Origin: an uncultured Pseudomonadota bacterium
GTDB taxonomy: Bacteria > Pseudomonadota > Alphaproteobacteria > UBA9219
Direction: 5' to 3'
Assembly: GCA_903824505.1 (NCBI GenBank)
Contig: CAIJXG010000136.1
Span: 1-48,702 of the forward strand
DNA length: 48,702 bases
Shown here: piece after piece, positions 1 through 48,702 of the stretch
How positions within the stretch are numbered: position 1 is the first letter of the stretch
Layout: every line of letters begins with the position of its first letter
Notes under the pieces: generated by a model
Databases searched by the model: none
What the model was told of the DNA's origin: nothing
Seen by the model: only the letters and a program-made list of their open reading frames with translations
Program-made: the position numbers and the translations under genes

Positions 1-59
1 CGGGCTGAGGTGAAATCTGCTACGCAGTATCTCGGCTAACGCATCGTCTTGTTTCGGCA
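1..59 (-). CDS. 5' end of an unidentified gene running off the window (MPKQDDALAEILRSRFHLSP...)
   Basis: There is an ATG at 57-59 on the minus strand preceded by GGAG. Only about 19 codons are visible and no family is recognised. Confidence 0.25.
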
Positions 60-135
60 TCGGAGACTCCATTACAGGTGAAGAATCCGACAGTATGAAT
101 CACCTCAATGCGTTAGCCAACCCCAGTAGGGTACT

Positions 136-651
136 ATGGACAAGAAGATCGATATAAATGGACTTGCGTCATATTACGTGAACCTTTTTGCAGTGGGAGA
201 GAAACTCCTTACCGTGCTTGAATCAGAAGGTTTTGACGTTACACCTCCGGATGTTTCTGAGATGTGTGTAAACCCGAGAAAGATACAAATCTCTCCCAAT
301 GGAGCCATTGTTATCCTGATTGAAGGGGGAATTCCGCTTGAATTTATAACACCCCTTGGGACAGTTCCTATTCTGATGGGGGTGCGTTTTAACGGCGATC
401 CAGCACGTCTGCTGAAAAAATTTAAATATTTGCTAAAACTTAAAAAAATGAATGGGGTAGGGGAGGCAGACTGGGGAATCTATTATATGAGGGAGAACGG
501 AGGAGGGGCGCCTCTTTGTAAACCGAAGCTTCTTGTTGACGAAGCTTCACAAATGAACCCAGAAGAAGCCGTGCAGATATGGATAGATGTAAAGCCTAAC
601 AGGCAGATTTTCCCAAAAAAGAGGCCCCTGACGTATGGACTGACCAGCTGA
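136..651 (+). CDS. Hypothetical protein, 171 aa, orphan
   Basis: This is an intact ORF in a visibly AT-richer stretch. It has no recognisable motifs, signal peptide or TM segment. Confidence 0.5.
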   Translation: MDKKIDINGLASYYVNLFAVGEKLLTVLESEGFDVTPPDVSEMCVNPRKIQISPNGAIVILIEGGIPLEFITPLGTVPILMGVRFNGDPARLLKKFKYLLKLKKMNGVGEADWGIYYMRENGGGAPLCKPKLLVDEASQMNPEEAVQIWIDVKPNRQIFPKKRPLTYGLTS

Positions 652-811
652 GAAATTTGCAAAGGCATAACACAAATCGCAGTTCAGGATTCCGCAGCTC
701 TTGCCGTCCCATGCCTCTTTGCGCCATAGTCTCGGAAAATAGTCTTAAAAACCTGTGATCCCTGCGCGTGCGCTGTCAAGCGGCCCGTTTCCTCCCTTAT
801 GGACCCTTATC

Positions 812-1885
812 ATGAGCGACCTTCCTTTCTTGCAGCCTCTGCACCCGCATGTCATTGCGTTGGATGCCATGGGGGGAGATCGCGCGCCGGCCATTGTGGT
901 GGAAGGGGCCGCTAAGGCGCGGGAGCGGTATCCAGAAATTCGCTTCATCTTTTTCGGCGATGAGGCCAAAATCGAGCCGCTTTTAGGGACTTATCCGATC
1001 CTGAAAAAGAGCAGTGAGATTCGTCATGCCGTCGAGGTTGTTTCGGCGGATGCCAAACCCTCGGTCGCGCTGCGTCAGGGGCGGAAATCCAGTATGCGTC
1101 TTGCGATCAATGCGGTGGCAGAGGGCGATGCCGCTTGTATCGTTTCGGCGGGCAATACGGGCGCCTTGATGGCTATGGCCAAATTCGTTCTGAAAACGCT
1201 GCCGGGGGTTGACCGTCCTGCCATTGCCACGCTGATTCCGACAGAAAAAGGCGAAACGGTGATGCTGGATTTGGGCGCCAATATCGAATGCGATGCCGAG
1301 AATTTGTTTCAATTCGCGCTCATGGGCGCGATTTTTTGTCGGACGGTGCTAGGGCGGAGTGAGCCGACGATTGGGCTTTTGAACATTGGTACCGAGGAAC
1401 TGAAAGGCCATGACGAGGTGCGTATTGCCGCCTCGATCCTGCGCGAACGGCCCATTCCCGCAAAATTTCACGGTTTTATCGAAGGCAATGACATTACGGC
1501 CGGAACCGTTGATGTCGTGGTGACGGATGGGTTTAGCGGCAATATTGCGCTTAAAACCATCGAGGGCACGGCACATTTGATCGCCCATTTTTTGCGTCAG
1601 GCGTTTGACTCTTCGGTGATCGCCAAGCTTGGTTATGTGCTATCGCGTGGTGCGTTTCAAAAATTGAAATCCCGTACGGATCCCCGGCGCTATAACGGCG
1701 CGATGTTTCTGGGATTGCAAGGCGTGTGCGTGAAAAGTCATGGGGGCACTGACGGGGAAGGCTTTGCTTGTGCCATTGGCGTCGCGCATGATCTTGTGGC
1801 GCGGGATTTTAATCGCCGCATTGCCGAGGAAATGGCGCGGGAATATGGCTTGAACAGTGAGCGCACGAAAATGGGTGAAGGCTGA
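812..1885 (+). CDS. plsX: Phosphate acyltransferase PlsX
   Basis: PlsX hallmarks are present: IALDAMGGDRAP, SAGNTGALMA and GFSGNIALKT. I take the start at the internal Met (MSDLPF), and the stop overlaps the fabH start (ATGA). Confidence 0.93.
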   Translation: MSDLPFLQPLHPHVIALDAMGGDRAPAIVVEGAAKARERYPEIRFIFFGDEAKIEPLLGTYPILKKSSEIRHAVEVVSADAKPSVALRQGRKSSMRLAINAVAEGDAACIVSAGNTGALMAMAKFVLKTLPGVDRPAIATLIPTEKGETVMLDLGANIECDAENLFQFALMGAIFCRTVLGRSEPTIGLLNIGTEELKGHDEVRIAASILRERPIPAKFHGFIEGNDITAGTVDVVVTDGFSGNIALKTIEGTAHLIAHFLRQAFDSSVIAKLGYVLSRGAFQKLKSRTDPRRYNGAMFLGLQGVCVKSHGGTDGEGFACAIGVAHDLVARDFNRRIAEEMAREYGLNSERTKMGEG

Positions 1886-2841
1886 TGATCCGAGCGGCTA
1901 TTTTAGGATGCGGGGGGTATCTGCCCGCGCAAGTTCTAAGTAATGAGGCGCTGATCGCGGCTAAGGGCCTTGACAGCTCGGACGAATGGATTGCGCGGCG
2001 GACGGGAATCCGGCAACGGGCCTTTGCCGCCGAAAACGAACAGACCGCCGATTTGGCGACAGAAGCAGCCCGTGCGGCACTGAAAGATTCCGGCGTTGAG
2101 GTCGCGGCGTTGGATCTGATTATTCTTGCTACAACGACTCCCGATCATGCTTTTCCCGCTACGGCGACAAAGGTTCAGGCCAATTTGGGGATGAGCCGTG
2201 GATTCGCCTTCGATATTCAGGCCGCTTGTTCCGGTTTTATTTATGCCTTGGCGCTGGCGGATCATTTTATCCGGCTGGGGCAGGCGCGGCATGCGCTGGT
2301 GATCGGGGCCGAGAAATTCTCGCGCCTTTTGGATTGGAGCGATCGCAGCACCTGCGTGCTTTTCGGGGATGGGGCTGGGGCTGTTGTGCTGGGAGCCGTG
2401 GAAGGCACGGGGAACAAGCGCGACCGCGGAATCCTGTCGACCCATTTGCATAGCGATGGAAGCCATTACGGACAGCTTCAGGCCAGCGATGCGCGTCATG
2501 CGCAGATGAATGGCGCGGAAGTTTTCCGACATGCCGTCACGAATTTGGCGAGCGTTGTGGATGAAGCATTGGACGCCAACGGCTTGACTCCGGCCGAAAT
2601 CGACTGGCTTGTCCCTCATCAGGCTAACCAGCGGATCATCGACGGCACGGGCAAAAAGCTGCATTTGCCGCCCGAGCGCGTCGTCTCCACCGTTGCGATT
2701 CACGCCAACACATCGGCAGCTTCGATCCCCTTGGCGCTCGCAACGGCTGTTCAGGATGGGCGGATCAAAAAGGGAGATCTGTTGCTGCTCGACGCGATGG
2801 GGGCAGGGTTTACTTGGGGCGCGGCGGTTGTGCGGTGGTAG
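1885..2841 (+). CDS. fabH: 3-oxoacyl-ACP synthase III FabH
   Basis: The active-site context AACSGF, the motifs HQANQRI and GAGFTWGA, and the conserved plsX-fabH order all support the call. Confidence 0.95.
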   Translation: MIRAAILGCGGYLPAQVLSNEALIAAKGLDSSDEWIARRTGIRQRAFAAENEQTADLATEAARAALKDSGVEVAALDLIILATTTPDHAFPATATKVQANLGMSRGFAFDIQAACSGFIYALALADHFIRLGQARHALVIGAEKFSRLLDWSDRSTCVLFGDGAGAVVLGAVEGTGNKRDRGILSTHLHSDGSHYGQLQASDARHAQMNGAEVFRHAVTNLASVVDEALDANGLTPAEIDWLVPHQANQRIIDGTGKKLHLPPERVVSTVAIHANTSAASIPLALATAVQDGRIKKGDLLLLDAMGAGFTWGAAVVRW

Positions 2842-2976
2842 AGTTCTAGAGAAAAGCTTTCGGCTCGTATTTCTTTCCTTATTCGCGAATCCAAAGAAGC
2901 TTTTGCCGCCTCTTCTAATACAGGAGGCGGTAATAAGGTCGTCTCCATAGACAACACTCAACTCAAGGAGAGCCCC

Positions 2977-3174
2977 ATGCTTTACCTCAAAAATATCCCC
3001 CTGTGGGAACGCATTGTACGCATCATGATGGCTGTGGCTATGATCGGCTATGGCCTTTTAGAAATGAGGGGGCAAATGCTCGGTTGTATCGTTGCCGGAG
3101 GCGGAATGATGGTTCTCATTACTGGATTCTTGGGGTTCTGTCCTATGTGTGCAATGGTTGGGCGTAAACTTTAA
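2977..3174 (+). CDS. DUF2892 (YgaP-like) small membrane protein
   Basis: The 65-aa product has two TM helices, an N-terminal NIPLWERIVRI motif and a C-terminal GFCPMCAMVG motif typical of DUF2892. It lies 12 nt upstream of the ECF sigma gene. Confidence 0.7.
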   Translation: MLYLKNIPLWERIVRIMMAVAMIGYGLLEMRGQMLGCIVAGGGMMVLITGFLGFCPMCAMVGRKL

Positions 3175-3185
3175 AACCCACTCAG

Positions 3186-3713
3186 ATGAGCAATCGTTTC
3201 GACCCCGCGATGCTTGAAGCGGCGTGCGCTGGCAACAAAGAATCTTTGCTTTCTTTGCTTGCCGCCGCACAGCCGGATATCAGGCGCTACGCGCGCACTT
3301 CTTGCCGTGCCGCGGACATTGATGATGCGGTTCAGGAAACTCTGTGGCTCCTGTATCGCCGAATTGGGGTATTACGCGCCCTTACATCGTTGTCAGGATG
3401 GCTCTGGGTTGTTGTCAGGCGAGAATGTTCGCGGTTGGCAAAAAAGATGTTTCATCATGACACACCTATCGCCGACTTTTCTGATGATTTGCGCTTCTCT
3501 TATCAGTCTCAAGATGATTTACGCCTTGACCTGACGCGAGCGATTCAGTCGCTTCCCGAACACTATCGCACGGTTATTCTTTTGCGCGACATTGAAGAAA
3601 TGTCCATCCATGAGATTTCTAGCGCTCTTCGTTTGACGCGCGAAAGTGTTAAAGCACGGATTCATCGGGCACGGACGATGCTTCGTGAATATCTGAATGA
3701 TGAAGATAGATAA
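3186..3713 (+). CDS. ECF-type RNA polymerase sigma-70 family factor
   Basis: A region-2-like DDAVQETLWLLYRR...WLWVVVRRE and a region-4 HTH (LLRDIEEMSIHEISSALRLTRESVKARIHRAR) are present. The size, 175 aa, fits the family. Confidence 0.88.
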   Translation: MSNRFDPAMLEAACAGNKESLLSLLAAAQPDIRRYARTSCRAADIDDAVQETLWLLYRRIGVLRALTSLSGWLWVVVRRECSRLAKKMFHHDTPIADFSDDLRFSYQSQDDLRLDLTRAIQSLPEHYRTVILLRDIEEMSIHEISSALRLTRESVKARIHRARTMLREYLNDEDR

Positions 3714-3743
3714 ATGAGATGCCCAGCAAAAACAGCTCCCTTC

Positions 3744-4460
3744 TCAGGTTGAAAGAAAGGCACGCGTGTTCTTGTGCAGTTTTAGGCAGGTGAGCCGTCC
3801 GCTGGCATAGGCTCCTGTATCGATGCCGATTCGGTTGAATTGAATGTCCGGTTCAATCGAAATCGTGTGTCCATGGACGATAATTTTCTCATAGTTTCGG
3901 GTTTCTGGAATAAAGATATGACGCGCCCACAAAAGATCTCTGGTCGTTTGTTGGCTCAGCGGCACGCCCGGGCGGATTCCGGCATGGGCGAAGAAATAGT
4001 CGCCAGAGGTATAGGAAAATTGGGTGGCGGCAAGAAAATCCAGATGCGCTTGGGGTATATGCGCCCACAGGGTGGCGCGGCGTTTTTCGGTGTCCATTTC
4101 TTCAAAATTCTGGGCGCTCAGCCCATAGCTGGCCAGAGTCTCTCTGCCGCCATAATGCAGCCAATCCTTGCAGACGGATTCATCACCTGCCAAAAAACGC
4201 AGTAAGATATCTTCGTGGTTTCCGCGCAGGAAGATGGGGGTCAGGCCAGAGGGAATCTCCTGAATCAGAAAATCAAGCACCGTGCGAGATTCTGGACCTC
4301 TATCGATATAATCACCTAAGAAAACAATATGTTTTGCCTCCTCAAGGGAAGCGGCATCGGCGGTGATTTTTTCGACAAGCTGGCTCAGCAGATCCGCGCG
4401 GCCGTGAATATCGCCGATGGCATAAATACAGGTAGGAACCGAAGGGAGGGGCGAGGGCAT
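3744..4460 (-). CDS. Metallophosphoesterase / Ser-Thr protein phosphatase family (PrpA/ApaH-like)
   Basis: The calcineurin-like phosphoesterase signature motifs GDIHGR, GDYIDRGP, GNHE and VHGHT are present. Confidence 0.85.
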   Translation of the reverse strand: MPSPLPSVPTCIYAIGDIHGRADLLSQLVEKITADAASLEEAKHIVFLGDYIDRGPESRTVLDFLIQEIPSGLTPIFLRGNHEDILLRFLAGDESVCKDWLHYGGRETLASYGLSAQNFEEMDTEKRRATLWAHIPQAHLDFLAATQFSYTSGDYFFAHAGIRPGVPLSQQTTRDLLWARHIFIPETRNYEKIIVHGHTISIEPDIQFNRIGIDTGAYASGRLTCLKLHKNTRAFLST

Positions 4461-4615
4461 GGGGACGTCTTTGAAGCGATTTTAAAAGAACCGGATAAAA
4501 AGGGTGAGCGTTGGCGTTGGGAGAATCAAGTAAAAAGTCAGCTGTGGCTTGTTTGACAAGCGCTTGCGTCTGTCCCATCTTTCGTTTCGTTCCACCGAAA
4601 TGGTTTTTACGTTTC

Positions 4616-4945
4616 ATGTCTCCTGAAATCGGCGCCTTTGCCCTGATTCTCGCGTTGTGTGTTGCGCTGATTCAGGCTGTCTTTCCTTTCATTGGGGCAG
4701 GGAAGGGGCGGCCGCAGCTTATGGAAATAGGGTGCGCAGCGGCGCGGATTCAGGCGGCGCTTTTAATCCTCGCTTTCGCCGCGCTGGGCCTGAAACTTCC
4801 GGCTTTTACCGCAGGGGGCGTCATGGGGGGCGTGTTTCTTTTTTCGCATTCGCTATTGCCTTGGATCTATATCGGCGCAAGCCTTATCGCGCTTGGCGGG
4901 TTTGTCTTGCTGTCGGAAAGACCCAAGAGAAAGGAAGAGGCCTAA
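4616..4945 (+). pseudogene. ccmF: ccmF remnant: the N-terminal ~60 aa and C-terminal ~35 aa of the cytochrome c heme lyase subunit CcmF, joined in frame
   Basis: MSPEIGAFALILALCVALIQAVFPFIGA...AAARIQAALLILAFAAL matches the CcmF N-terminus. LLPWIYIGASLIALGGFVLLSERPKRK matches the CcmF C-terminus (WIW.G.L.ALGG...R.R). About 550 aa of the central part are absent. Confidence 0.6.
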
Positions 4946-4948
4946 TTC

Positions 4949-5428
4949 ATGGTGTACGAAGAAAAACCGGAAGGGTTTGATCCCAAACTTCATGTTGTCG
5001 GATGTTTTGTCGAAAATGCGCGAGGGGAGATTCTTTTTTTGCAGCGGAATGCCGCAAAATCCTACGGCAACACATGGGGAACTCCTGCCGGGAAGGTTGA
5101 CGGAGGGGAAAGTCTCGCTGAGGCGATCAAACGTGAAGTGTGTGAGGAAACAGGCCTCGATAAGCCGGTGGAAGATTTTCATTTTTTGAAAACAGGTTTT
5201 GTCAAAGACGGGGGCACGCGCATTGTCTACCACAAATTTCGGCTTTATTTGGATGAGGAGCCGACTGTTACTTTGAGTCCAACCGAACATACAAATTATG
5301 TCTGGGTGACCCCCCAAGACGCTTTATGTTTAGACCTTATTCACGATGAAGATGTCTTTATTAAAATGTTTTACCCCCTGTTAGAAACGGACGTAAAGGG
5401 CCAAGCGTTTGCCCGTCAGTGGGGTTAA
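4949..5428 (+). CDS. NUDIX hydrolase
   Basis: The Nudix box GKVDGGESLAEAIKREVCEETGL (GX5EX7REUXEEXGU) is present. Confidence 0.88.
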   Translation: MVYEEKPEGFDPKLHVVGCFVENARGEILFLQRNAAKSYGNTWGTPAGKVDGGESLAEAIKREVCEETGLDKPVEDFHFLKTGFVKDGGTRIVYHKFRLYLDEEPTVTLSPTEHTNYVWVTPQDALCLDLIHDEDVFIKMFYPLLETDVKGQAFARQWG

Positions 5429-5447
5429 AGCGGCTTTGAGTAAACAG

Positions 5448-5480
5448 CACTCTTTTGGAAGCAGAGTGTTCCTGTTTTCT
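5448..5480 (+). terminator. Possible intrinsic terminator after the NUDIX gene
   Basis: A CACTCT/AGAGTG stem with a 9-nt loop is followed by the T-rich run ttcctgttttct. Confidence 0.35.
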
Positions 5481-5503
5481 TGAATCTTTCAGTCTAAGCC
5501 CCC

Positions 5504-5531
5504 TTGACTCCTCTTTTTCAGAGGCTATAGT
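5504..5531 (+). promoter_or_regulatory. Candidate sigma-70 promoter for rpsM-rpsK-rpoA-rplQ
   Basis: TTGACT, a 16-nt spacer and TATAGT lie about 110 nt upstream of the rpsM GTG start. Confidence 0.5.
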
Positions 5532-5641
5532 GCGTCACCTTCCCGCCCATGGTGGGGGGATGGCTTGCGCAATCAAATGTCGTGCGACGGGATTCCTTTG
5601 GACCCCCCGTGCGGTGTTTTTGTTGTTTGTGGAGAACAGAA

Positions 5642-6019
5642 GTGGCACGTATTGCGGGCGTTAACATTCCGGCGGTGAAGCCGTTACATATCGCGTTGCG
5701 TTATATCTATGGGATTGGGTCAACCAACGCGCTGGAGATCTGTGCGCGGATTGGTGTGGACCCGACCAAGCGCGTGAATCAGCTGACTGAAGGCGAAATT
5801 CTGAAGATTCGCGAAGATATCGACCAAAACTGCAAGGTTGAAGGCGATCTGCGTCGTGAAGTCGCGATGAATATCAAGCGGTTGATGGATTTGGGCTGCT
5901 ATCGCGGTCTGCGTCATCGCAAGGGGCTGCCTGTGCGTGGCCAACGCACCCACACCAACGCCCGCACCCGTAAGGGGAAGGCTAAGCCTATCGCCGGCAA
6001 GAAAATTGCCAAGAAATAA
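5642..6019 (+). CDS. rpsM: 30S ribosomal protein S13
   Basis: The sequence (V)ARIAGVNIP...[24 protein letters not shown] identifies S13. The GTG start follows GGAG, so the longer tracked ORF is an upstream extension. Confidence 0.96.
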
Positions 6020-6039
6020 GACCGAACAAGGAAAACAGT

Positions 6040-6450
6040 ATGGCTTCTTCTAAAGACTCTAAGTCGGACAAAGCGCCCATTCGCCGCCGCCGCGAACGCA
6101 AGAATATTGTGAACGGCACAGCGCATGTGAATGCCAGCTTCAACAACACCATCGTCACCATCGCGGATTCGCAGGGGAATGTTCTTGCATGGTCCTCTTC
6201 GGGCCTGATGGGGTTCAAGGGCTCGCGCAAATCGACGCCCTATGCCGCGCAGATGGCCGCCGAAGATGCGGGCCGTAAGGCGATGGAACATGGAGTTCGC
6301 ACGATTGAAGTTGAAGTCAAGGGGCCTGGATCGGGACGGGAGTCGGCGCTGCGCGCGCTCCAATCCGTTGGATTCTCAGTGACCGCCATTCGCGATGTGA
6401 CTCCCATCCCGCACAACGGATGTCGTCCGCGCAAGCGTCGCCGCGTTTAA
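6040..6450 (+). CDS. rpsK: 30S ribosomal protein S11
   Basis: The S11 motifs [29 protein letters not shown] and [16 protein letters not shown] are present. Confidence 0.97.
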
Positions 6451-6536
6451 TCGTTTGGAAACGGTTCCGCGCCTTTTTTTAAAGAAGGGCGGATCCTTCG
6501 CTGAAGTCTGAGATTATAAACCGAAAGGGTTCGACC

Positions 6537-7553
6537 GTGTTGCAAAAGAACTGGAAGTCGCTGATTCAGCCTACGAAGCATGTTCAGGCTGCCGCCACCA
6601 ACCCGAACCTCGCCACCTTGGTGATTGAGCCTTTGGAACGAGGCTTCGGCTGGACCTTGGGTAACGCGTTGCGCCGCGTTCTTTTGTCCTCGCTTCAGGG
6701 CGCGGCCGTGACGGCGGCGCAGATTGAAGGCGTTCTGCACGAATTTTCCTCAATCCCGGGCGTGCGGGAAGATGTGACGGATATCGTCTTGAATCTTAAA
6801 GCGCTGGCCATTCGTATGCATAGCGATGGGCCGAAGCGTGTCCGTCTGCGCGCTGAAGGGGCGGGCGAAGTGACAGCCCGTCAGATTGAAGCCAGCGCGG
6901 GGGTCGAGATCATGAATCCTGACCTCGTGATCTGTACGCTCGATCGCGGGGCAAAACTGTCGATGGAGCTGACGATTGAAACTGGTCGCGGCTACATTCC
7001 GGCGGCGGCTTTGCGCAAGGAAGACACGCCAATTGGTTTGCTCCCTATAGATGCTCTGTTCAGCCCCGTTCGCAAAGTGGCCTATAAGGTCGAACATAGC
7101 CGCGTTGGCCAAGTTACGGACTACGACAAATTGGCGCTGACCGTTGAAACGGATGGCTCTATCTCTCCTGAAGACGCTGTGGCCATTTCCGCCCGCATCC
7201 TGCAAGACCAATTTCAGTTCTTCATTAACTTTGAGGAGCCTCGTCAGGCCTCGGGTGGACAAGAATCCGAATCCCATCTGCCCTTTAACCGCAATCTGCT
7301 GCGCAAGGTTGATGAGCTGGAGCTGTCGGTACGTTCCGCCAACTGCCTCAAGAACGACAATATCGTCTATATCGGCGATTTGGTCCAGAAGAGCGAAGGC
7401 GAAATGCTCCGCACGCCGAATTTCGGCCGGAAGAGCCTGAATGAGATCAAAGAAGTTCTGACTCAGATGGGGTTGACTTTGGGTATGCAAATCCCGGGCT
7501 GGCCACCGGAAAATATCGAAGATCTGGCTAAAAGGCTAGAAGAGCCTTTTTAA
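6537..7553 (+). CDS. rpoA: DNA-directed RNA polymerase alpha subunit
   Basis: The N-terminus [12 protein letters not shown], the motif [11 protein letters not shown] and the CTD sequence [21 protein letters not shown] identify RpoA. The start codon is GTG. Confidence 0.97.
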
Positions 7554-7604
7554 CTCTTTCGAAGAGCAGACATGCTTCAGTCGTAAATAGTTTGATCTTT
7601 TTGA

Positions 7605-7667
7605 AATCACCTTTCCGCGTCATTCCCGCTGGGGCCTGTCCCCGTGAAAACGGGGACGGGGATAACG
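7605..7667. repeat. GC-rich palindromic repeat element in the rpoA-rplQ spacer
   Basis: AATCACCTTTCCGCGTCAT recurs at 37848-37865. The hairpin GTCCCCGTGAAAACGGGGACGGGGA recurs as CCCCCCGTAAAAACGGGGGCGGGGA at 18233-18259. Confidence 0.7.
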
Positions 7668-7871
7668 ATCTGAGAGATTAGGAAAGATGCTCGTTGAGGA
7701 TTGCGAATACAGGATTGAGATGTCTTGAGTTGAAGTAAAATTTTTCTCCCCATATTGACGGGATTGTCCCTTCAAGTGGCGGAGTTTCACAATCGGTTTC
7801 TGCATGAACGCCAAAGGGCGGAATCACAGAAGCCTTAGCGCGGCTTGAAAGGCCCAAGGAAGGAACAGACC

Positions 7872-8312
7872 ATGCGTCATGGAAATGCACACAGGAAATT
7901 GGGCGTCACGGCGAGCCATCGTAAGGCGATGTTCGCGAATATGTCGGTCGCGCTGATTGAAAATGAACAAATTACAACAACTTTGGCCAAGGCGAAGGAT
8001 CTGCGCTCGATCGCCGAGAGTCTGATCACGTTGGGCAAAAAAGGCGGGCTGGCGAATCGCCGCCGCGCTATGTCGATCCTTCATGATGAAACGAGCGTCC
8101 GGAAGCTTTTTGATGGGCTGGCTGAACGGTACAAAGCGCGTCAAGGCGGGTATACCCGCGTGATTAAAGCGGGATTCCGTTATGGCGATGCGGCAGCAAT
8201 GGCGGTGATCGAGCTGGTCGATCGCGATCCAGAAGCCAAGGGCGCCAAGCAACGCGCCCTTTTGGAAAAGAAGAAGGCCGCCGAAGCGGCCGAAGCCGAC
8301 AAAAAGGCCTAA
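7872..8312 (+). CDS. rplQ: 50S ribosomal protein L17
   Basis: [24 protein letters not shown]...GGYTRV identifies L17. I chose the internal Met as the start. Confidence 0.96.
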
Positions 8313-8314
8313 GG

Positions 8315-8605
8315 ATGAAAGCGCCGCGCCTCCTCATGCTTTTGGCTGTGGGGGCGTTGCTTTCCGCCTGTGTTTCCGGCACGAGACCAGCCGACACCTA
8401 TGTCGGCGCGAATGGTCAAACGACACGCATTGAAAGCGACCGCGAACAGTGCGACCGCGCCTGTAATCAGGACTACGCGCGTTGTATGGACTCTTCAGCC
8501 GCATCGACCAATAACGGCATCAACGGCCCCTCGGGCGTTTTCGGGGCCAGTGGCGACTGCCGTAAGGCTCTTAGAAGCTGTCTCCCCACCTGCAAAAGCA
8601 GGTAG
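8315..8605 (+). CDS. Cys-rich putative lipoprotein
   Basis: A signal peptide with the lipobox LLSAC is present and the mature part has 7 Cys. The gene starts 3 nt after the rplQ stop, and its composition resembles the flanking core genes. Confidence 0.65.
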   Translation: MKAPRLLMLLAVGALLSACVSGTRPADTYVGANGQTTRIESDREQCDRACNQDYARCMDSSAASTNNGINGPSGVFGASGDCRKALRSCLPTCKSR

Positions 8606-8818
8606 GGGGAGGATCCAACGGACTCTTATACCCCGTTCTGAATCCTTGGAGAATTAGCAGATTCTTCTCGAATCTTCTGCCAAAGCCAAAATGAAAGTAT
8701 TAAGAAACAATAAAAATATGGTAGCATAAAATATTGGGAATGGAGATTCTTGGAGTTTAACAAAATGGCTATCTAGGATGACCTTGAACACGTAGAAAAT
8801 AAAGAGACAGCTTTAGCG

Positions 8819-9688
8819 ATGGCTCAATCCCACGTTGCGGGGCTATGTGGATTGAATCCAAGCGATTTAACCTTGCCCCGCAGACAAGGGGAACAGGTTT
8901 TTGCTTTTCTTGGCAAAGATCGAGTCTATCGTTTAGCCCGTAACCAAGCTTTCGCAGATTTTATGCCTGAGGAAGTATCTGTGCTCAAGGAACTTTATCG
9001 GCGCACTTGCGTGCCAACACCCGAAGTTCTTGATTTTAATAAAGAAAAAGGCCTTATGTGTATTTCTCGGCTTCAAGGCGAGTCTTTTTCTCCAGAGTCA
9101 TTCAGGACTCTGTCCCCTCAAATTCAAGAAGGAATTGGAGAGAAGATAGGGATGTTTCTTGCCCAAATGCACAGTTTTTTTCCCAAGAAAGAAACAATTG
9201 AAATTCTGGGACGCCTCCAAATTTTGAATCATATTAAGGCCGCCATTATGACAGAAGCAAACCCTCAAAATTTGCTACGTTTGAGAGAGGCCGAAAATTA
9301 TATGGATCAATATGGACGCACTGAAGGCCTTTATGTGCGACTTCATGGCGACTTGCATACAGGCAATATAATCCATGCTTCCACCCATCTCGATGATGTT
9401 GGCATCACGGATTTTGGTGCAACAAAATATGGTGTGCCTGCCTATGATTTTGTTGCATTGAAATGGCATTTTCCAGAGCGAGCCTACGAGAGGGCTAAGG
9501 CAACCTACGAGAAACTCATGCAGATTGAAATTCAGAATGAAACGGTTCAAATTCTTGCGGATATTCTTGATGTCGGGAGGTGTGGTGGGCTCCAATATAC
9601 AAATTGCGCATCTGTTGGTAAAAATCTTGAGCCGCAAAGGAGGAATCTTAACCATAAGCTCCCTCTCATCGCTTGCGCTCAAGGATGA
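8819..9688 (+). CDS. Phosphotransferase enzyme family (APH/choline-kinase-like) kinase
   Basis: The catalytic loop HGDLHTGNIIH and the motif ITDFG are present. The product is 289 aa and lies in a visibly AT-richer island. Confidence 0.75.
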   Translation: MAQSHVAGLCGLNPSDLTLPRRQGEQVFAFLGKDRVYRLARNQAFADFMPEEVSVLKELYRRTCVPTPEVLDFNKEKGLMCISRLQGESFSPESFRTLSPQIQEGIGEKIGMFLAQMHSFFPKKETIEILGRLQILNHIKAAIMTEANPQNLLRLREAENYMDQYGRTEGLYVRLHGDLHTGNIIHASTHLDDVGITDFGATKYGVPAYDFVALKWHFPERAYERAKATYEKLMQIEIQNETVQILADILDVGRCGGLQYTNCASVGKNLEPQRRNLNHKLPLIACAQG

Positions 9689-9734
9689 GCGCGAAGTGTG
9701 GGATAGGAATTTTGCCGAGTCTTTTCCTTACCCC

Positions 9735-9826
9735 TGAATCCGCAGCCCATCCCACCTGCCCATCTTTGATGGTGCCGGACAGGATTTCTTGGGCCAGAGG
9801 GTTTTGGGGGCGCGTTGGATCACGCG
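9735..9826 (-). pseudogene. clpB: clpB C-terminal remnant (~30 codons)
   Basis: The minus-strand translation QNPLAQEILSGTIKDGQVG matches the conserved ClpB C-terminal motif (E/D)NPLAQ.ILSGE..DG. The homology begins exactly where the repeat at 9827-9853 ends. Confidence 0.45.
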
Positions 9827-9853
9827 TTTTTCCCATACTTTTAGAATTGCTGG
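9827..9853 (-). repeat. Solo GCAATTCTAAAAGTA module (repeat family A)
   Basis: The reverse complement CCAGCAATTCTAAAAGTATGGGAAAAA matches copies at 10561-10587, 20589-20605, 37871-37893, 42586-42606 and 48605-48626. Confidence 0.8.
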
Positions 9854-9857
9854 CTTG

Positions 9858-10403
9858 TCATACACCGGCGGTTACAATGCGCAAAGCCTCGGCGTGAGTT
9901 TTGACGATTGTGACGCCCTCGGGCGCGGTTGTTTCGTCTGTCAGCCAGAGGCCTGTCTTGATTCCGCCCTGCGCTGCCGCGTGCAGATCTCGTATCTTGT
10001 CGCCAAGGGCCATTGATCGGGCGGGATCGAGGTTCAGCCGCCGCACGGCTTCCATCACCATGCCGGGATTCGGCTTGTACCAGAAGCTTTGCCGCGCATA
10101 AGGCGGCCTGCCTTCTGGAAATTCGAAACATTCCAGCACAAGATCAATCGTAATGCCCTCTTGGCGCAGCCCTGCCAGCATATGCGTGGTCACGGCTCGA
10201 TACGCTTCTTCTGTGTAATAACCCCGCGCCACGCCGGATTGGTTCGTAAAAATCGCCAAACGATACCCCGCCTCCCTTGCGCCGCGCAGAAGGGGAAACA
10301 CGGCAGGAAGAAAAACAAATTGGTCAACAGAGGCAATGTAGCCGTCCTGATTCAGGATTCCATCCCGATCCAGAAGAAGCGCGCGGTTTAAGGTCATGGA
10401 CAC
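9858..10403 (-). CDS. gmhB: HAD-IIIA phosphatase, D,D-heptose 1,7-bisphosphate phosphatase-like
   Basis: The motifs LLLDRDGILN, FTNQSGVARG, YKPNPGM and LGDKIRD are present. The GmhB Zn-binding Cys motif is not evident, so substrate specificity is uncertain. Confidence 0.75.
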   Translation of the reverse strand: MSMTLNRALLLDRDGILNQDGYIASVDQFVFLPAVFPLLRGAREAGYRLAIFTNQSGVARGYYTEEAYRAVTTHMLAGLRQEGITIDLVLECFEFPEGRPPYARQSFWYKPNPGMVMEAVRRLNLDPARSMALGDKIRDLHAAAQGGIKTGLWLTDETTAPEGVTIVKTHAEALRIVTAGV

Positions 10404-10497
10404 CCCTTATAAGGGCGCGCGCCCATGCAAGAGAGGCGCGAAAAAGCGCAGATAAGGCCTGTTTTTAAAGACATCGAGGAAGATCCTTGCTTGATAG

Positions 10498-10587
10498 AGG
10501 CCAAGGTGCGGCCCGCGTGAGGGGGTAGGGAATTCTACAGCTCTTTCCGTAGAGCACTTCTTTTTCCCATACTTTTAGAATTACTGC
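10498..10587 (-). repeat. Partial copy of repeat family A (AATTCTAAAAGTA module plus one GGAAAGAGC.GTAGAAT arm)
   Basis: Its reverse complement aligns with 37871-37950 up to ...CGCGGGCC and then diverges. It lies in the divergent gmhB / histidine-kinase intergenic region. Confidence 0.8.
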
Positions 10588-10659
10588 GAATCCTCCTCCC
10601 CTGTTCCCTTGTCCGTCAAGATGCTTTAGGAAGGGAAGACGTGTTTTGGATCGGTTCTC

Positions 10660-13107
10660 ATGCCTCAGCCTCTTTTGACCTATGCTCCTTTTATGGCCGT
10701 GGCCGCCCTTGTGTTGGCTGTCGTGCTTCTTTTGGGCATTACGCTGGGGGTTGGCACGCCGATGCTGATGATTGTCATTTTGGCGGGGGTGACGGCGGGG
10801 CTTGGGGGGCTGTCTTATCTGTTGATCCGGCAGGGGCGGCGGCAGGCGGCGCAGATTCGCGCGCTCCTTCCCTTGGCGGAACGCGCTCAAGCGGTTTTGG
10901 CCTCGGCGCCTACCGTTTTCTGCCTTTTCACGCCTCAAGGTATTTTGCGGGAGTCTGTTGGCGTGGCGGCTCTTCTGGGGGTCGAGAAAGTGGCGCATGC
11001 CGAGGATCTGGTCGCCGCTATCCGTGATCCTGAACTTTTTCTCGCCGCTTTTCGCAAGCTGCAATTGGCGGGGGAGGGGTTCGCTCTTTCAGTTACGCTT
11101 GCGCAAAGCGGCACAGTCATTCCCGTGACCGGAAAGCGGGTTCGCATTGGCCGAGACTCTGTGCCCTATGATGTTTTGTGGTTCGATAACAGTCCCGCCG
11201 TGCAAGCGGAGCGCGCGCATGTCACAAGCGCACTAGCGGAAAATAAGGCCTCTGTGGAGCAATTGACGGCGATGCGGGATTCTTTTCCGCTTCCGATCTG
11301 GATTCGTCAGGCGGATTTGACTCTGACCGGATGCAACCCTGCTTATGCGCGGATAATGGATCAGACGGTCGCCGCTGTGTTAGAGGCTCAAAGCGAGCTG
11401 ACCTCGGCCACGGCGCGGGGTGGAAGCGGGCGGGCGTTGGCGGCCAAGGCGCTTGAAACAGGCCAGCCGCAAATCGAACGGCGCCACGTGATTGTGGCGG
11501 GTAAACGTCAGCTTTTGGAAATTACCGAGATTCCCTATAGCCCAACGCCTGAGACGCGGGGTGTTTTCGGATTCGCGGTCAATGTGACGGCTGAGGAAGA
11601 ACAGGCACTCGAAATCGAACGCCATGCAACCTCTCAGCGCGAAGTTTTGGAACATTTGGGCAGCGCGATTGCGATTTACGGGCCTGACACACGGCTGGAA
11701 TTCTATAACCGCGCCTATGTGCGTTTGTGGCACGCGACTGAGGCCTTTTTGGATACCAAGCCGACCTTTGGCGAGATTATCGAAGATTCGCGTACACGTC
11801 GCGTTGCGCCGGAACAGTCGGATTTCCCGCGCTATAAGCGGGAACGCGTGGGGCTCTTTACCTCGCTTTTGGAGCCGCGCGAGGATCTGATGCATCTGCC
11901 CGACGGCACGACTCTGCGGATTTTGGTCTCGCCGCACCCGATGGGCGGGCTGATTTTTGTGCATGAGGATGTGACGGATCGGCTGGAGCTGGAATCCTCG
12001 TACAACACCCTGATAGCAGTCCAGCGCGAGACTATCGACAATCTGGCGGAAGGTGTGGCCGTGTTTGGCACAGGAGGCAAGCTGGGGCTTTTCAATCAGG
12101 CTGTCGCGCAAATTTGGAATCTGCCGACGGATTATTTGGCCTCTAGCCCCCATATCGCGGATTTTGTCGAACGGGCGCGGGCTTTGCTGGGGCATGAGGC
12201 GGATTGGGAGTCGTTTAAGAAAGATTTCGTCTCGCGCACCCTTGATCGCACACCCCGCAAAACACGGCTGAATTTGACGAATGGCCAGATCATTGACTGC
12301 ATCACAGCGCCTTTGCCGGATGGCGCGGCCTTGAACAGCTATTTGGATGTCACGGATTCGGTCAAAATCGAACAGGCGTTGCGGGCGAGCAACGCCGCAC
12401 TGGCCGCCGCAGATCGGGTGAAGTCGGACTTTGTCGCGACGGTCTCGCATCAATTACGCACGCCTTTGAACACCATCATGGGCTTTTCTGAAATTCTGAC
12501 CAACCAGTATTTCGGAAGCCTGAACGACCGCCAAATGGAGTATACGCGCACGATTATGGAGGCCAGCAAGAAGCTGCTTTTGCTGATTAACGATGTGTTG
12601 GATCTCGCGACCATCGAAGCGGGACGTATGACCCTCAACCGCGAAGCGGTTTTGGCGGCTAATCTCATGAATGCCGCGCGGCAGGTCACGGCAGAATGGG
12701 CACGGCAGCAAGCGCTAGAGGTCGCGATCGACTGCCCCTCAGATGTCGGCAGCTTTACGGTGGATGCCGCGCGAATCAAACAAGTCTTGCTGAATTTACT
12801 AAACAACGCGATTACATGGACTCTAGCGGGTGGACGAATTACGCTGGAAGCGCGCCGCGCTTCCCCGTGGATTATCCTCAGCGTCGTGGATACAGGGGTT
12901 GGCATCCCGCCCGACTCTCTTGATCGCGTTTTTGGGAAATTCGAGCGCGGCGATCCAGAGGACAAAAAAGCCGGAGCAGGCCTTGGCCTCAGCCTTGTCA
13001 AAAGCTTGATTGAACTTCACGGCGGCCGCGTCGAGATCACAAGCACCCCCGACACAGGCACGCGGATTAGTTGCTTTGTGCCGATCTATCCGCCAGCGGC
13101 GGGGTAG
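10660..13107 (+). CDS. Membrane-anchored multi-PAS sensor histidine kinase
   Basis: The protein has N-terminal TM helices and a long PAS-like region. The HisKA H-box is SHQLRTPLNTIMGFSEIL, and the HATPase N/G boxes are LLNNAITWT, DTGVGIP and GAGLGLSLV. No adjacent response regulator is present. Confidence 0.9.
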   Translation: MPQPLLTYAPFMAVAALVLAVVLLLGITLGVGTPMLMIVILAGVTAGLGGLSYLLIRQGRRQAAQIRALLPLAERAQAVLASAPTVFCLFTPQGILRESVGVAALLGVEKVAHAEDLVAAIRDPELFLAAFRKLQLAGEGFALSVTLAQSGTVIPVTGKRVRIGRDSVPYDVLWFDNSPAVQAERAHVTSALAENKASVEQLTAMRDSFPLPIWIRQADLTLTGCNPAYARIMDQTVAAVLEAQSELTSATARGGSGRALAAKALETGQPQIERRHVIVAGKRQLLEITEIPYSPTPETRGVFGFAVNVTAEEEQALEIERHATSQREVLEHLGSAIAIYGPDTRLEFYNRAYVRLWHATEAFLDTKPTFGEIIEDSRTRRVAPEQSDFPRYKRERVGLFTSLLEPREDLMHLPDGTTLRILVSPHPMGGLIFVHEDVTDRLELESSYNTLIAVQRETIDNLAEGVAVFGTGGKLGLFNQAVAQIWNLPTDYLASSPHIADFVERARALLGHEADWESFKKDFVSRTLDRTPRKTRLNLTNGQIIDCITAPLPDGAALNSYLDVTDSVKIEQALRASNAALAAADRVKSDFVATVSHQLRTPLNTIMGFSEILTNQYFGSLNDRQMEYTRTIMEASKKLLLLINDVLDLATIEAGRMTLNREAVLAANLMNAARQVTAEWARQQALEVAIDCPSDVGSFTVDAARIKQVLLNLLNNAITWTLAGGRITLEARRASPWIILSVVDTGVGIPPDSLDRVFGKFERGDPEDKKAGAGLGLSLVKSLIELHGGRVEITSTPDTGTRISCFVPIYPPAAG

Positions 13108-13166
13108 GGCAGGGGACTCCTCCCCCCTTTCCGATTCGCGAAAAGGGGAGAGATTTCCAAGATGCT

Positions 13167-13706
13167 TTACGCGACTTTCAGGGTGTCCTCGCCCTTCTGC
13201 CATTCGCAGGGGCAGAGGCCATCGGTTTGAAGCGCGTCCAGCACGCGCAGCACTTCCTTGACGTTCCGGCCGACGCTCATATCCGTGACCATCACAAAGC
13301 GGATGACGCCCTGAGGATCGACGATATAAGTCGCGCGTTGGGACACGCCCGCCTCGTGGTCTAGAATTCCAAGCGCCGAGGACAGCTCGCGCTTGATGTC
13401 GGACAGCATGGGGAAGGGTAGATCCTTCAGGTCTTTGTGGCTCTGACGCCAAGCCAGATGAACGAATTCACTGTCGATGCTCGCGCCCAAGACTTGAGCA
13501 CTGCGATCGTTGAAGGCTTTGTTCGTTTTGCCAAACTCGGCGATTTCGGTCGGGCATACAAAGGTGAAGTCCTTGGGCCAGAAGAAAACCACAAGCCATT
13601 TGCCCGCATAGCTATCATTGCGAATATCCGTAAAGGCTTTCGACAGGTCGTTTGACACGGCAGCCTTCAGCGAGAAGGCGGGGAAGGGTTGACCAACGGT
13701 CAGCAT
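13167..13706 (-). CDS. ahpC: 2-Cys peroxiredoxin (AhpC/Prx1 family)
   Basis: The peroxidatic Cys motif DFTFVCPTE and a resolving Cys context GLCPCEWQKGEDT are present. Confidence 0.9.
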   Translation of the reverse strand: MLTVGQPFPAFSLKAAVSNDLSKAFTDIRNDSYAGKWLVVFFWPKDFTFVCPTEIAEFGKTNKAFNDRSAQVLGASIDSEFVHLAWRQSHKDLKDLPFPMLSDIKRELSSALGILDHEAGVSQRATYIVDPQGVIRFVMVTDMSVGRNVKEVLRVLDALQTDGLCPCEWQKGEDTLKVA

Positions 13707-13855
13707 GGGAGATCCTTTCGTTTGAAGAGAAAAATGTCAAAAAAGACGCCCACCCTTTTAAAAAAGCGCGTGTATCTTTTCCGCATAACTTAAACAAGAC
13801 ATAAATGGGACGAATTGTCGAGATGGTTTCTGCACAATGGATTTTTGTATTGGTA

Positions 13856-14707
13856 TTACATGTGGCGAGTCAGCGCGCGCGCGACTCCTTCAGCGACGGC
13901 CGCTTGGCACGCGGCGGCCAGCGCTTTGCGGTCGGGATAGGAAGAGGCCGCCAACGGCATGTGGAAAATAACCTCGACCGTAAACGCACCTTTTTTAAAG
14001 GCATTCCATAAATGGGGAATCAGTTCCATATCGCCATACCATGCGTAACGGGGGCGTTGATCCCGTAAGAGCGGCAGCCCGTCCAGCTCGGTGCAGGTCA
14101 CGGAAACTGGCTGGATTGTTACGGCGATATCCTCCATCGCTTCTTCGACAATACTGAAGAGCGTGCTTTTAAAGGGCAGAACATCTACCCCTTCCGTTGA
14201 GGTTCCTTCCGGAAAAAGGATCAGATTGCCCTTTTGAGCAAGGTGCGTTTGCAGCTGCGTTCGTTGATCCGCCGCGCGGGTGCGGCGGCGCTCGATAAAG
14301 ACCGTATGTTGCATTTTGGCCAAAAAGCCGAACAGAGGCCAGCTTGCGACTTCGGACTTGGCGATGAACGCGGCGTTAAGGAGACTGCCCAGAACGGGAA
14401 TATCGAGATACGAGACATGATTGGCGACAAAAAAGACGGGTGCGCTTCCGGTCGGCTGGCCAATTACATGGAGCCGCATGCCGAAAATCCGTAACAGACA
14501 GACATGAAAAAGCCGTGGAATCCGGAAGGGATCCTGCGGCCTTAGATACCCATAGGCAAACTGAACAGGAACAAGCGTGAGGATAAGTCCGAAGAAAGCC
14601 AGAACTTTGAGAAAGGCCAGTAAATTTTCCCAAGTTTCCGCGCCTAACGCGATAACGCTTTTCTGGCGAGCCTGAGAGACATCAGGGCTTGGCGCACGAA
14701 GAGTCAT
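13856..14707 (-). CDS. Lysophospholipid (1-acyl-sn-glycerol-3-phosphate) acyltransferase family
   Basis: The HX4D motif NHVSYLDI and the motif FPEGTST are present, with an N-terminal TM segment. Confidence 0.85.
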   Translation of the reverse strand: MTLRAPSPDVSQARQKSVIALGAETWENLLAFLKVLAFFGLILTLVPVQFAYGYLRPQDPFRIPRLFHVCLLRIFGMRLHVIGQPTGSAPVFFVANHVSYLDIPVLGSLLNAAFIAKSEVASWPLFGFLAKMQHTVFIERRRTRAADQRTQLQTHLAQKGNLILFPEGTSTEGVDVLPFKSTLFSIVEEAMEDIAVTIQPVSVTCTELDGLPLLRDQRPRYAWYGDMELIPHLWNAFKKGAFTVEVIFHMPLAASSYPDRKALAAACQAAVAEGVARALTRHM

Positions 14708-15007
14708 GTCTTTTCCCTTTTGCCTGTTGATCCACCGGCTTTCCCCTTTTTGGGAGAGAACCCCATAGATTCTTAAAAATCAGCTTGTCTTGATACCATC
14801 TATTCTTTTGCCTCTCTGAGTCTTTTTTGTCGATCCTTTGTCTAATCGCGGTTTTTAGGAGGAGTTTGGGGTATTCCCAGACGTTTTAAGCTGTCGTTTT
14901 TGACTCGTCAAAGGGCGTGTTATCAGGCATAAGAGGTGGGTTCGCGTCGGAAACACTGGACGACATCCTGGTTCCGGCGCTTGTTTTGACCTCTAAAGGA
15001 GACACAG

Positions 15008-15277
15008 ATGTCGCTTCAACCAGCTCTTAAACAAGACGTTATCAAGAAACATGCCCGCAGCAAGAAGGACACGGGATCACCCGAGGTTCAGATTGCGCTT
15101 CTAACCAGCAGGATCAACGAGCTTTCTGCCCATTTTGAAAAGCACAAGAAAGATCACCACTCGCGTCGTGGCCTGTTGATGATGGTCAGCAATCGCCGCA
15201 GCCTTCTGGACTACCTTAAGAAAACACAGAAGCCTGTTTACGAAAAGCTGATTGCCCAATTGGGCTTGCGGAAGTAA
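15008..15277 (+). CDS. rpsO: 30S ribosomal protein S15
   Basis: [35 protein letters not shown] identifies S15. Confidence 0.97.
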
Positions 15278-15305
15278 TTTTTCAGCGGTCTTGGCAAAAA
15301 ATAAA

Positions 15306-15337
15306 CCCCGCATCTTGTGAAAGATGCGGGGTTTTTT
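15306..15337 (+). terminator. Rho-independent terminator of rpsO
   Basis: An 11-bp stem CCCCGCATCTT/AAGATGCGGGG with a GTGA loop is followed by T6. Confidence 0.85.
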
Positions 15338-15349
15338 CTTTTGTCCTGT

Positions 15350-15379
15350 TATACTTGGGTTCCTTCGGAACCCCGTAAG
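15350..15379. repeat. TATACTTGGG...hairpin repeat (family B-related)
   Basis: TATACTTGGGTTCCTTCGGAACCCCGTAAG is near-identical to 45677-45707 and related to the left end of 38041-38160. It contains the hairpin GGGTTCC/GGAACCC. Confidence 0.75.
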
Positions 15380-15381
15380 TT

Positions 15382-15741
15382 TTATTCCGCCAGAGCGGCG
15401 CGGGCTTGTTCAACCAGCGCTTTAAAGGCGTCCGGCTCTGTCGCCGCGAGATCCGAGAGGGACTTGCGGTCCAATTCGATCCCCGCGCGCTTCAGCCCAT
15501 TGATAAAGCGGGCATAGGTCAGGCCGTATTCCCGGACTCCGGCATTGATCCGCTGGATCCATAGAGCGCGGAATTCACGCTTTTTAGCGCGACGGTCGCG
15601 ATAGGCGTAGCGCAAGGCCTTTTCGACCTTTTCAATCGCGATGCGGAAATTCGTGCTGGCGCGGCCACGGTAGGTTTTACCGAGCTTGACCATTTCTTTG
15701 TGACGAGCGTGAGTCGTCACGCCTCTTTTTACGCGAGCCAT
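15382..15741 (-). CDS. rplT: 50S ribosomal protein L20
   Basis: [15 protein letters not shown]...[22 protein letters not shown] identifies L20. Confidence 0.97.
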
Positions 15742-15755
15742 GAGAGCATCTCCGC

Positions 15756-15956
15756 TTAGCTATTGGGAAGGAAATATTGGACGATGTTCTCGCCATCGGC
15801 CTTAAACAAGATCAAGCCTTGACGCGAGTCACGCTTGGAATCTTGGGAACGGCGACGCATGAAGTGACGACGATGAGAGGCTCCCGCCTTGACCTTCCCG
15901 CTTCCGGTCACACGGAAACGCTTTTTGGACCCGCTATGGGTCTTCATTTTGGGCAT
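15756..15956 (-). CDS. rpmI: 50S ribosomal protein L35
   Basis: [21 protein letters not shown] identifies L35, and the gene lies immediately upstream of rplT. Confidence 0.96.
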
Positions 15957-16084
15957 TTTCTATCCTTTGTTCTTGTTGTGTTCTCGTTGACGTGGCGGGG
16001 CATGTCCAAAGGCCTCAGCTCACGGATGAGAGGGGTGATAGCGCACCCAAAGGACAAAAAGCAACTTAAATCGTCACTCAATCG

Positions 16085-18043
16085 TCAAGGGGCGAGGCTG
16101 CCGCTTCTGTCCGCATACCCCAAATCCTTTAAAATCTTCAAAGGGGCTGTGCCGTTGTTCAATCGGGCGCGATAGACTTGGGTGCTTTCGATGATTCGCT
16201 GCACATAGGTACGGGTTTCTTGAATGGGGATCAGCTCGATCCAATCCACAGGATCCACCGCGCCGCTGCGTGGGTCGCCAAAGGTCGCAATCCATTCATG
16301 CACGCGGCCGGGCCCCGCATTATAGCCCGCCAGCGCCATGATATAAGAGCCGCCGAATTTATCAATCTGATCTTGCACAAAGTGCGTGCCCAGCTTGATG
16401 TTATAGGCGGGATCCTCAAGCAGAGATTCCGTATAACGCAAATCCATCTTTCGCGCGACTTCACGCGCCGTTGCGGGCATCAGCTGCATTAACCCCCTTG
16501 CGCCCACGCCGCTTTGCGCATGGGCATTAAACAGGCTTTCTTGGCGGATCAAGGCATGGGTAAAAGCAGGCTCTGGCGGAGACGGAAAGGGCAGCAAGAG
16601 AAGCGGAAAGCCCCCGTTTTCGACCATCATGTTTTTATGTGCAGCCGCCTTAACGGCTTGAATCCCAAGATCCGGACGATGAATCCGCGCCGCAATCTCA
16701 GCCAAGACCACAAAATCAGCTCGAGCTGTCGCCGCCTCACCCGCCGCATGGAAAAAGACCTGAGCGCGCGCGGTCTCGCCAATCGCGGCCAGCCGTTCAA
16801 TCGCGCGGAACATATCTTTGGTCAAAATCGTGTGACGGACGGATTCTGGCAAAGGAGGGTCCGCCTTTGCAAGCAGTTGCGGCTCCGCATAAAGGCGCGT
16901 TAAGGCCAGCTGGCCGTAATAGGTCGTGTTGAAAACAGAGGCACCTTCATAGGCTTGCTCAGCCGCGTTCGGGTCGCCCAGAGCCTCTTGCGTGCGGCCG
17001 AGCCAATAGCCAGCACGGGCTTGGGAAATCGGTGTTGTGCTGGCGGCATCTAAAGCCTGAAAATGTTTAAGCGCGACTTCCGGTTTGCTAAGCAGACGCA
17101 AGGCGATCCACCCGGCCAGAAATTCGGCCTGCGCGACGTTTTTCGGCTCGCTAAGCCCATGATGGGCTGCCAGTTGATAGGCTAGCGGGTAATCATGTTT
17201 TTCCATCGCGCGGCGGATCATAATCTGGCGCTGCTCGCCCCACGCATTCGCATCCCCAAGATCTGCAGGAGGATGCAACAGAGCCTCAAGCGCCGCGTCA
17301 TTTCGCCCCGCTTTAACGTCCCATTTCAGGCGCAGATATAAAATGCCCGGATCTTTTTGGACTTCAGGGGATAATTGCTCCAGCCACGTCCAAGCACGGG
17401 AATCCTGCGTGGCCAAAGCGATTCGCGTCAGGGCGAGCGCTTGGTCTTTTGCGTTTAAAGAGGGCATCAAACGGCGCGCTTCCGCAATCTCGCCTTTCCA
17501 CAACAGGCGATCCATCCGCGCCCAGAGGCTATCGGAATCAATCAAGGGGCTGAAACGGGAGGAAAACGCTGTTTGCTGATCCCCTGAAAAATCGCCCTCG
17601 ACCCAGCGTTTGCGGATCGCGGCGCGCGCGTCTTCGGCTCGACCCGATTGGTTCAGCGCGTCGATATAACGGTAAAAACCCGCGAGGCTTACAGGAGGAT
17701 GGGCGGCAAACCATGTGGTGACTTGGGGGGCAGGGGCTTGCGCGGGGATTTTCTGCTCCGCGATCATCTGGATTCCCTTAAGGCCCGGCCAGCCCGGATT
17801 TCCCGCAATAAAGGCGTTGAGCTGTTCAAAATTATAGCCATTGTCGGGCATCGCCATCGCGGCGGCCCGCAGGACTTTGTTCAGGATGGGATCGTCCCCT
17901 CGAGAGGCAAAAGCCTCAATCTGCTGGGGATTATTTGTCGCAACCGCGCTGAAGGCTTGGCGATAAAAGGCGACCTCGTCCTTGGCGGCCTGAGCCGTCA
18001 GCGGGGCAAAAAGAAACAGGAGGAGAAGAAAACGGAAAAGCAT
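16085..18043 (-). CDS. slt: Soluble lytic murein transglycosylase (Slt70-like)
   Basis: A signal peptide and a long helical superhelix region precede a C-terminal SLT domain (ALIRQESLFNAHAQSGVGARGLMQLMP, AGYNAGPGRV). Confidence 0.9.
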   Translation of the reverse strand: MLFRFLLLLFLFAPLTAQAAKDEVAFYRQAFSAVATNNPQQIEAFASRGDDPILNKVLRAAAMAMPDNGYNFEQLNAFIAGNPGWPGLKGIQMIAEQKIPAQAPAPQVTTWFAAHPPVSLAGFYRYIDALNQSGRAEDARAAIRKRWVEGDFSGDQQTAFSSRFSPLIDSDSLWARMDRLLWKGEIAEARRLMPSLNAKDQALALTRIALATQDSRAWTWLEQLSPEVQKDPGILYLRLKWDVKAGRNDAALEALLHPPADLGDANAWGEQRQIMIRRAMEKHDYPLAYQLAAHHGLSEPKNVAQAEFLAGWIALRLLSKPEVALKHFQALDAASTTPISQARAGYWLGRTQEALGDPNAAEQAYEGASVFNTTYYGQLALTRLYAEPQLLAKADPPLPESVRHTILTKDMFRAIERLAAIGETARAQVFFHAAGEAATARADFVVLAEIAARIHRPDLGIQAVKAAAHKNMMVENGGFPLLLLPFPSPPEPAFTHALIRQESLFNAHAQSGVGARGLMQLMPATAREVARKMDLRYTESLLEDPAYNIKLGTHFVQDQIDKFGGSYIMALAGYNAGPGRVHEWIATFGDPRSGAVDPVDWIELIPIQETRTYVQRIIESTQVYRARLNNGTAPLKILKDLGYADRSGSLAP

Positions 18044-18155
18044 CGTGGGGCAGGAACAGGGCGTGTGCCGCGCTTGTAACAGATTTGACGGCGAAAGCCG
18101 AAGGTTAATCTTGGAAAAGGGGACTATTGAGTGAACGAAGTTAACCGCATAAAAA

Positions 18156-18298
18156 ACCGCGTCATGTGTGGACGGTTGTGGGCTGTCAAGGGTTTTGAGT
18201 AGACGGGAACCGTCGCCCCCCGCCAGAGTTTACCCCCCGTAAAAACGGGGGCGGGGACGAGCTGGGCACTTGTGTATAAACCTCAATCTATGACGCGG
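18156..18298. repeat. MITE-like element bounded by 9-bp inverted repeats CCGCGTCAT/ATGACGCGG
   Basis: The inverted repeats lie at 18156-18164 and 18290-18298. The internal hairpin CCCCCCGTAAAAACGGGGG is shared with the 7641-7665 element, and the CCGCGTCAT motif also occurs at 7615-7623 and 37857-37865. Confidence 0.6.
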
Positions 18299-18332
18299 CT
18301 AAGTATAATCGCGCTTGAATCTGGCTGTGTGT

Positions 18333-18560
18333 TTAATCGTCCGCATTGAGGCTTTTGAAGAGATTTTCAACGGAACCCACGGTCACAAGCTCCTCTCATC
18401 TCGCCGCCATGATGGCGGTGACTGTTTCAGCGTTTGGAACAAGCGGTTCAAAGGGAAGCGCCTTTTCCGCCACAACTCTTTTCAGCATAAGACGCACGGC
18501 ATCGGACAAAGAAAGCCCCCCTCGCTCGTGTGTAAGGTTCCTATTGTTGAAAAGATCCAA
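18333..18560 (-). pseudogene. RelB/DinJ-family antitoxin remnant with an in-frame TGA
   Basis: The minus-strand translation ...GLSLSDAVRLMLKRVVAEKALPFEPLVPNAETVTAIMAAR*EELVTVGSVENLFKSLNADD resembles DinJ (GLTISDLVRITLTKVAREKALPF...DLFDKL). The N-terminal ~25 aa are missing, there is a stop at 18396-18398, and no toxin ORF lies downstream. Confidence 0.55.
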
Positions 18561-19812
18561 TCATTTTAGCAAGTGAGTTTCTCACAAGCTTTGACGATTC
18601 TGCTTGATCTTCAAGTTCTTGTCTCCGGCGGCGTTCTTGTTCAGCCCTGTTGCGATCCAAGGTGACATCACCAACAGCCAGTTGAGCTACAGATCCATTC
18701 CCTCCTGCATGATCCATTCTGGCCTGATAGGGGCTGCGACCATTTGTTTGACAATCATCTGATGCACCCTGATCTATCCTATTGGCATTTTTATCAGCTA
18801 CACACTGTGTTGCCTGCGCTTTATGCATATCTTGATAAATGGGGAGCGCCGTTGCCGTCGCTGGGATCTGAAGATGATCAACCAGTTCAGCAAAACAGGC
18901 TTCTGCAGCGGATTTGCCGTTGTTCATCATGGACTCAACATACCGGTCATAAATGCCGATTATGTCATCTGCCGTTGGGCCATTGGGGCTTATACGACGA
19001 GCAGGGGGCTTCGGGTGAGCTTGCATAAGGCAGTAGGCGTAAGCGGCATAGAAAGAGTGTTCGTCATCCCCACTGGGAGTTTTTAGACTCAAAAAAGGAT
19101 CCGTATTGTTTGGAGGCACGACAAAATTGTCAGGCATTTTGATTTGATCTGGAAGATCTAAGCCAGGGCTATCATCCCAATCTGTCCCTTGACCCGAAGG
19201 GCAGCCTGCTTTTTGATTCATATCGGCTTCGTCTGCATAGGTTGGCCCCGTGCCTCCACTTGGTACATTCTGCGAGGGGGTGCATTTAACAAAGCCTGCA
19301 CTAATTAACCATTTCAGCTTCGCAACTTTTTTATCAGGGGTGGAAATAGCCCCAATTGCATTTCGTGTCATAGCCCCAGCAAGAGTTTTATTCATTTTCT
19401 GCAAAACTCTGTGGGCATCCGACGACTGTTTGAAGGGACATAGGTTTTGTGTATCAGTATTCTCAACATAAGCAGTTCTGCCTGTGACGCGTTCTGCCGT
19501 AGTCTCCCCATTGGCGCCGGATGCATTCCCTACTGATTCCATAACTCCCTGAAATTCATTAGCGTAGGTGTCCATTCTTTGGTTGATCTGGGCAAGCTTT
19601 GTATCGATTGCCATTAGTTGAGGCCAAATGGTGAGTATTTCGAATAAGAGCAGGCCTGATGTTGCTGATTCAGTGACGGGATCAGATACTAAATTAGCTC
19701 TAGCCGATTCTATCGGTACAAGAAGGCCGCTTAAAAGAATAAAGAAAAAGATTTTAATCAGATAACGTGATCCAAACTTTTCTTTTTGACAAGAGGGAGC
19801 GCTTTTAATCAT
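18541..19812 (-). CDS. Secreted Cys-rich hypothetical protein (423 aa from the internal Met)
   Basis: The start at MIKS... is preceded by GAGGGA. A signal peptide (...LLVPIESARA) is present, the mature part has 7 Cys, and the C-terminus carries a charged coiled-coil-like tail. The region is AT-richer and no family is recognised. Confidence 0.7.
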   Translation of the reverse strand: MIKSAPSCQKEKFGSRYLIKIFFFILLSGLLVPIESARANLVSDPVTESATSGLLLFEILTIWPQLMAIDTKLAQINQRMDTYANEFQGVMESVGNASGANGETTAERVTGRTAYVENTDTQNLCPFKQSSDAHRVLQKMNKTLAGAMTRNAIGAISTPDKKVAKLKWLISAGFVKCTPSQNVPSGGTGPTYADEADMNQKAGCPSGQGTDWDDSPGLDLPDQIKMPDNFVVPPNNTDPFLSLKTPSGDDEHSFYAAYAYCLMQAHPKPPARRISPNGPTADDIIGIYDRYVESMMNNGKSAAEACFAELVDHLQIPATATALPIYQDMHKAQATQCVADKNANRIDQGASDDCQTNGRSPYQARMDHAGGNGSVAQLAVGDVTLDRNRAEQERRRRQELEDQAESSKLVRNSLAKMIGSFQQ

Positions 19813-19819
19813 TTTTCCC

Positions 19820-20464
19820 TCACTGCAGCTGAAATTGGGAATAGAGGAACGGCGTCGTCTGATACATGCGGGTGTAATTAGCAACATTGCCCAAGGTGAT
19901 TTTTGTATTGCCACTCCCTAGGCAAGGTAGATTGAAATTGGGCACTTGAAGATTAAAATTAAGGGGAGGTATAGGTAGGCAGATGCCAACATTTCGAATT
20001 TGGCTTACGATATTATTAACTTCTTGTAAAACAGCTTGGCACACTTGGTTGATCACTTGTAGGATAATCTTCATTATCTGTTTCTTGGCAAAATCCATGA
20101 CCACTTGTAAAAGCATGTTTGGATCGCTAAGATTTCCAAGCACATCAAACATGTCCATAAGAGGTTGGACCGCTTGAAGGACGTTTTTAACACAGTTGTT
20201 CACAGAAGGTATGATGTCGGCGGTTTGAGCGGCCGCCCACGGGCGGCTGGCTGTAAAAAGATTGCCGTAAAAGTTTTGTCTATTTGTCTGATATTGTTGA
20301 TTGATTGGTAGCTGCATATCATTATCCGGATTTGCCGTATCACATTCGCTGGCAATTTGATTAACATCACGCTGCTGTGCCGCCCACGCCTTTTGCGGGC
20401 CGAGGGAGAACAGGCCGAAAAAGAGAATCAGCGTAAAGGCTAAGAAATGGCCTTTTTTCAGCAT
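19820..20464 (-). CDS. Secreted Q/N-rich hypothetical protein (~214 aa)
   Basis: A canonical signal peptide MLKKGHFLAFTLILFFGLFSLGPQKAWA is present, along with 5 Cys and a helical central part. The stop lies 7 nt before the start of the downstream 423-aa gene, consistent with an operon. No family is recognised. Confidence 0.7.
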   Translation of the reverse strand: MLKKGHFLAFTLILFFGLFSLGPQKAWAAQQRDVNQIASECDTANPDNDMQLPINQQYQTNRQNFYGNLFTASRPWAAAQTADIIPSVNNCVKNVLQAVQPLMDMFDVLGNLSDPNMLLQVVMDFAKKQIMKIILQVINQVCQAVLQEVNNIVSQIRNVGICLPIPPLNFNLQVPNFNLPCLGSGNTKITLGNVANYTRMYQTTPFLYSQFQLQ

Positions 20465-20562
20465 AGAAACCCCCGAAAACCAAAGAGACAGGATCCTCAA
20501 AACCCCGCCGGACGATGGAAGGAGTATACTATCAAGTGCAGGATTAGGAAATAGTTAATTGT

Positions 20563-20572
20563 GGGGGGGGGG
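20563..20572. repeat. G10 homopolymer (poly-C on the coding strand of the secreted-protein operon)
   Basis: I counted this directly in the sequence. It lies about 34 nt upstream of a candidate -10 (TATACT, complement of 20523-20528) for the minus-strand operon. Confidence 0.9.
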
Positions 20573-20605
20573 CAGCAATTCTATCCCTACTTTTAGAATT
20601 GCTGC
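20572..20605. repeat. Perfect 12-bp-stem hairpin built from two inverted GCAGCAATTCTA modules (family A)
   Basis: GCAGCAATTCTA, a 10-nt loop and TAGAATTGCTGC sit immediately 3' of lgt and abut the G10 tract. Confidence 0.85.
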
Positions 20606-20616
20606 ACTCACGGTTG

Positions 20617-21417
20617 TTATGACAATTCCTTTTGTTTCGACTTCCTCCCCGCCCACGCGACAATCACCCCTCCGGCGATCATCATCGGCACGCAAAGGAC
20701 TTGCCCCATGGTGGCTCCCGCGAACAGGAATCCAAGCTGCGCGTCGGGCTCGCGGAAAAACTCAAGCGCGAATCGGAACAGCCCGTACAAAACCAGAAAC
20801 AGGCCGGACAGAAGGCCCGTGCGGGCGCGCATAGCGGGCGTGCGCACCAGTACCGCCATAAGCAGCAGAAGAATCAGGCCTTCCGCCACGGATTCATAGA
20901 TTTGGCTGGGATGGCGGGGCAGGGGGCCTCCGCGCGGGAAAATGATGCCCCAAGGAAGGCTCGTGACGCGGCCGTACAGCTCTCCATTCACGAAATTTGC
21001 GAGTCGTCCAAGTCCTAGCCCGATGGGAGTCACACAGGCCAAAAGATCCGTAAAGCCGAAAAACGAAATTTTATGCCGCCGCGTGAAAAGAAGTGCTGCG
21101 AGAATGACTCCGGCCATGCCGCCGTGAAAAGACATTCCGCCATGCCAGATTTCCAAAGCCTCGATCGGGTGGGCGGCATAGTTCGGCAGGTTATAGAAAA
21201 GAATATAGGCTAAGCGGCCGCCCAAAAGGACTCCCACAACGGCCCATGTCAGAAACGCGTCATAAAGCTCGGGCGATGGACCGGCCGGATTTGTGCGCGC
21301 CAGCCGCATGCATTCGAATCGGCCCAGCACAAAGCCTGCGACATAGGCCAGCGCGTACCAGCGGATTACCAAGGGGCCAAGAGAAAAGGCGATGGGGTCA
21401 ACAGAAGGGAAAATCAT
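20617..21417 (-). CDS. lgt: Prolipoprotein diacylglyceryl transferase
   Basis: IRWYALAYVAGF, GGRLAYILFYN, HGGMAG, LGRLANFVNGELYGR and PRHPSQIYE identify Lgt. Confidence 0.95.
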   Translation of the reverse strand: MIFPSVDPIAFSLGPLVIRWYALAYVAGFVLGRFECMRLARTNPAGPSPELYDAFLTWAVVGVLLGGRLAYILFYNLPNYAAHPIEALEIWHGGMSFHGGMAGVILAALLFTRRHKISFFGFTDLLACVTPIGLGLGRLANFVNGELYGRVTSLPWGIIFPRGGPLPRHPSQIYESVAEGLILLLLMAVLVRTPAMRARTGLLSGLFLVLYGLFRFALEFFREPDAQLGFLFAGATMGQVLCVPMMIAGGVIVAWAGRKSKQKELS

Positions 21418-21547
21418 GCCCTTTCTTTACCTTGCAACCCCTTCAAGGTAAACGAAAAACCGAAGAGGCTTCCTTGCGTCTGGTTTTTAGGCCGCAAGCT
21501 TGCTATACGAGACCTCCTTGGGGAAGCCTTGACCGGGTGAGATTTGT

Positions 21548-22330
21548 ATGAATTTTCGCGTCAATCGCCGTCGCCGCCTGTATGAAGGCAAGGCTAAGGT
21601 TCTGTTCGAAGGGCCGGAGCCCGGCACGCTGGTGCAGTATTTCAAAGACGATGCCACGGCGGATAAGGGCGCGCGCAAAGGCATTGTGACGGGCAAAGGG
21701 GTTTTGAATAACCGGATTTCCGAATATCTGATGGTCAAGCTGGGCGAGATCGGCGTGCCGACCCATTTCATGCGCCGCTTAAATATGCGCGAACAGCTGA
21801 TTCGCAAGGTCGAGATTATCCCCGTTGTTCTTGTTGTGCGGAACAGCGTGGCGGGCTCTTTGGCCACGCGTTTGGGCATGGAGGAGGGTACGGCGCTTCC
21901 CCGCTCCATCGTCGAGTTTTATTATAAAAAGAAGGAGCTGGACGATCCGATGGTCTCGGACGAGCATATCACGGCTTTCGGTTGGGCCAGCCCTTACGAA
22001 ATTGATGAAATGATGTCGCTTGCGTTGCGCGTGAACGACTATCTGTCGGGCTTGTTTTTGGGGATCGGGATCAAGTTGATTGATTTCAGGCTGGAATTCG
22101 GCCGCTTGTGGGATAATGACGAAATGTATATTGTTTTGGCCGACGAAATTAGTCCGGATAATTGCCGTTTATGGGATATTAAGACAAATGAAAAGATGGA
22201 TCGGGACCGTTTCCGGCTGGATCTTGGCAAGGTCGCTGAGGCCTATCAGGAAGTCGCCCGCCGTTTGGGTATTATGCCCGAAAATCTTCCCTCTGACGTA
22301 AGTGAGAAAACCTATGAAATTGCGCGTTGA
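21548..22330 (+). CDS. purC: Phosphoribosylaminoimidazole-succinocarboxamide synthase
   Basis: [19 protein letters not shown] and [13 protein letters not shown] identify PurC. Confidence 0.95.
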
Positions 22331-22556
22331 TGTCATGCTGAAAGACGGTGTTCTGGATCCTCAGGGCAAGGCTATTGGCCATGCGTTGGGGCATTTGGGC
22401 TTTGCCGATGTAGGCGAGGTGCGGATGGGCAAGGTGATCGAGCTGGAATTGGCCGAAACGGACGCGGTCAAAGCGGTCGAAACGGTGCGGCAGATGGCTG
22501 AAAAGCTTTTGGCCAATTTGGTTATCGAGGATTTTAAAGTTACCGTTGTGGGGTGA
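22314..22556 (+). CDS. purS: Phosphoribosylformylglycinamidine synthase subunit PurS
   Basis: [30 protein letters not shown] identifies PurS. The product is 80 aa and overlaps the purC 3' end. An alternative start exists at 22302. Confidence 0.9.
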
Positions 22557-22566
22557 TATAAGTATC

Positions 22567-22902
22567 ATGGCTTCTGTAAGTCGCGCTTCTTTTTGTGTTT
22601 CCTGTCTTAGGGCTTTGGTTCTACTGGGCAGCCTTTCGGCCTGCGCGCAGGGCGGAATTATCGCGGCGCTTGAGACGAACAGAGATTGCCCGCCGCCTGT
22701 GCAAGTTGAAGAAAAGGCTCTAGAGATTCAAAATCCGCAAATCGAGATCTGGATTCCCGGTTATTGGGCTCCGGGCCCGCTTGATTTTATTTGGGTTGCA
22801 GGCACAGTCGTGGCGCGTCCGGATCCCACCGCCGTTTGGGCCCCCGCGCGTTGGGATCACCATACCTATGGCTGGTCGTTCGTGCAGGGCTATTGGCAGT
22901 AA
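22567..22902 (+). CDS. YXWGXW-repeat-like putative lipoprotein
   Basis: A signal peptide with the lipobox LGSLSAC is present, with repeated W.PGYW / W..ARW / GYW motifs. Confidence 0.65.
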   Translation: MASVSRASFCVSCLRALVLLGSLSACAQGGIIAALETNRDCPPPVQVEEKALEIQNPQIEIWIPGYWAPGPLDFIWVAGTVVARPDPTAVWAPARWDHHTYGWSFVQGYWQ

Positions 22903-23324
22903 CGGGACTTGAGCGTTTTTTCTTCGCATGTTTTTGGAAAAAAAACGAAAACTTTTGGCCGTGCGCATTTTTTGTCAGAAGTTTCGGAATATCTTCTTGA
23001 CGTTCGGATGGGAACAGCATAAAAACCGCTTGCCTTTACGGAATCGGTCGTGAAGCTTAGCCTTCCAAGGGCGGTTTCAAACACGGCTCCGACAGTGCGA
23101 AAGCACGGTTGGGGATCTCGCAATGTCCTTGCAAAATTAAAGGGGCTGCGCGGGAACGATACGATAGCCTGTGGTGACGAAACGGCTGGCGCGTTTGCCA
23201 AGTGGTGTCATCCGGCGTTTGAAAGGGTCTCCACGCGGGGCGCGGCTCTTAAGCGCTTCGAGGTGGTTTTTTGTTTTTTGGTGGCGGCCCGTTGGGGGTG
23301 CCGCAGAGTTTAACAGAGGGTTCA

Positions 23325-23696
23325 ATGCCAACGATTGGTCAGTTGATTCGCAGTCCGCGCAAGGCGGTCAAAAAGCAGGACAAAGTTCCAGCTCTGCAGG
23401 AATGTCCGCAAAAGCGGGGAGTCTGCACGCGCGTTTATACGACAACGCCGAAAAAGCCGAACTCGGCTTTGCGGAAAGTCGCCCGCGTGCGTCTGACCAA
23501 CGGCCATGAAGTCATCAGCTATATTCCGGGCGAAGGCCACAATCTGCAAGAACATAGTGTCGTGATGATCCGCGGCGGCCGTGTCAAGGATTTGCCCGGT
23601 GTGCGCTATCACATCATTCGCGGCACGCTGGATACGCAAGGCGTGAAGGATCGCAAAAAGCGGCGCTCGTTGTATGGGGCAAAGAGGCCGAAATAA
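23325..23696 (+). CDS. rpsL: 30S ribosomal protein S12
   Basis: MPTIGQLIR...[25 protein letters not shown] identifies S12. Confidence 0.98.
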
Positions 23697-23717
23697 CGCT
23701 TTTTAAGGGGAGGTATT

Positions 23718-24003
23718 ATGGAGAGTTCTTCTTATATTCGTGCTCTTAATGCAAACATTAAGAATATAGAAGAAAAGCTAGAATTAAATGGGGGGGGGCG
23801 AGGTAGCTTCTGTTTACTATGAAGTTACTTTGGAGAAATCTTTTGATGATTATTTTGCTTTAGTTGATATCTTTATCCGTGAGTATCCTCAGGATGCTCT
23901 TAAGTGGGGAGTGAGTGCTTTAGAAATTCTAGGGACTCTTCCTGAGTTGAGTGGGTTGCAACGTTATCTTAAGTCGAAGCTTGATGGGGTTAAGCCTATC
24001 TAG
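23718..24003 (+). CDS. Small AT-rich ORF inserted between rpsL and rpsG and split by a G9 tract
   Basis: A strong RBS AAGGGGAGG precedes the ATG at 23718. That frame ends at the TGA at 23820-23822. A second frame, 23788-24003, continues in +1. Removing one G from the G9 run (23790-23798) gives a continuous ~94-aa ORF. Confidence 0.5.
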
Positions 24004-24021
24004 AATTTTTTGGAGTCTACC

Positions 24022-24495
24022 ATGGCACGTCGTCGTCGCGCAGAAAAGCGTCAGGTTCTTCCGGATCCAAAGTTCGGGGAAGTCATTGTCACGAAGTTTC
24101 AGAACGTCTTGATGTATGACGGGAAGAAATCTGCGGCTGAGCATATCCTGTATGGGGCGCTCGAAAAGATTCAGCGTTTTGCCAAAGGCAGCAACGCCTT
24201 GGACACCTTTAAGGATGCGATTGAAAATGTCCGTCCGCATTTGGAAGTCCGCTCGCGCCGCGTCGGGGGTGCTACCTATCAGGTGCCCGTCGAAGTCCGG
24301 AAAGAGCGCGGTGTAGCCCTTGCCATGCGTTGGATCATTTCCGCCGCTCGCGGCCGCAGCGAACATACGATGATGGATCGTCTGGCCGCCGCGATTGGGG
24401 ATGCCGCCAAGAATGTTGGAACGGCGATCAAAAAGCGCGAAGACACGCACCGCATGGCGGAAGCGAATAAGGCTTTCTCGCATTTTAGGTGGTAA
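24022..24495 (+). CDS. rpsG: 30S ribosomal protein S7
   Basis: [18 protein letters not shown]...[15 protein letters not shown] identifies S7. Confidence 0.98.
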
Positions 24496-24511
24496 GAGAG
24501 TTTAGAGCAGT

Positions 24512-24537
24512 CGTCATCCGCGCTTTCGCGGGGATGG
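24512..24537. repeat. CGTCATCCGCG-CTTT-CGCGGGGATGG palindromic element in the rpsG-fusA spacer
   Basis: This imperfect GC-rich palindrome belongs to the same family as 36015-36045 and 7614-7667. Confidence 0.6.
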
Positions 24538-24587
24538 TGGTGTTTTTGTCTTTGCTTTCGTTTAAACGTCTCAAGAAGTGATCGCTT

Positions 24588-26687
24588 ATGTCTCGTCAAA
24601 CGCCTATCGAATTCTACCGTAACATCGGCATCATGGCCCACATTGATGCCGGTAAAACGACGACGACTGAACGCGTGCTGTATTACACAGGCGTGTCGCA
24701 CAAGATCGGCGAAGTCCATGATGGCAATGCCACGATGGATTGGATGGAGCAGGAACAAGAACGGGGCATCACGATTACCTCGGCGGCGACGACCTGTTAC
24801 TGGACGAACACCCAGACGAACGATAAGTACCGGATTAACATCATCGATACGCCCGGCCACGTGGATTTTACGATTGAGGTGGAGCGTTCCTTGCGCGTCC
24901 TCGACGGCGCGATCTGCTTGCTGGACGGCGTGTCGGGCGTGGAGCCGCAGACGGAAACCGTTTGGCGTCAGGCCGACAAATACCATGTGCCCCGCTTTGT
25001 TTTCGTCAACAAGCTGGATCGCACTGGCGCGAATTTTTTCCGCTGTGTCGAGATGGTCAAAGAACGTCTTGGCGCGAATGTGCTAGTGCTTCAATTGCCT
25101 ATCGGTGCCGAAGCTGATTTCAGGGGAATCATTGATCTCCGTCGCATGAAGGCGGTCGTATGGGAAAATGAAGCCCTTGGCGCGAAATATCATGACGAGG
25201 AAATCCCCGAAAACCTGAAGGCTCAGGCTTTGGAATACCGTCAAAAGCTGCTTGAAGCGGCTGTTGAAATGGATGATGCCGCGATGGAAGCCTATTTGGA
25301 GGGGAAAGAGCCTTCTTTAGAGGTTCTAGACGCCTGTATCCGCAAGGGCACCGTGGCAATGAAGTTTGTGCCAGTCCTGACGGGATCCGCTTTTAAGAAT
25401 AAGGGCGTGCAGCCTTTGCTCGATGCCGTGACTTCTTACCTGCCGTCGCCTTTGGATGTTGGGGCGGTCAAGGGGTTTAAGGTCGATCATGTGGATGAGC
25501 CGGATGAACGTGCGCCGTCCGATGACGCGCCTTTCTCAGGTCTCGCGTTCAAAGTGATGACCGATCCTTTTGTCGGCTCGCTGACCTTCTTCCGCATCTA
25601 TTCGGGCAAGCTGGAATCCGGCACCTATGTCCAAAACACAGTCAAGGGCGAGCGCGAACGAATCGGACGCATGCTGTTGATGCATGCGAATAACCGCGAA
25701 GAAATCAAGGAAGCCTATGCGGGCGATATCGTCGCGCTGGCTGCTTTGAAAGACACGACTACGGGCGACACGCTGTGTGATTCGGCCAAGCCCATCGTGT
25801 TGGAACGGATGGAATTCCCCGAGCCCGTCATCGAAATGGCCATTGAGCCGAAGAGCAAGGGCGATCAGGACAAAATGACAGGCGCGTTGTTGCGGCTGGC
25901 TCAGGAGGATCCTTCTTTCCGTTTGGCTTCGAATCCCGAAACGGGGCAAACCGTTATCAAGGGCATGGGCGAGCTTCATCTTGAAATCAAGGTGGATATC
26001 CTTCAGCGTACCTATAAGGTTGAAGTCAATGTTGGTGCACCTCAAGTCGCCTACCGCGAGACCATCACCAAGAAATACACGATTGACTACACGCACAAGA
26101 AACAGTCCGGCGGATCGGGTCAGTTTGCCCGCGTCATTGTCGAGCTGGAGCCTGTGCCTGCTGGGACGGGGTACTCGTTCGAAAGTAAAGTCGTTGGCGG
26201 TTCGGTGCCTAAGGAATACATTCCGGGCGTCGAAAAAGGTTTCAACGCGTCGAAAGATACGGGCGTGATTGCCGGATTCCCGACGATTGACTTCAAGGCG
26301 ACTCTGGTTGACGGCGCGTATCATGACGTGGACTCTTCGGCGCTCGCGTTTGAAATCGCAGCACGCGCCGCTTTCCGCGAAGGCATGCCGAAGGCGGGCC
26401 CCATCTTGCTCGAGCCGATCATGAAGGTTGAAGTCGTGACGCCGGAAGATTATATGGGCGATGTCATCGGCGATCTGAACAGCCGTCGGGGTCAAATCAG
26501 TGGCATGGATCAACGCGGCAATGCGCGAACGATCGATGCTCAAGTCCCCTTGGCGAATATGTTTGGTTATGTTAACAAGCTCCGCACCATGACTCAGGGC
26601 CGCGCGATGTACTCGATGGTCTTTGATCACTATGAACCGGTTCCTGCGGCGATTGCACAGGAAGTCAAACTGAAAATGGCGGGCTAA
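24588..26687 (+). CDS. fusA: Elongation factor G
   Basis: The G domain motifs [20 protein letters not shown] and NKLD are present over a full-length 699 aa. Confidence 0.98.
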
Positions 26688-26749
26688 CACACAAGTCTCA
26701 AGCTTTAAGTACCTTAACGCAACTCACCAAAGAACCAACGGAGCACCCC

Positions 26750-27937
26750 ATGGCAAAAGAAAAGTTCGACCGCAGTCTGCCTCACTTGAATATCGGCACG
26801 ATCGGTCACGTCGATCACGGCAAGACCTCTTTGACAGCGGCGATTACGAAGATCCGCGCCAAGAAGGGCGGTGCCGAATACAAGGCCTATGACCAGATTG
26901 ACGCGGCACCTGAAGAGCGGGCGCGCGGCATCACGATCTCGACCGCCCATGTTGAATACCGCACAGACAAGCGACACTATGCGCATGTGGACTGCCCTGG
27001 ACACGCGGACTACGTTAAGAACATGATCACGGGCGCGGCTCAGATGGATGGCGCGATCCTCGTTGTCTCCGCTGCCGACGGACCGATGCCGCAAACCCGC
27101 GAACATATCTTGCTTGCACGTCAGGTTGGTGTTCCGTCGATTGTTGTCTTCATGAACAAGATGGACATGGCCGATCCGGAACTGGCCGAGCTGGTCGAAA
27201 TGGAAATCCGTGACCTTTTGACTAAGTACAACTTCCCTGGCGATACCACCCCCATTATCCGTGGGTCGGCTCTGTGCGCTTTGGAAGACAAGAACCCTGA
27301 ACTCGGTGAAGACGCAATCAACAAGCTGATGGATGCGGTGGATGAATTTATCCCGCAGCCCATTCGCGCGCTGGATATGGCCTTCCTGATGCCGGTTGAA
27401 GACGTATTCTCGATCTCGGGTCGTGGTACGGTTGTCACGGGTCGCGTCGAACAAGGCGTGGTCAAGGTTGGCGAAGAAATCGAAATCATCGGTATTCGTC
27501 CGACGGTTAAGACGACGGTCACGGGCGTTGAAATGTTCCGGAAGCTTCTGGATCAGGGGGAGGCGGGCGATAATATCGGCGCATTGCTCCGTGGCACAAA
27601 GCGCGAGGATGTTGAGCGTGGACAAGTTTTGGCCAAGCCCGGCAGTATCACACCGCACACCAAGTTCAAGGCGGAATGCTACATCTTGACCAAGGACGAA
27701 GGGGGCCGTCATACGCCGTTCTTTACAAACTACCGTCCGCAATTCTACTTCCGCACAACGGACGTAACGGGTGAAGTTCATCTGCCAGAAGGCGTCGAAA
27801 TGGTCATGCCAGGCGATAACATCACCTGCGAAGTGCATTTGATCGCGCCGATCGCGATGAATCAAGGGCTGCGATTCGCGATCCGCGAAGGTGGCCGGAC
27901 CGTTGGTGCGGGTGTTGTGGCCTCGATTATCGAGTAA
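26750..27937 (+). CDS. tuf: Elongation factor Tu
   Basis: [18 protein letters not shown] and NKMD are present over 395 aa. Confidence 0.98.
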
Positions 27938-27947
27938 GCTTATGAAT

Positions 27948-27982
27948 CCCCTCGCAATAAAAAAGTTGCGAGGGGCTGTTTT
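27948..27982 (+). terminator. Rho-independent terminator after tuf
   Basis: A 10-bp stem CCCCTCGCAA/TTGCGAGGGG with an A-rich loop is followed by CTGTTTT. Confidence 0.8.
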
Positions 27983-28149
27983 AGGGGTTGAGTTGTTTCG
28001 AGGTTAGTGGTAAAGAAGGCGCGTAGTTTGGTTATCGCGTTTACTTTGAACTTGTCCTAGAGATACCTGCCTCGGCTTCGGGGTTCGTCTCTGGGGTTTT
28101 TCTGTTTGGGTAAAGAAGGGCGCGCGGTCGCCGGAAATTGGGGTTTGTT

Positions 28150-28458
28150 ATGAATGCACAAACAATACGTATCCGCTTAAAGGCGTTCGATCATCGGACG
28201 CTGGATCAGTCTGTGAGCGAGATCATCAGCACAGCTAAGCGCACGGGCGCTCAGGTGCGCGGTCCTATTCCGCTGCCGACATGGTTTGAGCGTTTTACGG
28301 TCAATCGCGGGCCTCACGTGGACAAGAAGTCCCGCGAGCAGTTCGAGATTCGTACGCACCGCCGTTTGTTGGACATCATCGAGCCAACACCGCAAACCAT
28401 TGACGCCTTGTCGAAGATTGATTTGGCTGCGGGCGTGGATGTGGAGATTAGAGTTTAG
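28150..28458 (+). CDS. rpsJ: 30S ribosomal protein S10
   Basis: [16 protein letters not shown]...GPIPLPT identifies S10. Confidence 0.97.
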
Positions 28459-28515
28459 GTTACCGTCGGTGGCCTCCGCTTTGCGGGGGTGCTGAGGAAC
28501 AAAAGGGTTAGGAAA

Positions 28516-29241
28516 ATGACGCAGACAAAGACATCACAGCGCACGGGGCTGATCACGACAAAGCTCGGTATGACGCGCGTTTTCAGCGAAAAGGGCGAGC
28601 ACGTCCCCGTGACGGTGCTGAAGCTGGACGCCGTTCAGGTCGTGGGCGTGCGCACGCAGGAAAAGAATGGCTATACGGCGCTGCAGCTCGGCTATGGCAC
28701 GGCTAAGGTCAAGAATGTCGCCAAGGCGCAGCGCGAGACCTATGCCAAAGCTAAGGTTGAGCCAAAGAAAAAGCTTGTCGAATTTCGCGTCAGCCCCGAT
28801 GCGGTGCTTGAGATTGGCAGCGAATTATCGGCAACGCATTTTGTACCGGGCCAATATGTGGATGTCACCTCGACCAGTATCGGTAAGGGCTTCGCGGGTG
28901 TTATGAAGCGTTGGAATTTCAGGGGATTGCGTGCAACGCATGGCGTCTCGATCTCGCATCGCAGCCCGGGCTCGACGGGGCAGCGTCAGGATCCCGGTCG
29001 TACCTTTAAGGGCAAGAAAATGCCCGGCCATATGGGGGATCGTACGGTCACGACCCTAAATCTTCAAATTGTCTCGGTAGATCCGGAATTGGGCGTTGTT
29101 CTTGTGAGAGGCGCTATTCCCGGGGCCGAGGGCGCTTATGTCACCATCCGCGATGCGGTGAAGCGCGAGCGTCACAAAGACGCGCCGCTGCCAGCGGGAT
29201 TGAAGTCCATGACTTCGGGCAGCACTGAAGTGGCAGCGTAA
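28516..29241 (+). CDS. rplC: 50S ribosomal protein L3
   Basis: [15 protein letters not shown]...[13 protein letters not shown]...GHMG identifies L3. Confidence 0.97.
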
Positions 29242-29255
29242 GGTAGGATTGGATC

Positions 29256-29894
29256 ATGCAAACAGCAGTCAAAAACCTCGAAAACAAGGAAGTCGGCACG
29301 CTCGAACTTCTGGACGCCGTCTTTGGCGTGGAGCCGCGCCGCGATATCCTGACTCGCACAGTAAATTGGCAGCTCGCCAAGCGGCGCTCTGGCAATCATA
29401 AAGCCAAGGGAATCAGCGAGATCAATGGCACAACCAAAAAGCCGTGGGCGCAGAAGGGGACGGGCCGCGCACGTCAAGGGAGCCTCCGCTCGCCACAATT
29501 TCGCAAGGGCGCGGTAATTTTTGGACCCGTCGTGCGCGACCACGCGCATGATTTGCCCAAGAAAGTTCGTGCGTTGGCTTTGCGTATGGCGCTCGCCTCC
29601 AAGCAAAAAGACGGCAAATTGATTGTTTTGGACTCCGCGAAGATCGATAGCCACAAGACGAAAGAATTGGCCGCGAAATTTGCAAAGCTTGGTCTGACCT
29701 CCGCGCTGATCATCGATGGCTCGAATTTGGACGAAAATTTTGCCAAGGCGACGCGCAACATGCCGCATATTGATGTGTTGCCCGAGCAAGGTGCGAATGT
29801 GTATGACATCCTCCGTCGGGATGTGCTGGTGCTGACGACCCATGCGGTCGAACAGCTGCAAGCCCGTCTGTCAGACGAAGGTAAGGGAGCTTAA
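29256..29894 (+). CDS. rplD: 50S ribosomal protein L4
   Basis: [31 protein letters not shown] identifies L4. Confidence 0.97.
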
Positions 29895-29895
29895 C

Positions 29896-30207
29896 ATGGT
29901 CGAGACAAAGAAAACGCCGACGGCGAATGATTATAGCGTGATTGTCGCTCCCGTGATTACGGAAAAGGCGAATAACAACACGGCCCATCGTCAATATACC
30001 TTTCGCGTCCTTAAAACTGCCACCAAGCCGGTGATCAAATCCGCGATTGAGGCTTTGTTTGGCGTCACTGTTACAAACGTGAATACGCATAATCGCCAAG
30101 GTAAAACAAAGCGCTTCAAAGGCCGCGTTGGGTTCCGTAGCGATGCAAAATTTGCGATCGTGACGCTGGCCGAAGGTAATAGTATTGACATGCAGACGGG
30201 CGTGTAA
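29896..30207 (+). CDS. rplW: 50S ribosomal protein L23
   Basis: YSVIVAPVITEKA...TFRVLKTATKPVIKSAIEALFGV identifies L23. The ATG lies directly after the rplD stop. Confidence 0.96.
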   Translation: MVETKKTPTANDYSVIVAPVITEKANNNTAHRQYTFRVLKTATKPVIKSAIEALFGVTVTNVNTHNRQGKTKRFKGRVGFRSDAKFAIVTLAEGNSIDMQTGV

Positions 30208-30225
30208 GGGAAGAGAGAGCAAGTC

Positions 30226-31068
30226 ATGGCACTGAAAACATACAATCCAATAACCCCGGGCCTTCGTCAGTTGGTTCGCGTTGACCGCTCCGAGCTTTGG
30301 AAAGGCAAGCCCGTCAAATCTTTGACGGAAGGCCTGAGCAAGACTGGCGGACGCAACAATCATGGGCGCATCACGACTCGCCATATCGGCGGCGGGCATG
30401 CGCGGCGCTATCGCTTGGTTGATTTCAAACGCCGGAAATTCATGGACGCGACGGTGGAGCGTTTGGAATATGATCCCAACCGCACGGCTTTTATCGCGCT
30501 CATCATCTATACTGACGGTACCCAATCTTACATTCTCGCCCCCCAACGTGTCAAAAAAGGCGATGTTGTGACGGCGGGGCCCAAGGTGGACGTAAAGCCC
30601 GGCAACGCGATGCTCATCAAGAACATCCCTGTCGGCACGATTGTGCATAATGTTGAACTGAAGCCCGGCAAGGGCGGCCAAATGGCGCGGTCAGCAGGGA
30701 CGTATGTTCAGATTGTCGGCCGTGATTCGGGCGTCGTGCAAATCAAGCTCAGCTCGGGTGAGGTTCGCCTCGTGCCGCAGGAATGTATGGCCACAGTCGG
30801 CTCGGTCTCGAACGCGGATCACGGAAACGAAAAGCGCGGTAAAGCGGGCGCGAATCGCTGGAAGGGCATTCGTCCGAGCGTGCGCGGTGTTGTGATGAAC
30901 CCCGTCGATCATCCTCATGGGGGTGGTGAGGGTAAATCCTCTGGGGGCCGTCATCCGGTCACGCCGTGGGGCAAGGGAACCAAGGGCCGCAAGACACGGA
31001 ACAACAAGCGGACCGATCACTGGATTATCCGTCGTGCGAATAAGCGGCGCGACAGCCAGACATCGTAA
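30226..31068 (+). CDS. rplB: 50S ribosomal protein L2
   Basis: [18 protein letters not shown]...[14 protein letters not shown] identifies L2. Confidence 0.98.
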
Positions 31069-31088
31069 CAAAAGGGTAAGGAAAGACA

Positions 31089-31370
31089 ATGGCACGTTCG
31101 GTTTGGAAAGGTCCGTTTGTAGACGGGTATATGATGAAGAAGGCTGACAAGGCGCGTGCGTCGGGTCGGAACGAGATCATCAAGATCTGGTCGCGACGCT
31201 CGACGATTTTGCCGCAGTTCGTCGGTTTGACCTTTGGTGTTTATAACGGCAACAAGTTTCTGCCCGTTTCAGTGACCGAGAACATGATCGGTCACAAATT
31301 CGGTGAATTCGCGCCCACGCGCACCTTCAAGGCGCATAGCGCGGCCGAGAAGAAGACCGAGAAGAAGTAA
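31089..31370 (+). CDS. rpsS: 30S ribosomal protein S19
   Basis: [12 protein letters not shown]...[13 protein letters not shown] identifies S19. Confidence 0.98.
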
Positions 31371-31383
31371 GGAGTTTTAAGTT

Positions 31384-31809
31384 ATGGCCTTCTTAAAAGA
31401 AACATTGCGCCGCGAAGGCGGTGCGCTCGCCAAGGCGAAAGCCTTGCGTACTAGCGCCCGCAAACTGAATCTTGTCGCGGCAAGCATTCGGGGCAAGTCT
31501 GCTGGGGCAGCTCTGACGCAGTTGGCCTTCGAAAAGCGCCGCATTGCGGATGAGGTGCACAAGGTTTTGAAGGCTGCCGTAGCAAACGCTGAACAAAATC
31601 ATGCGCTCGACGTAGATAAGCTTTATGTCGCTGAGGCGTGGGTTGGCCGCGCTTTTGTGATGAAGCGTTTCCACGCTCGCGGCCGCGGTAAAAGCGCCGG
31701 CATTGAAAAGCCTTTTAGCAATTTGACCATTGTCGTCAAAGAGCGTGAAAACGATACGGAACTGTCCACGAAGCGCGTGCGCAGCTTCTCCAAAAAAGCG
31801 GGAGCCTAA
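31384..31809 (+). CDS. rplV: 50S ribosomal protein L22
   Basis: [14 protein letters not shown]...[23 protein letters not shown] identifies L22. Confidence 0.96.
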
Positions 31810-31812
31810 CAG

Positions 31813-32499
31813 ATGGGTCAGAAAGTCAATCCAATCGGTATGCGTCTGGGGATTAACCGGACATGGGACAGCCGCTGGTTCGCTCATCATGGGAATTACG
31901 CGAAGCTTCTCCATGAAGATTTGCGTATCCGTGCCTATCTGATGAAGCAGATCGGCAAGAGCGCGAGCGTCGCCAAGATCGTGATCGAACGTCCGGCTAA
32001 GCTGGCTCGGGTGACAATCCACTCGGCGCGTCCGGGCGTGATCATCGGCAAAAAAGGCGCGGATATCGAAAAGCTGCGGACTGAATTGGCGAAGATTACG
32101 AGCGCCGAAGTGAATTTGAACATTGTTGAAATTCGCAAGCCAGATATCGACGCGAAGTTAGTTGCCGCGAACATCGCGGATCAGCTGGAACGCCGCATCG
32201 GTTTCCGTCGGGCCATGAAACGCGCTGTGCAACAAGCCTTGCGCGCAGGGGCCTTGGGGATCCGGATCAATTGCGGTGGCCGTCTGGGCGGCGCGGAAAT
32301 CGCGCGCATGGAATGGTACCGCGAAGGACGTGTGCCTTTGCATACGCTCCGCGCGGATATGGATTACGGCACCGCGACGGCTTTCACGACCATGGGGGCG
32401 TGCGGCGTCAAGGTTTGGATTTTCCGTGGCGAGATTCTGGAACATGATCCGATGGCGCAGGATAAGCGCCTGTCGGACAGCCAGCCGCATCGTTCGTAA
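31813..32499 (+). CDS. rpsC: 30S ribosomal protein S3
   Basis: [13 protein letters not shown]...[10 protein letters not shown] identifies S3. Confidence 0.98.
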
Positions 32500-32520
32500 G
32501 AGGGACATAGGTTAACTGCC

Positions 32521-32934
32521 ATGATGCAACCAAAGAACACCAAGTTTCGTAAGGCGCATAAGGGGCGCATTCATGGCGTGGCCAAGGGTGGCTTTCGCCT
32601 GAGCTATGGCGCATTCGGCCTGAAAGCGTTGGAGCCGGAACGGATCACAGCACGTCAGATTGAAGCAGCCCGTCGGGCGATCACCCGTGCGATGAAACGT
32701 CAGGGCCGTCTGTGGATCCTGATTTTTCCGGACATTCCCGTCTCGCGCAAGCCAGCGGAAGTCCGTATGGGATCGGGTAAAGGAAGCCCTGAATTTTGGG
32801 TCGCACGGGTTCACCCGGGGCGCATCATGTTTGAGCTGGACGGCGTGCCGGAAAATGTGGCAAGAGAAGCCTTCGCTTTGGCGGCCGCAAAATTGCCAAT
32901 CAAGACGAAGGTCGTTCAGCGTATGGCGGCGTAA
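32521..32934 (+). CDS. rplP: 50S ribosomal protein L16
   Basis: [18 protein letters not shown]...[14 protein letters not shown] identifies L16. The start could be 32521 or 32524. Confidence 0.97.
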
Positions 32935-32945
32935 GGGGATAAGAT

Positions 32946-33167
32946 ATGGGAAAGAACACAGTCAAAACCGCCGATGTGCGGATCAAGACGGACAAGGAGC
33001 TGGACACGCGCCTCGCCGAGCTGAATAAGGAGCGTTTTAACCTACGCTTCCAGCAGGCGACGGGGCAGTTGGCCAACACCGCCCGCGTGGCGCATGTCCG
33101 TAAGGAAATTGCGAAAATTAGCACCGTGGTGGGCCAGCGTCAGCGCGCCGCCGCTAAGACAAAGTAA
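32946..33167 (+). CDS. rpmC: 50S ribosomal protein L29
   Basis: [34 protein letters not shown] identifies L29. Confidence 0.95.
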
Positions 33168-33177
33168 GGGGAAAAAC

Positions 33178-33420
33178 ATGCCACGTCGCGTTTTGCAGGG
33201 TACGGTTGTTAGTGACAAGGGCGATAAGACCATCACGGTCTTGGTCGAACGTCGAATCATGCACCCGATTTACAAGAAATATATCCGTAAATCGAAGAAA
33301 TATGCCGCTCATGACGAAACCAACAGCCGCAAAGTCGGCGATGCGGTCTCGATCATCGAATGTGCCCCCATCAGCAAGCGTAAGCGGTGGGTGTTGGTGG
33401 AAGACAAGGCGGCGACGTAA
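33178..33420 (+). CDS. rpsQ: 30S ribosomal protein S17
   Basis: [26 protein letters not shown]...HPIYKKY identifies S17. Confidence 0.96.
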
Positions 33421-33445
33421 CAGGGTTTAGAAATAGGATCATCCC

Positions 33446-33814
33446 ATGATACAAATGGAATCAGTCCTTGATGTAGCAGACAACAGCGGTGCGAAAGCCG
33501 TTCTGTGCATCAAGGTTCTTGGCGGCTCGAAGCGCAAAACGGCAGGGATCGGCGATATCATCGTTGTCTCCATCCGCGAAGCGATTCCGCGCGGCAAGGT
33601 ACAGAAGGGCACTGTGCACAAGGCTGTTATTGTGCGCCAGCGTTTCGCGCTGCGCCGTAAGGACGGCAGCACCATCCGCTTCGACCGCAACGCGGCCGTC
33701 TTGATCAACAAGGATAAGGAGCCGATCGGCACCCGTATCTTTGGGCCGGTGACGCGCGAATTGCGGACCTTGGGCTTTATGAAGATTATCTCGCTGGCAG
33801 AGGAAGTATTGTGA
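33446..33814 (+). CDS. rplN: 50S ribosomal protein L14
   Basis: [17 protein letters not shown]...GPVTRELR identifies L14. Confidence 0.98.
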
Positions 33815-34128
33815 TGCCGAAGATGAAGATCAAAACAAAGGACCGCGTGATTGTCCTGACGGGAAAAGACAAAGGTAAGATTGGCGAAATCACCGCCGTT
33901 TTGCCTAAGGAAAACCGCGTTTTCGTGTCGGGTGTGAATATGGTCTCGCGCCATACGCGTCCGTCTCAGACGAATCCCGAAGGCGGGATTATCCGTCGCG
34001 AGGCTTCCATCCACGCGTCGAACGTCGCGCTGGTGGATCCGAAGACGAACAAGCCGACGCGTGTGGGCTACACCGTGATTGGGGAAAAGAAAACCCGCAT
34101 TGCGCGCCGTTCGGGCGAGCAGGTTTAA
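33814..34128 (+). CDS. rplX: 50S ribosomal protein L24
   Basis: [20 protein letters not shown] identifies L24. The ATG overlaps the rplN TGA, and an alternative GTG start exists at 33811. Confidence 0.95.
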
Positions 34129-34144
34129 GGGGCAGGGGACACAC

Positions 34145-34711
34145 ATGGTTGCAGCGAAAAAAGAAAAATACGTGCCGCGTTTTGAAACGCGTTACAAAGA
34201 AAAGATCAAGGCGGATCTGATCAAGAAGTTCGGATATTCGAACGGCTTGCAGGTGCCGCGGTTGGAAAAAATCGTCATCAATATGGGCGTGGGCGAAGCC
34301 GTCAATGACAGCAAGAAGTCCAAGAACGCGGCCGAGGAATTGGCTCTGATCGCGGGACAAAAGCCCGTCATCACCAAGTCGCGCAAAGCGATTGCGAGCT
34401 TCAAGCTGCGCGGCGGTTTGGGCATTGGGGCTAAGGTTACCCTGCGCCGCGAACGTATGTACGAATTTCTGGATCGTCTGGTCACCATCGCGCTGCCGCG
34501 CGTTCGCGATTTTCGGGGAGTCTCGCTGAAAAGCTTTGATGGCAACGGCAACTACGCGCTGGGGCTGAAGGAGCAGATCGTGTTTCCTGAAATCGACTAT
34601 GACAAGATCGATGAAATCCGCGGGATGGACATTGTCATCTGCACCACGGCGAAGACGGACGACGAAGCGCGCGAATTGCTGCGGGCTTTTGATATGCCGT
34701 TTCAGCCCTAA
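34145..34711 (+). CDS. rplE: 50S ribosomal protein L5
   Basis: [16 protein letters not shown]...RDFRG...[16 protein letters not shown] identifies L5. Confidence 0.97.
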
Positions 34712-34722
34712 GGAGAGAACGT

Positions 34723-35028
34723 ATGGCTAAAAAGTGCATGATCGAGAAAGAAGGCAAGCGTCAGGCTTTGGCGAAGCAATACGCCAAGCGCCGCGCGGCC
34801 TTGAAAGCGACGATCAAGGATCAAGATACCGATATGGAAGAGCGTTTTGCTGCCGTCATGGCGCTGGCTAAACTGCCGCGCAACAGCGCGAAAGTTCGTC
34901 AGCGTAACCGCTGCGAATTGACGGGGCGTCCGCGCGGAACCTATCGCAAGTTTAAACTGTGTCGCATCAAGCTGCGTGAATTGGCCTCGGCGGGCTATAT
35001 TCCCGGCGTCGTTAAGTCAAGCTGGTAA
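34723..35028 (+). CDS. rpsN: 30S ribosomal protein S14 (long, non-zinc type)
   Basis: The product is 101 aa, with [41 protein letters not shown]. Confidence 0.96.
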
Positions 35029-35042
35029 GGAAGGGATCGTCG

Positions 35043-35444
35043 ATGTCTGTTGTCACCGATACGTTGGGCGATATGTTGACCCGAATCCGTAATGGCCAAA
35101 TGGCCCGGATGCCGGTCGTGAGCTGCCCCGCCTCGCGCCACCGCAAGGATGTTTTAGAAACCCTGACTCGCGAAGGCTATATCCGCGGCTTTTCGGAAAC
35201 GAAAAAGACAAAGGGGCCAGCTCTTTTGCAAATCGAGCTGAAATATCACGAAGGAGAGCCGGGCATTCGGAAGATTCAGCGCGTCTCCACACCCGGTCGC
35301 CGAGTCTACAAAGGCATTGGCGATCTAGATCGCGTGTTTAACGGTCTTGGGATTTATATCCTGTCCACTCCGCGCGGTGTTTTGTCGGATAACGAAGCCC
35401 GCACGCAGCATGTCGGCGGCGAAGTTTTGTGCCGCGTGTTCTGA
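35043..35444 (+). CDS. rpsH: 30S ribosomal protein S8
   Basis: DTLGDMLTRIRNGQMA...GGEVLCRVF identifies S8. Confidence 0.97.
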   Translation: MSVVTDTLGDMLTRIRNGQMARMPVVSCPASRHRKDVLETLTREGYIRGFSETKKTKGPALLQIELKYHEGEPGIRKIQRVSTPGRRVYKGIGDLDRVFNGLGIYILSTPRGVLSDNEARTQHVGGEVLCRVF

Positions 35445-35471
35445 TTTTGTTTTTTTAGGTGAGGATCTGCG

Positions 35472-36005
35472 ATGTCTCGCGTTGGTAAATATCCTGTAGC
35501 CCTGCCGCAAGGCGTGACGGCGGAAGTCAAAGGTCAAACGGTCTGTGTCAAGGGAAAGATGGGCGATCTGTCTTTGCCTTTGTCGCCTGATGTTGTCGTT
35601 GTGGTCGCGGAGGGCACTGTTGCTGTTTCGATGCGTCAGGACAGCGCGCGAGCGCGGGTGCTGTGGGGCACCACGCGCAACAACATCAAGAATATGGTTG
35701 TAGGCGTCACGGAAGGTTTCAAGACTGTTCTTGAAATTGAAGGCGTCGGCTTCAAGGCGGCCATGCAGGGCAAAGAACTTGTTCTGAATCTGGGCTTCAG
35801 CCATGAGGTTCGTTTCACCCCGCCCGAAGGCATCACGATCAAGGCCGAAAAGCCGACCGTTTTGTCGATCACTGGCATCGACAAGCAGAAAGTCGGCCAA
35901 GTCGCAGCGGAAATTCGCGGTTTTAAAAAGCCGGAACCTTACAAGGGTAAGGGCATCAAATATCAGGGCGAACGCGTTCGCCGCAAGGAAGGGAAGAAGA
36001 AGTGA
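35472..36005 (+). CDS. rplF: 50S ribosomal protein L6
   Basis: MSRVGKYPVALPQGV...KKPEPYKGKGIKYQGE identifies L6. Confidence 0.97.
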   Translation: MSRVGKYPVALPQGVTAEVKGQTVCVKGKMGDLSLPLSPDVVVVVAEGTVAVSMRQDSARARVLWGTTRNNIKNMVVGVTEGFKTVLEIEGVGFKAAMQGKELVLNLGFSHEVRFTPPEGITIKAEKPTVLSITGIDKQKVGQVAAEIRGFKKPEPYKGKGIKYQGERVRRKEGKKK

Positions 36006-36014
36006 CGTCCTAGG

Positions 36015-36045
36015 GGCGTGATCCTCGCGAAAGCGGGGATCCATC
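36015..36045. repeat. GATCCTCGC-GAAA-GCGGGGATC palindromic element in the rplF-rplR spacer
   Basis: A 9-bp stem (one G-T pair) carries a GAAA loop. It resembles the CGTCAT.CCGCG...CGGGGAT elements at 24512-24537 and 7614-7667. It expands the rplF-rplR spacer to 122 nt. Confidence 0.65.
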
Positions 36046-36127
36046 GCCGAGCGTCCGCGAGGCCAAAAAGCACACGGACAGCCAGCGATGCAAAGAACTG
36101 GAAACTTTGGGTTATAGGGTTACGAAC

Positions 36128-36490
36128 ATGCTCACATCAAAAGAACTTCACGAACGTCGTGCGCGGCGCAATCGCTACCAGATCACGCAAAAGGCGCATG
36201 GGCGTCTGCGCTTGTCCGTTCATCGCTCGGGGAAGAATATCTCCGTTCAGTTGATCGACGATACGGAAGGCAAGACTCTGGTTGCGGCCTCGACTCTGGA
36301 AGAGGAACTGCGGAAAAAGCTGAAGACGGGCGCGGATAAGACGGCGGCGCGGGCCGTCGGCGCGTTGGTTGCGGAACGGGCGCTTAAGGCCGGTTTCAAA
36401 GAAGTCGTTTTTGATCGCGGCGGCTATCTGTATCACGGACGTGTCAAGGAATTGGCCGAGGCCGCGCGCGAAGCCGGACTCTCTTTCTAA
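36128..36490 (+). CDS. rplR: 50S ribosomal protein L18
   Basis: [18 protein letters not shown]...[25 protein letters not shown] identifies L18. Confidence 0.96.
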
Positions 36491-36522
36491 TCAAGTTCTC
36501 ATCGGGGTTCACAGGGGATACC

Positions 36523-37095
36523 ATGGCAAAGCCAGACAAAGCATCGAAGAAAACAGACAGAAGTGAAGACCGCGAGTCCGAAGGCTTCACCGACCGTTTG
36601 ATCGGTGTCAAGCGCGTCACAAGCGTGACCAAGGGCGGTAAGAACTTCAAGATGCTGGCGATGGTCGTGATTGGCGATCAAAAAGGCCGGATCGGCTATG
36701 GCACAGGCAAGGCGCGGGAAGTTCCTGAAGCTGTCCAAAAGGCAACGAACGCCGCCAAGCGCAAAATGGTGCGGATTCCCTTGCGCGAAGGCCGCACGCT
36801 GCATCACGATGTGCAGGGTCGTTTCGGTGCGGGCAAGGTTGTGCTTCGCGCAGCTCCCGCCGGTACAGGCATCATCGCGGGCGGTCCTATGCGCGCGTTG
36901 TTTGAGGCGTTGGGGATCCATGACGTGGTCGCGAAATCGATTGGGTCATCGAATCCGCATAACATGATCAAGGCCGCTTTGTCGGCACTGACGCAGGTCG
37001 CCAGCCCACGCTCGGTCGCGCTGCGCCGTGGTAAGAAGGTGAATGAAATCCTCGGCAAGAAACAGGCGGATGAAACCCCTGCGGCCAAGGAATAA
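36523..37095 (+). CDS. rpsE: 30S ribosomal protein S5
   Basis: [12 protein letters not shown]...[12 protein letters not shown] identifies S5. Confidence 0.97.
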
Positions 37096-37115
37096 AGAAT
37101 AGGAAAGAAAGACAC

Positions 37116-37325
37116 ATGGCACACACGCAAACACCATCCGCGAAAAGACTGATCGTTACCCAAACGGCTGGCGGAACAGGCCGAGGCCCTAAGATGCTGG
37201 AAACCCTGATCGGGCTTGGTCTTGGCAAAATCCGTGCCTCGCGCGAGCTGGAAGACACGCCCTCGGTTCGTGGTATGATTACCCGCGTGCGCCATTTGGT
37301 GACTGTGGAAGAGAAGAAAGGCTAA
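37116..37325 (+). CDS. rpmD: 50S ribosomal protein L30
   Basis: [33 protein letters not shown] identifies L30. Confidence 0.94.
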
Positions 37326-37329
37326 GAAA

Positions 37330-37812
37330 ATGAAACTCAACGATCTTCGTGATAATCCTGGCGCACGCAAGGCCCCCATCGTGGTTGGACGCGGCATTGG
37401 CTCTGGCAAGGGCAAGACCTGCGGCCGAGGCGTTAAAGGTCAAAAGGCGCGGAGCGGCGTCTCGATCAAGGGCTTTGAGGGCGGTCAGATGCCTCTCATT
37501 CGCCGCTTGCCGAAGCGCGGGTTTAAAAACATCTTCGCCAAGGAATATGCCGAGCTGAATCTCTGTATCCTCCAAGCTGCGGTCGATTCAGGGCGTATTG
37601 ATGCCGCTCAGCCGATCACCTCGGAAAGCCTGATGGCGTCCGGCGTTGCGCCCAAAGCACGGGATGGCGTTCGTCTGCTCGGCAAGGGCGTTTTGACCGC
37701 GAAATTGGCGCTGACCCTCGCGGGGGCGTCGAAATCAGCTGTTGAAGCGGTTGAAAAAGTGGGCGGCACGATTACCCTGACCGTCAAGCCCAAGGAAAAG
37801 AAGGCGGCGTGA
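37330..37812 (+). CDS. rplO: 50S ribosomal protein L15
   Basis: [14 protein letters not shown]...[24 protein letters not shown] identifies L15. Confidence 0.97.
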
Positions 37813-37847
37813 TTATAATGCCGTGCCGAATGATTTAATCTTTTAGG

Positions 37848-37996
37848 AATCACCTTCCGCGTCATGGACCGGCAATTCTAAAAGTATAGGAAAAGAGGCC
37901 TGCCCTACGGAAAGAGCGGTAGAATGCCATCCCCCTCGCGGGCCTCGACGCTGTGCGTCAAGCCCAGTGAGGTGGCGGGGATTCTACCGCTCTTCC
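37848..37996 (+). repeat. Complete repeat family A element (MITE-like)
   Basis: The element runs AATCACCTTCCGCGTCAT, then GCAATTCTAAAAGTATAGG, then an inverted-repeat pair GGAAAGAGCGGTAGAAT (37909-37925) / ATTCTACCGCTCTTCC (37981-37996) around a GC-rich ~55-nt core. That core is shared, inverted, with 42501-42557. Confidence 0.85.
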
Positions 37997-38040
37997 TCCC
38001 TTAGAGCTCTTCATCCTTTAAGATATAAAGCAATTCAAGG

Positions 38041-38160
38041 TATACTCGGGCACCTTCGGTCCCCGAACGTTTTGTCCGCGCAAAAGGCGCATCAGCTTCG
38101 CCCTCGCGCGTGTTTTGCACGGAATCGAATCCTTTCCGCTTTCCAAGAAACCCGAGTATA
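38041..38160. repeat. 120-bp MITE-like element with perfect 10-bp terminal inverted repeats TATACTCGGG/CCCGAGTATA (family B)
   Basis: The TIRs were read directly from the sequence. The right-arm sequence recurs, inverted, at 48564-48594. The left arm is related to 15350-15379 and 45677-45707. Confidence 0.8.
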
Positions 38161-38212
38161 GTTAGGGCTTGGTTCCCATAAAATTTTACACCCTTCTCCC
38201 CTTTCCTCTTCT

Positions 38213-38965
38213 GTGATGAATTCCCCTCCCGTCATTATCCTTGTTGAACCGCAGCTTGTCGAAAATATCGGCATGACTGCGCGGGCGATGATGAATACCG
38301 GCCTGTCTGAGCTGCGCCTTGTTACGCCGCGCGATCCGTGGCCGCTGGGCGAAACGCATCGGGCGCGGATGGCGGCGGCCTCTTCGGGTGCGGATGAAAT
38401 TTTAGAAGGGGCGAGGCTTTTTCAAGATCTGGAATCCGCGCTGGCCGATTTGACTTATGTCTATGCCACGACTTCGCGTCCTCATGACATGGTCAACCGC
38501 ATCTTGACTCCACGCGCTGCCATTCCGGATATGTTGGCGCGCAGCGCTGCCGGACAAAAGACGGGGGTTTTGTTTGGCCGCGAACGCACGGGGCTTCTCA
38601 GCGACTATGTGGCGCTGGCTCATGCGCGAATCACCATTCCGATGAACCCCGCCTTTGCGTCCCTGAATCTGGCGCAAGCCGTTTTGCTGATCGGCTATGA
38701 ATGGTATCAGGCGCAGGATCAAACGCCCGATTCCGTGATTCATTGGGGCGATAGCGCACCCGCGACTCATGCCGAATATCTGAATTTCTTCCGTCGTCTG
38801 GAGTCCGCGCTTGACTCACACGGCTTTTTTCCGACAGAGGCGATGCGCCCTAGTATGCGGCGCAGTCTGCAAAATATGCTGCAACGCGCTGCCATGAGTG
38901 AGCAGGAAATCCGCACATGGCACGGTGTCTTGACAGCGCTTGCGGGCGGCGAAAAATCTCGTTAG
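38213..38965 (+). CDS. SpoU/TrmH-family RNA 2'-O-methyltransferase (TrmJ/LasT-like)
   Basis: [38 protein letters not shown] and [15 protein letters not shown] are present over 250 aa. Confidence 0.85.
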
Positions 38966-38992
38966 ACCGCTGCGCTTTTCCTCACAAGTTTC

Positions 38993-39022
38993 TTTACAAG
39001 CGCCCTCGCGGGGCGGTATAAG
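38993..39022 (+). promoter_or_regulatory. Candidate sigma-70 promoter upstream of rpoZ
   Basis: TTTACA, an 18-nt spacer and TATAAG lie about 55 nt upstream of the rpoZ ATG. Confidence 0.4.
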
Positions 39023-39077
39023 GGTCACCTTTCCGCGCCGCTGGGTGCGGAGGCTTTTCTTTTTTGTGAGGATGTTT

Positions 39078-39476
39078 ATGGCGCGCGTGACCGTCGAAGA
39101 CTGCATTGTGCAGGTTCCCAACCGTTTTGAGCTTGTCATGCTCGCGGCGCATCGCGCGCGCGGTATCGGATCGGGCGCGGAGCTTCAGGTCGAACGGGAT
39201 CGCGATAAAAACCCCGTGGTTGCTTTGCGCGAAATCGCGGAAACAAAACTTGATCTGTGCGGCGTCGAGGATTCTTTGATCAAGAGCCTGCAAAAGCGGA
39301 TCGAGCCGGATCAGCCCACCGAGGAAGTCTCTGAACTGATGGCGGGTGAGCAGCAGAATTGGATCAACGCTATGGGCGATGTCGGCGCAAGCGAAGAGCC
39401 GGATGAGGCCGAGGATCTTGATGAGGGCGAAGAAGAATCCGCCGAAGGAGATCCGGAATCCGAGGTCTCGGCTTAA
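39078..39476 (+). CDS. rpoZ: DNA-directed RNA polymerase omega subunit
   Basis: [28 protein letters not shown] identifies RpoZ, and the C-terminal tail is acidic. Confidence 0.95.
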
Positions 39477-39492
39477 GCGCGTCGAAGCCCCC

Positions 39493-42414
<2,922 letters not shown>

Positions 42415-42438
42415 TCTTTCGGGCGTGAGACAGAAAAC

Positions 42439-42466
42439 GGGAGGCCTTGCGCCTCCCTTTTTTTTT
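42439..42466 (+). terminator. Rho-independent terminator of rpsD
   Basis: A GGGAGGC/GCCTCCC stem is followed by T9. Confidence 0.85.
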
Positions 42467-42482
42467 AAGCCTACAAGGCGGC

Positions 42483-42606
42483 GGGAAGAGCGGTAGAATT
42501 CCCGCCCCCTTGCGGGGCTTGACGCACAGCGTCGAGGCCAGCAGGCTGGTGGGAGGGAATTCTGCCGCTCTTCGGCACGTTGGTTTCCTCCCACTTTTTT
42601 AGAATT
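42483..42606 (-). repeat. Complete repeat family A element in inverted orientation
   Basis: GGGAAGAGCGGTAGAATT (42483-42500) and AATTCTGCCGCTCTTC (42558-42573) flank a core whose GGGCTTGACGCACAGCGTCGAGGCC is the reverse complement of the 37926-37980 core. A degenerate ...CCACTTTTTTAGAATTC module follows. Confidence 0.85.
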
Positions 42607-42649
42607 CTTCATGGGTTACAGAAAACACACACAAAACAACCTGACAAAG

Positions 42650-42658
42650 CCCCCCCCC
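42650..42658. repeat. C9 homopolymer upstream of the SLT-Tlde1 gene
   Basis: I counted this directly in the sequence. It lies 160 nt upstream of the ATG at 42818. Confidence 0.9.
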
Positions 42659-42817
42659 TTTTTTGCGTGGCTGAACCCCACCCCCGCGCATTAATGTGTT
42701 TTTAAACAAGATCCTAACAATTTTAGACGAAAGCATTAAGATTGTCTTCCAAATCCCCTCCCTTTGTGATAGGGTGAGAGTGTAGGTTTCTGCCTTTACT
42801 ATACAGGGAGGTTTGAG

Positions 42818-44689
42818 ATGACATATGTAAGAACAAATGATGCTTCAACTGGCGGACCAGCCTTTGAGTCGGGGGCTGATTCAGTTAACGGGGAGTCCCG
42901 AATTGCTGGTGGCTCTGTTGCGGCTGCGGATCGGCCTGATGATAGCAATCATATTGGGCCCGTTGTGGTCAATCAAGAAGACCCTAAACCGTCAGCGACT
43001 CTTCTCGATTCCACCTCCGCGATTGATTTGCAGAATTACGTCTCTTCTGGGCAAAGCCAAAAAGAAGAAGAGCAACGCGAGGCCAAATACGACAACGATA
43101 CCCTGTTGGCTGCGGCTTATTATATGCGCGCCCAGCTGCTTGTGGAAGCATATCGTACAGGTCGTCACAATTCAGAATTTAGGGACAACTGGAATAAACA
43201 GGGTTTTCTGCCCGGGGTTAGTATTGGTGATGGCCGGTCCACAGGGCCAATAGGTGTTCCTTCGGCTGAGGTTATGGATGCCATCCTTAATGCTGCAGAT
43301 GCGGCCGGGGTTAATGCGTCTGAATTATTAGCAATGGCTTTCAGGGAAAGTTCTTTCAATCCAGATGCACACGCTCGCGATAGCTCTGCCTTGGGGCTTT
43401 TTCAGTTCATTGATGGTACGTTTCTTGAGCAAGTTTATAAACACGGGCGCGAAGCTGGTATAGACTCCCGTTATGTGGAAGCGGTTCAGCGCGACTCAAA
43501 GGGGGAATATCAAGTAACTGGTGGTTTAAGACAAGAAGTTCTTAATTTGCGCAGGAATATAACTATTTCCGCAAATCTTGGAGCTTTGTTTGCCAAGGAT
43601 AATCTGGCAGCAATCGAGAGCCGTTTCGGTGAAGAGGCTGTCACTGGCAGAATGTATGAACCTCATTTTTTGGGACAGGGTGGCGCCGCAGGTTTGCTCT
43701 CAGCACTTCAAACAAATCCGAATGGGCCTGCTGCTACTATTCTTCCAAAAGCGGCAAGCGTTGGAACGAACCACAGTCTTTTCTATAAACCAGATGGGAC
43801 CCCTTATACTGTTCAAGAGCTTGACCAGAAGCTTATCAACGTGACCGCATCGGCGGCGGGCCGTTATGACAAGATGGTTGCGGCTGCACGGGGACAAGGG
43901 AGTGAAACGGCGGGGCCAACAAAAGCTGCTGAATTCCCTGCGGCGTCACCTGAATTCTCTTCTGGCGGGTCGTTGGATCCTCATGTGGCGACTTATGTTA
44001 TAGAGACGGGTAAGCTTTATTTTCAAGGACAAGTCTTCACCATAGGTTCTGGTTATGGAGACAAGCATAATGATCCGTTGAGTCAGAATGAAAAACATGG
44101 TGTGACTCCGACGGGGGTCTATCTTTTGGGGGGGTATGATCCTAAACATTCTGTTCACATGAAAAATAATTCATGGATAACAATTCCCGTTTTACATATG
44201 ACGGCGATAACTCCATGGAACACACCCAATAGAGATGCCCCTTCCTTTCTTTTTCACGCAGCAAATAGTCCGAATGATCAGAGCCAAGGGTGTCCGGTTG
44301 TTTCACCAGAGGATGCGCGGACTCTTTTTGGTTTATACCATGCCGGACAATTGACAACGATGAATGTTGTTGCAACGGAAGAAGATCGGTTCTCTCCCAC
44401 TAATATGGCGTCAAATTCTAAAGAGAGAAGAAACGGTAATACCGTTTCTTCTGGCAGGGTTCAGGCAGACAACGCTGCTGCTCAATTCATGGAAGGGGTT
44501 AAAAACGATCTGAATACAGGTGCAGCGGCTGCTCTTCTTGCCCAAAAGCCTCAACCTTCTGAGACGCTTTTTGGATTGAAGGCGGATATGGCCTCGACAC
44601 CAAACAAAATCACCGACACAGCCACTAAGCCCCGATCTCTGGCTGCTTTGGCTTTTAAGCCCATCAAAGAGCCTGCCGCAGCTCTTTAA
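42818..44689 (+). CDS. Two-domain peptidoglycan-active effector-like protein: SLT lytic transglycosylase domain plus Tlde1/DUF2778-like L,D-transpeptidase-fold domain
   Basis: The RBS GGGAGG is present. There is no signal peptide and the N-terminus is hydrophilic and disordered. SLT motifs are AMAFRESSFNP, SSALGLFQFIDGTF and YEPHFLGQGGA. The C-terminal part has GSGYGDKHNDPLSQNEKHGVTPTGVYLLG and FLFHAANSPNDQSQGCPVV (the H...S.GC catalytic signature). The island is AT-richer. Confidence 0.75.
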   Translation: MTYVRTNDASTGGPAFESGADSVNGESRIAGGSVAAADRPDDSNHIGPVVVNQEDPKPSATLLDSTSAIDLQNYVSSGQSQKEEEQREAKYDNDTLLAAAYYMRAQLLVEAYRTGRHNSEFRDNWNKQGFLPGVSIGDGRSTGPIGVPSAEVMDAILNAADAAGVNASELLAMAFRESSFNPDAHARDSSALGLFQFIDGTFLEQVYKHGREAGIDSRYVEAVQRDSKGEYQVTGGLRQEVLNLRRNITISANLGALFAKDNLAAIESRFGEEAVTGRMYEPHFLGQGGAAGLLSALQTNPNGPAATILPKAASVGTNHSLFYKPDGTPYTVQELDQKLINVTASAAGRYDKMVAAARGQGSETAGPTKAAEFPAASPEFSSGGSLDPHVATYVIETGKLYFQGQVFTIGSGYGDKHNDPLSQNEKHGVTPTGVYLLGGYDPKHSVHMKNNSWITIPVLHMTAITPWNTPNRDAPSFLFHAANSPNDQSQGCPVVSPEDARTLFGLYHAGQLTTMNVVATEEDRFSPTNMASNSKERRNGNTVSSGRVQADNAAAQFMEGVKNDLNTGAAAALLAQKPQPSETLFGLKADMASTPNKITDTATKPRSLAALAFKPIKEPAAAL

Positions 44690-45567
44690 CCACTAAGCGC
44701 TCCGGCATCGATTCCTGCTTCGGCGGCGATGGCTTCGTCGATGAAGCGGCTGTCGAGGGCACCAGATACGCCGCTTTTGACCATGCGGGCGCAGGCGTGG
44801 TCCAGCGCGAGGATGGACTTATCCGGATTGTTGCGGTTGCGGATAAAGCGGTCCGCGAGGCGGGTGATTCGCACGCAGGCGTCGCGGGGAATCTCGATCC
44901 CATAATGTTTTTCAAAATTCTTTTTCATATTCATCAGGATGTTGATGGTCATGGGCACATCCGGCGTGGCGACATGGATCTTTTGAAAACGGCGGTCGAT
45001 GGCGGGTTCAACGGTGACATAATCTTCGTATTCCTCGCGCGTTGTGGCGCCGATAATGTACAAATCCCCCGCCGTCAGGTAGGGCTTCATCAAATCCGCG
45101 ATCCCCGCATAGCTTGACGCTTTGAACGCGATCATCAATTGATGGATTTCATCGATGCAGAAGATGATCGGCGGCTGTGTGCGAGTCGCGTTACGCTCGG
45201 CCGCGCCTTTCAGCAAAGGGATGAGCCGCCCTTCCAGATCGCTGCGCGAGTTGGATCCCGCCCCGATCATGGACATTTCCAGCTCAATCAGCCGCGCGCC
45301 TTTCAGCATGGGGGGCACTTTATCGTCGACGATCCATTGAGCCAGACCGACGAAAAGGGCAGTTTTCCCGACCCCCGCGCCTGCCAACAGCATGATGTTT
45401 TTGCGTAAACGCTGCAAAAGGATCAGGGTCATTTGATCCAGCTCGACATCCCGTCCTGTGACGGGGTCGAATTTCCCTGTCCGCGCTTGCGCCGTAAAAT
45501 CGCGGGTATAGCGAGCCAGAAGCGGCTCGAACTCGGCATCGGAAATGACAAAAGGCGGAAGGGACAT
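44686..45567 (-). CDS. Clp/Hsp100-type AAA+ D1-module-only protein (possibly a gene fragment)
   Basis: The sequence aligns by eye with ClpA/ClpB D1: DPVTGRDVELDQ, Walker A GAGVGKT, GLAQWIV, Walker B IIFCIDEIH, GATT, DRRFQK and NNPDKSILALD. The N-domain and D2 are absent, and there is no obvious SD before the ATG. Confidence 0.65.
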   Translation of the reverse strand: MSLPPFVISDAEFEPLLARYTRDFTAQARTGKFDPVTGRDVELDQMTLILLQRLRKNIMLLAGAGVGKTALFVGLAQWIVDDKVPPMLKGARLIELEMSMIGAGSNSRSDLEGRLIPLLKGAAERNATRTQPPIIFCIDEIHQLMIAFKASSYAGIADLMKPYLTAGDLYIIGATTREEYEDYVTVEPAIDRRFQKIHVATPDVPMTINILMNMKKNFEKHYGIEIPRDACVRITRLADRFIRNRNNPDKSILALDHACARMVKSGVSGALDSRFIDEAIAAEAGIDAGALSG

Positions 45568-45676
45568 GGGGCGGGGCGTCAGATAGAGGGCGGAAAGAAA
45601 CCAGCTCCGATTCTATACTCCTCCGCGCCCCCAGCAAGGAAAAAGAGGGGAAAAGACTCTACGTGCCGCTCCACAG

Positions 45677-45707
45677 TATACTTGGGTTTCTTCGGAACTC
45701 CTTAAGG
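45677..45707. repeat. TATACTTGGG...hairpin repeat (family B-related)
   Basis: TATACTTGGGTTTCTTCGGAACTCCTTAAGG is near-identical to 15350-15379. It lies between the rne stop and the AAA+ ORF start. Confidence 0.75.
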
Positions 45708-45721
45708 ATTTCTTTCCGCCT

Positions 45722-48217
45722 CTACTGTCCTGTCAGGCGGCGCCACCAGCCGCCTTTGGGCTTGTCCGTTTCGGGGTTTGTAACCTCGTAAGGGGAGGGC
45801 GGGGGCGCGGCCGAGACAGAGGCCGGACGCGGATCGCGGGGCGTTGTATCCAGATCGTGAATGCTTATGGGGAGGGCAGGCGCGGCCGTCGTATAGTTGC
45901 TATGCGGCTGTTCGATGATAAGCGGTGGGCGCGGCGCGGCCGGCGCTAAGCGCGGATCCGCAGGTTCTCCGTTCCCGTTCCGTTCGCTTGTCCCGCTTCG
46001 GCGGCCACGGCCTCCTCGACGGCCCCTACGGCGGCCAGCAGGCCTCCCGTCGCCGGGTACGTCTGCCGCAGAATCGCTTTCTTCTTCTGGGCTGTTTTTG
46101 TCAGATTCGCAATGGGAGTCGCCAGTTTCTATCTTGCCGGAAAGGGATTGATCCGGTCGCGCGTCCCTTGGAGTCGCTGTATCGCGCGGATCGTCCCGAC
46201 CTCCACGGCCAAAGCGGCCTCTCCGACGGGGGGGGCGTTCGCCCCCTTGTCCCGTTCCTTCTTCGCGGCGCGCCGAATCGTTGCGCGGCGCGGGGGCTTC
46301 TTCTTCGGCTTGAGGAAGGGCGATGTCTGAAATTTCGGCCCGTTCTTGGGCGCGTTGGGCTGAGGAAATGGCCAGAATCTGATCGCTGTCCACAGCCGCG
46401 CGGCTCCGTGGATCGACGGAAGCCCCCCGCACCCGTTCCAAACGACAGTCCGGTGCGACAAGCGTATCGTCGCTATGCAGCAAGACTTGCAGGCCATAGC
46501 GGCCTTCAATCTCGTGCAACGCGCCGCGTTTTTGATTCAGGATATAAAGGGCCACCTTGGTCGGCAGATGCAACACCATCTCGCCGCCCGGCTGACGGAT
46601 GCCGTCTTCTTCGATCATGCGCAGGATCGAAATCGCGGCTGAATCCACCGAGCGAATCATGCCGACACCCGCGCAATGGGGGCAGTGTTCAAAATTGATT
46701 TCAGTCAGGCTTGGATGCAGGCGCTGGCGCGACAATTCCAACAGACCAAAGGGCGAGATTCGCCCGATCTGCAGCCGTGCGCGGTCCGCTTTCATTGATT
46801 CTTTTAGGCGCCGTTCGACGGCGGCGTTGTTCCGCCCGTCTTCCATGTCGATAAAGTCGATGACGACCAATCCGGCGAGATCCCGCAAGCGCAGTTGTCG
46901 CGCGACTTCTTCGGCGGCTTCCAGATTGGTCTTCAGCGCCGTGCTTTCGATATGCCGTTCTCTGGTCGCACGACCCGAATTTACGTCGATCGACACCAAC
47001 GCTTCGGTCGGGTTTATAACAATATATCCGCCCGAGCGCAGTTGAACGACAGGGTTGTAAAGCTGATCGATCTGTTTTTCGACATTATGGCGGAAGAACA
47101 GGGGCACGGGATCTTCGTACAGCTTCACCTTGCTTTGATCTTCGGGCATGATCGAGCGCATGAATTCGCTGGCCAGCAGATAGCCCGCCTGTCCCGCGAC
47201 CGTGATTTCTTCGACATCCGCCGCGTGCAAATCACGGATCGAGCGTTTGATCAGATTCGCTTCTTCATAAATCAGCGCCGGCGCGCTTGACGCCAGTGTT
47301 TGTTCGCGAATCGTGTTCCATAAACGAAGCAAATGTTCCAAGTCGCGTTGAATTTCGGGGGGGGCTTGCTCCATACCCGCCGTGCGCAAAATGACCGCCA
47401 TGCCTTCGGGCGTTTCAAGCTGATCAAGGATGTCCTTCATCCGCTTGCGGTCTTGATGACTGGTGATCTTACGCGAGACTCCACCGCCGCGATCTGTGTT
47501 CGGCATTAATACGCAATAGCGTCCGGCCAAAGACAGAAAGGTCGTCAGAGCAGCGCCTTTATTGCCGCGCTCTTCCTTGACCACCTGCACCAGCATGACT
47601 TGGCGGCGTTTGACAACTTCTTGAATGCGGTAGTCGGGACGGCGTTGACGGTGGAAATGCTCCTCTGTTTCCTCATCCACGCTTTCGCCGCCTATAGTTT
47701 CGATGGGCTGCGGCGCAAAAGACGGCTCCACAATGGCCGCGCCGAAATCGGTAATGAGGCCCAACTCATCCGCCGGATTTTCGTACGCAAAAGCGGGGAC
47801 CGCGCTCTCGGGAGGTGCGGAAGGCGAGGCCAGCAGAATAGGGGGGGGATCTTCCGGCGAGAGTGGCAGCTCTTCGGTGTGGGCGAATGGCGGCTCCACT
47901 CGGGGCAGGGGGGTGGAAGTTGGGATTGAATCGTCTTCTCCCTCCTCCTCGTCCGGTGCCCGATCCGACATGGGGATTCGGAAATAATCCGGATGAATTT
48001 CGGTGAAAGACAGGAAGCCGTGGCGATTGCCGCCATATTCCACAAAGGCAGCCTGAAGCGAGGGTTCGATTCGCACGACCCGCGCCAGATAGATGTTGCC
48101 TTTAAGCTGCTTCTTACTGGCGCTTTCGAAGTCGAAATCTTCCAGCCTGTTCTTGTCAACGATGGCTACGCGGGTCTCTTCAGGATGCGTGGCATCCACC
48201 AACATGCGCTTTGTCAT
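45722..48217 (-). CDS. rne: Ribonuclease E
   Basis: MLVDATHPEETRVAIVD...NIYLARVVRIEPSLQAAFVEYG (S1 domain), then an acidic/Pro-rich ~120-aa insertion, then the catalytic core (LVSIDVNSG, VVIDFIDM and the Zn-link CPHCAG). The C-terminal tail is Arg/Pro-rich. Confidence 0.95.
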   Translation of the reverse strand: MTKRMLVDATHPEETRVAIVDKNRLEDFDFESASKKQLKGNIYLARVVRIEPSLQAAFVEYGGNRHGFLSFTEIHPDYFRIPMSDRAPDEEEGEDDSIPTSTPLPRVEPPFAHTEELPLSPEDPPPILLASPSAPPESAVPAFAYENPADELGLITDFGAAIVEPSFAPQPIETIGGESVDEETEEHFHRQRRPDYRIQEVVKRRQVMLVQVVKEERGNKGAALTTFLSLAGRYCVLMPNTDRGGGVSRKITSHQDRKRMKDILDQLETPEGMAVILRTAGMEQAPPEIQRDLEHLLRLWNTIREQTLASSAPALIYEEANLIKRSIRDLHAADVEEITVAGQAGYLLASEFMRSIMPEDQSKVKLYEDPVPLFFRHNVEKQIDQLYNPVVQLRSGGYIVINPTEALVSIDVNSGRATRERHIESTALKTNLEAAEEVARQLRLRDLAGLVVIDFIDMEDGRNNAAVERRLKESMKADRARLQIGRISPFGLLELSRQRLHPSLTEINFEHCPHCAGVGMIRSVDSAAISILRMIEEDGIRQPGGEMVLHLPTKVALYILNQKRGALHEIEGRYGLQVLLHSDDTLVAPDCRLERVRGASVDPRSRAAVDSDQILAISSAQRAQERAEISDIALPQAEEEAPAPRNDSARREEGTGQGGERPPRRRGRFGRGGRDDPRDTATPRDARPDQSLSGKIETGDSHCESDKNSPEEESDSAADVPGDGRPAGRRRGRRGGRGRRSGTSERNGNGEPADPRLAPAAPRPPLIIEQPHSNYTTAAPALPISIHDLDTTPRDPRPASVSAAPPPSPYEVTNPETDKPKGGWWRRLTGQ

Positions 48218-48500
48218 TCTCTTCTCCCGCCGATCCGCAGCCGCATGGGGTGAGATCGAACCCCGCAGGCGCCGAAACCAGCAAACTGGTTAACATCATG
48301 CCGCGCCCCTCCGCGCAGAGGGAACCGGCCGCTTCTCGTTTTTCGCGTTCCATCGGCAAGGCCGATCAGAACAAAACGAAAACAAATAGGGCGAGCAGAG
48401 ACAATCCTTTGATTTCCCTGCCTTTGCCTTTCCATGCCCGTCAAACAGACGCGCTGGAAAACCGAGACAATCGAATCATAGCCACAAAAGCCGTTTCAAG
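48218..48500 (-). promoter_or_regulatory. Long structured 5' leader of rne (putative autoregulatory UTR)
   Basis: More than 280 nt upstream of rne is non-coding and contains several GC-rich hairpins, for example GGGGT...ACCCC near 48245-48265. The autoregulatory role is an analogy to the E. coli rne leader, so this is an inference. Confidence 0.4.
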
Positions 48501-48563
48501 CAAACTGTTTTAACGGTTTATTTTTCATTGCATTCTTGCTGCCCTTCGGAAAAGCCGCCAGAT

Positions 48564-48626
48564 ATACTCGGTTTCCTTGGAAAGCGGAAAGGATGCTCCC
48601 CCGTGCCAGCAATTCTAAAAGTAGGG
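48564..48626. repeat. Composite repeat: a family B arm followed by a family A AATTCTAAAAGTA module
   Basis: TATACTCGGTTTCCTTGGAAAGCGGAAAGGAT matches the reverse complement of 38129-38160. GCCAGCAATTCTAAAAGTAGGG matches 37871-37890. Confidence 0.8.
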
Positions 48627-48702
48627 TGATGGAGGGTTTAGCATGAGGTTGTTTGGATTTTAAGGAGGTTATCTGGGATTTTGAAGGTCGTGAGGGTGAG
48701 GA

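Follow-up and report, generated by a model that had tools for sequence, protein, structure and literature searches.

A tandem gene pair from a low-GC islet encodes putative divergent relatives of the type IVB secretion proteins TraL and TraW/IcmX

That IcmX and DotA act as the gate of the Dot/Icm channel was demonstrated only recently, and, to our knowledge, no mechanism has been assigned to TraL. In type IV secretion systems, TraW is the equivalent of IcmX and VirB5, and TraY is the equivalent of DotA and VirB6; the VirB5 slot is filled by a periplasmic pentamer that caps the VirB6-like channel or the pilus tip (PMC12624023). IcmX itself has a signal peptide and an extended domain between N- and C-terminal helices, and it sits as a pentamer on DotA (PMC12501162). 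Both TraL and TraW are necessary for transfer, TraL being required for conjugation of IncI/IncM plasmids (pCTX-M3, pESBL) (PMC6112013, PMC4288162).

We analyzed a 48.7-kb stretch of DNA (the window) in which two minus-strand genes, A and B, lie between lgt and slt. An initial annotation had described them as an operon of unrecognisable secreted, Cys-rich proteins, the two genes being 7 nt apart with a GAGGGA ribosome-binding site before the second. The features of the pair are:

20464..19820, minus strand: gene A, 214 aa, ATG start, TGA stop at 19822-19820
20464-20381, minus strand: gene A signal peptide (residues 1-28), Sec type, predicted cleavage between MLKKGHFLAFTLILFFGLFSLGPQKAWA and AQQ
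19812..18541, minus strand: gene B, 423 aa, ATG start
19812-19696, minus strand: gene B signal peptide (residues 1-39), Sec type, predicted cleavage between ...IKIFFFILLSGLLVPIESARA and NLV
19816..19821, minus strand: GAGGGA ribosome-binding site for gene B, overlapping the gene A stop codon
20523..20550, minus strand: candidate sigma-70-like promoter for the pair (TTCCTA, 16 nt, TATACT), from reading the sequence

Both genes are intact and at the coordinates first given, and the reading of the pair as one operon whose products are secreted and probably disulfide-bonded is supported. The 7 nt that separate the gene A stop from the gene B ATG imply translational coupling or co-transcription; the corresponding gap in other loci is 10-19 nt. 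Transcription of the pair from the sigma-70-like promoter at 20523..20550 is a weak possibility, TTCCTA-16-TATACT upstream of gene A not being among the sites listed by a consensus promoter scan. That A and B might be chance ORFs or mis-called genes within an AT-rich spacer is extremely improbable. The lack of database names is all that speaks for it, whereas the annotated frame of each gene scored best of six under a codon model trained on the window's housekeeping genes, and dozens of genomes carry homologues with conserved motifs and a conserved gene order.

The Sec signal peptides proposed initially were borne out by inspection of the n-, h-, and c-regions and the AXA rule (assigned by eye), and a signal peptide with an A-x-A-type end site is conserved throughout both families. 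Mature A is Q/N-rich and helical, with five conserved cysteines (41, 91, 142, 162, and 181) and the motifs ICLPIP and C-x-G; the residues C91, C142, C162, P164, P166, C181, and G183 are invariant in the A family (alignment A3). The gene B product contains eight cysteines, of which seven lie in the mature protein and are conserved, in agreement with the first counts of five and seven mature cysteines. Mature B is all-alpha, with the motif DCQTNGRSxxQA at 353-364 and a charged C-terminal helix, and it retains the invariant family residues Q333, C337, C354, G358, and S360. When modeled by AF2 with alignment A1, B gave a pLDDT of 61 and a pTM of 0.54 with a poor N-terminus: helices 47-116 and 388-422 are predicted around a domain at 125-370, with pLDDT <50 for residues 30-122. 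The coiled-coil-like charged tail ascribed to the larger protein would correspond to the predicted helix 388-422. The Foldseek comparison advised at the outset, run with this moderately confident model of B against the PDB, gave no match at E<1, and a single-sequence AF2 model of A (pLDDT 45.6) was unusable. A relationship between A and B was ruled out by comparing the two.

The view that neither protein belongs to a recognisable family did not hold, as homologues of B were found and profile links connect B to TraW/IcmX and A to TraL (see below). An exhaustive phmmer/HMMER search of 1.84 billion representatives revealed at least 17 remote homologues of B (400-455 aa) that share the signal peptide, the seven cysteines, and the DCQTNGRS motif, and more than 20 further copies are present in GTDB genomes. 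A motif DNA pattern served for locus searches. In all eight loci first examined (L084, L085, L086, L087, L092, L097, L098, and L099), an A-like gene is found directly upstream of the B-like gene, with BLASTP E values against A of 1e-7 to 5e-13. A-like and B-like genes are adjacent wherever both were resolved; in about ten later GTDB loci, the profiles found just one of them. Simpler searches were far less productive. A word-indexed homology search with A, B, or the B alignment returned the query itself and one relative; scans of A and B against Pfam, NCBIfam, PHROGs, PADLOC, and PDB sequences gave noise and nothing related (E<=1 for Pfam and NCBIfam), and searching the PDB with the profiles A1 (the B alignment) and A3 (the A alignment) gave noise too. 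No match was obtained with tblastn of B and P0009 against the PLSDB plasmids, which places the B family outside known plasmids at the BLAST level. The initial annotation had also proposed to examine synteny in relatives. The pair is conserved in the loci of remote relatives, while the Slt query used against GTDB genomes and JGI metagenomes as an empty-site and synteny check did not bring up any close relative of the organism. Its EF-G is at most 74% identical to that of any GTDB representative, and the other contigs that carry B come from the same strain (one mismatch in 21 kb).

Type IVB secretion system (T4BSS) genes were found beside the A/B pair in all loci whose flanking DNA was long enough. 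The gene order in L084, L087, and L098 is A, B, a 274-aa protein, a TrbN-like lytic transglycosylase, a DsbG-like protein, DotD, DotC/TraI, DotB, IcmT, PilL, and PilN; L092 has the pair and DotA/TraY (TIGR04346, E 3e-97) next to each other and divergently oriented. The host lineage of the pair is Micavibrio-like Alphaproteobacteria. A DotB-based scan of GTDB yielded 80 loci in Micavibrio-like genomes, and in 18 of these the profiles detected A and/or B at 4-8 kb upstream of DotB; tandem B-like paralogues are present in Micavibrio. In the genome MAG_CA70, the pair and the DotD-C-B cluster lie on different contigs, which suggests that for the A/B-bearing system it is normal to have the pair apart from the core genes. 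The T4BSS of a Bosea plasmid was considered as a counterpart and rejected, as its layout differs and it encodes neither A nor B.

Comparison of family alignments with hhalign linked B to TraW/IcmX (score 42.6, probability 58%, E 1e-4), and the match improved with 51 B rows (score 52.8, probability 88.9%, E 2.4e-6); the reversed controls scored about 17-18 and 40 block shuffles at most 20.5. The aligned stretch covers about 140 of the 423 residues. The profile similarity is collinear, running from the N-terminus to the first cysteine and again over the C-terminal ~145 columns, and TraW is the best non-self match of the N-terminal part of B. Confident profile hits to a characterised family, named initially as the finding that would overturn the claim of novelty, were nearly obtained, although probabilities of 58-89% are suggestive and not fully confident, those >95% usually being counted as certain. 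The NCBIfam models conj_TraW (NF033888) and IcmX_IVB (NF038225) did not match B (E<=1) or any of 18 family members, while ColIb-P9 TraW and Legionella IcmX, used as positive controls, match their models at E 1e-163 to 1e-167. Nothing was detected when the B family was aligned by hhalign with the single sequences of Legionella IcmX, ColIb-P9 TraW, TraF, and R751 TrbJ, from which it follows that the TraW/IcmX signal is visible in profile-versus-profile comparison alone. These matches suggest, without certainty, that B is a highly divergent TraW/IcmX homologue, the VirB5 equivalent.

Like IncI1 TraW and Legionella IcmX (about 400-470 aa), B has a Sec signal peptide, and its moderately confident model tentatively places a Cys-containing middle domain between helical N- and C-terminal parts; L092 is at least one relative in which a B-type gene adjoins DotA/TraY. 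Unlike them, it has seven conserved cysteines and the DCQTNGRS motif, evolves at a much higher rate than the other parts of its machine, and is preceded, where both genes were resolved, by a TraL-like gene instead of TraV or IcmW; in the window, it does not adjoin DotA/TraY or any other T4BSS gene. ColIb-P9 TraV, encoded before traW, was also considered as a counterpart of A and discarded, as it lacks a signal peptide and shows no resemblance to A.

The A family was linked to the TraL family in the same way, with a score of 38.6 (probability 77%, E 2e-5) that rose to 43.0 (probability 89.5%, E 2e-6) with 23 rows. Controls for this comparison scored at most 26.7, and the cross-comparisons of A with TraW and of B with TraL at most 17.7. 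By profile comparison, the remote homology of the pair to TraL and TraW/IcmX is thus specific and reciprocal. The A-TraL alignment spans about 50 of 214 residues, in which C91 and C142 of A pair with C63 and C92 of TraL; the two aligned cysteines fall in the common pattern C-[LV]-x-x-I...LP-x-[FL]-[PS]-S plus Q-V-C-x-A. We regard it as suggestive that A is a highly divergent relative of IncI TraL. Similar to the IncI1/IncM TraL proteins (115-170 aa), A is a small, predicted periplasmic protein with a signal peptide, but it is longer and carries an extra C-terminal module (ICLPIP...C-x-G...Y-x-Y-x-Q-F) with two more cysteines. The gene positions differ as well: traL of ColIb-P9 (64153-64500) lies between the LPD7/SogL gene and traM, and in IncI plasmids traL is ~9 kb from traW with no shared operon, whereas in the window A lies immediately ahead of B, as it does in all relatives where both genes were resolved.

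VirB5/TrbJ-like folds had been recommended initially as targets for comparison, and this pointed in the right direction, given the link of B to the VirB5 equivalent TraW/IcmX. B resembles VirB5/TrbJ of type IVA systems in having a signal peptide and a helical structure; it is about twice the size of type IVA TrbJ. No match to Pfam or NCBIfam VirB5 or TrbJ models was found in A, B, or the 18 B-family members, none of which matched any Pfam family, and hhalign probabilities against R751 TrbJ (0.2% for the B family, 0.1% for the other family) are noise. On reading the alignments, some members of the B family show V-x-D-P after the signal peptide, which recalls the I-P-V-I-D of TrbJ.

Taken together, these data make it likely that A and B form an operon of divergent TraL and TraW/IcmX type IVB proteins; the pair may work with a T4BSS encoded elsewhere. 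A rival reading, in line with the surface or host-interaction module favored by the initial annotation, makes the proteins secreted effectors or adhesins that target a host or prey independently of any type IV machine. The proteins are indeed secreted, rich in cysteines and in Q/N, and fast diverging; a confident fold match is absent, and the epibiotic predator Micavibrio belongs to the lineage that hosts the family. Such a role is nevertheless very unlikely, since wherever enough flank is available the pair keeps its position within or beside genes for T4BSS structural parts, and the profiles of A and B match two structural Tra proteins specifically and reciprocally.

As components of a T4BSS, A and B would be exported by Sec and folded oxidatively into disulfide-bonded, mostly alpha-helical periplasmic proteins, and the DsbG-like isomerase encoded near the pair in sister loci could aid this folding. 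The odd numbers of conserved cysteines (five in A, seven in B) make an intermolecular disulfide possible. B, probably together with A, would then assemble on the DotA/TraY channel, where it could gate the secretion channel or form its contact-facing tip.

The A/B pair diverges far faster than the genes around it. Across 14 loci, A shows a median pairwise identity of 28% and B one of 27%, versus 51-79% for seven neighboring T4BSS genes in the same loci, which marks the pair as a hypervariable cassette. This rapid divergence may reflect that the proteins are exposed to the target cell or that the cassette is exchanged. A more specific scheme, which we find unlikely, is that A and B form a disulfide-linked hetero-complex that would sit as an exchangeable tip or gate, facing the target, on a chromosomal T4BSS in Micavibrio-like, possibly predatory or epibiotic, Alphaproteobacteria and confer prey or partner specificity. 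If so, the divergence, the tandem paralogues in Micavibrio, and the stand-alone low-GC cassette would reflect selection for that specificity, and A/B would be a swappable specificity module for the T4BSS.

Two genes that looked like ORFans can now be annotated as putative T4BSS parts, and a chromosomal type IVB system comes to light that has received little study and is widespread among Micavibrio-like Alphaproteobacteria; in it, the presumed VirB5 equivalent and its TraL-like partner travel as a single operon. The IcmX-like subunit, several-fold faster evolving, tandemly duplicated in some genomes, and relocating, offers a natural system for studying tip or gate recognition, and IncI TraL gains TraW as a candidate partner.

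The surroundings of the pair in the window comprise the following features:

18334..18527, minus strand: RelB/DinJ antitoxin remnant (Pfam PF04221, E 8.4e-9, profile positions 21-62 of 82)
20563-20572: G10/C10 tract, just downstream of lgt
20572-20583 / 20594-20605: 12-bp hairpin, just downstream of lgt

The pair lies in a GC dip (0.42-0.49 over 18500-20500 versus 0.55-0.59 in the flanks), and its GC3 (0.47 for A and 0.39 for B) is below the 0.58-0.71 (about 0.64) of the genes used for comparison, so the description of a compositionally distinct island was accurate. The degraded antitoxin is also real: the RelB match (E 8e-9) is partial, the first ~20 codons are missing, and an in-frame stop interrupts the remnant, with no RelE ORF adjoining it and no complete RHH N-terminus. 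RelB homology starts ~14 nt past the gene B stop, at the 3' junction of the low-GC islet. Horizontal acquisition, as proposed initially, is plausible from the low GC3 and the truncated RelB, and it is weakened by the AT-richness of the whole family: A and B are also AT-richer than their T4BSS neighbors in other genomes, and the composition of the islet is thus partly a family trait. The islet may have been acquired or replaced by recombination, with the truncated relB marking its 3' junction.

These features bear on whether the pair is a functionless, decaying orphan, brought in by the recombination event or mobile element that destroyed relBE in a genome with no T4BSS. The pair is solitary, no homologue of the T4BSS genes of L084, L087, and L092 being present elsewhere in the 48.7-kb window, and the function of the pair in its source genome stays putative for this reason. 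Besides, its GC3 deviates strongly (0.39-0.47 versus about 0.64), RelB is truncated at the junction, and the Slt search turned up no relative of the organism in which conservation might be seen. Decay is, however, hard to reconcile with two full-length ORFs that keep every invariant family residue, both signal peptides, and the ribosome-binding site of B; the MAG_CA70 pair is likewise on another contig than DotD-C-B, and low GC is common to the family. We therefore judge an orphan remnant to be unlikely, and prefer the reading in which the pair would work with T4BSS genes elsewhere in the genome; its presence hints that the source genome may encode such a system.

Repeats had also been taken as marks of the islet. 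The stretch at about 18050-18330, first called a MITE, has no second copy in the window and merely folds into hairpins. On the other side, the G10 tract and the 12-bp hairpin are both present as described, but the hairpin is a dispersed repeat and not a feature of the islet, with further copies in the window at 9818-9852, 10552-10586, 37869-37894, and 48605-48626.

The two-gene operon described in the initial annotation is real, and its description was accurate. Two tandem genes, A and B, lie on the minus strand, with 7 nt between the stop codon of A (TGA) and the start codon of B (ATG):

20464-19820, minus strand: gene A, ATG start, 214 aa
19821-19816, minus strand: GAGGGA, just 5' of B
19812-18541, minus strand: gene B, ATG start, 423 aa

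The annotated frame of each gene scored best in a six-frame comparison using a codon model trained on the window's housekeeping genes. Judged by eye, both N-termini carry a signal peptide with a basic n-region, a hydrophobic core of 14-15 residues and an A-x-A site, with cleavage between ...QKAWA and AQQ in A and between ...ESARA and NLV in B; this feature was kept in every homologue found later. Mature A contains five cysteines and mature B seven.

Neither protein matched Pfam, NCBIfam, PHROGs, PADLOC or PDB sequences, and a word-indexed search of 5.8 billion proteins retrieved only A and B themselves. The pair had been called unrecognisable, which did not hold: exhaustive phmmer with B against 1.84 billion cluster representatives returned 17 remote homologues of 400-455 aa, with 24-33% identity and E-values of 5e-13 to 9e-4. 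The signal peptide is conserved in their alignment, as are the motifs PFxAALxFCQ and DCQTNGRSxLQAxHD, and seven cysteines with conserved spacing are found in every full-length member. In all eight homologous loci first examined in other genomes (L084, L085, L086, L087, L092, L097, L098, and L099), the B-like gene is preceded, at a distance of 10-19 nt, by a gene coding for an A homologue of 170-243 aa (BLASTP E-values of 1e-7 to 5e-13). Five cysteines are conserved across the A family, which also shares the motifs ICLPIP and C-x-G and ends in Y-x-Y-x-Q-F. A and B, compared with each other, are unrelated.

At all loci with several kb of flank, the pair is found beside type IVB secretion system (T4BSS) genes. 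L098 lies on a chromosomal contig of 118 kb. Its gene order, shared by L084 and L087, is A-like, B-like, a 274-aa protein, a TrbN/IagB-like lytic transglycosylase, a DsbG-like protein, a small membrane protein, DotD/TraH, DotC/TraI, DotB/TraJ, IcmT/TraK, and PilL/PilN/PilO. The DsbG/DsbC-like gene inside this cluster, two genes past the Cys-rich pair, codes for a CPHC thiol:disulfide interchange protein (L087 5305-6177; NCBIfam DsbG, E-value of 2e-30) with homologues in L084 and L098; IncI plasmids also carry a thioredoxin-fold protein, TrbB. In L092 (GTDB MAG_CA70, JARLJD010000102.1), the pair and a DotA/TraY gene (TIGR04346, E-value of 3e-97) are transcribed divergently, a location reminiscent of Legionella icmX and IncI-plasmid traW. 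The DotD-C-B cluster of MAG_CA70 is on a separate contig (L121, JARLJD010000116.1) that has no match to the A or B profile; given correct binning, its T4BSS is split over two contigs. A GTDB scan with L087 DotB gave 80 loci, nearly all from Micavibrio or Alphaproteobacteria MAGs and one from the cultured M. aeruginosavorus HCB189. An A and/or B profile match was found 4-8 kb upstream of DotB in 18/80 loci, or 20 with iterated profiles. Only one of the two was found by profiles in about 10 loci, and pairing there is not established.

Single-sequence hhalign runs were negative. Among 1,407 ORFs, the best non-self match of the B profile was TraW of ColIb-P9, and that of the A profile was TraL, an IncI conjugation protein of the same plasmid. 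The families were then compared with alignments of TraW/IcmX (8 sequences from IncI1, IncK, IncL/M, others, and Legionella) and of TraL (7 sequences).

Profile comparisons of A and B (score; probability; E-value; extent)
B family with TraW/IcmX: 42.6; 58%; 1e-4; 136 columns, B 250-402 to TraW 213-352
B (51 rows) with TraW/IcmX: 52.8; 88.9%; 2.4e-6; 146 columns
A family with TraL: 38.6; 77%; 2e-5; two Cys aligned
A (23 rows) with TraL: 43.0; 89.5%; 2e-6; 49 columns

Controls for B reached about 17 (reversed alignments) and at most 20.5 (40 block shuffles); those for A reached 17.4 and at most 26.7 (60 block shuffles). Cross-comparisons of A with TraW and B with TraL gave at most 17.7, and the enlarged-profile controls (reversed, cross) gave 18.4 and 15.3 for B and 14.0 and 12.2 for A. 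These low scores indicate that the matches, which strengthened with added sequences, are specific and reciprocal; the putative relationships fall below the usual level of certainty and span part of each protein only. TraW, IcmX, and TraL are without a Pfam family and the NCBIfam TraW and IcmX models are narrow equivalogs, which explains the empty library scans.

IncI TraW and IcmX are listed as the counterparts of VirB5, and TraY/DotA as those of VirB6 (PMC12624023). IcmX carries a signal peptide, with an extended domain between N- and C-terminal helices, and its pentamer on DotA gates the channel (PMC12501162). A signal peptide is also present in the TraL of pCTX-M3; tested deletions of transfer genes of this plasmid lowered or abolished transfer, except for orf35, orf36, and orf46 (PMC6112013). 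In a pESBL transposon screen, TraL and TraW scored 1.00, in a column shared with other Tra proteins (PMC4288162). Modelled with AF2 from the B-family alignment (pLDDT 61, pTM 0.54), B is all-alpha and may share the coarse layout of IcmX, but the N-terminal third of the model is unreliable; Foldseek, proposed initially as a check, found no PDB match for this model.

We consider it probable that A and B belong, in family and in role, to two type IVB secretion components. On this assignment, the pair is a very divergent, unusually fast-evolving variant of these components, present in the window as a solitary cassette, and not an unknown kind of system. Its divergence stands out among the T4BSS genes.

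Median pairwise identity over 14 loci
A: 28%
B: 27% (16/91 pairs not alignable by BLASTP)
DotB: 79%
274-aa protein: 70%
DotC: 69%
TrbN: 69%
IcmT: 67%
DotD: 60%
DsbG: 51%

A flanking gene upstream of the pair is 83% identical between L087 and L098; the pair is a hypervariable cassette. Just 5' of the A-like gene, a small Cys-containing secreted or lipoprotein-like protein is encoded in L087 (1242-1760), L098 (8651-9268), and L092 (3655-4050). It has no BLASTP-detectable similarity between these loci and may thus be a third gene of the variable region; this gene is absent from the window. In two Micavibrio MAGs (L139, DYDA01000004.1, 3-5646; L140, DYNT01000001.1, 1-5730), the T4BSS cluster is preceded by four consecutive B-like ORFs, each about 400-540 aa long; here the VirB5 equivalent has expanded into tandem paralogues.

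A and B would be exported by Sec, after which disulfides would form; as the conserved cysteine counts of both are odd, a disulfide between A and B is conceivable. The complex would assemble on DotA/TraY as a gate or tip, and exposure to the target cell could account for its rapid divergence.

The pair is located between lgt, directly upstream, and slt, and no other T4BSS genes were found in the window's 48.7 kb. It could thus be an orphan remnant, the main rival explanation, which we regard as unlikely. Both ORFs retain all residues invariant in their families, and in MAG_CA70 the pair also lies apart from the core cluster; we therefore favour, at about an even chance within the broader assignment, an intact, horizontally exchanged TraL-like/TraW-like cassette for a T4BSS encoded elsewhere. 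The reported AT-rich island was confirmed as a GC dip (0.42-0.49 over exactly A and B vs 0.55-0.59 in the flanks; GC3 of 0.47 for A and 0.39 for B vs 0.58-0.71 in lgt, slt, fusA, tuf, and others). In L084, L087, and L098, too, A and B are lower in GC and GC3 than the adjacent T4BSS genes, so the island is partly a family property, although the dip is deepest in the window. Downstream of B, the degraded antitoxin proved to be a RelB/DinJ remnant (Pfam E-value of 8e-9) that spans profile positions 21-62 of 82 and is followed by a stop. RelB homology begins about 14 nt past the B stop codon, and one junction of the pair is inside a former relB gene.

The stretch initially called a MITE occurs only once in the window. 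The G10 tract and 12-bp hairpin are both present upstream of A, the hairpin being one copy of a dispersed intergenic repeat (core CCCATACTTTTAGAATTGCTGG, both orientations) that recurs at four more sites in the window, apparently a REP-like element of this genome. Two further repeats were observed, the first of which, in contrast to the stretch initially given that name, may represent a small MITE/REP family.

9818-9852, 10552-10586, 20570-20604, 37869-37894, 48605-48626: CCCATACTTTTAGAATTGCTGG repeat
37908-37996, 42482-42553: internally palindromic element, about 72-90 nt, copies 76-90% alike
15350-15379, 45677-45706, 48563-48592, 38117-38160 (inverted): TATACTTGGGTTCCTTCGGAACCCCGTAAG, short repeat with a small hairpin

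Only about 23 nt upstream of the A start codon, a hairpin with a T-rich run behind it resembles a terminator (20487-20509, minus strand); it could serve to terminate lgt transcripts or to attenuate transcription into the operon.

EF-G of this organism is at most 74% identical to that of any GTDB species representative; the organism is a deep-branching alphaproteobacterium. An Slt search of GTDB and JGI metagenomes gave no close relatives, and other contigs with B are from the same strain. Two more genes of the window have a foreign-looking composition: one encodes an SLT lytic-transglycosylase domain and a YkuD L,D-transpeptidase domain in a protein of 623 aa (42818-44689, plus strand; GC3 0.40), and the other encodes an APH-family kinase (8819-9688, plus strand; GC3 0.38). 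The sole Rfam match in the window was Alpha_RBS, the alpha operon ribosome-binding site (5573-5674, plus strand; 41.8 bits vs a gathering score of 38).

Follow-up and report, generated by a model that had tools for sequence, protein, structure and literature searches.

Organization of the rpsL–rpsG Locus

The window, i.e., the whole 48,702-nt stretch of DNA that was analyzed, carries a str operon in the order rpsL–rpsG–fusA–tuf, with S12, S7, EF-G and EF-Tu all encoded on one strand according to the Pfam assignments for the genes called in the independent assembly L001 (Table 1). The rpsL product is 74–93% identical to the S12 proteins of related loci, and the gene ends with a TAA codon at 23694–23696. 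The gap between this stop and the S7 start is filled by an AT-rich spacer of 325 bp, which harbors two reading frames, ORF-A and ORF-B, that meet at a run of nine G residues. No minus-strand ORF confined to this insert is present in the ORF list of the window.

ORF-A and ORF-B were both called by the gene finder. ORF-A is closed by a stop codon at 23820–23822, i.e., 199 nt before rpsG. In the frame of ORF-B, a TAA directly precedes the ATG at 23788, which is composed of AT and the first G of the tract and looks incidental; a TAG at 24001–24003 ends this frame 18 nt before the rpsG ATG. The Shine–Dalgarno sequence of rpsG, kept at the 3′ edge of the insert, occupies the same place in relatives, where it reads GAGGAG or GGAG. 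A predicted hairpin of doubtful significance begins directly after the G tract; the 101-nt stretch that contains it (23760–23860) gave a fold z-score of −2.4.

An initial annotation, made from the sequence, had described this arrangement. When the sequence was re-read, each of the coordinates given there proved correct. The insert, given there as about 325 bp and AT-rich, spans exactly 23697–24021; the strong ribosome-binding site was found 4 nt ahead of ATG 23718, and the frame break at G9, with the +1 frame continuing to 24003, was seen as described.

Table 1. Coordinates of the str operon, of the features of the rpsL–rpsG insert, and of the passenger ORF in a sister-clade contig.
Feature	Position	Strand	Description and basis
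rpsL (ribosomal protein S12)	23325–23696	+	Intact, 123 aa; translation; PF00164 on the gene call in L001
AT-rich insert, whole rpsL–rpsG spacer	23697–24021	+	325 bp, GC 0.388; spacer length compared with relatives
Shine–Dalgarno-like AAGGGGAGG	23705–23713	+	4 nt ahead of ATG 23718; read from sequence
ORF-A	23718–23822	+	N-terminal 24 codons, G tract, 7 out-of-frame codons and TGA (34 aa); called in L001
ORF-B	23788–24003	+	C-terminal 70 codons in the +1 frame (71 aa)
G9 homopolymer	23790–23798	+	Site of the frame break; read from sequence
Predicted hairpin	23799–23832	+	12 bp with 3 G-U pairs, 10-nt loop; begins directly after the G tract and holds the ORF-A stop; significance doubtful
GGAG, Shine–Dalgarno of rpsG	24012–24015	+	Located 6 nt ahead of the rpsG ATG, at the insert's 3′ edge; read from sequence
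rpsG (ribosomal protein S7)	24022–24495	+	Intact, 157 aa; PF00177
str operon ORFs	23325–23696, 24022–24495, 24588–26687, 26750–27937	+	ORF list
89-aa ORF, sister clade	278–547	operon strand	4,035-nt contig, IMG sample 3300075153, S7 = P0004; S12 at 2–268, S7 at 555–1028

The surroundings of the operon show several further features. The rpsG–fusA spacer (24496–24587) measures 92 nt, compared with 12–36 nt in most sister-clade contigs (one has ~200 nt),. Within it, a GC hairpin, CATCCGCGCTTTCGCGGGGATG, precedes a T-rich stretch, an arrangement that has the look of a terminator or attenuator separating S7 from EF-G. The region upstream of the str operon (21548–23324) encodes purC, purS and a 118-aa ORF without a family, and no rpoBC; the sister clade has polA. 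The rpoA–rplQ pair (6537–8312) is located ~15 kb upstream of rpsL and not after the S10–spc cluster; the ribosomal super-operon is thus rearranged in this lineage.

Compositional Evidence for a Probable Foreign Origin

The GC content of the spacer, 0.388 versus 0.541 for the window, ties for the lowest of any 300-nt stretch in the window. Third codon positions of the host genes contain ~30% C and 20–27% T; the insert ORF, with 6% C, is more extreme in its low C3 than any other ORF of 70 codons or longer in the window. Using 14 host genes as the reference, its codon adaptation index was calculated as 0.60, compared with 0.72–0.80 for 13 of the 14. The fourteenth, an SLT/YkuD gene at 42818–44689, is itself compositionally atypical, with an index of 0.61. 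GC content, C3 and codon adaptation index are thus all in line with the foreign character that had been attributed to the insert from its letters.

Coding Signals Across the G Tract

Shortening the tract by one G (G8) joins the two frames into a protein of 94 aa, MESSSYIRALNANIKNIEEKLELNGGGEVASVYYEV...KLDGVKPI, precisely the fusion quoted in the initial annotation, and lengthening it by two (G11) yields 95 aa; the junction peptide of the fused form is LELNGGGEVASVYYEVTLEK. When the spacer was shuffled 5000 times with its dinucleotides preserved, ORFs of 71 codons or longer turned up with P = 0.0076 and ORFs of 94 codons or longer with P = 0.0002. The ORF displays a clear three-base periodicity (base × codon-position chi-square 31.3, p = 2e-5), and its pattern is coding-like, with a G-rich first position, an A/T-rich second position and a third position of 51% T and 6% C.

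The bias was then resolved by frame on either side of the tract. In the 24 codons ahead of it, T3 is 0.50 and C3 is 0.04 only in the frame of ATG 23718; in the 67 codons that follow, T3 is 0.54 and C3 is 0.06 only in the +1 frame. Codon bias therefore switches frame exactly at the G run, which is the pattern expected of one gene split by a 1-nt indel. Past the tract, the ORF-B frame runs for 70 codons without a stop; given that a 71-codon ORF appeared in only 0.76% of the shuffles, the shift would be recent or reversible. As the insert occurs in no relative and no homologue was found, the coding claim is drawn from these intrinsic signals, which are fairly strong. Codon bias, periodicity and shuffle P-values agree with each other and with the single small ORF, interrupted by a G tract, that had first been noticed here: the insert looks like one real protein gene broken at the G tract by a 1-nt shift.

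The same two frames could also represent two separate proteins, a 34-aa product translated from the strong Shine–Dalgarno sequence and a 71-aa product translated from ATG 23788, e.g., by re-initiation after termination 32 nt downstream. Each ORF does start with ATG and was recognized by the gene finder, and ORF-B begins at the first codon past the in-frame TAA. However, no Shine–Dalgarno sequence precedes ATG 23788, which is created by the tract itself and looks incidental, and the last 7 codons of ORF-A lie in a frame without coding bias. We consider it very unlikely that the insert encodes two independent products.

Predicted Product and Homology Searches

The in-frame product of 94 codons is acidic (pI 4.64, 10.6 kDa, GRAVY −0.12), and no signal peptide or hydrophobic segment was detected in the translated 94-aa sequence. 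AlphaFold modeling from the single sequence, a structure prediction that had been suggested for the fusion, gave five helices at low confidence (pLDDT 60), and the product is accordingly predicted to be all-helical. In this model, the G tract, read in frame, would encode a Gly-Gly-Gly linker after helix 1, modeled as coil at residues 24–26. The tract falls into the 5′ quarter of the gene (codons 25–27 of 94), where, judging from the predicted coil, changes of 3 nt would probably be tolerated. A Foldseek search of the PDB with the model returned nothing at E < 1; with a weak model and no structural match, the fold was left unassigned.

Sequence searches gave a similar picture, and the earlier remark that the protein has no recognizable family held across profile, protein, PDB and DNA libraries. 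Profiles from Pfam, NCBIfam, PHROGs and PADLOC produced 0 matches at E ≤ 10. Against PDB sequences, no match was significant, the best (E = 0.09) being to designed three-helix bundles. Both a word-indexed search of 5.8 billion proteins and a full HMMER scan of 1.84 billion cluster representatives retrieved nothing but the 71-aa and 34-aa products of the window itself, and no version of 94 or 95 aa appeared in either, at a detection limit where, for a 94-aa query in libraries of this size, a relative below ~30% identity falls under the reporting threshold. No relative of the protein was found in JGI metagenome contigs and IMG/VR viral contigs, or by tblastn against phages and plasmids.

The Locus in Related Genomes

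The host is an uncultured alphaproteobacterium from lake water without a close cultured relative. Its S7 protein is at most 71% identical to those of GTDB representatives among the matches listed, and the nearest S7 sequences belong to a metagenome-derived clade with 83–86% identity. One ENA contig of 1,322 nt (P0003) encodes a 262-aa 'S7' that is a tandem duplication or chimera of two S7 sequences; it is probably an assembly artefact and is unrelated to the insert.

To compare the spacer in related genomes, as had been proposed, 168 related loci holding both rpsL and rpsG were surveyed. The median spacer was 15 nt; 19 of the 168 reached at least 100 nt, and a single one exceeded 200 nt. The spacers of relatives are GC-typical and unrelated in sequence to the insert. 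Apart from the one above 200 nt, the long ones contain no start-to-stop ORF, and none resembles the insert. Within the 83–86% clade, nine of the ten contigs checked lack the insert and have spacers of 12–23 nt, comprising little beyond the rpsG Shine–Dalgarno sequence, which indicates that the insert is specific to this lineage.

The tenth sister-clade contig encodes an 89-aa ORF without a Pfam match, tightly packed between S12 and S7; the S7 of this contig is 85% identical to that of the host and belongs to the clade closest to it. The longest spacer of the survey, 530 nt at 1971–2500 of L041 (CAVUBU010000002.1, an alphaproteobacterial MAG), encodes a secreted DUF4189 protein (E = 1.3e-14). 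Passenger genes between rpsL and rpsG are therefore rare, not unique: one was found in 1 of 168 relatives and one in a single sister-clade contig, a frequency that fits the initial remark that a passenger gene in the str operon is unusual.

Judged from its composition, coding signals and distribution, the insert is most likely a lineage-specific, horizontally acquired segment carrying one small orphan gene.

Other Identities Considered for the Insert

Several other identities of the insert were considered. Neither terminal inverted or direct repeats nor a target-site duplication were found at the insert, and no second copy of it is present within the 48.7-kb window. A mobile element of the IS or MITE type was ruled out, as the insert is single-copy in the window and lacks terminal repeats and target duplication. 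Inspection by eye revealed one GTTRRRY-like site, GTTAAGC at 23988–23994, which is about the number expected by chance, with no inverse core at attC distance; an integron cassette was rejected because no attC-like pair is present. Chimeric assembly was likewise dismissed, since both junctions are confirmed by Logan contigs, one running from rpsL into 276 nt of the insert and the other from the final 67 nt of the insert into rpsG.

Within the insert, no tRNA or tmRNA and no promoter-like site was found; a search for terminators gave two terminator-like matches, both without a real T tract. Having neither a promoter nor a terminator of its own, the insert is most naturally read as co-transcribed with the str operon.

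Non-coding functions were weighed against the coding signals described above. Rfam gave no match at E ≤ 1 over 22800–24700, and the fold of the whole insert reached a z-score of only −2.07 relative to shuffles; an S7-binding str-operon leader RNA was not supported by these results. In a broader form, the AT-rich insert would be an expansion without coding function, one that might regulate the str operon as an RNA, for instance by binding S7, and its ORFs would be incidental. The insert does fold somewhat better than its shuffles, and no homologue of its product was found among about 15 billion proteins. Moreover, roughly one-third of bacterial genomes are reported to have an extended rpsL–rpsG spacer, which serves as the S7 operator in E. 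coli (PMC3616713). Against this stand the strong three-base periodicity, the change of codon bias from one frame to the other exactly at the G tract, an ORF length that is improbable by chance and the presence of a strong Shine–Dalgarno sequence with an ATG, along with the lack of an Rfam match. The spacers of relatives also offer no precedent, being no longer than 200 nt with one outlier, GC-typical and unrelated in sequence. A non-coding insert thus appears improbable to us.

Reliability of the G9 Tract

Three assemblies were compared at the tract. A second assembly (ENA ERZ27313308, a 27.9-kb contig) also has G9, and over 6,216 nt it differs by a single substitution, at 24715. From run X1, a Logan contig spanning 23300–23972 likewise has G9 and shows no difference or gap. 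G9 is the only allele in the three assemblies, with no alternative contig, and all three derive from one public run, the only one with the insert: a lake-water metagenome of ~11x k-mer depth, available as contigs, which drop minor variants. The agreement of three assemblies from one run excludes an assembly error and leaves a sequencing error as a candidate.

The tract could accordingly be a homopolymer miscount, with a true G8 and an intact 94-codon ORF, or with a G8/G9 mixture of which the majority path was kept. On Illumina instruments, G homopolymers are the most error-prone tracts, all assemblies go back to the single public run of ~11x depth, and the half-ORFs join perfectly with one G fewer. 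On the other hand, G9 is common to three different assemblies, and neither protein search returned a 94-aa or 95-aa version. The RNase E/G gene of the window offers an internal control: it contains three G8 tracts in frame, one of them inside an uninterrupted Pfam catalytic-domain match, so homopolymers of about this length were assembled correctly. We regard a miscount as unlikely.

Long G/C Runs in the Window

Homopolymer runs were counted across the window. Six G/C runs of at least 8 nt are present, compared with 1.7 expected under a first-order Markov model and 0.48 per 48.7 kb in 814 kb of the relatives' loci, i.e., a density ~12x that of the related loci. Runs of at least 9 nt number three, against 0.12 expected, and all three are located in or just upstream of genes of atypical composition.

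Besides the G9 tract in the insert, there is a G10 run (20563–20572; C10 on the coding strand), with two AT-rich orphan ORFs beginning 63 nt downstream of it on the minus strand, 19820–20500 and 18541–19914 (226 and 457 aa). Their N-termini resemble signal peptides, and neither belongs to a Pfam family. Next to this run, just after the lgt stop, is an inverted repeat of 11 bp, CAGCAATTCTA / TAGAATTGCTG. The region could be the phase-variable promoter region of a second foreign island. A C9 run (42650–42658) is intergenic, ~160 nt upstream of the SLT/YkuD gene, whose 623-aa product combines a lytic transglycosylase with an L,D-transpeptidase; with T3 of 39% and a codon adaptation index of 0.61, this gene is atypical for the window. 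The remaining runs are the C8 tracts (coding strand) of the RNase E/G gene (45722–48217, minus strand) at 46228–46235, 47357–47364 and 47841–47848, all in frame and encoding Pro-Pro.

Overall, the runs are reminiscent of contingency loci, which makes switching modestly more likely a priori. The G8 tracts that lie in frame in an essential gene show, in turn, that this genome generally tolerates such tracts, and the abundance of G runs may be a mutational quirk and not the result of selection for switches.

Origin of the Frame Break

The insert gene, with a Shine–Dalgarno sequence of its own, occupies precisely the interval from the stop of S12 to the ribosome-binding site of S7; we propose that it is transcribed within the str operon as rpsL, insert, rpsG, fusA and tuf. 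In the one population sampled, with G9 in place of G8 or G11, translation from ATG 23718 would end after 34 residues, corresponding to an OFF state. The break may have arisen as a DNA-level slipped-strand indel in a hypermutable homopolymer, and the tract may revert, with G8 or G11 representing the ON state. The passenger gene would then be phase-variable de facto, or else at the very start of its decay. On balance, we lean toward this reading, in which an acquired orphan gene, expressed from the str operon, is OFF through a homopolymer indel at G9 and is switchable or decaying, and hold it to be somewhat probable. It builds on the anatomy of the locus, the foreign composition, the coding signal that continues across the shift, the absence of the insert from relatives and the G9 consensus.

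The frame could alternatively be restored during expression. Frameshifting by −1 was rejected, as the −1 frame stops after two codons and only +1 or −2 would work. The G9 tract would then be functional, and a +1 ribosomal frameshift at GGG|CGA, or slippage of the RNA polymerase, would produce the 34-aa and 94-aa products in a fixed ratio. The shift needed is indeed +1, a P-site GGG can re-pair on GGC, and the frame past the tract has remained intact. CGA, the codon that follows, is a minor one for Arg, at 7% of Arg codons in the 14 host genes, which is not extreme. The G run resembles the stimulator of prfB, the Shine–Dalgarno-like AGGGGG, and a nine-base homopolymer matches the length of the RNA–DNA hybrid. 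Several points argue against recoding, however. No homologue was found that would show the site to be conserved. The distance from the Shine–Dalgarno-like run to the shift codon is 0–1 nt, compared with 3 nt in prfB. A hairpin that follows downstream without a spacer is a geometry linked to −1 frameshifting, and the −1 frame stops at once. Transcriptional slippage in bacteria has been documented mostly at A/T runs. Recoding at G9 therefore seems to us a rather improbable explanation.

Returning to the DNA-level indel, its reversible form can be compared with what defines contingency loci. Such loci have a mutable tract of about seven or more G/C in the 5′ coding region or the promoter, G9 being of the former kind, and their frame is restored by other tract lengths, as happens here with G8 (94 aa) and G11 (95 aa). 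Against the switch reading, the translated sequence shows no signal peptide and no apparent surface or restriction–modification character, unlike classical phase-variable genes. It is in our estimate highly doubtful that the G tract genuinely turns a small helical str-operon protein ON and OFF, or tunes it by frameshifting, and could in this way also change S7/EF-G coupling.

Implications for the str Operon

The insert is unusual in its position but ordinary in kind, as an acquired orphan gene frameshifted at a homopolymer, and is known from a single sample. Should it be real and expressed, an operon among the most conserved and most highly expressed of a bacterium can take in a foreign orphan gene without being destroyed, here between S12 and S7, whose translation is coupled in E. 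coli.

If the switch were true, it would represent a stochastic switch acting on core translation genes and one of several poly-G/C contingency loci in a lake-water alphaproteobacterium; to our knowledge, none has been described from this lineage. The 89-aa ORF of the sister clade might in that case be a distant member of the same str-operon passenger family. The insert also marks the lineage as unusually rich in long G/C homopolymers beside accessory genes, which would extend the biology of contingency loci beyond host-adapted pathogens.

A consequence for S7 can also be considered. The intact ORF would come to within 18 nt of rpsG, whereas 199 nt separate rpsG from the stop of the G9 form, and in E. 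coli translational coupling to upstream genes accounts for 80–90% of S7 synthesis (PMC3616713). Taken together, these values raise the speculation that the state of the tract could alter S7 output; rpsG itself keeps its GGAG.

Comparison with Known Systems

The S7 operator of E. coli shares its genomic position with the insert, and any element located there can affect S7 coupling (PMC3616713). The insert differs from it in having no Rfam match, a length of 325 nt, an AT-rich composition and a protein-coding periodicity.

The closest parallels in arrangement are the DUF4189 gene of L041 and the 89-aa ORF of the sister clade, each of which, like the insert, is a small non-ribosomal ORF fitted closely between the S12 and S7 genes and read in the direction of the operon. 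In contrast to the insert, the DUF4189 gene is GC-typical and encodes a secreted product of unrelated sequence, and a homopolymer break is not known from either of the two.

With the +1 frameshifting of prfB, the G9 site shares the +1 shift, a G-rich Shine–Dalgarno-like stretch and a poorly used A-site codon (CGA). It differs in the absence of an in-frame stop at the shift site and in its spacing.

Finally, the insert can be set beside the contingency loci of Neisseria, Haemophilus, Campylobacter and Helicobacter. Its predicted product looks unlike theirs, being small, acidic and cytoplasmic-looking instead of a surface, LPS or restriction–modification protein, and its setting differs as well, with a single G9 allele in a core ribosomal operon of an uncultured lake-water alphaproteobacterium. 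What it has in common with these loci is a run of at least 8 G in the 5′ coding part, a 1-nt length change that toggles between a full-length and a truncated product, and an accessory, compositionally atypical gene with further long G/C runs nearby.
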